NCBI GenBank assembly: GCA_963719515.1
Contig: CAVRCJ010000004.1
Span: 1-64,000 of the forward strand
Direction of reading: 5' to 3'
Source of the DNA: an uncultured cyanobacterium
GTDB lineage: Bacteria; Cyanobacteriota; Cyanobacteriia; CAKZMO01
DNA length: 64,000 bases
The position numbers and the translations under genes are program-made. Shown one piece after another: positions 1 to 64,000 of the stretch. The notes under the pieces are model-generated. The model was not told where the DNA came from. It ran no database searches and worked only from the letters and a program-made list of their open reading frames with translations. Position 1 is the stretch's first letter, and every line of letters starts with the position of its first letter.

Positions 1-102
1 CTACATACCCTGAAGTATCCTTTGTATATGATAGCTGTGAAAATTGCTAGCCTGAGCTTGCGTGAAGGGTGCACGACCTGCTCAAAAAGATGGCAAAGCA
101 TT

Positions 103-306
103 ATGAAGATGCCTCAAGCTATCCAGACAGCGTTTCAACTTGGGCAAAAAGCTCAAACCCTTTCCAGTGAGCAAGGCTATATCTGTGGGTCCATCTATTA
201 CTGTGATGCTCAGGAATGGCGCTATGCTCTCGATCTTGACGCGAAGCGCATGACTCCATGCGAGGTATGGCATAGGGAAAGTGAGCTGAAGCGGATAGGG
301 TTCTAG
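103..306 (+). CDS. small hypothetical protein
   Basis: ORF with ATG at 103; no family recognised. Confidence 0.45.
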   Translation: MKMPQAIQTAFQLGQKAQTLSSEQGYICGSIYYCDAQEWRYALDLDAKRMTPCEVWHRESELKRIGF

Positions 307-400
307 CTTGGAAAGGGCGGCAACAAAGTGCTGCTTTCGCTTATAAAAATTCACCAACTAAATATTCACTAACCGTTCCTTACCCAACAGTAGAACCAAT

Positions 401-973
401 ATGGACCTATCAACTTTGCTTGCGAATAAAGGCAGCAAGCTAGATGGAATAGATCTCGGTGGCCAGAACTTATCAGGGCTTTGTCTAGAGCGAGTCTCCC
501 TGAAAAATGCCAACTTGAAAGGGGCCAATCTCTCCAGAACCAAACTGAATTACGCAAATTTGACCGGCGCAAATTTGACCGAAGCAAACTTGGAAGAGGC
601 CAACCTGACTGAGGCGATCGCCAAAAACGCGACCTTCCGTAATGCCTCCCTGCAGCGAACCACCTTGATCATGACCTGCTTCAGGGGAGCGGACCTATCC
701 CAGGCGAACTTGACCGACGCTAATTTGGTCGGAGCAGATTTCACGCGGGCAATTCTATCAGAGGCCGAGGTTTCAGAGACTAACTTGCGTGATAGCTGCT
801 GTCTCAATTCCACCGTCATGCCCACAGGAAAGCTCAGTCAAGAAGGCGCCGTTTTCGGTTGGGACAGCTGGAAAGCTACGGGGGAAACAGCCCCCCCACC
901 ACAAAAGAGCAAAACGACACGGAACACCCATCGGCCCTGGATGACATATCGAGGGCGTCAGACTCACACCTGA
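401..973 (+). CDS. pentapeptide repeat protein
   Basis: many A(N/D)Lxx repeats (ANLKG, ANLSR, ANLTE, ADLSQ). Confidence 0.9.
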   Translation: MDLSTLLANKGSKLDGIDLGGQNLSGLCLERVSLKNANLKGANLSRTKLNYANLTGANLTEANLEEANLTEAIAKNATFRNASLQRTTLIMTCFRGADLSQANLTDANLVGADFTRAILSEAEVSETNLRDSCCLNSTVMPTGKLSQEGAVFGWDSWKATGETAPPPQKSKTTRNTHRPWMTYRGRQTHT

Positions 974-1032
974 CCGTCCATAGCGGCGAGCAGCTAATCT
1001 AGGTAGGACGCCATCCACGCAACCGACGCCGC

Positions 1033-2016
1033 ATGCCTAGATCCAACTTAAACCTGACCGCAGCATGGGTACTGGCGGCGGCGATCGCCAGTATCACCGC
1101 CCTCGGGCTTGGAACTTCAGCACTGGGCTGGCCCCTTTACTTAGAGGTATTCTCCCACTTTCAGCTGCAGTACCTCGCTTTGGGCCTGCTGCTGCTGGGG
1201 CTGCTGGGGCTTATCACCCGCAAGTCACCCTTTTGGCTGGGGCTATTTTGCTGCGTTGCGCTGGCGGTTCCCGTAGTCGTCTGGCACATTCCAACGCGGG
1301 AGCGATCGCCTGATGCGGGCAACCTCCGGGTTTTGGTGGCCAACTTAAATGCCCAAAATGAGCGCTATGACCTCGTTGCCGATCTGGTGGCCCAGGAAGA
1401 GCCGGACCTAGCGCTGTTTATGGAGGTTCCTCCCAGCCAGCAAACTCAGCTCGACAGCATTGTCTCGCTACCCTACCGCTACAGTGAGTCCACTCGCCGC
1501 AGCGCCGGTATGACGATCTACAGCCGATATGACCTACTCTCGCCTCGGGTTGACCGCTTTGGGACTGAGCGCAGCGCCAGCGTGCTCACCCACATTACCG
1601 TCAACGGTCAGAAACTGCTCTTGGCGGCCTCGCATCCGCTGCCGCCCACCGGCATGGACTGGTTCGACTCCCGCAATCGACAGCTCCAGGGTTTGGGAGA
1701 CTATCTCGCTACCGTAGAGGAGCCTGTTCTGCTGCTGGGAGACTTCAACCTCACCATGTGGTCTCCTTACTACAGGCGCTTTATCGAGGCGACAAACCTG
1801 GAAAATGCCCGCCGTGGGTTTGGTCTATTGCCAAGCTGGCCGACTCAGCGCACCTTCAAAACGCTTAAGGGACCCATTGCCCTGCTGTTTTCAATTCCCA
1901 TCGACCACTGCTTTCACAGTCCTTCCTTAGAGGTGGTCGACATTCGGTTGGGGGCATTCACCGGGTCTGACCATCGCCCTCTATTAATCGACCTAAACAT
2001 CTCCCCTGATACCTAG
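1033..2016 (+). CDS. endonuclease/exonuclease/phosphatase (EEP) family membrane protein
   Basis: N-terminal TM helices; motifs ANL, GDFN, IDH, SDHRP. Confidence 0.88.
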   Translation: MPRSNLNLTAAWVLAAAIASITALGLGTSALGWPLYLEVFSHFQLQYLALGLLLLGLLGLITRKSPFWLGLFCCVALAVPVVVWHIPTRERSPDAGNLRVLVANLNAQNERYDLVADLVAQEEPDLALFMEVPPSQQTQLDSIVSLPYRYSESTRRSAGMTIYSRYDLLSPRVDRFGTERSASVLTHITVNGQKLLLAASHPLPPTGMDWFDSRNRQLQGLGDYLATVEEPVLLLGDFNLTMWSPYYRRFIEATNLENARRGFGLLPSWPTQRTFKTLKGPIALLFSIPIDHCFHSPSLEVVDIRLGAFTGSDHRPLLIDLNISPDT

Positions 2017-2076
2017 CCCACAGCCACAATCTCAGCATCATCGCTAGAATTGTCGCTGTATCTCATAAAGTAACCC

Positions 2077-3177
2077 ATGACCAGTCCTACTCTGCTCAGT
2101 CCGTTTCAACTCGGCGACTTAAATTTTCCCAACAGAGTCGTCATGGCCCCCCTGACGCGATCGCGGGCGGGGGAAGATCGCGTTCCCAACACACTGATGG
2201 CCACCTACTACCAGCAGCGCGCTTCCGCAGGCCTCATCGTTTCTGAAGCTACCGTAGTTTCCCAGCAGGGCATCGGCTGGGTTCAGTCTCCCGGCATCTA
2301 TTCTGACGAGCAGGCGCTAGCGTGGCAGCACGTTACGGAGGCGGTTCACCAAGCAGGGGGCCGGATATTTCTGCAGCTGTGGCACTGCGGCCGCGCCTCT
2401 CACTCTAGTTTTCACGACGGCGCCCTGCCGGTGTCGGCCTCGGCTATCAAGCTCGATGGCGACGAAATCCATACCCCTAAGGGCAAAGAACCCTACGAGA
2501 CTCCCCGCGCCCTCACCACCGAGGAAGTGCCCGCCGTCGTTGAAGACTACTGCCTTGCCGCAGAGCGCGCCAAGATAGCCGGCTTTGACGGGGTAGAAGT
2601 CCACGCCGCTAACGGCTACTTGATCGACCAGTTTTTGCAGTCTAAGACTAACCAGCGTAGCGATCGCTACGGGGGGTCTATCGAAGCCCGCTACCAATTC
2701 CTCAAAGAGATCGTCGAAGCGGTGCTGACGGTGTGGCCTGCAGAGCGCATTGGCGTACGGCTAGCCCCCAACGGAGCCTTCAACGATATGGGGAGTCCCG
2801 ACTACCGAGAGACCTTCACCTACGTGGCCCAGCAGCTCAACGCCTACGGGCTGGCCTACCTGCACGTCATGGATGGCCTCGCATTTGGCTTTCACGAATT
2901 GGGGGAGCCCATGACCCTACTAGAATTCCGTAAGGTGTTTGGTGGGCCTCTGATTGGTAACTGCGGCTATGATCAAGAAAGCGCAGAAAACGCGATCGCC
3001 CAAAACAACGCGGATATGATTGCTTTTGGCCGCCCCTACATCAGCAACCCAGACCTGGTAGAGCGCTTTGCCAACGGCTGGCCCCTCAACGAAGAGGCAG
3101 ACCAGTCGGTGTGGTATTCCTTCGACGCCGAGGGCTACGTAGATTTCTCTCCGTATGCTGAGGCCCAGGCCAGCTAA
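2077..3177 (+). CDS. alkene reductase (Old Yellow Enzyme, NemA-like)
   Basis: NRVVMAPLTRSRA, GFDGVEVHAANGYLIDQFL, AFGRPYISNPDL. Confidence 0.95.
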   Translation: MTSPTLLSPFQLGDLNFPNRVVMAPLTRSRAGEDRVPNTLMATYYQQRASAGLIVSEATVVSQQGIGWVQSPGIYSDEQALAWQHVTEAVHQAGGRIFLQLWHCGRASHSSFHDGALPVSASAIKLDGDEIHTPKGKEPYETPRALTTEEVPAVVEDYCLAAERAKIAGFDGVEVHAANGYLIDQFLQSKTNQRSDRYGGSIEARYQFLKEIVEAVLTVWPAERIGVRLAPNGAFNDMGSPDYRETFTYVAQQLNAYGLAYLHVMDGLAFGFHELGEPMTLLEFRKVFGGPLIGNCGYDQESAENAIAQNNADMIAFGRPYISNPDLVERFANGWPLNEEADQSVWYSFDAEGYVDFSPYAEAQAS

Positions 3178-3227
3178 GAGGCTTCTGTGCGGGCATGGCG
3201 TGCTATGTCCCGCAATCGGACAGTAGC

Positions 3228-3887
3228 CTACAGACCCACTTCTTCTTCTTCAATCACGGCGGTCTCCCTGCAGGCCGCCTCGCGCCATGCCCTTACCTGG
3301 GGGTCGCTGAGGACGTGGGTGATGTAGCCCGTCACAGCGTCGTTTCCTGAGACGCCGTAGGTGTTGAAGCGAAATACTACGGGGGCATACATGGCGTCGG
3401 CAATGCTGAAGTCGCCAAACAGCCAGGGACCTGCCTCGACGTCAGCCTCTAAATTTTGGCGGCAGTTTGCCCAGATTTCCTGAACACGGTGAGTGTCTTT
3501 CTCCAGCGCCGGCGTCCCTAACACCTGTCGGGCTTCAGCGCGGCAGTTCATGGGCATTTTTTGCCGCAGCGCCATAAACCCCGCGTGCATTTCTGCCGAG
3601 ATGGAGCGGGCTCGGGCCCGCTGAGCCGCATCCTGCGGCCACAGCTGCGGATGAGCTTCGGCCAAATACTCGGCGATCGCCATCGTGTCCCAAATCACCA
3701 GATCGCCGTCTCGGTAGACGGGCACCCGTCCCGCAGGAGACTGTCGGTAGAGCGCCGCTTGAGAACCCTCTACCGACAGCGGCACCATTACTTCCTCAAA
3801 ATCAACTTCGAGCTTGGCCAACAGTAGCCAAGCTCGAAGCGACCAGGAAGAATAGTTTTTGTTGCCGATAACGAGCTGAGTCGACAT
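3228..3887 (-). CDS. glutathione S-transferase family protein
   Basis: IGNKNYSSWSLRAW, SPAGRVP, FSIADAMYAPV; ATG at 3887 preferred because the longer ORF overlaps rpsU. Confidence 0.93.
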   Translation of the reverse strand: MSTQLVIGNKNYSSWSLRAWLLLAKLEVDFEEVMVPLSVEGSQAALYRQSPAGRVPVYRDGDLVIWDTMAIAEYLAEAHPQLWPQDAAQRARARSISAEMHAGFMALRQKMPMNCRAEARQVLGTPALEKDTHRVQEIWANCRQNLEADVEAGPWLFGDFSIADAMYAPVVFRFNTYGVSGNDAVTGYITHVLSDPQVRAWREAACRETAVIEEEEVGL

Positions 3888-3912
3888 GATTCCTAAAGGC
3901 CTCAATGAGCGC

Positions 3913-4116
3913 TTATCGGTTCGACTTACCGCGATCGCGCATCCGACGGCGCTCTCGCCTGCGGGCAACTTCTTTGCGCCGATGCTTCTCGGCTGGGGTT
4001 TCAAAATGTCGGTTCTTCTTCATGTCCGCAAAAATACCGGCCTGCGATACCTTTCGCTTAAAGCGACGCAGGGCCGATTCTAACTGCTCATTCTCGCCGA
4101 CGAGCACCTGAGCCAT
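3913..4116 (-). CDS. rpsU: 30S ribosomal protein bS21
   Basis: [44 protein letters not shown] upstream. Confidence 0.97.
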
Positions 4117-4204
4117 TCAATATCCTCCTTAACAGTAGGCTGGGGTTGACAGTTTTGTCGTTGATAGAGCTGTAGCAGCATAATCTAGACGGTAGTCCAT
4201 CATA

Positions 4205-4867
4205 TCAGAAACGCTTGGCAGTATGCTGCTGGGGGTCAAATTCTAGCCGCTGCTCAAAATCTGTCTCCCCATAGAGGTTAAACGAAACCACCGGCTCGTC
4301 TCCCACCGGCTCGACATTGTGAATCGCGCCGGGTAAAAAGGCCACTACGTCACCCGGAATAAAGGTAACCTCGCCCACCTGCTGAATGCGATGAGGATGC
4401 TCTGCGGTCTCCGCCTGCCGCCAAAGCGTATTCTTCTCGCTGCCGCCCACAATGGCGACAATAGCCCAAGCCCCGTGATTATGAATCGGGGAGGGGTTTC
4501 CCGATAGCCAGGCAACCATTTGCGCTGTCAGCGGCCAGCCATACTCACGGTACAAAAAGTTGACCGACCAGCCCGGCTGCTCAGGGGGCTGCTTATATTC
4601 CATTTGCAGCCAGTAGGAGCTGATGAGCAGCTTGCGCACTAAGGGCACCGAACGCTCTAGCCGCTGCCGCTCGTCTGTCGTCGCCATCAAAATATCGTCT
4701 AGGTCCGACAAGAACCGGTAGAGACGATAGACCGTTTCGGGCTCCTCGACCTCAGCTTCTCCAAACGGCTCGCAGCGCCCGTCTGGGTAAACTAACCAGT
4801 TGGCGGGGTCGTGGTCAGCGTCGATAGGAACAAACTCGTCGCGCTCTAAGGAATCTGAGATTTGCAT
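4205..4867 (-). CDS. cupin-fold protein (cysteine dioxygenase-like)
   Basis: SPIHNHGAW and AIHNVE cupin His motifs. Confidence 0.8.
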   Translation of the reverse strand: MQISDSLERDEFVPIDADHDPANWLVYPDGRCEPFGEAEVEEPETVYRLYRFLSDLDDILMATTDERQRLERSVPLVRKLLISSYWLQMEYKQPPEQPGWSVNFLYREYGWPLTAQMVAWLSGNPSPIHNHGAWAIVAIVGGSEKNTLWRQAETAEHPHRIQQVGEVTFIPGDVVAFLPGAIHNVEPVGDEPVVSFNLYGETDFEQRLEFDPQQHTAKRF

Positions 4868-4982
4868 GGGTTTGGAAAGGCACCGCCGAGAACGGGGCTA
4901 GAATTTGGAAAGTTACCGTTTCGACTTTGGCGATCGCACTCTAAGTGCTGGTTTGATGATACGCATTGACCGAGCCTACTTG

Positions 4983-5038
4983 ACCGAGTCCACAGTACCG
5001 AGTTCACAGTACCGAGTTCACAGTACCGAGTTCACAGT
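4983..5038. repeat. 14-bp tandem repeat ACCGAGTTCACAGT x4
   Basis: four adjacent copies, one mismatch in the first. Confidence 0.95.
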
Positions 5039-5225
5039 GGCGCATGGGGCCGTTGTTCAAGGAACTTTAGCCTAGTCTATCTCGCTAGCGCGGCGCGCTG
5101 CTCCGTTAGGACGGACAGAATATTTAATCTTTTTCTCATTTTTCTTTCAGCTTGTCGTGTCTTAATCCTAAGTTGAGGTGACAAGTCGTCATAACTGAAA
5201 AAAGTTTTACATCTGGAGAACCCCT

Positions 5226-5414
5226 ATGAAAGTAAAGTATCTTGGTACCCTAGCAATGGCTTCTGCACTAGGCCTCAGCCTTGCTGCTACCGGCTGTAGC
5301 GGGGGCTCCAACCCTTGCGCGGGCAACCCCTGCGCCGGCGAGAAGACCGAGAATCCCTGCGCCAGCGAGAAGACCGCTGATCCCTGCGCCGCTAATCCCT
5401 GCGCCGGTGAATAG
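5226..5414 (+). CDS. small Cys-rich lipoprotein with five (N/D)PCA repeats
   Basis: GGAG RBS, signal peptide ending LAATGC, repeat body, downstream hairpin. Confidence 0.85.
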   Translation: MKVKYLGTLAMASALGLSLAATGCSGGSNPCAGNPCAGEKTENPCASEKTADPCAANPCAGE

Positions 5415-5520
5415 TTGAGCTAGGCAGAGCCTCTACGATACCTCGGTTGCTTCAATGTCTAAGCCCTAGCGCTTAGATTCTCTAGACTCAGTTGATCGCT
5501 AAGAGCCAAGCATTTATTCG

Positions 5521-5550
5521 AGAAGCGCATCGTTGTTAATGCGCTTCTTT
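5521..5550 (+). terminator. putative intrinsic terminator
   Basis: AGAAGCGCAT/ATGCGCTTCT 10-bp stem with short T tail. Confidence 0.55.
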
Positions 5551-5656
5551 GATATTGGCGCTTCTTCAGCAGTCGTCTTAGCGTAAAACCGCCTCAGTCA
5601 TTTTGTATTTTGTGGCAGAGCGCCGTAGGGTAGCAGAAACCCTATTCCTGTCCGGT

Positions 5657-7831
5657 ATGCTGCGCCAAATTTTGATTACTGCTGTGGTGCTGACGCTGAC
5701 CGTTGGTGCTGGAATTCCAGCCGTTCAGGCTGACGTCCTCAAGGCCCCCACCGACCTACCGGATCAGGCCCCGCTGCCAATGGCGTCGCTTACGCCACTC
5801 ACGGTAGAACTGCTCCAAGAGCGCGTTCAGGCCCCCGTTCAGCAGGAGGGGACGCGGGTTGTTGACCTGCGTCAGCTGACCATTGACCTAAGCTCAAAGA
5901 GCGATCTCCGCGATGTGTTTTATCAAACCCTGCGCCAGCAGCAGTCCAAGGTCCCCGTTGGTCTTGACATCAGTGGGGCAGTCGTTGTCGGCCCTCTGAC
6001 AGCAAGCCGCCTAGGCCAAGTCGTGTCTCTCTACAGCCCAGAGCTCCCCGCCAGCCTGACAAATGCTGAACAAGAGCAGCTGCAGCGCGATCGCCGTCGC
6101 CTCACGCAGCCCAGCCAGCTGTCGCGATCGCTAGTCCAGCCGACGACCTCAAATCCAAACGCCGTGCTCTTTCCAGGAGCGCTGCGGGCCCAGAAGACGC
6201 GCTTCACCGGTCCGGTTGACCTCTCTAAAACCTTCTTTTTGGGAACAATTCAGGCTCAAGGGGCGATCGCCGAGCAAACCTTCACCGGGGCAGAATCGAG
6301 ATTCAGTCGGTCAGTAGACTTGACGCAGGCAACTTTTGAAAGTGATATCCAATGGCAAAACGCCGTTTTCTTTGGCCCGGCTACATTCACCGGAACTGAT
6401 TTCGAGGAAGAAACGAGCTTTGCCGGCAGTGAGTTTCGCGATGCCGCCAACTTCGCTCAAAGCCGCTTCCAGCAGGATGCCAACTTCAGTAAAGTCGTCT
6501 GGCAAGACGCAGACTTCTCTCAATCCTACTGGGCGGGAGCGGCGCTGTTCACCAGAAATACGGTCAATCAGGCTCTGCTGCTGCTGGACGCCCTATTCAA
6601 TCAGCGCCTGTCGTTTCGGGAAACCCAGTTCAATCAGTCCGTCAATCTTAGGGGGGCTAGCCTTCTGGGCCAAGCGGACTTTGGGGATGTAACCTTTGGA
6701 GCCGACGCCTATTTGAATGTCTCAGGCTTAGAGTTCAGCGCCGGTCTAGCCAAGATCCTGGGCAGCCCTGGGGAAATTGGCGTTGCCCTGTCTGTTGCCA
6801 CGCTTCAGGGCAACGAGACCTTACTGCGCAACCTCATCCGCAATTTTCGCCTCCAAGAACAGATTTCAGATGCCAATCAGCTTCAGTACACCACCGAAAC
6901 CCTACGCCAGGCACTGCTCTATAGTCAGCTTACAGACCTAAACGTCAACTCAGCGGCCTTGCCCCAGCTCGAAGCAGTGGGGTTTACGGCAGAGCAAGCC
7001 CAAGCGATCGCCGACCGCCGTCAGGACGCCCCCTTTCAGAGGCTGTCAGACCTATTGCTCCTCGATCCCATTGACTTCGACACCTACCTCAGCCTCAGCG
7101 ATGCCCTAGTCGCAGCCCCGCCTCTCAACCTCAAACAGCGCGTCGTCACCGGGATTTACTGGCTTGGGTTGACCCTGCTGCTGTTGCTCACCCGCTACGG
7201 CACGAATCTATGGCTCATTTTTGGCATTGGTCTGGTTGCCATCGCTTACTTTAGTCTACTGCTCTGGGGTATTGACCGCTTTCGCCGCCTGCAGGTGCCC
7301 TCTCCGAAGCCAACCGCGACCGAAGTCTACTGCATGCTCGGCAGCTCAGGGCTACTCGCGGCCAGCGGCGTCAACTCAATTGTGCAGTCGTCCGACCATC
7401 CTATTTGGTCTTTACTCTGTGTAGGCCTGGTAATTGGCCCCATTCCGCTAGCGCTTGTGGCAAGGCTCTATGCCCAGGCGCGTCAGCATCCACTGCTCAA
7501 TCAAAGCTACTTTGTGGAAGATGGCAGCTCCCGGCAGCTGCAGCTGCTCATTGGCCGTCTACCTATCATTCCCCGCTTTACGTTCTTTCGCGATCGCTAC
7601 GAGCCCATCCTCTGGGAGCGCCGCTGGAATTGGCTCAACTACCTTGACTTGAGTCTGCTAAATCTGATCAAGTTTGGCTTCAACGACATCCGCTTGCGGG
7701 ATCAGTCTGTTCCTGGTCTAGTAACGGCGCTAGTGTGGTATCAATGGGCTTTGGGGCTGCTCTACGTTTCTCTGCTGCTGTGGACCTTCTCCCGCACTAT
7801 TCCTGGGCTGAACCTCCTAATCTATTTCTAA
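5657..7831 (+). CDS. pentapeptide-repeat membrane protein with helix-hairpin-helix segment
   Basis: signal peptide, A(T/D/N)Fxx repeats, LNVNSAALPQLEAVGF (ComEA-like HhH), C-terminal TM helices; ATG at 5657. Confidence 0.8.
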   Translation: MLRQILITAVVLTLTVGAGIPAVQADVLKAPTDLPDQAPLPMASLTPLTVELLQERVQAPVQQEGTRVVDLRQLTIDLSSKSDLRDVFYQTLRQQQSKVPVGLDISGAVVVGPLTASRLGQVVSLYSPELPASLTNAEQEQLQRDRRRLTQPSQLSRSLVQPTTSNPNAVLFPGALRAQKTRFTGPVDLSKTFFLGTIQAQGAIAEQTFTGAESRFSRSVDLTQATFESDIQWQNAVFFGPATFTGTDFEEETSFAGSEFRDAANFAQSRFQQDANFSKVVWQDADFSQSYWAGAALFTRNTVNQALLLLDALFNQRLSFRETQFNQSVNLRGASLLGQADFGDVTFGADAYLNVSGLEFSAGLAKILGSPGEIGVALSVATLQGNETLLRNLIRNFRLQEQISDANQLQYTTETLRQALLYSQLTDLNVNSAALPQLEAVGFTAEQAQAIADRRQDAPFQRLSDLLLLDPIDFDTYLSLSDALVAAPPLNLKQRVVTGIYWLGLTLLLLLTRYGTNLWLIFGIGLVAIAYFSLLLWGIDRFRRLQVPSPKPTATEVYCMLGSSGLLAASGVNSIVQSSDHPIWSLLCVGLVIGPIPLALVARLYAQARQHPLLNQSYFVEDGSSRQLQLLIGRLPIIPRFTFFRDRYEPILWERRWNWLNYLDLSLLNLIKFGFNDIRLRDQSVPGLVTALVWYQWALGLLYVSLLLWTFSRTIPGLNLLIYF

Positions 7832-7853
7832 GCAAAACTATTTCTAAGCAAAA

Positions 7854-7878
7854 GAGGGATAGGCAATGCCCATCCCTC
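7854..7878 (-). terminator. hairpin terminator between convergent genes
   Basis: GAGGGAT...ATCCCTC stem preceded by AAAA (U tail on the minus strand). Confidence 0.6.
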
Positions 7879-7921
7879 CGTAAACGTAAATTCAAGAACT
7901 ACCTCGCGCAGAGGCCGTCTT

Positions 7922-8710
7922 CTATCGCGTTACCGCGTCCGCCGCGTCGTCCGCTCCGCGCTTGACGCTCTTGGCGGCGTCATTCACAGCATCACCGACG
8001 CTATCTGCTGCGTCTTTGGTTGCCCGCTGAGCGCTTTGAAAGATGTTGAGACCTTTACGCTGAGCATCATCCGTTGCATCATCAACGGCGTTAGCGGCAT
8101 CTTCAGCCGCGCGCTTGGTGCTCTGAGCCGCATCGCGACCTGCACGCTGAGCAGAGTTCTTTGCGTTAACTGCGGCCCGCTTGCTGCCGTCTAAGATGTT
8201 CTCAGCATTCTCGCTACCGAGGTCGCGGATGCGATCGCGGTTGACGTTGGGGGAAGTAAGGTCAGCATCGTCCGCAGCGTTCTCTGCCGCATCGCCGACA
8301 TTTTCACCAATGTTCTGGATGCGCTCACCTAGGGGCGTACCGGACCGATAGTTATCGACAAAGTCGTCAACATCCTGAACCTTGTTTACGTTGCGCTCAG
8401 CGCTGCGCTGCAGGCGATCGCTCTTAGCGCTGACGCCAGACGTATCCCGACGGGGGTCAGTGTCGCTATATTGATTTATGCCGCCTTTGCGGGACTGAGT
8501 TTCGTCATAGGTGTTGGTGAACTGCTCACTGCCGGGGTTCTCGGCTGCGGTGCCGGCTGCTTTGGTCGACAAAGGAGAGTCGACGCTGTCAGCAGAGGTA
8601 GCGCTGGCGCTGCAGGAAGTGGTCAGCAGCAGAGTCACAGCAGCAAATATAGTAAGCGTTTTGCGTCCCCATACTGTGGCACGCCTTAAAAATGAAGTAA
8701 TACGACTCAT
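7922..8710 (-). CDS. hydrophilic low-complexity putative lipoprotein (LEA-like)
   Basis: signal ending LLLTTSC; Ala/Asp-rich quasi-repeats. Confidence 0.7.
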   Translation of the reverse strand: MSRITSFLRRATVWGRKTLTIFAAVTLLLTTSCSASATSADSVDSPLSTKAAGTAAENPGSEQFTNTYDETQSRKGGINQYSDTDPRRDTSGVSAKSDRLQRSAERNVNKVQDVDDFVDNYRSGTPLGERIQNIGENVGDAAENAADDADLTSPNVNRDRIRDLGSENAENILDGSKRAAVNAKNSAQRAGRDAAQSTKRAAEDAANAVDDATDDAQRKGLNIFQSAQRATKDAADSVGDAVNDAAKSVKRGADDAADAVTR

Positions 8711-8815
8711 GGCTTATATCTCGCATTTGTACAGTATTGAATATCACAGTTTGTCAAATTAGCTGGCGTCTATCCAATGGGTAAAATCGTCTCATCTAAG
8801 GTTATAAATTTTGCT

Positions 8816-8850
8816 CAAAGTGAGTCTGAAGCAGCCTCAGACTCACTTTG
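8816..8850 (-). terminator. perfect 14-bp inverted repeat downstream of argG
   Basis: CAAAGTGAGTCTGA-N7-TCAGACTCACTTTG. Confidence 0.6.
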
Positions 8851-8980
8851 GTCCGATGCAGCCTCTCGGCTAAACAATTGCCAAGAAGCGTAAGACTAAT
8901 TTTCGGCGATCGCCAAAGGAGCCGGTAGGAGCAGGGCTCCTACCTTAGTGGCGTCACAGCCGGCGTCGGCGCCACGACCG

Positions 8981-10183
8981 CTACCCCCGCGTATTTTGTG
9001 CCCAAACTCGCGTGGGTAGGCCCCAGACATAGATGAAGCCCTCTGCCGCTTTGTGGTCGAACTGATCGTCAGCGCCGTAGGTCGCCAAATCAGGCGTATA
9101 CAGCGATAGATCAGATTGACGGCCCACAATTGTCGCACTGCCCTTGAATAGCTTCACCCGCACCGTGCCCGAAACGCGCTGCTGAGTGTCTTGAATAAAA
9201 GCATCCAGCGCCGTCTTCAAGGGGTTGTACCAAAGGCCGTTATAGATCATCTGGGCATAGGTCTCTTCGATGCCGCGCTTGTAGTGGGTTACATCCGCCG
9301 TTAGCGTCAAACTCTCTAGGTCCCGGTGAGCAGCGATCAGCACGAGCAGCGCCGGCGCTTCGTAAATCTCCCGCGACTTGATGCCCACCAGCCGGTTCTC
9401 CACCATATCGATGCGGCCATAGCCGTGGCGTCCGGCAATATCGTTGAGCTGGGTAATCAGCGCGATGGAGGGCAGCTTCTCGCCATTGAGGGACACGGGA
9501 ATGCCCTGCTCAAACCCGATGTCCACAAGCTCAGGCTCGTTTGGCGTGTCGGCTATAGCCTGGGTCATGGCGTAGACCTCTTCTAGCGGCGCATTCCAGG
9601 GTTCTTCGAGTGGGCCGGCCTCCACCGACCGACCCAGCAGGTTGCGGTCAATGCTGTAGGGGGAAGACTTTTTCACTGGGGAAGGAATGCCATGGCGCTC
9701 GCCGTAGGCAATGGTCTCCTCCCGGCTCATTCCCCACTCGCGGGCCGGGGTAAGCACCGTCAAATCGGGATTCAAGGCGGCGATCGCGACGTCGAAGCGC
9801 ACCTGGTCGTTTCCTTTTCCTGTGCAGCCGTGGGCTACTGCATCAGCGCCATATTCCGCCGCCACCTCCACTAGCCGCTTGGCAATGAGCGGACGGGCCA
9901 GGGCTGTGGAGAGGGGATAGCGATTTTCGTAAAGGGCATTGGCCTGGACGGCAGGAAACGCATAGTCTCTGACGAATTCTTCCTGGAGATTGGCTACAAT
10001 TGACTCGCTAGCGCCTGAGTCCAGCGCCTTCTGACGCACGCTCTCCAGCTCATCCCCTTGACCTAGGTCCGCAGCTAGGGTGATGACTTCTTTAACGCCC
10101 CACTCGTTCATTAAGTAAGGAATACAGACGGACGTATCGACTCCGCCAGAATAGGCTAGAACGGCCTTCTTTGCACGGCTCAT
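8981..10183 (-). CDS. argG: argininosuccinate synthase
   Basis: [39 protein letters not shown]. Confidence 0.98.
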
Positions 10184-10464
10184 AGTTAACAGCTACTTTA
10201 TCTTGTACGACAGTTCTTCATTATCTAGGGAATTGGCGCACCGTCGAAGCTAGAGGGCTATGATTCGATGACAGCCTAAGGGTCTAGCCGGCTTTTCCCT
10301 CTATTGGGTGGTGACAAGGACTGATGAAGTTTGGCACTGAGATTTTGATTGGAGGATATATTGAGTAACATTGGGGTATAGAGGGCAGCTCAAGGATTTG
10401 GGCTTTGTAAGAGGCCTGTGTAGCCAGGGCGATCGCCACCGATGACCAATCATTTTCCACTACC

Positions 10465-13400
10465 GTGAGTAGATTAGCGGAACTGTTTCAGTCTTGGGTC
10501 AAGCTGCGTACGCCGTCGCTGACCCGGCAAATTCTAAATAGATTCCTGGCAACTGCAGCCGTCGCCTCTTTGCTGGTGGGCGGATTGTCCGCTGTGACGG
10601 CAGGCCTGTTGCTCAAGCAAAACGTTGTGCAGCTGCAGCAGGTGCGGACGCAAAACGTTGCCTACAGCATCGGTGGATTCATCGACGAAACTTACGCCTA
10701 TCTGGGCCACCTTCAGCATTTGCCAGGGTTTGTGGCCCTACCCCTCGAGCTTCAAGAAAGGCTGACGATGGCGTTGGTGGAACAAAGCCGCGATTTTGAA
10801 GCGGCGGCTGTTTTCGACGCTGACGGAACAGTACAGCTGGTGCAAAACGGTCCCGCAGCTTTAAAGGCGGAACCCGGCGCGGCGGCCAACATCGCTGCCC
10901 GCTGGCAGGCGGCGCAGGTCAATGACGTGCCTGCGGCGCTGCGGCACCTAACCCAAGGTCAGCCCTTTTTCGGCCTCGTGAGGCTAGACGAGAACCAGTC
11001 TCCTATTGTGACAATGGCTGTCCCGCTGCACAACGAGACAGGGCAGGTCGAAGGGGCGCTAGTCGCCAAAGCCAGTCTTTCTCGGCTGTGGTCCACAATC
11101 TCTGAAGCCGACTACCAGTCTGGATACGTCTACATTTTAGATGAGCACAATCGCCTGATTCTTCAATCCGATCGGGCATTGACTGCAGCCGATTTTCCAG
11201 ACGACTATCCGATCCTCCGCAACGGTGAGCCCAAGGTGCTGGCGCTAGCGCCGGGGGAGGATGCCGCCAGATCGCGCTCCTACGTCGGTCTGCGGGGGAC
11301 TAGGGTTATTGGCCAGAAGATGTCTTTGGACCAAGTTCCCTGGACAGTCGTTGTCGAACTCCCGGTGACTGAGGCCTATGCGCCTCTTAAGACACTGCTG
11401 TTGACGATCGGGGCCTCAATGATCCTGGCGGGGGGCGCGGCGATCGTCATTAGCAGGCTGCTTTCCCGGAAGCTCGTCCGCCCCATTCAGGATTTGACCC
11501 GCATCGCTGCCGACCTAAAACTTGGAAAATTCGAGACCGCTAGACAGGCATCCCTGCCAAAAGCGGGGGAGCTCGCCGCCCTAGCGACCACCATAAAGCA
11601 AATGTCAGCCCAGATGGAGGTTTCTTTTGAGGCCATCCGCGACAGTGAAGAAAAGCTCTCGCTCCTGCTGGAAAACATTCCCACCGGCGTCTGCGTTTCT
11701 GACGGAGCAGGCCGGGCGGTTTTAATCAACCAAGCCGGTCGCGCCATTTTGGGCGCAGGCGATACGCTAGGGCTGAGGGACTTAGACTCAGTTTATGGTC
11801 TCCACTATCCCAATTCCGGTCAGGCCTATGCCGCTGCACAGTCTCCGATTGCGCGAGCGCTGTGCGGCGAAACGGTACATATCGCTCACGCCAGCGCACA
11901 TTGTGAGAATGGTCGAATCTTTCCCATTGAGATTCGCGCTATCCCAGTTTTAGACGCTCAGCAGCGCGTTCGCTACGTCATCAGTGCCTACCAAGACATC
12001 ACGGAGCATTGTGAAATCGCGCAGCTCCAGGCTCGCTATCAGCAAGACTTAGAGCGGCAGGTTGACGAGCGGACGGCTGCCCTAGCCGAAAGTGAAACTC
12101 GGCAGCGGGCAGTGCTGCAGGGTATTCCTGATCTAATGTTTTTGCTGAGCTGTGACGGCATCTACCTTGACAGCGTACGTACCAGCCCTGAGACTGACCT
12201 CTCCTACGGGGTAGAGGTCAGGGGGCTGTCAATCGAGCAGACCCTTCCCCCCGAGGTCGCGGAGCGACACATGCGCGCTGTTAGGCGGGTGGTGGAGACT
12301 GGAGAGGTGCAGATCTACGAGCAGGTCATAACGCACCGGGGCCGCATTCTGTACGAAGAGGTCCGCGTTGCGCCCTGCGGCGACGGCAAGGTGCTCCTAA
12401 TTATCCGAGATATCAGCGATCGCAGGCAGGCGGAGCGGGCGCTGCAAAAGAGCGAAGCGGCCTTCCGGGAAATGTTTGAGCAGGCCGCCGTGGGCATCAA
12501 CCAGGCCGATCTGGACACGGGGCGGTTCATTGTGGTGAACCAGGTCTTCTGCGATTTACTGGGCTATAGCGAAGCTGAGCTCAAAGAAAAAAGCTATATT
12601 GACGTGACCTACCCTGGAGATGTCGCCGTTACCCCAGACAACGTGCAGCGTCTCTATCGCCAGGAAGTGCTGTCGCTGTCGTTTGAAAAGCGCTACTTAA
12701 GTAAGTCAGGAAAGCCAATCTGGACTCAGGTAACGCTGTCGCTGATTTTAGACGATAGCGGCCAGGCCAAAACGAGCCTGGCTGTTGTGCGCAACATTAG
12801 CGATCGCAAGCAGGCTGAAGTCGCCCTCCAGCAGAGCGAGGCGACCAACCGCGCAATGCTGCAGGCGATTCCCGACCTCCTGCTTCGCCTAGACAGCGAC
12901 GCCAATCTTCTGGAGCTGTTTGGGGCTAGGCAGCCTGCGACCCATAGGGCCGTCGACGAAACTGCTGACAGGACTTTTGGCTCGGTTTCTGAAGATTACC
13001 TACAGCATCGTGCCTCCTTGCCTCACTCTGAGGAGCTGATGCAGCGGCGGGTCATTCGGCAGGCAATCGAGACCAAAACTCTGCAGGTCTACGACTATGC
13101 CATTCCTGCCGGGGAAAGCACGCGCTATGAGGAAGCGCGTATTGTGCCTATGGAGGACGACCAGGTGCTCGTGATGCTGCGGGATATCACCGCGCAAAAG
13201 CAGGCTGAGATTGAGCTAGAAAATCAGCGGCGCTTTCTAAACCAGGTCATCGACACAGTGCCTAGCGCCATTTTCCTCAAAGACGAAACGGGGCGCTTTA
13301 TCGTAGCCAATCGGGCGAGCGCAATGATGTACCTCACCTCTGTCGAAGACTTGTTGGGGCGGCAGGATCAAGACTTTAACAGTGATCCAGCGCAGATTGA

Positions 13401-16059
13401 GCGAGCCGCTGCTGTCAGTGAGCAGGTGATTGCTTCTCGAAGAACGATTGTCAATCCCGACGATGCCTTGACCAACTCGCTGGGAGAAACGCGGTACTAC
13501 TACACCACCATTGCTCCCTTCGTCGACCCAAGTGGGCGCGTCAAGGGGGTGATCGGCAACAGCATTGACGTCACCGAGCGTAAAGCTGCCGAAGTCGCCA
13601 GACGCCGCAGCGAGGCCATCAACCAAGCGATTAAGAATGCGTTTCCCGACCTGATCATTTGCATGAATCGGCAAGGCATTTGCCTAGATGTCAAGCCTGC
13701 CAAAACCGTGTCGATACCGGTGCTAGCCCAAGAGGCTTCTAGAACCCACATCAGCCGGTACTTGCCTGAAGGCGTTGCCCAACTGCAGCTAGAATGCACC
13801 CGCCAGGTGCTAAAGGACGGAAAAACTGAGGTTTACGACTTCTCCGTCGTCATTGATGGCGATCGCTACTGGCGAGAGGCGCGGACGGCTCCCCTTGGCC
13901 CTGATGAGGTCTTGTTGGTTATTCGAGATATCACTGAGCAGCGAACTGCGCAACAAACCCTGCAGCGTAGCCTGGAGCGGGAACAGGCAACAGGGGCGAT
14001 TGTAGATCGAATGCGCCGCAGTTTGGCTTTAGATCAAATCCTAGAAATTACGGTGAGAGAGCTGCGGCGCGCTTTGTACTGCGATCGCGTCGTCATCTAT
14101 CGCTTCAACTCGGACTGGAGCGGCTCAATTGTGGCAGAGTCGGTGGAGCCAACTTGGGTCTCTTTGATGGGGGATGCCGTTTGTAGTCCTTACGGAACCG
14201 TCAACCAAGCAGATTGCATCTTCAAGGGCGCTGCCAATTTCAACCGGTCGAGCGCGATTGTCGATACCCACCTGCAAGAGACTAAAGGGGGGATCTACGC
14301 CGATCAGCGCAGCTGTCTGCAGGTCAATGATATCTATGCCCATGACTTTGAACCCTGCTACATAGAGCTGCTAGAGCAGTTTCAGGCGCGGGCCTACCTA
14401 ACCACGCCTATTTTTCAGGGAGACACGCTTTGGGGGCTGCTGGCCGCGTACCAAAACGACGGTCCCCGAGATTGGCGGGATTGGGAAGTCAACATTTTGC
14501 TGCAGGTCGGGGCGCAGCTGGCGATCGCCACCCAACAGGCACAGCTCGTAGCTCAGCTACAGCAGGCCAAAGAGATTGCCGAAACCGCCAACCAGTCTAA
14601 AAGCACTTTCTTAGCCAACATGAGCCACGAGCTGCGGACGCCCATGAACGCTATTTTGGGCTTTGCGCAAGTCCTCGACCGTGATCCGGCTCTCCCCAAG
14701 GAGCACCAGGCCTATGTTCAAACCATCCTTCGCAGCGGCGATCATCTTCTACAGCTGATTAACAGCGTGCTGGACCTCTCTAAAATTGAGGCTGGCCACG
14801 TGAGCGTTAACCCCAGTGAGTTTGATCTCTTTGAACTGATGCGATCGCTACAGTCGCTGCTCATGCTCCGCGCTCAGAGTAAAGGCCTAACGTTTTTGGT
14901 CGAGACCGCGCTCGATTTACCTCGATATGTGCGCTGCGATCAGAATAAGCTGCGCCAAGTTCTGATCAACCTGTTGGGTAATGCCATTAAGTTCACGCCT
15001 CAAGGGTACGTCAAGCTTCGTGTCCTGATAGATGAAGCTTCAGCGGTTTTGGCTAAGCCACTGACGGCAGTTGATACCGTGGGACAACCCTACCGGACGG
15101 TAACCCTCTTACTCGACGTCCAAGACAGCGGAATCGGCATCTCGGCGGCCGATCAACTGGCTATATTCGAGGCCTTCGAACAAGGGAAAATTGGTCAGAA
15201 TATTCCCGATGGGACCGGTTTAGGACTAACCATCAGCCAGAAGTTCATTGAGCTGATGCAGGGCCGATTGACGTGCTGCAGCACCCCTGACGTGGGAACG
15301 ACGTTTCGGGTTTCGCTACCCGTGGAGGTGACGCAGGTCCCGACGCTAGAGGCCCATTCGTCGACGGATGATGCGCTTTCCATCTGTGGCGTCGCTGGTG
15401 ATGTAAGGTACCGCATCCTGGTGGTGGACGATCAGCTGGAGAACCGGCAGTTTTTAACGACGTTGCTTTCTAGCGTCGGCTTTGAGGTTCAAGAAGCCGC
15501 TACGGGTGAGGAGGCGATCGCCTGCTGGCAGGCCTGGCAACCTCAGCTAATTTTGATGGATTTGCGAATGCCAGAAATGAGTGGATGCGAGGTAACCCGA
15601 CAGATTCGCGCTGCCAAACAGAACAGACCTCAGCTCACACAGCCTAAAATTATTGCGCTGACCGCTAGCGCCTTCAACGCCGATCGCAACAGTGCTGAAG
15701 ACGCCGGGTGTGACGAGTTCTTATGCAAGCCTATCTATAGGCAGCCGCTGCTGCAGGCTATCGGTCTGCTGCTAGATCTCGAATACTTCTACGATGACCG
15801 CGCCAATCGGTTCCCTGCACTAGATTCAGTGCCGACGCTGGAGATTGGTGCATTGAGGGTCATGCCCGATGACTGGCTGCTGCAGCTCCATCACGCCGCA
15901 ACACTCTGCGACGATACGCTCATCAACCAGCTGATCGAGAAAATTCCACCGGAGCACAGCGCCCTGCAACAGGCAATAGATTACTACAACAAGCGATTGC
16001 TGATGGAGATTATTCTAGATGCGGTTGGCCCCCATGTGGATACCGTTGTGCCGCGCTGA
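10465..16059 (+). CDS. hybrid sensor histidine kinase (Cache-HAMP-multi PAS-CBCR GAF-HisKA-HATPase-REC)
   Basis: two TMs, repeated PAS/PAC ends (RDIS/RDIT), [51 protein letters not shown]. Confidence 0.95.
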
Positions 16060-16112
16060 CCTAAAACAGCGTTGGTTTGGCGCGGCACTGAGACAGAGCG
16101 GGCGCTACTGTC

Positions 16113-18335
16113 TTAGCCCACCTCAGCAACAAAGTCTGCCGACGTTAGCGACTCAACGTCAATGCCGCTAATTTGAGCCAGGGTGTCCCCCGCGACGCGA
16201 ACGACCGCAACCGTCCCACGCTGAACAATAGTCAGATCCTCGAAGGTGAGGTCAGACGCGAGGCCGAGCTGATCCTCCCCATCGCGGTAGTCCGTAATGA
16301 TGTCGAAGCCGCCGCCGGTCTGCAGGCTAAACGTATCGCTACCGCCGCCGCCGCGGATAACATCAATGCCGCCGCCGCCGGTAAGGGTGTCATCACCGCT
16401 ACCGCCGTTGACCAGGTCCCGACCCAAACCGCCGTCCAGCAAGTCGTTGCCTAGCCCGCCGTTGAGGGTATCGCTGCCTAGCCCGCCGTTGAGGGTGTCA
16501 GCGTTATTGTTGCCATTGAGGGTGTCGCTGCCGCCGCCGCCGTTGAGGGTATCCGCCCCCGAGCCACCATTCAGCAGATCGTTCCCGGTGCCACCGTTGA
16601 GGCTGTCAGCGTTACGCCCCCCGTTGAGAATGTCGTTGCCGCCGCCGCCATTGATCTTATCGCTGCCCCTGCCACCGCTCAGGTCATCGTCGCCGCGTCG
16701 ACCCAAGATCAGGTCTGCGCCGCCGTTCCCCAGGATGGTGTCCGACTCTGCAGTTCCCAGCAAAAGATCGGAGCCTCTGCCGCCTGCGATCGCCGGGTCG
16801 ATTTGGAAGATAGACGTGGTGCCGCTCACCTCGTTGGTGACTACCAACAAAGGCTGTCCATTGGGGCTATCGGCGGCAGAGATAAAGGTGAGACCCTCAG
16901 GCCCTAAGTCGCCCACCGCCGCTAGCTGCTCATCGGTGGGATCTGGATCCCCCTCTTCGTCTTCGTCGAAGACCACGCTAAAGTCGCGGTTGTTGATGTA
17001 CTGCACGAAGCTAGGAGCCGCGGGATTGCTGAGGTCGTAGACGACAACGCCGCCGACTCGCTCTAAGCCAATAAATCCGTAGGTGATGCCGTCCACAACG
17101 CCTGTGGTTACCCCTTCTGGTTCAGGGCCACCGTCGTCGCTGCGGCTGTCGAAAGTGTTGGCGTCATTGTCAGAGTTGAAGTTGTCGGGGAAGGCGTCCG
17201 CCGTAATGCTCTCTAGGTCTGACCCACTTTCAAAAACGCGGTTGCCGCTGGCGTCTAGGATGGCAAAGGAGCGGCCTCCCAAGGCAAACAGCTGGTCGAG
17301 GTCGCCATCGCCATCGGTGTCGCCATCGACAATAGAAACCTCTAGGCGACCCAAATTTTCCTCTAGCTGCAGCGTTGCGGCATCGGGAAACGCTGTCGGG
17401 TCTAGCGTCACGTCAGCGACGCGCTCAAAGTCCACAATTTGGTTGATGGCGTCGCGACCGTCTCCCTCGTTGGCCACGATGTAGAACGTTTCGCCACCAA
17501 TGTCAAAGGCGTCGATCCCGTCGGCCTGCAGGAACCGCAGCGCAGGCTGATCGGCGATGCTGATGCCGCCGTCTTCGTTGCTGGGGTCAAAGGGAGAATC
17601 AGAGGTGCCCAAGCTGATTAGGCTGGTCACCGTTGCCGTTGCGATATCGACAAAGGCCAGAGCGTTGTTTTCCTGAATAGTCACCACTGCAGTCTCGCCA
17701 TCCGGTGAGATGGTGACAAATTCAGGCTCTAGGTCTTGGGATGCCCTGTTGCCCGGAAAGATGCGAATGCCTGCTGAACGCAGGGCGTCTTCTTGCCCGT
17801 TGAAGGCTGAAAAGTCAGCGGTGGCTACGTTGGCTTGAGTTAGCCCTGCAATGCCACCGGAGATATCAACGACGCTGATAGAGCCCTCAGGATCGACTAT
17901 GAGGTCGTCGTTATCGTCTCCGACAGGCTCGCCTTCGTTGGCCACCACCACGAAGTTACCGTCAGGCGTGAACGCGAGCGAATCGGGCAAAACGCCGACG
18001 CCGATGATTACGGGTGTTGGAACAGCTGCGTTGATGTCGACGAAAGCAACAGAACCAGGAAGGGCATCGTCGTCGTTTGCCACGGAAACCGCCGCAATTC
18101 CGCCCTGAACCGCTACGCTAGTTGGGCTACCAGGAATCCCGAATGAGCCCAGGTCCAGACTGGTCACCAGCGTAGGATTGGTGGGATTTGCCAAGCTCAG
18201 GATGTCGACAGCGCTAGTGTCGCCGTTGATCTGTAGTAGCGACTGGGACGCTGGGTCGAACGCAGAAATTTCAGTTGCGCTCTCATCAAAGATGCCGGTT
18301 TCAAATCTACCAATAAGGTTTAAATCGATTGCCAT
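16113..18335 (-). CDS. choice-of-anchor I / alkaline-phosphatase-associated beta-propeller protein with RTX Ca-binding tail
   Basis: VANEGEP, DLEPE, DSRSDDGGPEPEG, GLERVGG, DLGPEGL, NEVSGT; GGxGxDxLx repeats. Confidence 0.85.
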   Translation of the reverse strand: MAIDLNLIGRFETGIFDESATEISAFDPASQSLLQINGDTSAVDILSLANPTNPTLVTSLDLGSFGIPGSPTSVAVQGGIAAVSVANDDDALPGSVAFVDINAAVPTPVIIGVGVLPDSLAFTPDGNFVVVANEGEPVGDDNDDLIVDPEGSISVVDISGGIAGLTQANVATADFSAFNGQEDALRSAGIRIFPGNRASQDLEPEFVTISPDGETAVVTIQENNALAFVDIATATVTSLISLGTSDSPFDPSNEDGGISIADQPALRFLQADGIDAFDIGGETFYIVANEGDGRDAINQIVDFERVADVTLDPTAFPDAATLQLEENLGRLEVSIVDGDTDGDGDLDQLFALGGRSFAILDASGNRVFESGSDLESITADAFPDNFNSDNDANTFDSRSDDGGPEPEGVTTGVVDGITYGFIGLERVGGVVVYDLSNPAAPSFVQYINNRDFSVVFDEDEEGDPDPTDEQLAAVGDLGPEGLTFISAADSPNGQPLLVVTNEVSGTTSIFQIDPAIAGGRGSDLLLGTAESDTILGNGGADLILGRRGDDDLSGGRGSDKINGGGGNDILNGGRNADSLNGGTGNDLLNGGSGADTLNGGGGSDTLNGNNNADTLNGGLGSDTLNGGLGNDLLDGGLGRDLVNGGSGDDTLTGGGGIDVIRGGGGSDTFSLQTGGGFDIITDYRDGEDQLGLASDLTFEDLTIVQRGTVAVVRVAGDTLAQISGIDVESLTSADFVAEVG

Positions 18336-18505
18336 AGAAATTCACCTGAAGTTTAATCAAAGTGCGCGTGGATTTCCCACCCTGCTCGTTACAAGGGCTA
18401 CTAAAATGCGGCCCACGGCAGTGTCGCACACCGAGGTGAAGATTAGGTTATGGTATTAAATTTGACGCGGCAGGCGCTATAGGCCACTATCCCTGGCTAC
18501 TGGCC

Positions 18506-18587
18506 GATACGGCCACTGACGATACGGCCACTGACGATACGGCTACTGACGATACGGCCGCTGACGATACGGCACTGACGATACGGC
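18506..18587. repeat. 15-bp tandem repeat GATACGGCCACTGAC, about 5.5 copies
   Basis: adjacent copies with 0-1 differences just past the GH63 stop codon. Confidence 0.93.
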
Positions 18588-18591
18588 AGCT

Positions 18592-19965
18592 TTACTGCCC
18601 CAGAAGCAAATCCAGCACCAAGGCTGCCGTCCAGGCAAAGCTGTTTGACCCCAATCCTTTGCCCGTATCCGAGTGAAAATACTCGTACAAACCGGCCTGC
18701 TTCGGCAAGATAAGAGACGCCTGGCGGAGCTGCTCGGCTTCAACGGTATAGCTGTAGGTCTTTAGGCCTTGGTGGAGCAGCCAGTTGAGGTTGAGCCAGA
18801 TGGAGCCCCGCCAATGCTGACCGGGATGAAAGCCTGCCTCATGGCGGCTGCAGCTCAAGATGCCGCAGGTTCTAACCAGGGGAGAGTAGAAAGCTGATGA
18901 TAGCAGATGCTGCACCATCTGGTGCGCCTGTGGAAGACCCGGCACCTGACCGTAGAGAGGCACAAAACTGCTGGCTACGCAGGAGGACTCGTGAGTCTGA
19001 TTCACAAGGTCATAGTTTTGGTAGTAGCCCAGCTTGTCGTTCCACAGCTTTTCATTCATGCTGATAGCCGTTTGCTCAGCCCAGCGCTCAAAGGGAGACG
19101 GATCGAAGTCTAGTAAGTGGGCGATCGCCGCTAAATCTCGGTTGGCTTTGACCAGCAGCGTGTTGAACAAGACGTCTTGAACCAAGAAAGGACAGTCTGC
19201 TCGAATTGCCGCTTCGTCGTAGCTGTGGCGGCGGGCCTGATTGAGGAGATAGAGGCAGCGATCGTAGTTGATGTCGCTGGAGTAGTGAGTACCGCTGGTG
19301 CGCTGCAGCCCTGGCTGCGGGTAAGGCGAAATTTCATCCGAGTTGACCTCAATGCGCTGTAGAACCCTGTCCCATAGGGGAGAGTTATCTTGCCCAGACT
19401 CCCAGGGATGACGGATGTAGATGAGACCGTCTCGATTGGGGTTGCGCTCTCGGTAGAGATAGTGATGCCAGGCTATGAGGCGAGGAAACAGCTCGACAAG
19501 AAATTGATAGGCAGCCTGGCGGTCGGTGGCGTAGCGGTAGATTTGCCAAGCGGCGGTAGCATGCACCGGAGGCTGAATAATGCCTGAGGTAGCGGGGATA
19601 TGAGGGGCGTGGGGCGATCGCTCGGCCTGCCAGACCTCTGGCCCTGGAAAATAGTGAGCGTCGCCGCTGCGCCAGTGGTGAAACACGATATGGGGCAGTA
19701 GACCATTGCGCCACTGGCCCTCAAACAGCGATCGCAGCTCCTGCATGGCCCGAGCTTGATCGTAGTGGGCATATCCCATCGTGATCAAGCTAGAGTCCCA
19801 GCTCCACTGGTAGGAAGATAGCCTTGGCGCGGGTCTCGTCGCATTGCCGAGCCAGTTGCGGTTGAGCACAGCTTTAGCGGCGCGGATCAGGGCGAGATCC
19901 GAGGAGGAGAGATCCAACGGCAGGGGGGTGGCGTCACGAACGTCCGGAATTTGGAAGGAGGTCAT
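18592..19965 (-). CDS. glycoside hydrolase, GH63/MGH1-like (mannosyl/glucosylglycerate hydrolase family)
   Basis: QWSWDS, TSGIIQPPVHA, HPWESGQDNSPLWD, WRGSIW, YEYF, FAWTAA. Confidence 0.85.
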   Translation of the reverse strand: MTSFQIPDVRDATPLPLDLSSSDLALIRAAKAVLNRNWLGNATRPAPRLSSYQWSWDSSLITMGYAHYDQARAMQELRSLFEGQWRNGLLPHIVFHHWRSGDAHYFPGPEVWQAERSPHAPHIPATSGIIQPPVHATAAWQIYRYATDRQAAYQFLVELFPRLIAWHHYLYRERNPNRDGLIYIRHPWESGQDNSPLWDRVLQRIEVNSDEISPYPQPGLQRTSGTHYSSDINYDRCLYLLNQARRHSYDEAAIRADCPFLVQDVLFNTLLVKANRDLAAIAHLLDFDPSPFERWAEQTAISMNEKLWNDKLGYYQNYDLVNQTHESSCVASSFVPLYGQVPGLPQAHQMVQHLLSSAFYSPLVRTCGILSCSRHEAGFHPGQHWRGSIWLNLNWLLHQGLKTYSYTVEAEQLRQASLILPKQAGLYEYFHSDTGKGLGSNSFAWTAALVLDLLLGQ

Positions 19966-20310
19966 GGCATGTAGAGTCGGTTGTAGAACATGGCTCTCTA
20001 GCCCCAGAATGTGACTGATCTAGCACTTAGCTTTGCCAACCGGAGAGGTGCGGTAGTCTCCTGTGTCAGATTCTACTCTCAGGGCCTAATTGAGCTTCTC
20101 GCTATCCCCGCAACTTTACAGTATTTTTACGTAATGCACGCTGTATGACAGAACTCTCCGGCTTGGGGAACTCGGGGAACTTGGGTAGGCAATGTCACCC
20201 CACTTGGCGCTCTGCCCGAACTCTTCTGCCCGAACTCTTTTATGAGACCTATCCGATGACCTACTTCATGAGACCTGTTCTGCCTTTTTAGCCTCCAGCT
20301 GACTCAACTC

Positions 20311-21891
20311 TCAGAGCCGAGGTTCTGTGAATATCGCTTCCCACCCTTGAGGGCCAAACTCTTTTTGAAACTCAGTCACGGCCCACTGCAGCGATCGCCC
20401 GTGCTGCTGGGCCACCTGGATGGCATAGTCTCGGTAGGCCTGCTTATCTTCGGGGGTGGGCGACTCTCCAAAAATCGCGTGGCGATACCACTCTTCGCGG
20501 GGCCAGCGGCTAAAGCGCTGAAAAAACACCTTGCGGGTCCAGCTGGGGGTAGCCCCTGTCTCGAAAGTCTGCCGGCGCTGAAACCGAAAAAAGGCCAGCA
20601 GCTTGTCCTCATCTACCTGCTGCAGCTGGTCTTCGCTCAGCAATTCCACCAGGTCGTCAGTGCAAATTTGGTGCATTGAGGGCCATTGGTAGCGGCAGTC
20701 AGGGCACTCGGTGAGAAAAGTGCGCATGATGCGGCTGCAGAGGGGGCACTGCTTGCTGGGCGGTGCGCCGCCGCCTCGAGGCGCGAGGCTAGTTGGCAGG
20801 TGATAGGCCTGGATATCTTCGGGAAAGCCTAGACGGGCTAGGTTGCCCGCCTGATCTAAAATCGTGCCGTGGGTCTTGCCCGTCTGCGGAGAAATGCGCA
20901 TCACCCGGCCAATCTGCTGGAAGTGCAGCGCGGTGGACTGGGTGGGCCGCAGCAGCAGCCCCACCTCGACGCTGGGCTCGTCGAAGCCAATGCTAATCAC
21001 GTTGCAGGAGGTGAGCACCCTCAGCTTTCCGCTACGCAGCGATCGGTACAGCCGCTGGCGGTCTTTAATTTTGGTCGAGCCCGCCACCACGTCCGCCGAG
21101 ACCCCTACGTCGCGAAAGGCTAGGGCCACATGCTCGGCGTGCTCAACGTCTACGCAAAAGGCGATGGTGCGCTTGTCCGGGGTGAGGCGCTGCCATTCCT
21201 CCACAATGCGGGCGATTAGCTCAGGGCGATCGCAGGCGTTTTTCAGATCCCTATCATCAAAGTCCCCCGCCATCATCCGCACGCCCCCCAGATCGATCTG
21301 CCCTTCAGCGGGAACGCCGTAGTATTTCATGGTGGCGAGGTAGCCCATGGCCTGGATGGCCGAGGGCACCGGGGAGGCCACCATGGCCTGAAAGTGATCT
21401 CCCATTTGCCCTGCCCCTAGCCGGTAGGGGGTCGCCGTCATGCCGATATGAATCGCGTCAGGGTGGGTGCGGTAAAGTACCTGCTGACCCACCTGACTAA
21501 AGGCGGTGGTGTGGGCCTCGTCGTAGAACACCATGCTGGCGGGCCAGCTGCGCCACCAGGGGCGCTTGGCCATGGTCTGCACGCTGGCAATCTGCATCGG
21601 GGCGTCAGGGTCTTCGGGCCAGCCCGCCTTGATGAAGCCGCAGCGTAGCCCAAAGGCCGCCATTTTGCTATAAGTTTGCTCGACCAGCACATCCAAATGG
21701 ACGATGAACAGCAGCCAGCAGCCTTGGGCGGCAGCATCGGCGCAGATTTGACCGCTGATGATGGTTTTACCCGCTCCGGTGCCGGCGATGATGGCAATGC
21801 GGCGGTGGCCCTGGTTGAGGGTTTGGTACAGGTTGTCAATTAGCTCGGTTTGATAGGGGCGGAGCTGAGGCGGTGGCGGAGCTTGGACCAT
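20311..21891 (-). CDS. SF2 DEAD/DEAH-box helicase with C-terminal Zn finger (RadD/YejH-like)
   Basis: LRPYQ, GTGAGKT, DEAH, TATP, QQIGRVMR, CPLC...CPDC. Confidence 0.9.
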   Translation of the reverse strand: MVQAPPPPQLRPYQTELIDNLYQTLNQGHRRIAIIAGTGAGKTIISGQICADAAAQGCWLLFIVHLDVLVEQTYSKMAAFGLRCGFIKAGWPEDPDAPMQIASVQTMAKRPWWRSWPASMVFYDEAHTTAFSQVGQQVLYRTHPDAIHIGMTATPYRLGAGQMGDHFQAMVASPVPSAIQAMGYLATMKYYGVPAEGQIDLGGVRMMAGDFDDRDLKNACDRPELIARIVEEWQRLTPDKRTIAFCVDVEHAEHVALAFRDVGVSADVVAGSTKIKDRQRLYRSLRSGKLRVLTSCNVISIGFDEPSVEVGLLLRPTQSTALHFQQIGRVMRISPQTGKTHGTILDQAGNLARLGFPEDIQAYHLPTSLAPRGGGAPPSKQCPLCSRIMRTFLTECPDCRYQWPSMHQICTDDLVELLSEDQLQQVDEDKLLAFFRFQRRQTFETGATPSWTRKVFFQRFSRWPREEWYRHAIFGESPTPEDKQAYRDYAIQVAQQHGRSLQWAVTEFQKEFGPQGWEAIFTEPRL

Positions 21892-21968
21892 AGCCGTTGA
21901 GCTAGCTGCAGCGCAGGGTGCTTGTGGGGCTTCTCAATTGAAGCAGATCACTCGTATTGGTTCAAGGA

Positions 21969-24410
21969 CTACTGAATATAGGCCACCGTTACGCCCGTTC
22001 CCCCATCGGCTTTCTCCGCCGCTTCAAATCGCTCTACCTGTGGATGCCGCTTCAAGAACTCCTGCACCCCCAGCCGCAGCTTGCCGGTTCCGTGGCCATG
22101 AATTACCCAAATCGGCCCCGGCCCCGCTGCGGCAATGTAGCGGTCTAGGGTAATCTCTGCGTCTGCTACCCGGCTTCCCCGAATGTCTATGGTGTTTTTC
22201 GAAGTGCGCACGGCGGGCACATCGGCCTTGGGGGGCGCAGGGGGGGGCGCGGACTTGCGGCGCTCGGGCATTTCGGCCTTTTCTCCCTGCAGAGATTCTA
22301 TGTCCGCTAGGGATACCGTCATTTTCATCAGGCCAAAGCGCACCGCCAGCTCACCATCCCCGTCCGCCGCCGTAATCACCTCCGCCGTCTGCCCTAGCCG
22401 CGCAATGCGGACGCGATCGCCCGGCTGGGGTTTGAACCCCGGCTTGGGTTTCGCAGCCTTGGCGGGCAGCTTCTTCTCGGCAATGGTGTTGATTTTCTCC
22501 GTAGCGGTCTGGGCGTCCTGCGCGGTGGCCTTCCCCTTTTGCAGCCGCCGAATGACCCCGGCAATCTCTCCCTTGGCCTGGGCGATCGCCGCCTGCACCT
22601 GCTGCTCTTGCTCTTGTTTGAGCGCCTGCTCCCGCTCCCGCAGCGACTGGGCTTTGCGGGCTAGCTCGGCGTGCAGGGTTTCAGTGCGCTTCAAGAGGGC
22701 GTTGGCCTCCTGGGAGCGCGATTCCTGCTCCCGCCGCTGCGCCTCTAGCCCGGCAATCACCTCATTGACGTCGTCGGTGCCCGCCGCCCCCACCAGGTTT
22801 CTGGCCTGCTCCACAACCTGGTCGCCTAGGCCCAGACGGCGGGCAATGGTGAGGGCGTTGGAGCGACCGGGAATACCCCACAGCAGCCGGTAGGTGGGAG
22901 AGAGGGTTTGGTCGTCGAATTCTACGGAGGCGTTCTCGAAGCGGTCGTCCTGGTATTTAAGGGCCTTGAGTTCGCCGAAGTGGGTGGTGGCCACCGTGAG
23001 ATTGGCGTGCTCCGCCAGGTTTTTGAGGAGGGCGATCGCCAGGGCGCTGCCTTCTGAGGGGTCGGTGCCCGCTCCGACTTCGTCCAAAAGTACGAGGGCA
23101 TTGGCCACATCAGGGGAGTCGCTGGGCTGCAGCGCCTCCAGAACCCTCACAATGCGGCGAATGTGGCCCGAGAAGGTGGACAGGCTTTGTTCAATGGATT
23201 GCTCATCGCCAATGTCCGCCAATACCTGGTCAAACCAGGGAATCTCCACCGGCTCGCGGGCGGGAACGAACAGGCCCACCTTGGCCATCAGCGCGGCTAG
23301 GCCAATAGTTTTGAGGGTGACGGTTTTGCCGCCGGTATTGGGTCCGGTGATGGCGACGACGCGGGTGCGCGGGTCAATGGTGACATCGATGGGCACCACG
23401 GGTGCGCCCTCCTCGTGCTGGGCCTGCCACACCAAGAGCGGGTGACGCAGCTGCCGCAGCAGGACGCGGTTGTTTAAGTCGCCCCCCCGTTGGTCACCCT
23501 CGGTTTCGGAGTCCTGGGGCCGCTGAACCAAACGCGGGAAATTGCCCCCCAGCCAGTAGCTGTAGCGGGCGCGGGCGGTGGCCAAGTCCAGCACCGTGAC
23601 GATGGCCAGCAGCGCTTCAAGCTCTTCTAGCACCTCCGCCACCTGCTCGCTCAGCACTCGGCGCACCTTTTCTTCCTCCGCTTCTTCCCGCCGCAGAAGC
23701 TGCCGCAGCTGATTGCCCAACGGCACAATGCTCTGGGGCTCAACATACAGCGTCACGCCGCTGGTGGAGGCGTCGTGAACAATACCGGGAACGGCGTCTT
23801 TTTGAGAGGCTTTGATGGGCAGCACAAAGCGATCGCCCCGCTGGGTAATGACCGCCTCCTGCATAGCGCCGCTGTGCCGCTGCATGAGGCGCTGCAGGGT
23901 ACGCTGGATGCGATCGCGGGTTTGGCGAAGCTGCTCTCGGATGCCCAGCAGCTTGGGGTTGGCGCGATCGGTGACCTGGGCGCGATCGTCAATGCAGTGG
24001 CGAATGGCCTGCTCTAGCTCAGGAAAAGTGCGCAGCTCGCTGACCAAGGCCTGCAGCGTCGGCAGCACCTCATCCTCCTGGGCGTCGATGGTGCGGCGCA
24101 GCTGCCGGGTGGCGTAGAGGGTAGTGGCAAGGTCTAGCAGCTCTTGCCCGCTCAAAACTCCTTGGCGAGAGACCCGATTTAACGACGGGCCGATGTCCTC
24201 AATGCCGTTAAACTTCAGCGTTGTCGTCGGCTGAGCCTCTAGCTCGTAGACTTCTCGGGTTTGGGCTAGCAGCCGCTGCGTCTGGGCGGGTGAGGCGGGA
24301 ATCGCGAGCTGTCGGGCGGCGATCGCGCCCAGCTTTGTGGCGGCGAAGGTCGAGAGGTGCTGGCAGAGTCGCGGCCATTCCAGTAAGTTGAGCGTCTCGG
24401 TTTGAATCAA
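21969..24410 (-). CDS. mutS2: endonuclease MutS2
   Basis: ITGPNTGGKTV, DIGDEQSIEQSLSTFSGH, C-terminal Smr IHGHGTGKLR. Confidence 0.97.
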   Translation of the reverse strand: MIQTETLNLLEWPRLCQHLSTFAATKLGAIAARQLAIPASPAQTQRLLAQTREVYELEAQPTTTLKFNGIEDIGPSLNRVSRQGVLSGQELLDLATTLYATRQLRRTIDAQEDEVLPTLQALVSELRTFPELEQAIRHCIDDRAQVTDRANPKLLGIREQLRQTRDRIQRTLQRLMQRHSGAMQEAVITQRGDRFVLPIKASQKDAVPGIVHDASTSGVTLYVEPQSIVPLGNQLRQLLRREEAEEEKVRRVLSEQVAEVLEELEALLAIVTVLDLATARARYSYWLGGNFPRLVQRPQDSETEGDQRGGDLNNRVLLRQLRHPLLVWQAQHEEGAPVVPIDVTIDPRTRVVAITGPNTGGKTVTLKTIGLAALMAKVGLFVPAREPVEIPWFDQVLADIGDEQSIEQSLSTFSGHIRRIVRVLEALQPSDSPDVANALVLLDEVGAGTDPSEGSALAIALLKNLAEHANLTVATTHFGELKALKYQDDRFENASVEFDDQTLSPTYRLLWGIPGRSNALTIARRLGLGDQVVEQARNLVGAAGTDDVNEVIAGLEAQRREQESRSQEANALLKRTETLHAELARKAQSLREREQALKQEQEQQVQAAIAQAKGEIAGVIRRLQKGKATAQDAQTATEKINTIAEKKLPAKAAKPKPGFKPQPGDRVRIARLGQTAEVITAADGDGELAVRFGLMKMTVSLADIESLQGEKAEMPERRKSAPPPAPPKADVPAVRTSKNTIDIRGSRVADAEITLDRYIAAAGPGPIWVIHGHGTGKLRLGVQEFLKRHPQVERFEAAEKADGGTGVTVAYIQ

Positions 24411-24738
24411 AAGCTATCCCTGGTCTGTATATCTTGCCTTTAGCTCAGTATGACTTTGCGTATCAGCGCTGCTGTGCCGGGGCTGGGCAGTGACGTCTAT
24501 ATCCTGCTCTCAACGCTTTGATACAAGCCGTAGTGACGATGTAGCACCCCTTGATTTTAGCGCTTGTCGATTTGGATTCCAACGCCTGAGCCTAGTGATG
24601 CGGTACCTTGAGCCGACAATCTTCCTCCAAACGGTTTTGTTCCAAACGTTACGACTACGCCATATAAGGTCTCACTAGCCGGGGAGCTTACGCGCTTTGG
24701 GAGACGTACATTCTGCGAAAAAATCCCATTTTGAGAAG

Positions 24739-24779
24739 CTTAAGTCTCCCTTAATAGAAGCTTGGGACTCGCTTAACAT
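24739..24779 (+). promoter_or_regulatory. putative Pho box (SphR-type) upstream of the 5'-nucleotidase
   Basis: CTTAAGTC, CTTAATAG, CTTGGGAC, CTTAACAT at exact 11-bp spacing (24739, 24750, 24761, 24772). Confidence 0.65.
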
Positions 24780-24850
24780 CTCCGTGAGAGCTTGTAAAAC
24801 TGGATGCCAATTTCAAACTGTCGTTCACCAGACCAATCACGGAACAAGCT

Positions 24851-27697
24851 ATGCCTTTTCAGCTACAGATTCTGCATGCCTCCGACCTAGAAGGCGGCGT
24901 TGATGCCATCACTAGCGCACCGAACTTTGCGGCAATTGAAGAATTTTTAGAAGGAGAGGTTGCCAACAGCATCACGCTCTCTGCTGGCGACAACTACCTA
25001 CCCGGCCCTTTCTCGGCAGCGGCCAACGACCGCGAGACCTTCCGCGACGGCGGCGTCTTCAACGACTTCTACAATTCTCTGTTTGGGCTATCCCTTCTAG
25101 CCGACGGTAATCCTCGACGCCTACGAGTCCCTGCGCGAGGGGCTGGGCCGCGTTGATATTTCCCTCATGAACCAGATCGGATTCGACGCTTCTGCCGTAG
25201 GGAATCACGAATTTGACTTCGGTACCAGCACCTTTTCTGACATCATCGCCCCTGACTTCCGTGATGCGGGTCTAGCGGACGATCGCTGGGCGGGGGCGCA
25301 GTTCCCCTACCTGAGCGCGAACCTGGATCTCTCGGCAGAAGAGGCTTTAGCTGGGCTATTCACGAGCGACATTCTGCTCAACACCGCCTTTGAAACCGGC
25401 CCCGAGGAATCACTTGGCTGGGGCGAATGTGCCCAAGATTGCCCCCTCTACCATCGTTGAAGAAGTGGACCCCACCGACCGACTGTCCGCCGCAGCGATT
25501 GGCGTGATTGGCGCGACGACCCAGATTTTAGAAGATATCTACCTCGACTGGAAACGTCGAAGTGATTGGCCCTGATCAAAACGACATGGCGGCGCTAGCG
25601 GCCATCCTGCAGCCGGAAATCGACGCCCTCACCGCTCAAGGCGTCAACAAAATCGTGCTGGTGTCTCACCTGCAGCAAATTGTCCTAGAGCAAGAGCTGG
25701 CCGGTCTGCTCAACGGCGTAGACGTCATTGTTGCCGGAGGCTCTGACACCCTGCTGGCCGACGGCGAAGACGTAGGTCGGGGCCTGCAGCCGGGGGATAC
25801 CCCAGATGGGGGCTATCCCTTCCAGGCGACTGACGCAGCCGGCAACCCCGTACTGATTGTCGGCACCGACGGCGAGTATAGCTACGTGGGTCGCTTAGTC
25901 GTCACCTTCGACGACAGCGGCGTCGTGATTCCCGGAAGCGTGGACCCCAACGTCAGCGGCACATTTGCCACCACGGATGCAGGCGTTACGGCTCTTTTTG
26001 GCGCTAACAATGCGTTCGAGGCCGGTACTGACGCTGCCGCAGTTCAGGCTCTCGTAGGAGAGACGATTGACATCGTCACCGAGCAAGACAGCGTCATCTT
26101 CGGCTCCACCACCGTCTTCCTCGACGGTCGCCGCTCCGAAGTGCGAACCGAGGAAACCAACCTCGGCAACCTGACGGCGGACGCCAACCTGTTTGTTGCC
26201 CAGCAAATCGACTCCACCGTCCAGGTTTCCATCAAGAACGGCGGCGGCATCCGCGACGCTATCGGCTCTGTTGGCGACGACGGTGAGCTGCTGCCCACGG
26301 TGGCCAACCCGGCATCGGGCAAGCAAGAAGGCGAAATCTCCCAGCTTGATATCGCCAACAGCCTACGCTTCAACAACGGCTTGACCCTGCTCACCCTCAC
26401 TGCTGAAGATCTCAGAATCATTCTTGAGCAGGGCGTGGCGGGTACGGAAGACGGCGCGACTCCCGGACAGTTCCCTCAGGTGAGCGGCATCTCCTTTAGC
26501 TTTGACGCTACCGGTCAGGCGATCGCCTTTGACGACGAAGGCAACATTGTCACCCAAGGCAACCGCATTCAAAATGCAGCGATTACCGATGAAGACGGCA
26601 ACATCGTCGATGTGTTGGTGCAGAACGGCGTAGTTGTTGGCGATCCGAACCGCGACATTCGCGTGGTCACCCTCAACTTCTTAGCAGACGGCGGTGACGG
26701 CTATCCCTTCGACGTGCTGGGCGAGAACCGCATCGACCTCTTCTCAGAAGATGACGCTGCTCCCCGCACGGGCGCTGCAACCTTTGTAGGCGATGGCACT
26801 GAGCAAGACGCGTTTGCGGAGTTCCTAAACGCCAACTTCAGCACGACCCCGTTCAGCATCGAAGAAACCGACCCTGAAAACGACACCCGTCTGCAAAACC
26901 TCAGCGTTCGTGCGGATACCGTGCTCACCACCTTCATCGAAATCGATGGGGGCATCGGCACCCTGGGTAACGATATCATCACGGGCACCGATGCCGACGA
27001 CATCCTGCGGGGCAACAACGGCGACGACGTCATTGCTGGGCTGGGCGGCGATGACACCATCTTTGGCGGTCGCGGCGACGACGAGATCAACGGCGGCGCT
27101 GGCGATGACGATATCCGAGGATTGGCTGGCGACGACACCATCTTTGGCGGTGTGGGCAACGATCGCATCCGCGGCAATGCGGGCAGCGACGAGATGTTTG
27201 GCAACGCGGGCGAAGACGACATGCTCGGCGGTAAGGGCAGCGATCGCCTCAACGGTGGCTCTAACGATGACCTGATGCGTGGGGCCAAGGGCAACGACGT
27301 TCTGCTGGGGGGTTCCGGCAACGACATCATCTATGGGGGTCGCGGCAACGATAGCCTTGTTGGCGGCAGCGGCAATGACCTTCTGCGGGCTGATGCCGGC
27401 GACGATATCCTAGAGGGTGGTCAGGGTAACGACGAGATTCGCACGGGGGCCGGCGATGACTTTGTTATCCTGGGTGCCGGTGTCGGCACAGACACAATCT
27501 TCCGCTTTGACGCTCAGGGAGATGACCAGATTCTGCTGACCGATATTAGCTTTGACGACCTCAGCCTCAACGTCGTTGGCAGCAACACCGAAATCGTTTT
27601 TGGCGCTCAGACTCTAGCTGTTGTGGTCAATAACACTAGCCTGACGGGAGCTGACTTTGACCAGCTCGTCGTCCCGGCACCTCAACCCGTCATCTAA
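24851..27697 (+). pseudogene. bifunctional metallophosphatase/5'-nucleotidase with RTX tail, split by three +1 frameshifts (pseudogene or assembly error)
   Basis: ILHASDLEG, SAGDNY, GNHEFD, LVSHLQ, ETNLGNLTADA, NGGGIR lie across four ORFs; extra bases near 25110, 25415 and 25541. Confidence 0.85.
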
Positions 27698-27744
27698 ATC
27701 AGACCTAGGTTGATTGACCGGGTGCATCATTACTTTAGGCTGCG

Positions 27745-27779
27745 GCGAGGGGCGAGCTATGCTTTACCCCTCGCTTTTT
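27745..27779 (+). terminator. intrinsic terminator
   Basis: GCGAGGGG...CCCCTCGC stem followed by TTTTT. Confidence 0.75.
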
Positions 27780-27792
27780 CATCCAGGAGCGG

Positions 27793-28329
27793 CTAATCCC
27801 AACTTGGAGATCTGTCTCCCTCGTGCGCGGGCTGAAACACAATGTCGCACTGCTCACAGTAGAGCGATCGCGACCACTTGCGGTACTCCGGCGCGTAGAC
27901 CTTGCTGTAGCGCTTCATCACCCGGCGCCTAGCATAGGCCGTGACCCCTGCAGCGACGCCCAGCACCGGCAGACTAGTCCCCACCGCCGCCACACCCACC
28001 ATGCCGCCTAAAGCCACACAGCCCAGACCCACAGGGTCTCTCGGTGGCGCAGTTAGCCGCTCACCTCGTCGGGTTTTGGGGCTGCGTCCCAGCCAGTCGT
28101 TTACCAGGTCGCCATAGCTCGGCAGCGATCGCTTGCCGTAGCGCTGCCCTAGCGCCTGGAGGTGCTCGGCTTTGCCGCAGCGCGGGCAGCAAAATTCATC
28201 TTCGTCAGCTTGCGCTTCAGTGGGACGAGCTGATGAAGGGCGTCCGGCCTGAGTCCGGGGCAGCGGCCTGGCTCGAAACGAGCGACCGGAGGGGGGTCTA
28301 CGGGACGACGCGGGACGTCTAGAAGTCAT
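27793..28329 (-). CDS. hypothetical membrane protein with split CxxC...CxxC motif
   Basis: CPRC, hydrophobic segment, CEQC. Confidence 0.6.
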   Translation of the reverse strand: MTSRRPASSRRPPSGRSFRARPLPRTQAGRPSSARPTEAQADEDEFCCPRCGKAEHLQALGQRYGKRSLPSYGDLVNDWLGRSPKTRRGERLTAPPRDPVGLGCVALGGMVGVAAVGTSLPVLGVAAGVTAYARRRVMKRYSKVYAPEYRKWSRSLYCEQCDIVFQPAHEGDRSPSWD

Positions 28330-28518
28330 AGGAGATTGAGGCTAATTGTGCTGTCTATAGCGAACATGTGCCCGTAGAGTAGTATTTTTTGGCGGTTTGC
28401 ACAATCTACAGCAAGGCAGACCCTGGGGGGCGGGGCGGGTAACCCACAGCGGGTAGATGTATCGCTTGCGACGGCCATAGCATGATGGATAATTCCGATG
28501 CGTTGAAACCAAACAGCT

Positions 28519-28851
28519 ATGACCCTGAGCAACCAAAAATGCACCCCTTGTGAGGGTGCCGTCGACAAAATTTCAGAGGAGGAGGTCGCTAGGTTAAAGC
28601 CTCAAATTCCAGAGTGGAAGACCATTGAAGTGGGCGGGGAGAAGCGCCTAGAGCGGGTGTTCAAGTTTCCAGACTTCAAGTCAGCCCTCGACTTTACTCA
28701 GCAGGTGGGCAATATGGCCGAAGAAGAGGGGCACCATCCGGCACTGCTAACCGAGTGGGGCAAGGTCACCGTGACTTGGTGGACCCACGCGATTGACGGC
28801 CTACATGAAAACGACTTCATCATGGCGGCGAAAACGAACAAGATGAAGTAG
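28519..28851 (+). CDS. phhB: pterin-4-alpha-carbinolamine dehydratase
   Basis: CTPC, EEEGHHPAL, WWTHAIDGLHENDFIMAAK. Confidence 0.93.
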   Translation: MTLSNQKCTPCEGAVDKISEEEVARLKPQIPEWKTIEVGGEKRLERVFKFPDFKSALDFTQQVGNMAEEEGHHPALLTEWGKVTVTWWTHAIDGLHENDFIMAAKTNKMK

Positions 28852-28901
28852 CCCGTTCCCAGCGATCGCCCTGCGGCATAGAGACCTGTGGTGGAAAAGA
28901 T

Positions 28902-30227
28902 CTAGCTCCGCTGGGGGCGCTGAACGATGGTCTCGACCATCCGCCGCCGGGCCGCTGGGTCAACGCCAATCAGCCGCACATAGTGGTTCGGATGTAGGGC
29001 CAAACAGGCTTTTAGCGCCGCCTGTGCGTCTTGCTCTTCTTTGCGGGCCGTTGTGAAGCTCTGCCACGCGTTGGTTTGGAACCGACGTTGATCCACATGC
29101 TCAATGCCGACGTGCAGGCCCTGAGACAGAAGCTGGCAGATGGTCTTTTGGGCATCGAGGGATAGACGGGGCAGGGGTTGCGGAGCGCTGGGATCTAGGC
29201 AAAAAGACGGGGGCGACGACGTTGCCTCTGCCTCGGTTATGGGGGCGCTCGCTTCTACCGCTGTCCCCATCGCTTTATATTTAAAGCCGTGGTTTTGACC
29301 GTTGCCGTTGGGCGGGTGGCCATTGGGCTCAGCTAAACCAGTAGGCTGCAAAACCCGGTTGTAGGCTTCTGCAAGGTGACCGTCCTGCACCTGTTGTTGC
29401 TCATCCACCAAGCTTTGGCCGAGGGAGAGGAGCTGGTCTAACCTCATTTGGGGGGGCGGAAAGCGGGGCGGTCCCTCAGCGCTGTTGACCACCCGCTGCG
29501 ACACGCGCTCTAAGCCCGTATCGTGAATGAAGCGGCGCACCTGCTCGTCGTAGACGCGGGCGCGAAGGGCGCTAAAGAAGTCGATGGACTGCTTCGGGAA
29601 AGCTTTTACGAGTTTGACGACTGCCCGACTTGGCAAGTCATCCGGGGCAAAGATGCCCCCCACAATGCCGAGGCGATCGCTCTCATCCGGCAGCCAGTAG
29701 AACTTCTCCATGCGGCCATCGCGCACCAGCGGCGCATACAGCGTCGAAAAGTCGTTTCCTGTGACGATGATGGGCACCCGGCGCACGGGGTTCTCGTCAT
29801 AGCTGCCGGGAAGCTGTACGTTGGTCGGGTTGTCGGCGATGTTCATCAGCGTCGCGTTGACGAGCTGGGTGTTGACGGTGTACTGGGTGCCCGAGTCAAA
29901 CCGCCCTGCCCCGGCATCCAGGTCGTTGATCATGACCACCGCCATACGGCCCCGGACCTTCACCAACTCGGACGCCTCCCGGTAGCGCAGCCGCAGTAGC
30001 CTTGCGGGGTCGCCCGCATCGGGGCTCTCTAGCTCCCCCCCAGAAATATGCACCACCTCGACGCCCATCTTCTCGAAGGTCAGCTCGCACTGAAAAGTTT
30101 TGCCCTCTCCTTTGCGCCCGTGGACGCCCAGGATGAGGGGCATCCGCACTCCCGGTAGGTCTAGGTAGTTCTTGGTGAGGTGGATGGCCAGCTTGTCGCG
30201 AAATCGAGGAGAGAGATAGTAGTCCAT
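28902..30227 (-). CDS. rca: Rubisco activase-like AAA+ protein (ALC) with C-terminal RbcS-like domain
   Basis: GRKGEGKTFQCE, INDLDAGAGR, RDGRMEKFYW; SSUL motif IEHVDQRRFQTNAW...YVRLIGVDP. Confidence 0.92.
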   Translation of the reverse strand: MDYYLSPRFRDKLAIHLTKNYLDLPGVRMPLILGVHGRKGEGKTFQCELTFEKMGVEVVHISGGELESPDAGDPARLLRLRYREASELVKVRGRMAVVMINDLDAGAGRFDSGTQYTVNTQLVNATLMNIADNPTNVQLPGSYDENPVRRVPIIVTGNDFSTLYAPLVRDGRMEKFYWLPDESDRLGIVGGIFAPDDLPSRAVVKLVKAFPKQSIDFFSALRARVYDEQVRRFIHDTGLERVSQRVVNSAEGPPRFPPPQMRLDQLLSLGQSLVDEQQQVQDGHLAEAYNRVLQPTGLAEPNGHPPNGNGQNHGFKYKAMGTAVEASAPITEAEATSSPPSFCLDPSAPQPLPRLSLDAQKTICQLLSQGLHVGIEHVDQRRFQTNAWQSFTTARKEEQDAQAALKACLALHPNHYVRLIGVDPAARRRMVETIVQRPQRS

Positions 30228-30520
30228 GTTGTGGTTTCGCTTGACCTCTTGAGTCTACTGCAGCAGATGACCCTTCGATAGGGCGTTCAGGGCAACTTGA
30301 GAGGTCGAGGCGATCGGATTTGGACTGGACCGCTTCACTGCCGGCCTCGCGACGAAAGGACGTGGCGATGCCATGTCCTTACCGCCTGATTTGCGACCTG
30401 CACAATGCTGTGAATTCATGCCTCAATTCATCGATGATCCCCTTCGGAGTTGATTTGATTGAGACCGACGTGAAAGGAGTTCTTGTTGGGCGGAGATCCC
30501 TCCTGACTCCCCTTATCAAA

Positions 30521-30790
30521 GATACCCCTGGCGAAATATTCCGTAATGGCGTTTGGCGTCTTGCAGGCCCCCTCCGCCCCCAATTCGTAGTCCATGCCCT
30601 TCGGACAGGCTTCGCCAGCGGCTACGCTGCGCGAGGGGGAAACCTGAGCAGTGGCCATACCATTTGCCGCTATTGACTTCAAGGAGTTATAACTTCCCTG
30701 AAGGCCTCCAGAATTGGGGGATTTGGAGACCTTCAGAGAAGTCAGGAAATAGCCGAGATGTAACAAGACATCGAATTCGCCGGCGGCGTC
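30521..30790. mobile_element. degenerate MITE, homologous to 58791-59010, with an internal insertion
   Basis: ends GATACCCCTGGCGAA / TTCGCCGGCGGCGTC; body aligns by eye to the 58.8-kb copy. Confidence 0.8.
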
Positions 30791-30867
30791 AAAAGACGCG
30801 CAAGAAATATTCTCTTTGCGTCAAACTTGAGCTACACAAGACTAGCGGACACTGCCTGCCCCCCAGG

Positions 30868-31227
30868 CTAACCCCGAGGGATATCCAGAGAGCGCCGCCG
30901 CATCAGGTAGGCCAGCACCTGCCCTTCGCGGCGGGTAATCCTGACGCCACCATCGCCAATGGCAATGGGGCCGCTCCACTGGGCATGGTCCACATAGTGA
31001 CGCGCCTGCAGCAGGTAGATGGTTTCCCGCACGCCTTCTGGGGAGCCGATGAGCAGGTGGCGGATGAATTCATCGCTGGGGCCAGGATCTGGGGAGACCA
31101 GATTTGGGGTGGCGATCGCGGTGGGGGTAATTAGGGGAGCTGCGGTGCCTGCGGGCAGCCCGTCGGGTGCGGCCAATAGGCTATGTGCGGCCTCGCTATG
31201 GGGCAGCTGAAGGTGGTGAATTGTCAT
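30868..31227 (-). CDS. small conserved cyanobacterial hypothetical protein
   Basis: IRHLLIGSPEGVRETIYLL...WS motif recalled from multicopy cyanobacterial hypothetical proteins; ATG at 31227. Confidence 0.7.
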   Translation of the reverse strand: MTIHHLQLPHSEAAHSLLAAPDGLPAGTAAPLITPTAIATPNLVSPDPGPSDEFIRHLLIGSPEGVRETIYLLQARHYVDHAQWSGPIAIGDGGVRITRREGQVLAYLMRRRSLDIPRG

Positions 31228-31329
31228 GGGTTTTCTCTTTATAGTTTGGGTAAGAAAACCCAAAGAGCCTGGCCAACCCAGGGTGTTGCGAGTCTAGGAA
31301 GGCCGGGGACATTGCCATACAATGTCCCA

Positions 31330-31450
31330 TAGCTCTAGACAGGCGGGTTCTGTCTGGGGTCAGGGCGCGGGCGTTGCGTCATCAACGTTCCGCGTCCGTT
31401 AGCGACCAAGTCTTTGGGCGAACGGTTGAGCGGTGCGAGACCGCTCTAGC
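31330..31450 (+). ncRNA. candidate structured small RNA
   Basis: TACAAT -10 element at 31318, then hairpins 31332-31360, 31363-31397 and 31428-31446; G-U pairs favour the + strand. Confidence 0.45.
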
Positions 31451-31519
31451 TAGAAAAGGTACCGCATTTGGGGCCGGGGGGCAAGGGCAGATTTGAAAGG
31501 GCTTTTGGATGGTGGTGTG

Positions 31520-31575
31520 GCGAACGCCCATGGGTACGCTGCGCGAACGCCCATGGGCACGCTGCGCGAACGCCC
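31520..31575. repeat. 23-bp tandem repeat GCGAACGCCCATGGGYACGCTGC, about 2.4 copies
   Basis: each unit starts with the HIP1-like octamer GCGAACGC. Confidence 0.85.
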
Positions 31576-31637
31576 TTTTAATGGCTCGCTGTCGTTAGCG
31601 GCGGTGCTACTTTAGAAGGAAAGCAACGGACAGGACC

Positions 31638-31886
31638 ATGACTACGGCAGAGCAGATTTATGAGCTGGTGAAGGCGATGCCGGAAGCGCAGGCCAACATG
31701 GTGCTAATGTTTGCTGAACTGGTGGGGCGGCGCGACAGCGGTGCCAGTGAAGCTGAGGCCGTGGGGAAAGATGATGAGGCATGGCGATCGCTAATACAAG
31801 AATTGTCTGGAACCTGGCCAGATTTCCCTATGGCGGAGGCGCTGAGGGCGACAGCAGGGCAGGATGTAGCGCGTGAGCCGCTTTAA
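31638..31886 (+). CDS. putative antitoxin (DUF2281-like)
   Basis: small acidic ORF with AGGA RBS, directly upstream of and overlapping a PIN gene. Confidence 0.75.
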   Translation: MTTAEQIYELVKAMPEAQANMVLMFAELVGRRDSGASEAEAVGKDDEAWRSLIQELSGTWPDFPMAEALRATAGQDVAREPL

Positions 31887-32278
31887 TCTATGTTCTAGAT
31901 ACAAATACGGTAATTTACTACTTCAAGGGCATGGGTAGGGTAGCTGAGCGTCTAGAGGCGGCGCTAGCTAGTGAAATAGCCATTCCAACAGTTGTGCTCT
32001 TTGAGCTGTATGTGGGTATCGCAAAGTCCTCTGATGCAACGAGGCGGAGTCAGCAGCTCAATACATTGCTTGATGCAGTGACAGTGCTGCCTTTCACTCA
32101 GGACATGGCAAAAGCTTCTGCCAGTATTCGCGCCACGCTTGAACGGCGAGGAAAGCCAATTGGGCCGCTTGACGGTTTGATTGCGGGAGTGGCTTTGGCG
32201 GAAAGCACAACGCTTGTAACTCATAACACACGGGAGTTTGCCAGGGTGGAAGGACTGTCTCTTACGGACTGGTTCTAG
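31886..32278 (+). CDS. vapC: VapC-family PIN toxin; natural start position reads ATC
   Basis: YVLDTN at 31889, ELYVG, PIGPLDGLIAG, LVTHNTREF. Confidence 0.88.
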   Translation: MYVLDTNTVIYYFKGMGRVAERLEAALASEIAIPTVVLFELYVGIAKSSDATRRSQQLNTLLDAVTVLPFTQDMAKASASIRATLERRGKPIGPLDGLIAGVALAESTTLVTHNTREFARVEGLSLTDWF

Positions 32279-32448
32279 GCTGGGCTTATTGAAGCGCTTC
32301 AGAAAGTAAGTGTAGGGCGATCGCCCTTTTTCGCTGCCCTCATCCTAAATCCCCTAATCTTGGGAGAGGGAAAGTCTTGGTGGGCTATCGTAGACCTATC
32401 GCGGGTTTCGTCGCCGCTGCGGTGCGATGTTTTGACTGTACTGAGCGT

Positions 32449-35400
32449 ATGTCTGACCTTGACCTGATTGAGCAGCTAGGAGATTTCTTACGTCGCCCTC
32501 TGATAGAAGTCTCTGAGGAGCGGCTGGAGCGGCATTTTCAGACAAGGTATGAGTGGGATGGAGCGAATCGCATCAATCGAGACGCCTATTCTCTGGCGGA
32601 GAATGGCACCGTCAGCGGGCTGTTGCTGCAGCCGGTGACCAGTGAGATTTTATATGATTTTCCCTTTCAACAGCTCACAGATTTAAGGCATTTATATCTA
32701 TCGCGAGTCAATCTGTCGGATTGGTCGTTCTTGAGCCACCTAACCGGCCTCACCTCGCTTGATTTAAGTTTCCGCATCAGCGATTGGTCATTCTTGAGCC
32801 ACCTAACCGACCTCACCTCGCTTGATTTGAGTTTCACCCGCATCAGCGATGGGTCATTCTTGGGCCACCTAACCAGCCTCACAACGCTTGATTTAAGTGC
32901 CAACAGCATCAGCGATGGGTCATTCTTGAGCCACCTAACCAGTCTCACCTCGCTTGATTTAAGTCACAACAGCATCAGCGATGGGTCATTCTTGAGCCAC
33001 CTAACCGGCCTCACCTCGCTTGATTTAAGTCACAACAGCATCAGCGATGGGTCATTCTTGAGCCACCTAACCGGCCTCACCTCGCTTTGTTTAAGTGCCA
33101 ACAGCATCAGCGATGGGTCATTCTTGAGCCACTTAACCGGCCTCACCTCGCTTTGTTTAAGTGCCAACAGCATCAGCGATGGGTCATTCTTGAGCCACCT
33201 AACCGGCCTCACCTCGCTTGATTTAAGTCACAACAGCATCAGCGATGGGTCATTCTTGAGCCACCTAACCGGCCTCACCTCGCTTGATTTGAGTCGCAAC
33301 CGCATCAGCGATGGGTCATTCTTGAGCCATCTAACCGGCCTCACCTCGCTTGATTTAAGTCACAACAGCATCAGCGATGGGTCATTCTTGAGCCACCTAA
33401 CCGGCCTCACCTCGCTTGATTTAAGTTCCAACAGCATCAGCGATGGGTCATTCTTGAGCCACCTAACCGGCCTCACCTCGCTTGATTTAAGTTCCAACAG
33501 CATCAGCGATGGGTCATTCTTGAGCCACCTAACCGGCCTCACCTCGCTTGATTTAAGTTCCAACCGCATCAGCGATGGGTCATTCTTGAGCCACCTAACC
33601 GGCCTCACAGCGCTTGATTTAAGTTTCAACAGCATCAGCGATGGGTCATTCTTGAGCCACCTAACCGGCCTCACAGCGCTTGATTTAAGTTCCAACAGCA
33701 TCAGCGATGGGTCATTCTTGAGCCACCTAACCGGCCTCACAGCGCTTGATTTAAGTTTCAACAGCATCACAGAAATTCCTCGGTGGTTGGCTACAGGCCG
33801 ATTAGCAATTAAAGTTGATGAGCAATATGCTTTCACCTGCATCAACCTCTACAACAATCCCATCAAGGAGCCACCCCTAGAAATTGTCCGTCAAGGCAAC
33901 GCCGCCATTCTCAACTACTACGACCAGCTCGCTGCCCAAGGCGAAGACCACCTCTACGAGGCCAAAATGCTGATCGTCGGCGAAGGCGAAGCGGGCAAAA
34001 CTACCCTAGCCCACAAAATCCCCGACCCCAACTGTCCCCTCTCCCACGTGGACGATCGCACCCGAGGCATCAGCATTCAACCCCACAGCTTTCCCTGCCG
34101 CAGCCGTGACCAAGCCGCAGAACCCCGCGACTTCCACCTCAACATCTGGGACTTCGGCGGCCAAGAAATCTACCACTACACCCACCGCTTCTTCCTCTCC
34201 AAGCGCTCCCTCTACGTCCTCGTCGCCGACAATCGCAAAGACGACACCGACTTCAACTACTGGCTCAACATCATCCAGCGCTTCGCCGGTAACAGCCCCC
34301 TCATCATCGTCCTCAACGAAAAAGGCGACATCCAGCGCAGCCTCAACCGCGCCGACCTGCGGGGCCGCTACCCCGACAGCATCAAAGAAATCCTCTCCGT
34401 CAACTTCAAAACCCAGGAAGAGCCAGACCAAGCCAAAGCCCAGCAGCGTCTCAAAGATATTGATCAGCTCATCGGCCACATTCAGCACCAGGCCCAAAAC
34501 CTCCCCCACATCGGCGAGCCGGTACCCGCCCGCTGGGTAGACGTGCGCCAAGCCGTAGAAGAGGACGATCGCAATCATATCTACCGCGAACAGTTCGACG
34601 AACTCTGCCACACCCAAGAGATCACCAAAAGCGAAGACATCGACACCCTGCTCAGCTACTTCCACGACCTGGGCATCCTCCTCCACTTCGAGAGCAACCC
34701 CCTGCTGCGCAACCGCGTCATCCTCAAGCCCGCCTGGGCCACCAACGCCGTCTACCGCATCTTCGACGACGACAGCATCAAAGCCAAAGCCGGTCGCTTC
34801 ACTCGCCAAGACTGCGCCGCCATCTGGAGCGACCCCCAGTACCGCCGCATGCACGACGTGCTCATCGAGCTGATGAAGAACTTTCGCCTGGTGTACGAAA
34901 TCGGCACCACCGGCAACCTCGTCGCCCCCCAACTGCTGCCCCCCAACACGCCAGCTTATCCCTGGGACGAAGCCCAAAACAGCCACATGCAGCTCCGCTA
35001 CGACGCCTTTATGCCCAAGGGCATCTTCTGGCAGCTCGCCGTCACCCTCTACCGCTACATCCCTAATCACGACTGGGTGTGGCGTAGCGGCATGGTCATC
35101 CAGCGGGGCAACACCTGGGCAGAAGTCAAAGAAGACCTCAACCTCCGCCGCATTTTCCTGCGCTTCTGCGGCCCCAGCATAGCCGAGTTTCGCGCCGTCA
35201 TCGTCGATGAGCTAGACCACATCAGCGGCACCTACCATGGTCTTAACTACGACAAAATGATTCCCTGCCAGTGCAGCGAATGCCAAGTAGCCAATCCGCC
35301 CCACTTTTTTGACTACACAGTTCTCAAGCGGCGGCAGGAATCGGGCAAAAAGCCAACCATTGAGTGCCAGCGCAGCGAGGAAGATGTTTCCCTCCGCTTA

Positions 35401-36056
35401 TTGCTCGAAGGCTTCGACGTTCAAAAAATCGTCGAAAGCGTTGCCCGACAAACAAGGCGACGAGCCCGCGCCGCCTGGGGCACCCCCGGCTGTCGCCGTC
35501 CCCCTTCCCAAGGGGGACTATAAGCCGTATCCAGCAGGCGCAAACACCTATGCAATGCAAACCATCAAAATCTTTCTTGGCCTCCTCCTCAGAGCTGAAA
35601 GGCGATCGCGAGCAGTTCGAGATTTTCATCAGCCGCAAGAACAAGCAGACTGTACAAGACGGCATTTTCCTAGAGCTGGTGATTTGGGAAGACTTCCTCA
35701 GCGCCCTGTCCAAAACGCGATCGCAAGACGAATACAACCTCGCGATCGCCAACTGCGACATCTTCCTCTGCCTTGCCCACACCAAAGTCGGCCAATACAC
35801 CAACGAAGAATTTCTCGTCGCCCTAGAAACCTTCAAGGACAGCGATCGCCCCCTAATCTGGACTTACTTCAAAGACGCCGCCGTCAACATGAGCCGCATC
35901 ACGCCAGAAATCATGACCTTACTCAACTTCAAACAGCAGCTCTCTGACATGGAGCATTTCTATCAAAACTATGCCGACGGCAACGATCTCCTGCGTCAGT
36001 TTGGCGAGCAGTTGCTCAAGGTGCTGCCGCGATTAACTGGCGGCGACCCTCGTTAG
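32449..36056 (+). CDS. LRR-Roc-COR (ROCO) protein with frameshifted C-terminal TIR/DUF4062-like domain
   Basis: 22-aa LRRs, VGEGEAGKTT, RTRGI, WDFGGQE, LNEK, YFHDLG; two +1 shifts near 35436 and 35578 lead into KIFLASSSEL...EEF. Confidence 0.88.
32713..33765 (+). repeat. 16 near-identical 66-bp LRR-coding tandem repeats (first unit 63 bp)
   Basis: unit ATCAGCGATGGGTCATTCTTGAGCCACCTAACCGGCCTCACCTCGCTTGATTTAAGTNNCAACAGC. Confidence 0.97.
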
Positions 36057-36157
36057 ATTTATCCATCAGAACGTCGCCAGTAGCTTTCTCACAGCGTATT
36101 TAGTACAATAGAACCACTCACCATCCTGTACGGTTCAGCAAGTGAGACTCAAGTGCT

Positions 36158-36409
36158 ATGGATAAACCCAACGTCAAAACATCCCAGAATCCCGCGCCCC
36201 AAGAAGCGCCCAAAGATTCGACCCTCATCGCCGATATCATCGAAGCCCTTACCTTCGTATCCGAGCAGGGGTGCCCCGAACTCGCTAAAGACGCCGGGCG
36301 GGTCATGCAGCAGTACCCCGAAATGGTGAAGCGGACCGCCTGGACGCAGCTGCCCGCCGAGACAAGGCGATCGCTACAGCAGCTTTTGCGGGACGAACAA
36401 GCGGCTTAG
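36158..36409 (+). CDS. hypothetical protein
   Basis: 83-aa ORF with ATG and plausible composition. Confidence 0.6.
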   Translation: MDKPNVKTSQNPAPQEAPKDSTLIADIIEALTFVSEQGCPELAKDAGRVMQQYPEMVKRTAWTQLPAETRRSLQQLLRDEQAA

Positions 36410-36517
36410 CGCTATCGCGCTTCAATCTCACTGCGCCTTTGTTTCTTTGGGGGGACGAACGCGCAGGGTAATTTTTGCCACCCTAAACGTGTTCTTAAGT
36501 CTCGAGGAATTACGGTT

Positions 36518-36751
36518 ATGGCGACTACGCCCACAAGCGACATCATCAGCAATCTAGAGTACGACTGGGTGAGCACGATGCACAACAAAGCTGAGGCCCT
36601 CAAAGCCTACGAGCAGTACATCAGTGACGCGGAGGCCGCTGGATCTCAGCCCTGTGTCGACCTGTTTAAGAAGATTCGCGACGCGGAGATTGAGCAGATT
36701 CGCGAGATTCGCGAGCATCTTATGACCGTGATGCAGCAGGGCAAGATGTAG
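36518..36751 (+). CDS. small helical hypothetical protein (half ferritin-like)
   Basis: GAGG RBS; NLEYD...HNKAEALKAYEQYISDA. Confidence 0.75.
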   Translation: MATTPTSDIISNLEYDWVSTMHNKAEALKAYEQYISDAEAAGSQPCVDLFKKIRDAEIEQIREIREHLMTVMQQGKM

Positions 36752-36897
36752 CCGTGAACAGAGTTGGCAACGCTGCAGCCTAGATTGCCCTGATCCGGGC
36801 AACGCCCATTGGTGTGAAGATTGTATAGAATGACTTCTGGGCAGACGGTGAGAGAGTCTGCCTTTTTAAGGGTATTGCCTCCGCTGTCTGAATTTCT

Positions 36898-38466
36898 ATG
36901 CTGCATCGCGTTGCCAAACGACTCTCCCCAACCTCGATTTCCTACGGCCTGATTGCCGTTGGGGTTATGCTGCGTCTGGTGCAATACGCCTCGGGGCGAT
37001 CGCTGTGGGGGGATGAGGCGAAGCTGGCGCTCAACATCGTCAATCGCTCCTACCCCGAGCTGTTTCAGGTTTTAGACTATGACCAGGTCGCCCCTGTGGG
37101 GTTTTTGCTGGTGGAAAAGGCGATCGCCCAGGTGCTTGGGGCCAGCGAGGCAGCGCTGCGGCTGTTTCCGCTGGTGGCGGGCATTGGGGCGCTGACGCTG
37201 GCCTATCAGCTGGCGCGACGGACCCTCTCTCCGCTAGCGGTGCCTATCGCGCTGGCGTTCGTGGCTTTTTCTAGTCGGCTGGTGTACTACTCATCTGAAG
37301 TCAAGCCCTACGCCCTGGACGTTGCCCTGACCCTAGCAATTTTGGCCTATGGGGCGTTTGACCCCAGAACGGTGACCAGAACCCAGGCGATAAGAGCCGC
37401 GCTGATTGGGGCGATCGCCGTGTGGTTTTCCTATCCGGCGGTGTTCGCGTTAGCAGGGGTGGGCCTGGTGTGCATCGCGCCAGCGCTGGCGCACCAAGGT
37501 CGCCCCCACCCTAAGCCCATTCGCTGGGAACCAACCCTGCTGACTGTTTTGCCCTGGGCGCTCAGCTTTTTGGTCTTCTACGCGGTCTCCGTTCACAGCA
37601 ACACGGGCAACAGTACCCTACAGGACTCCTGGGCCTCCCGCCGCGCCTTTCCCGCTTCCCTGCCAGACCTAGACTGGCTGTTCTATTCCCTGAAGCGCAT
37701 GTTCGAGAAGCCCCTCAGCTTTCCGTCCCCAGTGCTAAACTATCTGGCGATCGTGGCTTGGCTGGTGGGCAGCGCGGCTTTTTTCCGTCGGGGCAGGCCG
37801 GGAGCCTATGCGCTGTTGATGTCGCCGCTGGTTATGAGTCTGCTGGCGGCCTACCTCAACAAGTACCCGTTTTATAGCCGCCTGATCGTCTTTTTGGTGC
37901 CTCTATTTGCCATGGTGATTGCGGAGGGGATAGCGACGCTGCTGCGGCTGCGGTGGCCCGCTGCGCTAGCGGGGATGGCCCTGGCGATCGCTCTGCTCTA
38001 TTTGCCTGTGGTTACCGGCAGCAGCGTTTTGATTAGCCCCCGCATTGACGAAGACATTAGGCCGCTGATGGGCTACGTGCAGCAGCACCGCCAGCCCGGA
38101 GACGTGCTGTATGTGTTTCAAAAAAGCAAGTTTCAGTTTCAGTTTTACCAGTCAGAGTATGGCTACGACGCCGACGATTACATCGTTGGCATAGACCCAG
38201 AAGACCTGGGTGTGAGTGACTCCGGCGGTCTGCGCCGGCTGTACGGTAAAGACATCAAAAAGCTCTGCGGCGAGGAGCGGGTGTGGGTGCTGGTGGCCGA
38301 TATCAACCTTCGCAGCGATACGGTGATTTTGCTAGAGCAGCTAGAGCGCCTGGGCCAGCGAGCAGAGCGTATAGAGGCAGACGGGCTGTCTAGCTTTGTA
38401 GACCGCTACGACCTCTCGGCCTGCGGCCCTGTGGCGATCGCCCGCAGCGTCAGCCGTCGCCCGTGA
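36898..38466 (+). CDS. GT-C fold glycosyltransferase (family 39/ArnT-like)
   Basis: RSLWGDE, DQVAPVGF, LRLFP, YYSSEVKPYA, many TMs. Confidence 0.85.
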   Translation: MLHRVAKRLSPTSISYGLIAVGVMLRLVQYASGRSLWGDEAKLALNIVNRSYPELFQVLDYDQVAPVGFLLVEKAIAQVLGASEAALRLFPLVAGIGALTLAYQLARRTLSPLAVPIALAFVAFSSRLVYYSSEVKPYALDVALTLAILAYGAFDPRTVTRTQAIRAALIGAIAVWFSYPAVFALAGVGLVCIAPALAHQGRPHPKPIRWEPTLLTVLPWALSFLVFYAVSVHSNTGNSTLQDSWASRRAFPASLPDLDWLFYSLKRMFEKPLSFPSPVLNYLAIVAWLVGSAAFFRRGRPGAYALLMSPLVMSLLAAYLNKYPFYSRLIVFLVPLFAMVIAEGIATLLRLRWPAALAGMALAIALLYLPVVTGSSVLISPRIDEDIRPLMGYVQQHRQPGDVLYVFQKSKFQFQFYQSEYGYDADDYIVGIDPEDLGVSDSGGLRRLYGKDIKKLCGEERVWVLVADINLRSDTVILLEQLERLGQRAERIEADGLSSFVDRYDLSACGPVAIARSVSRRP

Positions 38467-40151
38467 TGCCGTTTCCCTCGGCGGCAGGCCGCCTGTTCAA
38501 CAAAGCGATTCCTGCGCGGCTGTGGCTGATGGCAACCCTAAGCGTAGTGCTGGTTTACAGCGCTCCGATGCTGCGTCAGGCCTTCAGCGCCGCCGATGTC
38601 GTGCAGGACGACGCCCGGCAGCATGTGTTTTGGATGCAGCGCTTTCTCGCCCCGGACCTGTTTCCCCAAGACCTGATTGCCGACTATTTTCAGGCCGTTG
38701 CCCCTCCGGGCTATACCGCGCTCTACTGGCTGGCCGCCCAGCTGGGCATTCCGCCCCTGCTGTTTCACAAACTGCTGCCTCTGCCGCTGATGCTGCTGAC
38801 GGCGGGGCTCTGCTTTGCCCTGACGCTGCGGCTGTTGCCCAGTCCTCCGGCAGCGGCGATCGCCTCTCTGCTGCTGGCTCAGGGCCTAGGGCTGACGGAC
38901 GCCATTGTCTCCGCCACCCCCAAAGCTTTTATTTACCCGCTGCTGCTGGGGCTGCTGTATACCTTGGCCGCAGGCTGGCGCTGGGGCACCGTTGGCGTGA
39001 TTGCCCTCCAAGGTCTGTTTTACCCGCAGCTGGCGCTGATTGCCGTAGTACTGCTGCTGCTGCGTCTGGTGGATTGGCGACAGCGGACATTGGCTCCGCA
39101 GCACTACTGGACGGCGGCGGGGGGCATTGTGGCGGTGGGGCTGGTGCTACTGCCCTACGCCCTGCAGTCCCACGGCTATGGCCCCACCCTCACCCTTGCC
39201 GAGGCGCGATCGCTGCCCGAGCTGAGCCTTCCCGGCGGTCGGGCTCGCTTTTTCTACGACGACCCCGCCACCTACTGGCTCAAAGGCCGCAGCGGCTTAC
39301 GGCTAGCAACGGCGCTCACTCCGGTAACCAACGCGCTTGGGCTGCTGCTGCCTGCCCTCTATCGCCGCCCGCTGCTGCGCAAAGCTCGCTCCCTAGCGCT
39401 GCTGCCCCAGCTCGCGGCGGCCTCGCTGGTGATGTTCGCGGCGGCTCACCTGCTGCTGTTTCGGCTCCACTTGCCCAGCCGCTACACCCAGCATAGTTTC
39501 CGGGTGGTGCTCAGCGTCGCGGCGGCGATCGCTATTGTGACCCTCATAGACAGCGGCTGGCGCTGGGCTCGTTCCGCCTGGCAGCAGGCGATCGCTTTGG
39601 CCGTGACCGTAGTGCTGGGGGCCACGGTCCTGCTCTACCCCCTATGGACCGGCGGCCCCGTCACCGCCTACGAAGTGGGGCAGGCTCCGGCACTGTATGG
39701 GTTTCTTCGGCAGCAGCCCGTCAATTCGCTCGTGGCGTCGATCTCCGCTGAGGCCAATAACCTGCCCAGCTTTACGGGGCGCTCTATCTTGGTGGGCGAT
39801 GAGTACGCTATCCCCTACCACACCGGCTACTACCAGCAGATTCGCGACCGCATCCGGCGATTGATCGAGGCTCAGTACAGCGCCGATCCGGCCCTGGTGC
39901 AGCAGTTCATCAGCGACTATGGCGTTACCCACTGGCTGCTAGACCGCAATGCGTTTGGGCCACGCTACCTGGAAAATAATTCGCTGGTGCAGCAGTTCCC
40001 CGAATTCGCGCCCGCCGCCAACGCCGCAGGGACGCCCGCACTGCAGCAGACTGTCAGGCGCAAGGCCTGTGTAGCGTTTCGCGACGATCGGTACATTGTG
40101 CTCGGTGCGGCCTGTCTGCAGGAGAGCGATCGCCTCAAGCCAGAGGGCTAG
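38466..40151 (+). CDS. polytopic membrane protein, probable GT-C-like
   Basis: VQDDARQHVFW, DLIADYFQ, many TMs; start overlaps the upstream stop. Confidence 0.75.
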   Translation: MPFPSAAGRLFNKAIPARLWLMATLSVVLVYSAPMLRQAFSAADVVQDDARQHVFWMQRFLAPDLFPQDLIADYFQAVAPPGYTALYWLAAQLGIPPLLFHKLLPLPLMLLTAGLCFALTLRLLPSPPAAAIASLLLAQGLGLTDAIVSATPKAFIYPLLLGLLYTLAAGWRWGTVGVIALQGLFYPQLALIAVVLLLLRLVDWRQRTLAPQHYWTAAGGIVAVGLVLLPYALQSHGYGPTLTLAEARSLPELSLPGGRARFFYDDPATYWLKGRSGLRLATALTPVTNALGLLLPALYRRPLLRKARSLALLPQLAAASLVMFAAAHLLLFRLHLPSRYTQHSFRVVLSVAAAIAIVTLIDSGWRWARSAWQQAIALAVTVVLGATVLLYPLWTGGPVTAYEVGQAPALYGFLRQQPVNSLVASISAEANNLPSFTGRSILVGDEYAIPYHTGYYQQIRDRIRRLIEAQYSADPALVQQFISDYGVTHWLLDRNAFGPRYLENNSLVQQFPEFAPAANAAGTPALQQTVRRKACVAFRDDRYIVLGAACLQESDRLKPEG

Positions 40152-40438
40152 GAGAGGCAGCTGGCAATGGTCTGCTCAAGTTCGGGGCGCTCTAGCTCCG
40201 TCAGCACAAACACTTCCTGCGTTGTCTTACCCTTGCGGGCGATCAGCTTAAAGCCGCCGCGAATGGGCACCGAGACCTTGAGCTTTAGCTGGGGAGCGTT
40301 GGAGCGAGAGCGGCTGAGGACGGCAGGCGTGACCGTGCGAATGCCGGAGCATTTCACTAACCGCTCCAAAACCGGGATTAGGCCCGGCAGGTGGGTGGAG
40401 TGGTTCCAGACGAGTCGCCCGCTGGATGAGTCAGCCAT
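40148..40438 (-). CDS. DUF2103 family protein
   Basis: GRLVWNHSTH, GGFKLIARKGKTTQEVF. Confidence 0.85.
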   Translation of the reverse strand: MADSSSGRLVWNHSTHLPGLIPVLERLVKCSGIRTVTPAVLSRSRSNAPQLKLKVSVPIRGGFKLIARKGKTTQEVFVLTELERPELEQTIASCLS

Positions 40439-40480
40439 TTTGCGCTCCTGAATCGGCGCCAGCCAAGCTTAAGCGCGACA

Positions 40481-40849
40481 TTAAACCTTTTCCAGAGGAG
40501 CCATAGTCAGCCCTTCGCGGCTCAGCTGCTGATGATAAAATTCGGCCTGCTCGAGCGGCCCGACCCAAACGGTGGCCTGTCCCTCATGGTGAATCTTGTT
40601 GGTGAGATCCCAGGCCTGGTCTGGGTTGAGGCCAGGAATGTATTTCATCAGGCATTTGGCGACGTGCTGAAACGTGTTGACGTCGTCATTTAGAACAATG
40701 ACCTTGTAATTGGGGTACTGTTTGGGAGCAACTTGACGCGATTGAGTCGGCGCAACCGTAGGGGCTGCTCCAATAGCGACGGGCCCAACAGTGACGGATT
40801 TGATGGTGGTGGACCCGGCGGTGGCGGGCCTAAAGGCTGCGATGCGCAT
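40481..40849 (-). CDS. clpS: ATP-dependent Clp protease adaptor
   Basis: YKVIVLNDDVNTFQHV, IHHEGQATVW. Confidence 0.95.
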   Translation of the reverse strand: MRIAAFRPATAGSTTIKSVTVGPVAIGAAPTVAPTQSRQVAPKQYPNYKVIVLNDDVNTFQHVAKCLMKYIPGLNPDQAWDLTNKIHHEGQATVWVGPLEQAEFYHQQLSREGLTMAPLEKV

Positions 40850-41241
40850 TGTATTCTTCCGAGGTCTGCAGGGCGGTAGATAAAGCGTTCAAGTAATAAA
40901 AAATATATAGCTTCAGTAGCCTAATTTTAACACCCTCTACGAATGACGTAGAGAGCTGAGATGAAGTCCTTCGAACAGGCCGCAAAGATTGAGTAAGGAG
41001 GGGAAGCCTGCTCCGAGGGGCTGGGATAGTCTTCACCCGGCTGGAGTCACGGCGCTCCCCTGAGAATTGTGCTCAACATAGGAGACACGCAGCGCAGTCT
41101 CCTCGAAGATAGATCGGAGACAAAACTGAAAGCGGCGACCCGGCCCCGGCCGGGGCACGATCAGCCTCAGCTGCAGAGAGCGCCGTATAATATCAGCGCG
41201 ACTGCACACCGAGATTGCCTAGACAAGGAACCCCACCGTCA

Positions 41242-42936
41242 ATGAGCCCACTGCTGCAGGTCGAAGCTATAGAAGTGACCTACCGCCAAACCGGTGACGG
41301 GGGCATTTCCGACATTCCCGACCGGGAGCACGACGCTTCCGCAGACCGCCGAGCCATAAAGCAGGTCTCCCTCACGCTTCGTAAAGGCGATCGCATTGGC
41401 CTTGTCGGCGAGTCGGGCTGCGGCAAATCCACCCTAGGCCGCGCCATTATGCGGCTTCTCCCTTCCTCCACACAGGTCTCTGGCAAAGTCCTTTTTAACG
41501 GCGAATCGGTCCTCGATTTCTCCCCTCAGCGGCTGCGTCAGTTTCGCGGTGAAGCGGTCGCCCTCATCTTTCAAGACCCCATGACCCGGCTCAATCCGCT
41601 GATGACCGTCGGGGAGCACTGCTTGGAGACCCTACGCGCCCACGAACCTAGACTCTCGGGCCGCGAGGCTAGCGATCGCGTCAAAGCCACTTTCGAGGCC
41701 GTGCGTATTCCCGCCGATCGCTGGGGCCAGTACCCCCACGAATTTAGCGGCGGTATGCGGCAGCGGGTGGCGATCGCCTTGGCTCTGTTGCTCAACCCCA
41801 AGCTAATTGTGGCCGACGAGCCCACCACTAGTCTTGACGTCACCATTGCCGCCGAAATTCTCGAAGAGCTTGTGCGGCTGTGTCAAGAGCGGGAAATGGC
41901 CCTAGTCCTAATTTCCCACGACCTTTCCCTAGTGGCAGAATACTGCGATCGCATCGCTGTGATGCTGGAGGGGGAAGTCGTGGAGACCGGCAACGCGCAG
42001 CGGGTGCTTCGCCAGCCCCAGCATCCCTACACGCGATCGCTGCGGAATGCCGCCGCTCGCCTGCAGTCCGACGCCGAGGTTCGGAGCGCTTCTCCCCAGA
42101 CAGGCCCCGCTGCGCCGCTGTTGGAGGTGGTCGATCTCGTCAAACACTACGCGCTCTCTCAGTCTTTGCTGTCTCGATTTGGCGGTCAGCGGCCTGCAAT
42201 CAAAGCGGTCGATGGGGTCAGCTTTACCCTCCGAAAGGGCGAAATTGTGGGGCTGGTGGGGGAGTCAGGCTGCGGGAAAAGCACGCTGCTGCGCGTCATT
42301 TTGCAGCTGATTCAGCCTACGGCGGGCCGGGTGCTTTTTCAGGGCCAGGAGTTGACGGCGCTGTCCCGCTCCGAGCTGCGGCCTTTGAGACGCCACCTGC
42401 AGATGATTTTTCAAGATCCCCACGCCTGCCTCAATCCGCTGATGACCGTTGGGCGGGCGATTGCTGAGCCGCTGTTGATCCATGGAATGGTGGCCGATAT
42501 GGCGACGGGAAAGGCGAATTCTGCAGAGGCGACTGTCTTACGAATGCTGGAAAGAGTGGGCTTGACGCCGGGCTCTGCCTTCTACGGCCGCTACCCCAAC
42601 GAGCTGTCCGGCGGGCAGCAGCAGCGGGTCGCCATTGCTAGAGCCCTGATCACCCAGCCCAAGCTGCTGATCTGCGATGAGCCGGTCAGCATGCTCGACG
42701 CCAGCATTCAAACTCAGATCCTAGAGCTGATGTTAGACCTGAAGCAGGAGTTCGACCTGACGTACCTTTTCATCACCCACGACCTTTGGGTCGCCCGGTT
42801 CTTCTGCGATCGCATCGCCGTTATGCAGGCGGGACAGATCGTGGAGACGGCGCTAGCAGAGCAGTTGTTCAATGCGCCGCAGCACCCCTATACTCAAAAG
42901 TTACTGGGATCTGCCCCAAAGCTTGCGCTTTGCTAA
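41242..42936 (+). CDS. peptide/nickel ABC transporter ATP-binding protein (duplicated NBD)
   Basis: two GESGCGKST motifs, FSGGMRQR and LSGGQQQR, PQHPYT. Confidence 0.93.
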   Translation: MSPLLQVEAIEVTYRQTGDGGISDIPDREHDASADRRAIKQVSLTLRKGDRIGLVGESGCGKSTLGRAIMRLLPSSTQVSGKVLFNGESVLDFSPQRLRQFRGEAVALIFQDPMTRLNPLMTVGEHCLETLRAHEPRLSGREASDRVKATFEAVRIPADRWGQYPHEFSGGMRQRVAIALALLLNPKLIVADEPTTSLDVTIAAEILEELVRLCQEREMALVLISHDLSLVAEYCDRIAVMLEGEVVETGNAQRVLRQPQHPYTRSLRNAAARLQSDAEVRSASPQTGPAAPLLEVVDLVKHYALSQSLLSRFGGQRPAIKAVDGVSFTLRKGEIVGLVGESGCGKSTLLRVILQLIQPTAGRVLFQGQELTALSRSELRPLRRHLQMIFQDPHACLNPLMTVGRAIAEPLLIHGMVADMATGKANSAEATVLRMLERVGLTPGSAFYGRYPNELSGGQQQRVAIARALITQPKLLICDEPVSMLDASIQTQILELMLDLKQEFDLTYLFITHDLWVARFFCDRIAVMQAGQIVETALAEQLFNAPQHPYTQKLLGSAPKLALC

Positions 42937-42969
42937 TTAAAACACCCCTTCACGCCCCATCACGCCACC

Positions 42970-43953
42970 ATGGCTACAACGGAACGCAAACCGATTCTGC
43001 TTGACTTCGAGAAGCCCCTTGTGGATCTAGAGAAGCGCATTCACCAAATTCGAGAGTTGGCCGACGAGAACAACGTCGATGTCTCAGAGGAAATTGATCA
43101 GCTTGAGACCCGCGCCGACCAGCTGCGCTACGAGATCTTCAGCAGCCTGACCCCGGCTCAGCGGCTGCAGGTGGCCCGCCACCCCCGCCGCCCCAGCACC
43201 CTAGACTATATCCAGGCCATCAGCGACGAATGGATAGAGCTGCACGGCGATCGCGCGACCGGCACAGATGACCCGGCGCTCGTGGGGGGCATTGCCCGCG
43301 TCGACGGTCGCCCCATCATGATGATGGGCCACCAGAAAGGCCGCGACACCAAAGACAATGTCGCCCGCAATTTTGGCATGGCCTCCCCCGGCGGCTACCG
43401 CAAAGCGATGCGGCTGATGAACCATGCGAACCACTTTGGCATGCCCATCTTCACCTTCATTGACACCCCCGGCGCTTGGGCGGGGCTGGAGGCGGAGCGC
43501 CTCGGTCAAGGGGAGGCTATTGCCTACAACCTCCGGGAAATGTTCCGGCTAGAAGTCCCCATCCTCTGCACCGTCATTGGTGAAGGGGGGTCCGGCGGGG
43601 CACTGGGCATCGGCGTGGGCGATCGCCTGCTGATGTTTGAGCATTCGGTCTACACGGTGGCTAGCCCTGAAGCCTGCGCCGCTATTTTGTGGAAAGACGC
43701 CGGGCGGGCAGGAGAGGCCGCTGAAGCGCTCAAAATTACCGCTGCAGACCTAGAGGAGCTTGGTATTCTCGACGAATGTCTACCCGAACCTACGGGAGGT
43801 GCCCACGCTGCTCCGATTCAGGCTGCAGAGACGCTTAAGCAAGCATTGGTCAAGAATCTAGCGGTTCTCGATCAGATGAATTCATCCCAGCGGCGGGAGG
43901 CACGCTACCAAAAGTTCCGTCAGATCGGGCGATTTGCGGAGATTCCAGACTAG
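42970..43953 (+). CDS. accA: acetyl-CoA carboxylase carboxyltransferase alpha
   Basis: [30 protein letters not shown]. Confidence 0.98.
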
Positions 43954-43969
43954 CGATCGCTGGCTGAAC

Positions 43970-43998
43970 TCAAAGCGGGTCACGCCGACCCGCTTTGA
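43970..43998 (+). terminator. perfect 12-bp hairpin after accA
   Basis: TCAAAGCGGGTC-N5-GACCCGCTTTGA; no long U tail. Confidence 0.5.
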
Positions 43999-44330
43999 CG
44001 CCCAGGCCCCCCCGCCGGGCCGCAGTATCCTGGCCAGAGCGATCGCGCACAGGCGCATTTTCTTTAGCACAAATGAGCCTCTGTGCGCTGTAGCCTTTGG
44101 CTAGAATAATAATGTTATGCTAGCCAAGGCAACAAATATTTATGTGTTGCTCATTTACCGAAGCTTAAGGCTCTGTAGGCTATGAACTAGGAGTTCCTTG
44201 TGGTTCAGGAGGTCGCTCTTGAATAATCTAGAACTGAGGTCGATTTTAGGTAGAGGTAAAAACACGGCTTTCTAGGTTGGCGACCTATCGCTCGAGCCAG
44301 TCCGAATTGTCTGAGGATTAACGAACTTAA

Positions 44331-45056
44331 ATGACGGGTTCAGTTCAACAATGTGCTCTGATTACAGGCGCGAGCAGCGGAATTGGCCGAGCCACGGCGA
44401 TCGCGCTGGCACAAGCAGGATTTGATTTGGCGCTAGTGAGCCGGTCAGAGGGAGCCTTAGCCGAAGTGGCGGCTGAAGCGCAGACCTACGGCGTCTCGGC
44501 TAAAGCGTTTCCCCTAGACTTGGCCAATCTGGGCCAGGTCAAATCTGGCATCGAAGCGGTGGTAGCCGACTGCGGAGCTATTCACGTGCTCGTCAACAAC
44601 GCCGGCATGGGCTACACCGGAGCGCTTCAGGATATGTCTCTTGAAGACTGGCAGCGGGTAATAGACCTCAACTTGACTAGCCCCTTCCTCTGCATGCAGG
44701 CCGTCGTGCCCCACATGAGCGATCGCCGCCAGGGCACCATCGTCAATATTGCCTCCATCGCTGGCTACCAGGCGTTTCCCGAGTGGGGTGCCTACGGCGT
44801 CAGCAAAGCCGGGCTGATCATGCTCTCCAAAGCATTGGCCGTCGAGTCACGGGATAGGGGAATTCGAGTGGTCACCCTATCGCCAGGGGCCGTAAATACT
44901 GGAATTTGGGACACCGAGACGGTCCAGTCAGATTTTGATCGCTCTCAAATGCTGACGCCCGACGTCGTGGCTCAAACGGTCGCCCAGACCGTCACGCTCC
45001 CTCACCAGGCTGTTGTTGAGGAAATCAAGATCATGCCGAGCGGTGGAGCGCTTTGA
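44331..45056 (+). CDS. SDR family oxidoreductase
   Basis: TGASSGIG, NNAG, YGVSK. Confidence 0.93.
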   Translation: MTGSVQQCALITGASSGIGRATAIALAQAGFDLALVSRSEGALAEVAAEAQTYGVSAKAFPLDLANLGQVKSGIEAVVADCGAIHVLVNNAGMGYTGALQDMSLEDWQRVIDLNLTSPFLCMQAVVPHMSDRRQGTIVNIASIAGYQAFPEWGAYGVSKAGLIMLSKALAVESRDRGIRVVTLSPGAVNTGIWDTETVQSDFDRSQMLTPDVVAQTVAQTVTLPHQAVVEEIKIMPSGGAL

Positions 45057-45179
45057 GCTAGCCGCCCTAGTCTTCACGGCTGTGACTGCTTCACCTCCCT
45101 AGTCACTCCTTACAGCTGTAGCCTAAAGCGTTCAATGCTGTGCGCTGTTGACTTTTTCCAACGTAACTTACGACTTGCT

Positions 45180-45893
45180 ATGACTACTTCATTTGACAAC
45201 GTCAACGAGACGGGCCGGAACGGAATTACGTCTGCCGCTGACGCTAGCCTGCCGCTGACGCCTCGTCCCGATCGCAACACCAGCAAAGGGCAAAAAATTA
45301 CGATAAAGCCACCGGTAGACAGTACTCAAGAAGAGATGATGGCAGCGGTGCGATCGCTGCTGGTAGGGATTGGGGAGAATCCAGAGCGCGAAGGGCTCTT
45401 GAAAACCCCTAAGCGGGTGGCAGAGGCGATGCGGTTTCTCACCAGCGGCTACACCCAGTCCTTAGAAGAGCTGGTCAACGATGCTATCTTTGACGAAGGC
45501 CACAATGAAATGGTGCTGGTGCGCGACATCACCGCCTTTAGCCTTTGCGAGCACCACATGCTGCCGTTTATGGGTAAGGTTCACGTCGCCTACATCCCCA
45601 ACCAGCGCGTAGTAGGGCTGAGCAAGCTGGCCCGCATCGTTGAGATGTACGCCCGTCGGCTACAGGTTCAAGAGCGCCTGACCCGCCAAATTGCAGAAGC
45701 CGTACAGGAGATTTTGGACCCCCAGGGCGTGGCGGTAGTGATGGAGGCTACCCACATGTGTATGGTGATGCGCGGTGTGCAGAAGCCCGGATCTTGGACA
45801 GTGACCAGCGCCATGGTAGGCGTCTTCCAGGACGACCAAAAGACGCGGGAAGAGTTTCTGAGTCTTGTTAGACACCAGCCCTCATTTATTTAA
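45180..45893 (+). CDS. folE: GTP cyclohydrolase I
   Basis: [41 protein letters not shown]. Confidence 0.98.
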
Positions 45894-46461
45894 CGTCGTC
45901 AGGTTGAGGGGCGTTTGGGGAGTAGCGCTAGGCGCGGCCAGTTTGGGTCTGCTAGCGCAGACGGCGATCGCCCAAGAGCGTCCGCTGACTCTCAATGCTG
46001 CGACCTATCCATTAGAGCTAGACCTACTGCCTCCAGACGCTGACCTGTCTGGGCGGAGCGTGGTCACTCGCTACACGGTGCAGGACTCCCAGCTCACGCT
46101 GCCCAGCTTGTGGTGGGCTGAGCAGCAGCATGGCGGTAAGCTTCTAGAAAACTGGATTGCCTACAGGGGTGAGGGCGAGAGCCCCCAGCGGGTCGATCTT
46201 GTCGTCAATCGCCAGCTGTGGAATCTCTACTCTTACGTGGAACGCTATCAGTTTGTCCATCAAATGGGCCTCTCGGTGCTGCAGTTTGGCTACAATACCC
46301 GCGTTTTCAATGAGCAAGGTGTCATATTAGGCGCTTACCTTTGTGATGCGCCTCAAGCTGCCCTGATGGCCGCTGGGACGCAGGCCGTAGCGCAGCTTGA
46401 CTGCCAAATCTACCTCGATTCTCCGGGCATTGAGGTACCCCGGGGGCCATTTCGCTTCTAG
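45865..46461 (+). CDS. conserved hypothetical exported protein
   Basis: signal-like N-terminus, [19 protein letters not shown]; start uncertain. Confidence 0.7.
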
Positions 46462-46506
46462 GTCGCCGTCAAGATCGCATCTCGGGGTCAGCCTTCTCCG
46501 CGAAGG

Positions 46507-47793
46507 TTAGGCCGTCGTATCAAAACGATCCGCTCTCACAGAACGGCGCGTCTCAGACCACAGGCGATCGTAGGCCTCAGAAGCCTCCGGCGAGAGCGGT
46601 AAGATAGCGCTGCTCTGAGCCATAACCTGCGGGTCAGGCAAAATCGCGCTCTGAGCGCTGAGCGCGGGGGGAAGCGACGCGCGGGCCTGGTCAATTAAAA
46701 CCGGAGAGACGCCTGCCCCCAGCAGCGAGAGGCGAAGGGCGATGTCCTGCTGCCAAAAAAAGCTGATCCACTGCTCCGCCGGAGCCGGTAGAGCGGCTTG
46801 CGCGCCAGAAGCAGCCACGGGCTGAACCCAAAGGTCAGTGGTGGTAAAAGTGCCTGAAGCGGGGACTGCCACCGCAAGCCGCTGGTTACGCCGCACGAGG
46901 GGGAGGATATCCGTCGACCAGCCCACCGCCACCCAGACGTCCCCTAAGATCAGCGGCTGCAGATAGTCCGTGGAGCTATAGAGTTTGACGCTGCGGTGGA
47001 GCGCCAGCAGCTTTTCTGGCAGCGCCGCTACGCTCGCCAGATCAGGTTCGTTGGGATCGCGGCCTAGCGCTTTTAGCACCGCGCCAACGACAACGCGGGC
47101 GCTATCCAGCATGGAGATTTTACCGGCGAGCTCGGGCCGCCACAGGTCTTGCCAATCCGCAGGCGGGCCGCCGTGGGCGTCTAGCTCGGCCCGCCGATAG
47201 ACCATGACCAAGGTTCCGGTGCGGTAGGGTGCGCCCCACAGCTCGCCGCCGCTGTCGGGCTCGCCCGCCGCGCTGCGGGTCACGAGCTGCTGCCAGGGAC
47301 GAGGGACCGAAGACCAGCCTGACAGCTGAGTGAGGGGCAGCGGGCGGATGAGATTTTGTCTGATGGCGGCGGTCAGCCAGTAGTCTCCCAAGGAGACGAG
47401 GGTCGTGCTGCCGGGTGCTCCCCCCAGGTCGGGGCGCTGGTTGCCCTGGTCTTGAGGGGCCGTCTCGTCTTCAGAAGCCTCTTCGGTGTAACCTGACAAT
47501 TCCCTCAGCGCCGTAAACAGCTGGGATAACCCCGGTCGGGTTTTGAGCTGTACGGCCTGGGACTGCCCTCGCTGAAAGTCCTTGAGGAGGGTGGGCGGTA
47601 CGGCACCCTCAAGGAGATAAACGGTGAGAGCATAGCTCCCCCCTGAACGACAGCCCCCTAACGCCGCCAGAGCCATCAGGCTGATGAGGAGCGATCGCCT
47701 GTGGAGAGATGAGGTACCGGGTATGGTACCTGCTGCGCTCTCGACCGGTGAATCAATTTTGGTATGCATTGTTGTTTTAGCCGGCGACGCCAT
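46507..47793 (-). CDS. extracellular solute-binding lipoprotein (PotD/PotF-like)
   Basis: LGGC lipobox, WGAPYR, DWQDLWRPEL, AVGWS. Confidence 0.85.
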   Translation of the reverse strand: MASPAKTTMHTKIDSPVESAAGTIPGTSSLHRRSLLISLMALAALGGCRSGGSYALTVYLLEGAVPPTLLKDFQRGQSQAVQLKTRPGLSQLFTALRELSGYTEEASEDETAPQDQGNQRPDLGGAPGSTTLVSLGDYWLTAAIRQNLIRPLPLTQLSGWSSVPRPWQQLVTRSAAGEPDSGGELWGAPYRTGTLVMVYRRAELDAHGGPPADWQDLWRPELAGKISMLDSARVVVGAVLKALGRDPNEPDLASVAALPEKLLALHRSVKLYSSTDYLQPLILGDVWVAVGWSTDILPLVRRNQRLAVAVPASGTFTTTDLWVQPVAASGAQAALPAPAEQWISFFWQQDIALRLSLLGAGVSPVLIDQARASLPPALSAQSAILPDPQVMAQSSAILPLSPEASEAYDRLWSETRRSVRADRFDTTA

Positions 47794-47798
47794 AACGC

Positions 47799-48533
47799 CT
47801 ATGACTGCGCCCAGGTTGTGGTTTTAGAGGGGTCGAGTTGACCCTCTTCAGTTTTGTGCTCTACCCCAAAGCCGATCAAATCGATGACGCTAGGGGGCTG
47901 ACCATCTTCGGGACGCTGATAGGTCACAATGGTGCGCAGCCTTAGCGTAGGCGTGACAAATCGCATCTGGTCCACCGCGACAGAACGCGCGTAGTAGGTC
48001 GTCATTTCTAGGGTTTGTCGCGTGGGCTGATAGGTAAACCAGCCTGCGATCGCGCTGGCCTCGTAGTACCCGCGGTCGCGCAGATAAACGCCTTGAACCA
48101 GACCGTCATAGACGTCGACTTGGGAGGCTAAAGGCAGCGGCACCACAGCTCCCCCCGATGCGGTGGAAAAGTAGGCCTCCGGAACGAAGAGCGCGTTGAG
48201 AGACATAGCCACTACTTCGCCCTTCTCTGATTTTGTGTCGAAGGAAATTGCAAACCCTGGACAGGGCATATCGGCGGAATCGCTGTCTACCGCGACGATT
48301 GACGCGAGAAACTTCGGAGAAAACGAGACTTCACCAGGAACATTCTCTTGAGCCGGGAGCCCAGAGAGCATCTTTTGCTTGTCCACTGACGTTAGGGCAT
48401 CTACCTGAAATTTGGTGTGCGATCGCTCTATGTCTGTTTCTGACAGCGAGTGATAGATCCGTTCGGTGCTCCAAGATCCAACACAGTCGGAGAAAAATTG
48501 CTCAAAACTTAGCATCGGCGACGTTGTTTGCAT
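47799..48533 (-). CDS. phycobiliprotein lyase, CpcS/CpeS family
   Basis: FFSDCVGSWSTER, YLRDRGY, LRLRT. Confidence 0.8.
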   Translation of the reverse strand: MQTTSPMLSFEQFFSDCVGSWSTERIYHSLSETDIERSHTKFQVDALTSVDKQKMLSGLPAQENVPGEVSFSPKFLASIVAVDSDSADMPCPGFAISFDTKSEKGEVVAMSLNALFVPEAYFSTASGGAVVPLPLASQVDVYDGLVQGVYLRDRGYYEASAIAGWFTYQPTRQTLEMTTYYARSVAVDQMRFVTPTLRLRTIVTYQRPEDGQPPSVIDLIGFGVEHKTEEGQLDPSKTTTWAQS

Positions 48534-49033
48534 TGCGTTCAATGGACTAGCCCACGGGCCCGCCAACGGGCTCAGCCCCATCGACTATTCGATTCTAATC
48601 GGTGAGCAGCGCTCGTGGTTTCTCACCTGTGGTACAGATAAGGCATGCCGCCCAAAATCCCGGTGGTGCAGCAAGGGTTCATAAAGTCTGAAGTACAGGG
48701 TACAACCGATGTGACAGAAGCCGTCAATTCTGATAGCGGCGTTGCCGCGAGTCCCCCGGAAAATCTATATTGACTCGTAGACAGACTCAACTGCGTTTCT
48801 GCTCAATCTCGCTTCACTTAGGTCTGGTCTCTTGAGCTGCCGCTGCGGGTTTCGCTGTTGAAGAGGGCGGATTTCACAAAATGCAATTAAACGGCGGACG
48901 AAGTATTAAATTAATTGGAATACTTAAATCATTTGGGAATAGCCGTCGGCTTGAAAAAAACCTGTCTAATATGGTATCTGAAGCAAGATTTTATTGTTCC
49001 AAACGTTGAAGGCGTCAACGTACGACTAAATTA

Positions 49034-49414
49034 ATGCAAAAGCAAATAGACAGTCTGAATATCAAAATTGACGCACTCCAGGGAGCAGTCGAGCAACTCA
49101 ATACTCGAGTTTCCGACTCGTTGATGGAGCTCAAGCTTCAAATGACGTCCCAGACCTCCCCTCAAGCGTCAATAGTCGTTCCTCTGCCGGAAGAGGCTTT
49201 ACACCGTCAGCCGGCCTACACGCAAAGCCCAATCCGCCAATACCATAAAGACATTTTGGCTGATGAGGCCTACGGAGATATCGACTCTAGCTGCGGCGAG
49301 AACTCACTGTCTCCTGAAGTTCAGACCCAGCGCTTGACGGCCCAGCTAACGGCGGCCTATAACCGGATAGCTGCCCTTGAAGAGCAGCTATTGGACTGCC
49401 GAATCAATAACTAA
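49034..49414 (+). CDS. conserved cyanobacterial coiled-coil protein
   Basis: QRLTAQLTAAYNRIAALEEQLL C-terminus. Confidence 0.8.
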   Translation: MQKQIDSLNIKIDALQGAVEQLNTRVSDSLMELKLQMTSQTSPQASIVVPLPEEALHRQPAYTQSPIRQYHKDILADEAYGDIDSSCGENSLSPEVQTQRLTAQLTAAYNRIAALEEQLLDCRINN

Positions 49415-49622
49415 GAGCGCAGGCTGAGCTCTCCGTAAACCTCGTCAAAGTAAATTCGGCTTCTACGCAAAGGATAAGCCGCTAGGCCAGTCTAGAAATC
49501 TGATACAGCGCAGTCTAATTCAGCGCGATCAGAGGGGAGGACGCCACCCTTGCAAATGACGCAGAGAGGTCCACTTTTCGAGAAGAGCAGAGCCCTACAT
49601 CCCCCAGAATCGGAAGCGAGAC

Positions 49623-50759
49623 TCAGGGTGAGGGCTCAAAAGTGACATGCTCGCGATCAGATTTGGCCCCTAGCGACTTCATCAGCGCCTCGACTGCGAC
49701 GACTAAGTCGCGCTGTCCCCAGCCCTGATAGAGAGAAGAGGCGATCGCGCATCCTCCAGCGGCAACCCCTTCTTTGACATACCCGGCTTCGTAGGCCCTG
49801 AGCTGCGAATAGCGAGAGTGGGCAAAGCTCAATTCCGAGGTGAGCAGGGGGACATTGACTGCAGCGGCGAGCCCTAAGGTATCTCCGGTGGGATCATCGG
49901 TGACCCAGCGCGTCGTGCCCACGACCACCTGCTCAGGGTTCCAGGCCAGCTGGTCGGCGCGAGCGATCGCCCCCATCAGGTGATATACCGCCAGCATTTG
50001 CGTTCCCCCTGCCAGCAGGACGCCCGTAGTTTGGCTAGCGGCGAGGGCCAAACCGGCAACGGCACCCTGCATTGGGTCTCCTAACCCCGCCCAGAGTTTT
50101 AGCGGCTCTAAGATAGACGGCTGGAAGCGCTGGCGCAGCTGCTGCAGACCGGCCTCCACGAGCTGCTGCTTTTGCCGGTGGTTGCAGCTTGGATGGCTGC
50201 TGTTGACCTTGCCGTGAGCGGCGACGCCCAGGGCGCTCAGCACGGCCAGGGCTGTCGTTGTGCCCCCCACAACGCACTCACCAACGACCAGATACCCCGG
50301 CGCTGCCGCTGCCGCTAGCTCATGGCCGAGACGGAGTCCCTGCTCAAACAGGTGTCGCGCAGCGGGCATCGAGAGGGCTGCTCCACTGCTGAGGCAGCGG
50401 GCAGGGCGGCCCTGAAGATTGCGGTGGGGGACCGGGGGCGGCTGGGGTAGCCCAGCGTTGACGATTTGAAGAGGCAGCTGCTGCCCTATGATTACTGCGC
50501 GCGAGATCAGCGCCGGAGAAGCACCGGCCTGCAGCGGTGGCAGCGCGTTCTGGGTGCGATCGCGCGGCCCATAGTACAAAAACTCAGCGTCGGCGATCGC
50601 CGTTGTGAGGCGATCGGCTGGGGTTGCACCGGCAGCCGATATTCCGGGAATAAGTCCCGTTTCCGTGAAGCCGAGGACGCAGACGCAGGTGGGTCGCCGC
50701 CCCCGAAACCGCGCCAGCCAGGGAACGGCAATATCGGGCCGGAGTGAGACGCGGATCAT
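49623..50759 (-). CDS. cobT: nicotinate-mononucleotide-dependent phosphoribosyltransferase
   Basis: PGISAAG, GECVVGGTTTA, LAGGTQM, YEAGYVKEG. Confidence 0.9.
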   Translation of the reverse strand: MIRVSLRPDIAVPWLARFRGRRPTCVCVLGFTETGLIPGISAAGATPADRLTTAIADAEFLYYGPRDRTQNALPPLQAGASPALISRAVIIGQQLPLQIVNAGLPQPPPVPHRNLQGRPARCLSSGAALSMPAARHLFEQGLRLGHELAAAAAPGYLVVGECVVGGTTTALAVLSALGVAAHGKVNSSHPSCNHRQKQQLVEAGLQQLRQRFQPSILEPLKLWAGLGDPMQGAVAGLALAASQTTGVLLAGGTQMLAVYHLMGAIARADQLAWNPEQVVVGTTRWVTDDPTGDTLGLAAAVNVPLLTSELSFAHSRYSQLRAYEAGYVKEGVAAGGCAIASSLYQGWGQRDLVVAVEALMKSLGAKSDREHVTFEPSP

Positions 50760-50778
50760 AAGGCTTGGCCCACGGCAG

Positions 50779-51669
50779 CTAAGAGGATCTCGGTTCGTCT
50801 AGCAGCACCCGTACCCAGTTGGGAGGCGAGGGAATCGGGTTGCCCAGACGCTCTAGCAGCAGCCAGGCGGCCAAATGAATCGTGAATAAATAGACGATAT
50901 CGCTGCAAAGAATCATCGCCACGGTAGCGATCTGGACGGCGTTGACGTTAACCTGCCCCAACGCCCCGACACCGAGCACGCCCCAATTTACCGCCATTGA
51001 CAACAGCCAATCCAAGAGACTGGTAATGCGCCCCGTCAGGTAAACCCATAGGTCTTCCCCCAAAAATAGGGAAATTAGCCAAATGCGAAAGAAAAAGCTG
51101 ATGGTGGCGACAAGGCTACCCGAGGCAATGGACCAGACCCAGGAAGACTTACGAGCCCACATCGCCCCCAGCTGCACTCCCAGCAGGCCGTAGGGAATGA
51201 AGAACATAATGCTCAGGTAGGGACCCATCAAAATTGCTAACAGCAGCCCCGAGACAACAGCCGTCATCCAGGAGGCCCGCGACCCCCACCGTAGATAGGT
51301 CAGCGCAATGGGAATGGGAAAGACAATTCTCATCCAGGGACCCACGCTGAGGTAATAGCTTACGAGCCAGAGCAAGCTAGCGGCGCTGGCGAGAAAAGCG
51401 GTTTCCACGAGCGCCAGCGGGCTAGTGCCAACAGAGGCGCTGCCTTCAATGCCGGCCGGGGTAGATTGATGAGCCGTCGGTCGAGGCTGAGGATTGTCTA
51501 AAGAGAGCGCCTCGTCAACGCCCGACCAGTCCGTGAGGCTGCCGTTGTTTGAGGCACCGTTTAAAGCACCATCTGGAGCACTGTTGTCTGAACTGCCGCT
51601 GCCCGAACTGCCGTTATCTGCGCTGCCGTCGTTGGGCCCGGCAGGATCCTGATTCCAGGAATGACTCAT
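50779..51669 (-). CDS. DUF2232 membrane protein
   Basis: LVETAFLAS, PIALTYLRWG, LERLGNPIP. Confidence 0.88.
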   Translation of the reverse strand: MSHSWNQDPAGPNDGSADNGSSGSGSSDNSAPDGALNGASNNGSLTDWSGVDEALSLDNPQPRPTAHQSTPAGIEGSASVGTSPLALVETAFLASAASLLWLVSYYLSVGPWMRIVFPIPIALTYLRWGSRASWMTAVVSGLLLAILMGPYLSIMFFIPYGLLGVQLGAMWARKSSWVWSIASGSLVATISFFFRIWLISLFLGEDLWVYLTGRITSLLDWLLSMAVNWGVLGVGALGQVNVNAVQIATVAMILCSDIVYLFTIHLAAWLLLERLGNPIPSPPNWVRVLLDEPRSS

Positions 51670-52088
51670 GGAGTATATTAGCCGCCTTGTGATCGCCTCA
51701 GCTTAGCCCCTGATTCGAGTCGCCACGGGCATACGCTCAATCTCGTGGGTGCTGCAGTTCATCCAATGTATCGTTTTTTTGACGAGGCTGAACTGTCAGA
51801 GGCTCTAAAACCAGGACTTTTGAGTTTGAGCTGCCATTGCCGCGGGCTCGCCTACGGTCAGTCACACCCGCAAACGACGCTCGTCTGCGGGTTTTGTTCC
51901 TATAGCGGGGCAGCGCTGCGGCGCTGCCCAGATTGGACATTAGGGATCTAGAGCGTTCAGTTTCGCCCGCTGCTGATACAGTCGCTGCTGATACATTTGG
52001 GTGCTCAAACACCATCAGTTAATGGGAGAATGGTCCCATTGCCTATTTAGAAATAGTTGACGGTACTAGGCGTACTTAGGGGGAGACC

Positions 52089-52625
52089 ATGCTCAAGCGA
52101 ATTGCGGCGATCGCAGTCATAATCTTAGCTATCGGCCTGCAGAGTTGTCTGGCGGGGACGGTTGGCTTCAACAAATACGTAGATTCCAACGATGGATTTC
52201 GCTTTCTCTACCCCAACGGATGGGTAGAGGTCAGCGTCCCCGACGGCCCCGACGTAGTGCTGCACGACATCGTTGAGCCCAGCGAAAATGTGAGCGTGAT
52301 TGTCAACGAGGTGCCCGATGGGAAGACCCTGCGGGATTTAGGATCGCCCTCTGAGATTGGCCGGAAGATGGCCCAGCGGGGACTGACTGCCGACAATGAG
52401 AGAGCCGCTGAGCTGGTTACCGCAGGCTCCAGGCAAACTGAGGATGGGGAATATTACCTGCTGGAGTACGAGGTGAGTTTGCCCGACGGCATTCGCCACA
52501 ACCTTGCCAGCGTGGTGATTCGCCGGGGTCAGCTCTTTACTCTGAGCGCCTCAACCACCGACGGTCGCTGGAAGACGATGGAGGACCGACTTCGCAAGAC
52601 GGTCAGCTCCTTCTCGGTGTATTGA
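52089..52625 (+). CDS. psbP: photosystem II CyanoP lipoprotein
   Basis: LQSC lipobox, FLYPNGW, ENVSV, YYLLEY, SFSVY. Confidence 0.92.
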   Translation: MLKRIAAIAVIILAIGLQSCLAGTVGFNKYVDSNDGFRFLYPNGWVEVSVPDGPDVVLHDIVEPSENVSVIVNEVPDGKTLRDLGSPSEIGRKMAQRGLTADNERAAELVTAGSRQTEDGEYYLLEYEVSLPDGIRHNLASVVIRRGQLFTLSASTTDGRWKTMEDRLRKTVSSFSVY

Positions 52626-52699
52626 TTGGGAATTAAGGACGTGGCGATGCCCGATCTCCTCGGCCTGACCCTGGGTTGGTTCATGGATACCTATGGAGC

Positions 52700-54397
52700 C
52701 TAGCGAGATAGGTGCTCAAAAAGCTGCTGTCGCCAGCGGGCGCTCTGCTTGCGATCGCACTTCACCTCCAGCAGCCGTATACCGCTTGTGGGCAGCTCTG
52801 ATATGGCGGCTGCTAGCTCGTCCCTACTCTCAATATGCCGGTAGCTGATGCCGTAGGCCTGACAGAGCAGCGGCAGGTTCACCCCCTGCGGCGTCGCGAA
52901 AAACTCAGTGAACGGCGGGTCAAACTGGGCCACCGGCAGCAGCTCAAAGATGCCGCCGCCGCTGTTGTTGATTAGCACGATCGTCAGGTGACCTCGAAAC
53001 TGAGGCCGCAGCAAAAACCCGTTGGTGTCGTGCAGTAAGGCCAAATCCCCCGTCAGCAGGACAGTGGGACGATGCCCGTGAGCTGCCCCTAGCGCCGTGG
53101 ACAGGGTGCCGTCAATGCCGTTTGCCCCCCGATTGACGTAGGGCACAATCTGGCGATCGCTCGCAGCCCAAAACCACTCTACATCCCGGACGGCGGTGCT
53201 GTTGGCGATCGCCAGCGGCGTTTGGGGCGGCAGATGCCGGGAGAGCAGCCAGGCCACGGTGCTCTCGTTGGTGGAGGGGGCACAGCGGACGGCGGCGTCG
53301 AGCTGCTGCCGGGTCTGGGCCTCGGCGTCGAGCCAGCGCTGGGCGTAAGGCCGGTCAGGGGCGCGCACCTGAGAAAAACTGAGCTGCGTGACGTCGCACC
53401 GAAGCGGAACAGCTCGCCCGTGGGTGGGGTCGAGGTTGTCGGGCGCAGTATCGACCCCCCAGCGCGGGGCGTCGGTTTGGGCAAGCCACTGACGCAGCAC
53501 CTTGCTGGTGGGCAGGGGGCCAATTTGCACCACGGCCTGCGGGGCGAGGCGCTCTGCCCAGAGGGGCGAGCGCAAAATGCTGTCGTAGGTCGTCACTAGG
53601 TAGGGCTGCAGCGACGCCCAGTTGCGCAGGGGAGAAAGCCCCTCAGCGAGCACCGGATAGCCTGTCTTTTGAGAGAGCTGAGCGATCGCCTGACAGTAGC
53701 GCTCGGGGTCCGGAGGAGCCGCTACGCCCACCACAATGACTCCGAGCGGCGGCAGGTCAGGGAGGGGGAGGGATATCGTGGGAGCCGGGGCAGGGGCGAC
53801 GACGGTAAAAAAATCTGGGGGAAGCGCCTCTAGCGTCGTGCCGTCTGACACCGGGGCCAAGGGGTCTCGAAACGGCAGGTTGAGGTGTACAGGTCCGCGC
53901 CCCGGCTCCAGCGATCGCCGCCAGGCCTGCACTACCGTTTGCCGCAGGTAGTCCAGCCGACCTGCCCCGGGCAGCGCTAGCTCGGCGTACCACTGCGCCG
54001 CCGCCCCGTAGAGCTTTTGCTGGTCGATCGCCTGCCCCGCCCCACAGTGGCGCAGCTCCGGCGGACGGTCCGCCGTCAGCACCAGCAGCGGCACCCGGCT
54101 CTCCCGCGCCTCAATAACGGCGGGGTAAAAGTTTGCGCCAGCGGTGCCCGAGGTGCAGACCATCGCCACCGCCCGGCCGCTCTGCTTGGCTCGTCCTAAA
54201 GCAAAAAAGCTGGCGGAGCGCTCGTCGAGAATAGAGATGGCCTCGATAAGCGGGTGCGCGGCAAAGGCGATCGCCAGGGGCGCCGAGCGAGAGCCGGGGC
54301 AGACGACCGCCGTCTGCAGCCCTAGCCGAGCGAGGGTCTCCACCAGCACGCTGGCCCACAGCGTGTTGAGGTTGCGGTAGTCAATCGACTCACCCAC
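52700..54397 (-). CDS. menD: SEPHCHC synthase
   Basis: [45 protein letters not shown]. Confidence 0.97.
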
Positions 54398-54400
54398 GGG

Positions 54401-55738
54401 CTAGGAAACCACATGACTATAGACTTTCGAGAGCCGGTCGACGTAGTTTTGGGTATTGAAAGCCACCGCCCGCCGCCGCCCCGCCGCCACAAGCTTCTCC
54501 CGCAGCGCTCCGTCCTCCATCAGCGCCTGCAGCTTGGCGCGAATGTCATTGACGTCGTAGGGGTCGACGTAGACGGCGGCGTCTTCACAGACCTCCGGCA
54601 GGGACGAGACGTTGGAGGTGAGTACCGGACAGTCGAAGGTCATTGCCTCCAGCGGCGGCAGACCAAACCCTTCGTACAGCGAGGGGAACGCGAAGCACAG
54701 GGCTCCGGCGTAGAGATGCTTGAGGTCTTCCATGGTGACGTATTCCAAAAGCCGCACCCGCCGCGCTAGGGTGCTGTAGCCGTCGTCCTTGAGGCGGCGC
54801 AGAACGTCTTTCCACAGCCAGCCCTTTTTGCCCACAATCACCAGCGGCACGTCGGTATCAATGCCGGCGTAGGCGTCGATGAGCCGACCCACGTTTTTCT
54901 TGGGCTCAATCGCCCCTACGAATAGTACATAGCGCTCGTACTGGAGCCCAAACTTTTTCACGTAGCGGGAGACCGACGTAGCGCTGCTGTCGGGGAGCGG
55001 CGTCAGGGCGATGGGCTGGTAGGTGACCCAAATTTTGTCGGGGTCAACGTCGTAAATGGTCAAGATGTCCTGCTTGGAGTGCTGGGACACCGTGATGATG
55101 GCGTCTGAGCGCTTCAGGGTTTCCTTCACTAAGTCATAGAAAGCCCGCTTGTTGTCTAGGGTTGCGTAGGGCAGCCTCAGGGGAATTAAGTCGTGCACGG
55201 TAGTAATTTTTTTAGTGCCGTTGATCCACACCGGCAGGGGGTAAGTGGCGTGAAAGACGTCGATGGGCTGCGGCACCTCTAGACAGGTATAGCGCTTGAT
55301 GTATTTAAACAGCGTATTCGACCCGCTGTAGGCGTTGCGCAAGTTGAGAATGCCGATTTGGTCGACTAGCTCACTGAGGGCATTAAGCAGGCTTCCCGGC
55401 AGGGGCCGCTTGAGAACGACGTCGCTGGTCTGGATTTTGCTGGCGACTTCGGTTTGCCCCGCGAGGGTCTTGAGCAGGGCGATCGCCAGGCGGGCTCTTT
55501 TGGTGAGCAGGGCAATCCGGCTGGGTTCGTCTATGGGCTCGACATCGAAAAACAGCACCTCATCGAGAATCGAATTTTGGGTTTGGCCGATGTCGCGGCT
55601 AAAGAGAATGTCGGTACTGACGCCCAGCTCATGCAGCGCCCGCAGCAGGCTGATGCCGTAGGTCTTAATTCCTGTCCCTTGGGTCATTTCCAGGTTGTAG
55701 CCATCAACCAAGACCCGCACACCGGCTAAGTTACTCAT
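54401..55738 (-). CDS. glycosyltransferase, GT4 family
   Basis: [31 protein letters not shown]. Confidence 0.93.
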
Positions 55739-55741
55739 GTT

Positions 55742-55898
55742 TTGTCTCTTGCAGCTTGTCTCTCACCGCTTGTCTCTCACAGTTTTGTCTCTCACAGTTT
55801 TGTCTCTCGCAGTTTGTCTCTCGCAGTTTGTCTCTCGCAGTTTGTCTCTCGCAGCTTTGTCTCTCGCAGCTTTGTCTCTCGCAGCTTTGTCTCTCACC
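55742..55898. repeat. 14/15-bp tandem repeat with core TTGTCTCTCGCAG, 11 copies
   Basis: adjacent copies fill most of the wzt-GT intergenic space. Confidence 0.95.
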
Positions 55899-55933
55899 AA
55901 CCGCCCTCACCTCTCGCGTCTTACAGCATGGTC

Positions 55934-57319
55934 TCACAGCTCAGAATGCACTTTTGACGAAGGCAGCAGGCGATCGCTCCAGGTAGCCGGGAGGTGGACC
56001 AATCCTGGGGTCCGCTTTTCCGTCGGCTTACTGCCGTCTGCCGCAACGACCGTAACGACGACGCTCTCACTCGCTTTGTGGGGGGCTGCATTGGGGTCGT
56101 CCGGCGGCACCGCCAGCGTGACGAGAAGCCGGTACTTACTCTCGCGCAGCAGCAGCTCAGGCACAAAGCAGTCTATCAAACCCAGCCTGGATTCGCCGGA
56201 GGAAAGGGGCTCCGGCAGACGAACGATGTGGGTGGAGTGGGTGATGCAAAATTCGTCTCCTAGCACCAAGAGCTGCACCGTGGCCCGGATGCGGTGGACC
56301 TGGGGCTGACTAACAAACCGGACCTGGACCCGCAGTGGCGTTAGGCTCTCGAATGTGGTGCGGGGCTGTCCTGCCGGGTCGAGCAGCTCAAGGCCAGCGA
56401 TTTCGATGGCGTCTACTTCGGTGTCCTCTGTGTCTTCGTCTTCGCGCATTCCATCTTGGGCCTCCATCACCGCCGCTGCGCCCGACTGCTTGAGCGCCAT
56501 GGCTAGCTTTTGGCGACGCTGATTGACCACGCGGCGATCGCGCTTGGTCTCGGTCTCGGGCAGGTTGTAGTAGGCTTCGCACACCTCCGACGCCGGGCCA
56601 ATGGTCTTCACCACCCCCTTGTGCAGCAAAATAGCGCGGTTGCACAGCTGCTCCACCTTGGGCACTAGGTGGGTCACAAAGACGATGGTCGCCCCCGAGC
56701 GCACAATTTCCTCCATCCGCCGAAAGCAGCGCTCCTTGAACTTCCAGTCTCCCGTCGCCAGCACTTCGTCCAGCAGCAGCACGTCCGGGTTGATTAGGTT
56801 AGTGGCGATAGAAAATCCCAGCCGCCCCTTCATCCCCGAGCTGTAGTTCTTGACCGGCGTGTCAATGAAATCCCCAATCTCGGCAAAGTCGAGAATGTCG
56901 TCGATGTTTTTATCGACCTGGCGGCGGGGAATACCCAAAATGGCCGCGTTGACGTAGATATTCTCCCGCCCCGTCAGCAGCGGCTGAAACCCGGCCCCCA
57001 GGGTAATCAAAGCGCCCATCTTGCCGCGAATGGTCACCTCCCCTGTGGTGGGCTTGATCAGTCCCTGCATAATTTTTAGGAGCGTCGTTTTCCCCGAGCC
57101 GTTGACGCCAATCACCCCAAAAGACTCCCCCCGCCGTAGCTCAAAGTTGACGTCCTGCAGGGCCCAAAACTCCTCGCGGCGCAGCTCCGGCTCGGGCTCA
57201 CTCTGCAGCAGCAGCTCACTGGCCAAATCCTGCAGGCCGTAGCGGAGCGATCGCTTCAGCTGTTTGCAGTACTTCTTGGAGACATTGTTGACCTGGACTA
57301 AAACTTCGTCTGACGGCAT
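55934..57319 (-). CDS. wzt: polysaccharide ABC exporter ATP-binding protein with C-terminal Wzt-C-like domain
   Basis: EFWALQDV, GVNGSGKTT, YSSGM, LLDEVLATGD. Confidence 0.9.
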   Translation of the reverse strand: MPSDEVLVQVNNVSKKYCKQLKRSLRYGLQDLASELLLQSEPEPELRREEFWALQDVNFELRRGESFGVIGVNGSGKTTLLKIMQGLIKPTTGEVTIRGKMGALITLGAGFQPLLTGRENIYVNAAILGIPRRQVDKNIDDILDFAEIGDFIDTPVKNYSSGMKGRLGFSIATNLINPDVLLLDEVLATGDWKFKERCFRRMEEIVRSGATIVFVTHLVPKVEQLCNRAILLHKGVVKTIGPASEVCEAYYNLPETETKRDRRVVNQRRQKLAMALKQSGAAAVMEAQDGMREDEDTEDTEVDAIEIAGLELLDPAGQPRTTFESLTPLRVQVRFVSQPQVHRIRATVQLLVLGDEFCITHSTHIVRLPEPLSSGESRLGLIDCFVPELLLRESKYRLLVTLAVPPDDPNAAPHKASESVVVTVVAADGSKPTEKRTPGLVHLPATWSDRLLPSSKVHSEL

Positions 57320-57350
57320 CGTTCCCTTCCTCTTGGCTCAACTAATCGCC

Positions 57351-58223
57351 CTAACGCTCAACTAACAGCGGCACAGAAACTCGGTAGAGCACCCACCCCA
57401 CCAAAAATAGCGCTATGGTCACCAGCGAAACCACAACAAACAAAATGGGGTTATTCAGTTGGCCCGTGGTCGTCAGGTCAATCACCCCCGACAGCAGGGG
57501 CGTGACCGGGTTCAGCTCCACGAGCAGCGAGTAGGGCCACCGCTCCGGCGGCGGGTAGAGAATGGGCGTGAGGAAAAACCAAAATCGCGTCAGGTAAGGC
57601 AGAGCGGAGGAAACGTCGGTATACAGGCTGCCAAAGGGAACGAGAAACAGGCCGATGCTGATTCCCAACAGCATCAACATCACGAGCGCCCCTAGCGCCG
57701 GAATGACACCCCACGTAATGTTGATGGGCGCGAACAAAAACACCAGCGTCAGCACCATGATCTGGATGCCCTGGTCAAACAGCAGCTCCCCGACCCCCGC
57801 CAGCATCAGCCCTTCTACCGGAACTTGGATGGTTCGCAGCAGCTGTAGACCGTCCTTCATGGCCTGCAGCGGCATGGCAAGGCTGCGGGAAAACACCTGC
57901 CACAGCACGGTGGCAAACATGACGTAGAGCGGGTAGGGAATTTCTGTTTCCCCCACGTCGACGACGCCGCTTTGCTCAAGCACCCGCGACGTTAGCGCCG
58001 CCAAAATGGGCGGAATCACGGCCCATAGGGGTCCTAAGAGGGATTGCCGGTAGCGCACGTTGAGCTTTCGGTACGTGAGCTGCCAGGCGAGATCGCGGGA
58101 GGTGAGCAAATCGTTCCAAATGTCTTGAAACAAAACGCTGGGCTGTCGCAGCCGGCTTTTGTGGGTGTAGGTCACAACCGGCAGCGTCGGGGAGTCAGGG
58201 GGGGACGATTCAGTTCTCCTCAT
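57351..58223 (-). CDS. wzm: polysaccharide ABC exporter permease
   Basis: RYRQSLLGPLW, FFLTPILYP, LNPVT. Confidence 0.9.
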   Translation of the reverse strand: MRRTESSPPDSPTLPVVTYTHKSRLRQPSVLFQDIWNDLLTSRDLAWQLTYRKLNVRYRQSLLGPLWAVIPPILAALTSRVLEQSGVVDVGETEIPYPLYVMFATVLWQVFSRSLAMPLQAMKDGLQLLRTIQVPVEGLMLAGVGELLFDQGIQIMVLTLVFLFAPINITWGVIPALGALVMLMLLGISIGLFLVPFGSLYTDVSSALPYLTRFWFFLTPILYPPPERWPYSLLVELNPVTPLLSGVIDLTTTGQLNNPILFVVVSLVTIALFLVGWVLYRVSVPLLVER

Positions 58224-58457
58224 GCGGGGGATTGGAATAAACCGGAGACTAAAGAGCTAAACGCCAAACGGAGCGCTGGACTTGATGATACTGCATTTGC
58301 GCAATTCTCATTTCCGCCAACAGCATCCTTTATTTGTGGGCGGTGCGGTGTAGCCAGTAATGACAATTGCTGTTAGCGCACAGAATGTCCTGAGGGCTAA
58401 AGAAAATGTGCTAGATAGGGGAGATACCGCTGTCGCTGCCTGAATCTCCCCCGCGCC

Positions 58458-58593
58458 ATGGCCACCATCACCATTCGAGAACGCCCGCAGACTGATAAGA
58501 ATTGCTTTGAAGCCGCGGTGAGCTTTGGGCGGGGCAGTAACCCATCGCCGTCAGCAATCCCTTCAGAGAGGCGGAAGAGCGGCTGGAGTGGCA
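58458..58593 (+). pseudogene. relic N-terminus of a cyanobacterial CHAT/TPR-type protein
   Basis: MATITIRE...FEAAVSF, then after a frameshift and stop PIAVSNPF...EERLEW; family assignment from memory. Confidence 0.5.
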
Positions 58594-58790
58594 GACTACC
58601 GGGCATCTCGAAAAATACAGGGTATGAAGTCTCAACATGAGCTCATAGAGGTCGTCGCGGGTAAGACTTCAAGTCTCACTGACGAGCCAAAATCACTCGA
58701 CGATGAGCATCTGATAGGGCTGACGCCAATAGACCACGTCTTGTGCAATTTGCGATCCCTCCGCCTCTGGCACCCCTCTTAATCAAGAGG

Positions 58791-59191
58791 GATACCGCTG
58801 GCGAAATATTTCGTAATCGAGCTGTACGCTTTCGAGGCCCCCTAACCCCCAATTCTGGGGGAACCGGAGCAGTGGCCATACTATTCGCGGCTATTAACTT
58901 TAAGGAGTTCTAACCTCTCTGAAGTCCCCCAGAATTGGGGGATTTAGGGGGCTTCTCCGGGGCAGGAAATAGCCAAGATGTAACAAGGCATGAAATTCGC
59001 CAGCGGTATCAATCCTGGGGGAACCCGAGCAGCGTCTATACCATTGACTGCTATTAACTTTAAGGAGTTCTAACCTCTCTGAAGTCCTCTCAATTGGGGG
59101 CTTAAAGCCCTTCGGGCATACCAGAAAAGGGGGCTTCTCCGGGGCAGGAAATAGCCGAGATGTAACAAGGCATGAAATTCGCCAGCGGTAT
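58791..59191. mobile_element. MITE with 15-bp TIRs and tandem duplication of its right part
   Basis: GATACCGCTGGCGAA at 58791, TTCGCCAGCGGTATC ending 59010, second right end at 59191; AAGAGGG on both flanks. Confidence 0.85.
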
Positions 59192-59365
59192 AAAGAGGGA
59201 CAGGGGGGAGTCCTACGCTGAATATGGCAGCAAGGATTTTTTATGTGTAAGTTCTAGTCAAAATCAACCCTTCGTACCAGGTCAGAGACCACAGCATGCC
59301 ACGGCCCTAGGACGTGCGATCGCCCTCTGCCGAGGGTTCCAAGCTGCCCCACCTCCTCTGTCTAT

Positions 59366-59531
59366 CTGCTAAATACACACAAGTTTGACCCCCTCTAGCT
59401 CCCCTACGCCCTGCGGGCAGGCTAACGCCAAAGCCAAGGGGGAGAACCACGATTTCTCCCCTTTCCAAGGGGAGACTAAGAGGGGTAAAACAGCACTTAG
59501 ACTTCACAGCCAAGATGTGTGTCTCTAGTAG
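59366..59531. mobile_element. second, degenerate MITE-like element
   Basis: imperfect TIRs CTGCTAAATACACACA / TGTGTGTCTCTAGTAG (13 of 16) and internal CCCC/GGGG hairpins. Confidence 0.6.
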
Positions 59532-59669
59532 CCTCTACCCACAGAACGCAGCCAAACCTTCTACCGTCCGCCGAATTCTAGTTTCAGGGCGGGTTTGCGA
59601 TAGTGTTGAAGACAGACGCCAATAACCTTGCCCCACCGTCTCAACCCCAGCCAAGCCTCGCCCGCCGAC

Positions 59670-60869
59670 ATGTCCCAGCCTGACCTTCCAACATCCGACG
59701 CAGCGAATCGAGCCGGGGCCGACGCTCCAGAGTCGCCCCCCAATGCGCTCAAAGTTGCGATCGCCCATGAGTGGCTCGTTAAGCACGCGGGTTCAGAGCG
59801 GGTCGTAGAGCAAATGCTGCACCTGTACCCCGAGGCCGACCTGTTTAGCCTGGTGGATTTTCTCACCGAGGGGCAGCGCTTTTTTATCCGCCATAAGCCC
59901 GTCCAAACCTCGTTTATTCAGTCCCTGCCTTGGGCGCGGCGGCACTTCCGCCAGTACCTGCCGCTGATGCCCCTAGCCATCGAGCAGTTCGACTTCTCTG
60001 GTTACGACGTCGTTGTTTCTAGCCACCATGCCGTTGCCAAAGGCGTGATTACCCGTGCCGACCAGCTGCACATTAGCTATGTGCATACGCCGCTGCGCTA
60101 CGGCTGGGACTTACAGCACCAGTATCTGGCCAGCATGACCCCGGCCAAGGGAGCCGTGGCCCGCCTGATTTTGCACTACCTGCGGCTGTGGGATGTCGCC
60201 AGCGCCCACCGGGTCGACTGCTTTGTGGCCAACTCTCGCACCGTCGCCCGCCGCATTCAAAAAACCTACCGCCGCACTGCCCAGGTCGTTTATCCCCCGG
60301 TCGCTGTGGACCGCTTCACCCCCAGCAGCCAGCGGGACGACTTCTATCTGGTGCTGTCTCGCTTTGTGCCCTACAAGCGAGTGGATTTAATTGTGGACGC
60401 CTTTGCCCAAATGGGGCTGCCCTTGGTGGTCATTGGCGATGGCCCCGATCAGCCCCTTATTGAGCAGCTGGCCAAGCCCAACATTCAGCTGCTGCCGCCT
60501 CAGCCTGAGGCGGTGGTCACCGACTACCTAAACCGCTGCAAAGCGTTTGTCTATGCCGCTGAAGAGGATTTTGGCATCGCGGCGGTGGAGGCCCAGGCGG
60601 CAGGCGCACCCGTCATCGCTTACGGGCGAGGTGGCGTCACGGAAACGGTGCTTCCCGGCAAGACGGGGATCTTGTTCCCCCACCAGACAGTTCCCAGTCT
60701 GTTGGGGGCAGTACAGGCCTATCACGCCGACCCAAAGCAGTTTCGGGTTGAAGATTTACGATACAATGCTGAACGGTTTTCACCGGAGCGATTTCACCAA
60801 GCGTTTTCTCAGGTCGTTGAGCAAGCTTGGGATCGCTTCCAGCACTCTGACGGAGCCGAATCGCTGTGA
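59670..60869 (+). CDS. glycosyltransferase, GT4 family (WbaZ-like)
   Basis: AHEWL...GSERV, YVHTPLRY, PYKRVD, EEDFGIAAVEAQA. Confidence 0.93.
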   Translation: MSQPDLPTSDAANRAGADAPESPPNALKVAIAHEWLVKHAGSERVVEQMLHLYPEADLFSLVDFLTEGQRFFIRHKPVQTSFIQSLPWARRHFRQYLPLMPLAIEQFDFSGYDVVVSSHHAVAKGVITRADQLHISYVHTPLRYGWDLQHQYLASMTPAKGAVARLILHYLRLWDVASAHRVDCFVANSRTVARRIQKTYRRTAQVVYPPVAVDRFTPSSQRDDFYLVLSRFVPYKRVDLIVDAFAQMGLPLVVIGDGPDQPLIEQLAKPNIQLLPPQPEAVVTDYLNRCKAFVYAAEEDFGIAAVEAQAAGAPVIAYGRGGVTETVLPGKTGILFPHQTVPSLLGAVQAYHADPKQFRVEDLRYNAERFSPERFHQAFSQVVEQAWDRFQHSDGAESL

Positions 60870-60893
60870 GTCAACCCATAACCGCGAATTTTT

Positions 60894-62342
60894 ATGCAGC
60901 TCCACCGCACCTTTAGACCCGCCCTGTTGGCGCTCACGGTGTCCACCCAGTCGTGGCCAACGGTGGTGAGTATGGTAGGAGCCGATGCGGCAGGCTTAGG
61001 GCTCGCCGGAGCGATCGCCGTTCGGTTAGGCATCTGGGTCGATGGGAGCCTGCTGTCTGACCCGGCCCAATACTGGCCGCTGACGCCGCTGCTGGGGCTG
61101 TTTATCCTGGCCTATGCCACCGTGGGCCTTTATCCTGGCGTGGCGGTCAGCCCGGTGGACGAGCTGCGCTTGATTAGCACCGCTACCACCTTGATCTACC
61201 TCGTCCTGGGGTCGGCGCTATTCCTGTTTCAGGGCATGCCCGCCTACTCCCGAACCGTGTTCCTGCTGGGCTGGATGCTGTCGCTAATTTTGGTGCATGT
61301 CAGCCGCGCCGTGATGCGATCGCTGCTGGCGGGGCAAAAGTGGTGGGGCTACCCCGTGATTATTTTGGGGGCAGGGCGCACCGGAGATATGGTGGTGCGC
61401 ACGCTGCAGCGCCGTCCCCGCATCGGCCTCAAGCCCCTGTTCATCTTGGACGACGACCCCGAGAAAAAGGGAACGCTGCACGGGGTACCGGTGGTTGGCA
61501 AGCTAGACATGGCCCCCCGGCTGGCGCGCATATACCGCATTCCCTATGCCATCGTCGCAATGCCGGGGGTGCCTCGGCCCACCCTTTTGGATATGCTGGC
61601 GCGCTATGGCCAAACCTTTGCCCACCTGCTGGTGATTCCCGATCTGTTTGGGTTTGCCTCCCTGTGGATTATCACCAAAGACCTGGGGGGCATCCTGGGG
61701 CTAGAGATTCGCCAGCAGCTGCTGCTGCCCGGTCCTCGGCTCACTAAGTTTGTGATAGACCTGCTGCTCACCCTGTTCGGCGGGCTGCTGCTGCTGCCCC
61801 TGCTGCTGGGCATCGCGATCGCCATTCGCCTGGATTCCCCTGGCCCCATTTTCTATGGCCACACCCGCATCGGCCAGGGGGGGCAGCGGTTTCGCGCCTG
61901 GAAGTTTCGCACCATGGCCCCGAATGCCGACAAGGTGCTGCAAAATTACCTCGACGCCCACCCCGAGCTTAAAGAGGACTGGGAGCGTAACCAAAAGCTG
62001 CGCGAAGACCCCCGCATCACCCGCGTTGGCTGGTTCCTGCGCCGCACCAGCCTAGACGAGCTGCCCCAGCTGTGGAACATCCTGCGGGGAGAGATGAGCT
62101 TAGTGGGGCCGCGCCCCATCGTAGACGAAGAGCTGTGGCGCTACGGCGATAAGATTTCCCTCTACAGCCGCGTTCCTCCCGGCATCACGGGCATGTGGCA
62201 GGTGTCAGGCCGCAACAATATCACCTACGAAGAGCGGGTCAACCTCGATGCCTACTACGTGCGCAACTGGTCGGTGTGGGTGGATATCTACATTTTGCTG
62301 CGCACGGTGTGGGTGGTGCTGCGGGGTGAGGGCGCGTACTAA
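60894..62342 (+). CDS. wbaP: undecaprenyl-phosphate sugar phosphotransferase
   Basis: [42 protein letters not shown]. Confidence 0.92.
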
Positions 62343-62344
62343 CG

Positions 62345-63604
62345 GTGGGCGACCCTAAGCGAGACCTGCCCAAATTTTGTCGCCCCCTGCTGCGAGTGAG
62401 TGCGATCGCCCTTCCCTACAGTTTTTACAGCCTGATCGGGCTGCTGGTCTTGAGCATTGTGCTGGTATACCACCGGGGCCAGCGGTGGATAGACCCGCTA
62501 ACGCGCGGCACCCTAGCGCTGGCCATAGGGCTATTGCTGCTGAGCTGCACCACGGCCCGTAGCCAGGGCGAGGCGCTGCTGCAGCTGGCTAATTTTCTCC
62601 CTTTTTTTTTGCTGTTTGTGGGCTTGCCCGCCCTGCTGCGCCACGCCGACCTAGCGCAGGTGCTGCAGCGCGACCTAGTGCTGGCCTCGCTGCCTATTGG
62701 CCTCGTCACCCTAGTGGAATATGGCCTTAAGTCGCCCTATCTGCCCGCCGTAATGCAGCAGCGTCCCTGGGTTGAGGCGCTGCGAGCGGCCCCCCACCGG
62801 GGGCGGCCTATGGTGATGTTTGACCATCCCAACGTGCTGGCGAGCTATTTGGTGATTGTGTTCGGTTTGGCCTGGGGGCTAATGCTGCCGGAAGCGCCTC
62901 AGAAGACGCCCCAAAAAGCAGCTAAGTCCCGGATGTGGATTATCGCGACCCTAGGGCTGATTCTGGCGGCGATCGCCTGCACGGGGTCTCGCAACGGCCT
63001 AGCGGTATCCCTACTTCAGGGAATGATTGGGTTGAGCCTGCTGCGATTGCCTTGGCTTTTGAAAGGGGGGATTTTGGTAGGGGTGTCGGGCCTGGGCTTC
63101 GGGCTGGCGGCCCTCAGCTTGGGAACCACCCGCTGGACGGTGACGGCGCTGCGGGACGACCCTCGCTTTGGCCTGTGGCAAATTGCCCTCGATCTGATCT
63201 CTGAGCGCCCCTGGCTCGGCTGGGGACTGGGCAGCTTCAAGCAGCTCTACCCGCCTCGGCTAATCGACCCTGAATACCTGAGCGTGTTTCACCCCCACAA
63301 CGTTGGACTGCTGCTGGCGGCTGAAGCGGGGGTGGGGACGGCGATCGCCTTAACGGTGCTGGTGAGCTTTATCGCCTACCGCAGCCTGCGGGCGCGTCCT
63401 GGCTGTCCCCCTGGTCTCTGGGTAGGCAGCAATCTAGCTTTTTTAGGGGTAGTCGGGTTTGCTTGCTTCGACGTCACCCTATACGACGGGCGCGTCAACG
63501 CCCTCAACTGGATCGTGCTGGCTAGCGCCTACAGTACGTTGTTTTGGGCACAGCTTCAGGGAAAACAAAACGTTAAGCTGTCTAAAGGTCCAATGCAGGA
63601 TTAG
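62345..63604 (+). CDS. O-antigen ligase / Wzy-like polymerase family protein
   Basis: FDHPNVLA, TGSRNG, RPWLGWGLGSF, HPHN. Confidence 0.88.
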   Translation: MGDPKRDLPKFCRPLLRVSAIALPYSFYSLIGLLVLSIVLVYHRGQRWIDPLTRGTLALAIGLLLLSCTTARSQGEALLQLANFLPFFLLFVGLPALLRHADLAQVLQRDLVLASLPIGLVTLVEYGLKSPYLPAVMQQRPWVEALRAAPHRGRPMVMFDHPNVLASYLVIVFGLAWGLMLPEAPQKTPQKAAKSRMWIIATLGLILAAIACTGSRNGLAVSLLQGMIGLSLLRLPWLLKGGILVGVSGLGFGLAALSLGTTRWTVTALRDDPRFGLWQIALDLISERPWLGWGLGSFKQLYPPRLIDPEYLSVFHPHNVGLLLAAEAGVGTAIALTVLVSFIAYRSLRARPGCPPGLWVGSNLAFLGVVGFACFDVTLYDGRVNALNWIVLASAYSTLFWAQLQGKQNVKLSKGPMQD

Positions 63605-63637
63605 TATAAGAGCATTCCGTGAAGTCCGGAGCATCTC

Positions 63638-64000
63638 ATGGGTGGACTTGATAGCGTAAAGCTTTCCCAGCTCAAGGCATTGGTGGCGGTTGCCGAGCAG
63701 CACAACTTTAGCGAGGCGGCCCATCAGCTGCAGCTTTCCCAATCAGCCATTAGCCATGCGATCGCCACATTAGAGGATGAGCTGGGGGTGGTGCTGTTTT
63801 TGCGGGGCCGCCGGGGCGCGGTGCTCACCCCCGTGGGCGATCGCATTTTGCGCCACGCCCAGACGGTTCTGGGGGCGCTGCAGCAGATGGGTCACGAGGC
63901 CGAGCTGTCCCGCAGCTTAGACAGCGGTGAGGTGCGCGTGGCGTCATTTCGCAGCGCGGCCACCCACATCATTCCCAGAGCGATCGCTCAGTTTCGGCAA
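63638..64000 (+). CDS. LysR family transcriptional regulator (partial, runs off the window)
   Basis: manual translation: QLKALVAVAEQHNFSEAAHQLQLSQSAISHAIATLEDELGVVLFLR. Confidence 0.93.
   Translation, partial: MGGLDSVKLSQLKALVAVAEQHNFSEAAHQLQLSQSAISHAIATLEDELGVVLFLRGRRGAVLTPVGDRILRHAQTVLGALQQMGHEAELSRSLDSGEVRVASFRSAATHIIPRAIAQFRQ

Follow-up and report, generated by a model that had tools for sequence, protein, structure and literature searches.

We found that a tandem array of near-identical leucine-rich repeats (LRRs) in the window, the 64,000-nucleotide stretch of DNA analysed here, is, judged by its sequence, the LRR arm of an LRR-Roc-COR gene from a cyanobacterium, encoding a bacterial LRRK2-like GTPase. 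The account that we consider fairly probable is that this one gene encodes a cytoplasmic protein of the prokaryotic Roco (AP-GTPase-COR) family that combines sensor, switch and effector, with a homogenised LRR array, a selected LRR face and a role in defence. That the repeats evolve by recombination together with selection is very likely in our judgement and, if this is granted, a defence role is likely as well.

Not mentioned in the preliminary description of this DNA was that the array opens a Roc-COR gene whose TIR-like end is broken. The parts of the locus are as follows:

32449..35523, + strand: Roco gene as assembled, with its ATG at 32449 and 1024 aa (N-cap, LRR array, Roc, COR-A, COR-B and an out-of-frame tail)
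32449..32718, + strand: N-terminal cap and first divergent LRR, charged; the N-terminus of orthologues is similar
32719..33769, + strand: LRR array of 16 near-identical 22-aa units, defined by TRF, register split and AF2 strands
33964..34320, + strand: Roc GTPase domain (Pfam)
34525..35409, + strand: COR-A and COR-B (Pfam, residues 693-830 and 844-987)
35438..35440, + strand: first extra base (+1), placed in the linker that follows COR, a gap relative to the intact orthologue L002
35555..36056, + strand: effector domain at the C-terminus, DUF4062-like (TIR-like), which this assembly puts out of frame
35572..35579, + strand: second extra base (+1), falling within strand 1 of the effector domain

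Pfam searches of the 1024-aa ORF gave LRR_4/LRR_8, Roc (1.8e-22), COR-A (2.7e-40) and COR-B (1.7e-27), the last three all above cut-off. The Roc-COR tandem carries G motifs: the P-loop at 33979, a G2-like Thr motif at 34057, DxxG at 34147 and a G4-like NEK at 34315. The best PDB match of the protein was the Chlorobium tepidum Roco structure 6hlu (E 5e-107, residues 116-940), and no hydrophobic leader was visible by eye in the N-terminal cap. An orthologue was found in one of four congeners, whose genomes are 80-93% complete, so that copies in the others may have been missed. A promoter scan of the locus found no site. Directly upstream of the Roco gene lie a small ORF and a PIN-domain gene (PIN 5.8e-18) that form a VapBC-like pair (31638..32278, + strand); no such pair was seen beside the homologues among flank ORFs of at least 120 aa. 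Further upstream, 30515-31420 has many dispersed copies in the genome at 65-85% identity, probably a small-repeat family or decayed mobile elements, and RuBisCO-activase-type genes elsewhere in the window point to a cyanobacterial host.

The near-identical LRR cassettes proved to be real, with TRF reporting for 32719-33769 a period of 66, 16.0 copies, 94% matches and 0% indels. Splitting the array in register showed that unit 1 is 63 nt long and lacks an AAC codon, units 2-15 are full length, and unit 16 extends 19 codons into the cap. The most variable codon, at 32833 + 66n, corresponds to LRR position 8, the codon after LS. Across units 2-16 it takes five alleles, TTC (3), GCC (3), CAC (4), CGC (1) and TCC (4), and is NNC in 15/15, exactly as first reported. 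Positions 3, 5 and 10 are variable too, with TCG/ACG/GCG at 11/1/3, GAT/TGT at 13/2 and AGC/CGC at 12/3, respectively. These three neighbouring codons had likewise been named correctly, but the AAC/ACC variation listed with them appears a single time, in boundary unit 2, where it alters the conserved Asn, neither an x nor a face position. In units 2-16, 15 of the 66 sites vary, 10 of them changing a residue and 5 silent; silent changes had been called few, and they make up a third of the variable sites. The mean difference between adjacent units is 3.4 bases, compared with 4.1-5.3 for units 2-12 places apart, which fits local duplication.

An AF2 model of the cap and LRRs (19 sequences; pLDDT 91.8, pTM 0.86) contained one three-residue strand per unit, spanning LRR positions 3-5, and its fold matches were the LRR of C. 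tepidum Roco (E 4e-33, TM 0.69) and internalin A. Because the strands span positions 3-5, positions 3 and 5 are predicted to lie on the sheet, and 8 and 10 in the following loop. By standard LRR geometry, residues at these positions would face the concave side and its rim. The earlier placement of the variable codons on the binding-face side thus agrees with the model, in which positions 3, 5, 8 and 10 all fall on or beside the β-strand.

Selection on these codons was assessed by counting minimal steps per codon column and comparing face, framework and silent sites. In the window array, replacements numbered 10 on 12.1 face sites versus 3 on 38.7 framework sites (p=8e-5), and the face count compared with silent changes (5/15.1) gave p=0.071. 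Evidence for selection from the window array alone was therefore weak, and a neutral history of recent expansion and gene conversion, with relaxed purifying selection, x positions that are merely unconstrained and a housekeeping or signalling role, could account for it.

The comparison was extended to 79 loci from species genomes, 1 from metagenomes and the 5 Roc-COR paralogues in this genome. These 85 parsed loci yielded 33 arrays with at least 4 in-register units, 12 of which had at least 85% unit identity; the pooled count excluded L002 and L031, which duplicate L024 and L003, any locus lacking a parsed Roc motif (3/79) and any with fewer than 4 units in register. In the 12 homogenised arrays together, the face took 101 replacements on 144.9 sites against 49 silent changes on 198.6, a ratio of 2.8 with a nominal p=5e-10, a value that overstates the case since the 12 arrays represent about 7 lineages and are not independent. 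When neutral simulations were filtered by identity in the same way, their mean ratios lay at 0.79-0.93 and their maximum at 1.5, and 0/600 reached 2.8. The ratio exceeded 1 in 11 of the 12 arrays, L048 going the opposite way (0.17), and the amino-acid change was concentrated at LRR positions 3, 5, 7, 8 and 10, above the silent rate. Local hypermutation of the face codons was considered and rejected, the silent rate being 8/35 there and 41/164 elsewhere. The same figure speaks against a neutral history, as do the pooled ratio and the effector domains described below, which are swappable and of conflict type. On its side stand, besides the single-array p value, the more diverged arrays, where the ratio exceeded 1 in only 2/21 and lay at or below about 1 in the other 19 (step counts saturate there), flanks lacking a defence context, and the scant knowledge of what bacterial Rocos do (PMC6337361). 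Taken together, we consider the neutral history unlikely. The diversifying face first suggested for this array is supported by the pooled arrays, and for the window array by itself the evidence falls short.

Concerted evolution of the units, also suggested at the outset, was indicated by nearest-neighbour comparison, in which 72/73 units from 11 arrays had their best match within the array they came from. In the window array, units were on average 0.94 identical to one another versus 0.60-0.79 to those of other arrays. Four-gamete incompatibilities were present in 8/8 arrays tested (3/14 site pairs in the window array) and suggest exchange between units, although recurrent mutation or chimeric assembly can also produce them. 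LRR number among orthologues ranged from about 1-3 (L022, L003) to at least 18 (L032), with the qualification that short-read assemblies can collapse units. Among the protein sequences of 66 representative homologues that have at least 4 units in register, 12 combined a framework identity of at least 0.85 with a face identity of 0.21-0.62, showing that a homogenised framework with a variable face is common among Roco family homologues. Since the contig begins inside the LRR array in 15/76 parsed species-genome loci, homogenised arrays are probably undercounted. Unusual conservation of silent sites between species, suggested by L003, was not borne out: four-fold identity of the units was 0.07-0.83 against 0.40-0.69 for Roc-COR in 9 orthologues, with few sites.

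The possibility that the pattern is largely an artefact of assembly or polishing draws on indels in other arrays of this genome (4/16 units at C6 and 1/7 at C13) and on the codon missing from unit 1. Set against it, a metagenome contig (X3) matched 33331-33425 with 0 differences, a match that still allows unit order to be affected, and 9 high-identity arrays from other assemblies display a matching pattern. We regard an artefact as highly improbable. The metagenome contigs came from four runs of one study, and none spans the window array; they carry the variant codons CAC at 33295 and AAC at 33361, possibly from other strains or species.

The preliminary description had also raised adenine-directed, DGR-like mutagenesis, in which units would be altered via a reverse transcriptase from an AAC-bearing template. 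The NNC codon at position 8 in all 15 units and the AAC found at that codon in relatives are what this reading would predict; NNC codons also arise where replacements alter the first two bases and homogenisation keeps the third uniform, and NNG codon sets occur in other arrays (Cyanobium). No PF00078 or TIGR04416 match was obtained in the genome (21 contigs, 100% complete by markers), 0/64 flank ORFs from 20 homologue loci encoded a reverse transcriptase, and a search of the whole genome recovered no copy of the 66-nt unit outside the array. A metagenome scan for the unit pattern likewise returned no template; its single locus was an LRR array that is coding and has a transposase behind it. 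Adenines were not preferentially altered: 10/16 consensus adenines never vary in the window units, A is absent from the first position of the position 8 codon in 15/15 units, and majority-base sites vary across the 12 arrays at A 49/214, C 42/222, G 46/183 and T 29/197, with silent third-position sites varying at 2/14 for A versus 18/88 for the others. With neither reverse transcriptase, template nor adenine bias, the DGR proposal falls away, and we judge it to have almost no chance of being correct.

Having set these alternatives aside as improbable, we return to recombination with selection as the preferred reading and to the other end of the gene. In orthologues L002 and L003 (80% and 76% DNA identity), Roc-COR continues in frame into the effector domain, to which the DUF4062 profile matched with E 1e-4 and 1e-5. 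Overall the DUF4062 E values ranged from 1e-5 to 3e-4, those of L003 and L031 being above cut-off and the others just below. A model of the intact C-terminal domain of L024 had five strands alternating with helices and weakly matched TIR and nucleoside-deoxyribosyltransferase (NDT) structures (best E 5e-5); a profile search of PDB sequences with the effector domain gave no match. E84 and E85 are invariant in 18/18 effector sequences and lie in the helix after strand C, which makes them candidates for the catalytic Glu of TIR domains; the invariant Glu falls at 35808-35810 in window coordinates. DUF4062 domains are described as TIR-like NADases with anti-phage activity that require a conserved Glu (10.64898/2026.05.01.722283, 10.64898/2026.09.04.749371), and by analogy the effector domain is probably NAD-destroying.

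Two extra bases put this domain out of frame in the assembly. The first was absent from 2 X1 metagenome contigs and the second from X1, X2 and X4 contigs; one X1 contig, differing at 1 other letter in 259, lacked both, and an X4 contig, differing at 1 other letter in 151, lacked the second. Frame changes in this assembly were found in 1/87 ordinary gene pairs and are common in its repeat arrays. We lean towards assembly error over strain-specific breakage as the source of the two bases. Between them, the linker joining COR to the effector contains a GC-rich element (35481-35522) that has a second copy in the genome and several copies in congeners. Relatives are often broken as well, with in-frame stops after or inside the LRRs (L003:1729-1731, L037:~3992), and transposases stand right behind or ahead of the array in others (L021:537-1649, L034:3041-3874), suggesting frequent loss.

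The effector is replaceable within the family. The C-termini of 69 homologues were assigned to TIR_2 (32), DUF4062 (8, of which 1 passes the Pfam cut-off), EAD9/11 (5), AAA_21 (4), PNP_UDP_1 (1), NPHP3 only (1) and no family (18). Even closely related proteins differ by such swaps, since the homologue L022, with the PNP_UDP_1 end, shares 81% identity along the cap-Roc-COR query. In the Roco proteins L059, L069, L074 and L081, an ABC-type ATPase (AAA_21/AAA_15) takes the place of TIR at the C-terminus, and another homologue (P0004, 1345 aa) has two tandem Roc-COR modules after its LRRs and then a TIR-like end, as seen by eye. PADLOC returned no match for the main ORF and matched the effector of the orthologues to its candidate PDC-S60; no defence-island context was seen, and the homologue flanks hold mostly housekeeping genes.

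Swappable effectors, as in the prokaryotic AP-GTPase-COR family, together with a Roc-COR-CHAT protein in a gasdermin operon, led us to propose a cytoplasmic invader sensor. Exchange between the 66-nt units, through unequal recombination and gene conversion, would keep the scaffold uniform and reorder the face variants, diversifying selection would retain those variants, and reverse transcriptase would play no part in repeat evolution. The LRR face would bind an invader protein and the GTP/dimer cycle of Roc-COR, a nucleotide and dimer cycle treated in PMC5714945, would shift; the DUF4062 domains would then assemble and deplete NAD+, leading to abortive infection. Diversifying selection could also act towards a ligand other than phage, such as competitor effectors, self/non-self markers of the filament or grazer and host proteins, or this copy could be a decayed or effector-less decoy. 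The sequence evidence for these options is identical to that for an invader sensor, and the two frameshifts in the window copy, compared with one frame change in 87 ordinary gene pairs, and the stops in L003 and L037 fit a decoy. The X1 contig free of both extra bases and the X4 contig free of the second count against decay, and DUF4062 activity has so far been shown in anti-phage systems, going by the preprints above as far as their available text extends. We assign a non-phage ligand or a decoy a low probability and retain the invader sensor as the preferred function.

Much of this has precedents. Kaur, Iyer, Burroughs and Aravind (2021, PMC8195603) predicted a counter-invader function for the prokaryotic AP-GTPase-COR family. 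According to the text available to us, its members resemble the present gene in having fast-evolving N-terminal LRRs and an AP-GTPase with COR, and in occurring as several paralogues per genome, to which the 5 further Roc-COR loci here correspond; their C-terminal effectors, of 24 or more kinds (TIR, DRHyd and EADs among them), vary as those of the homologues here do. The Roc-COR section of that paper contains neither nucleotide-level homogenisation of units nor a codon-level selection test, and its main text does not name DUF4062. C. tepidum Roco (PDB 6hlu, 5il7, 8r4b) shares the LRR-Roc-COR architecture and differs in serving as a structural model for LRRK2, a use general to bacterial Rocos, whose physiological role is little known (PMC6337361). 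The Runella gasdermin-associated protease likewise joins a bacterial Roc-COR to an effector, in a cell-death operon; it has a CHAT protease and a gasdermin partner, whereas the present gene stands singly with an NADase-like domain (10.1101/2021.06.07.447441, in its accessible portion). Swarozyc, Avs2-DUF4062, Vulcan and Vesta, as presented in the available parts of 10.64898/2026.05.01.722283 and 10.64898/2026.09.04.749371, combine a TIR-like domain, a conserved Glu and a sensor fusion, a layout that the intact orthologues here probably share. In the main text of the DUF4062 preprints, including 10.64898/2026.06.25.731849, 'LRR' and 'Roc' occur 0 times; their supplements may list a fusion of DUF4062 to LRR-Roc-COR.

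The mode of repeat evolution has counterparts outside this family. LRR-ROCO genes of Ectocarpus (PMC3341825, as far as its text was available) have Roc-COR, positively selected residues on the LRR concave face and variable LRR number; each LRR there is an exon shuffled with intronic reservoirs, and the window array is intron-free with no reservoir copy. Fungal and bacterial NLRs carry WD40/TPR repeats with units 80-90% or more identical, and positive selection with unit reshuffling is described for the fungal repeats and proposed for bacteria (10.1101/2020.01.06.895854, accessible text). NLRs use a NACHT/NB-ARC switch and the prokaryotic ones there are without LRRs, unlike the Roc GTPase and LRRs found here. 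Two features of het-e type repeats recur here: the units of the window array are more than 80-90% identical and evolve in concert, and selection on the face appears when arrays are pooled. Our literature search, which left subscription journals mostly outside, found no codon-level selection test on bacterial Roco LRRs. The family, its predicted role and the general idea of repeat diversification are already in print, making this gene a good test case and not a new system.

The genome holds four more Roco paralogues with homogenised 69-nt LRR arrays and the same face-focused variation, and further homogenised arrays with few hypervariable residues per unit, which by eye are WD40-like, TPR-like and, in one case, a helical repeat. 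Their positions are:

C6:33642-34731, C8:100257-101161, C13:103984-104493 and C3:89907-90138: 69-nt LRR arrays of Roco paralogues
C1:266092-267808, C10:17554-19143, C11:113576-115556, C5:57946-59136, C5:168626-170360, C1:342688-343855 and C17:115643-116391: further arrays

The off-length units at C6 and C13 have their indels at or beside variable codons, and the paralogues at C6 and C13 have a similar N-terminal segment (C6 ~34730-35200 and C13 ~104500-104750; minus strand), helix-turn-helix-like by eye, before the LRRs. This genome holds a repertoire of homogenised-repeat genes. A bolder extension, which we put forward tentatively and think rather doubtful, is that the Roco is a recombinationally programmable pattern-recognition receptor, whose VLR-like library of LRR cassettes would be reshuffled within a population or filament with an NADase read-out, the other LRR, WD40 and TPR arrays forming with it one RT-independent repertoire. 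If true, this would give bacterial LRRK2-like GTPases their first physiological function and natural ligands. The codon-level evidence extends to bacterial LRRs a mode of repeat diversification known from fungal NLRs and ROCO proteins of brown algae, and a Roco that joins a selected LRR face to a DUF4062 end would provide a direct read-out, in NAD+ loss, phage protection and a Glu mutant, for what activates the Roc-COR switch.
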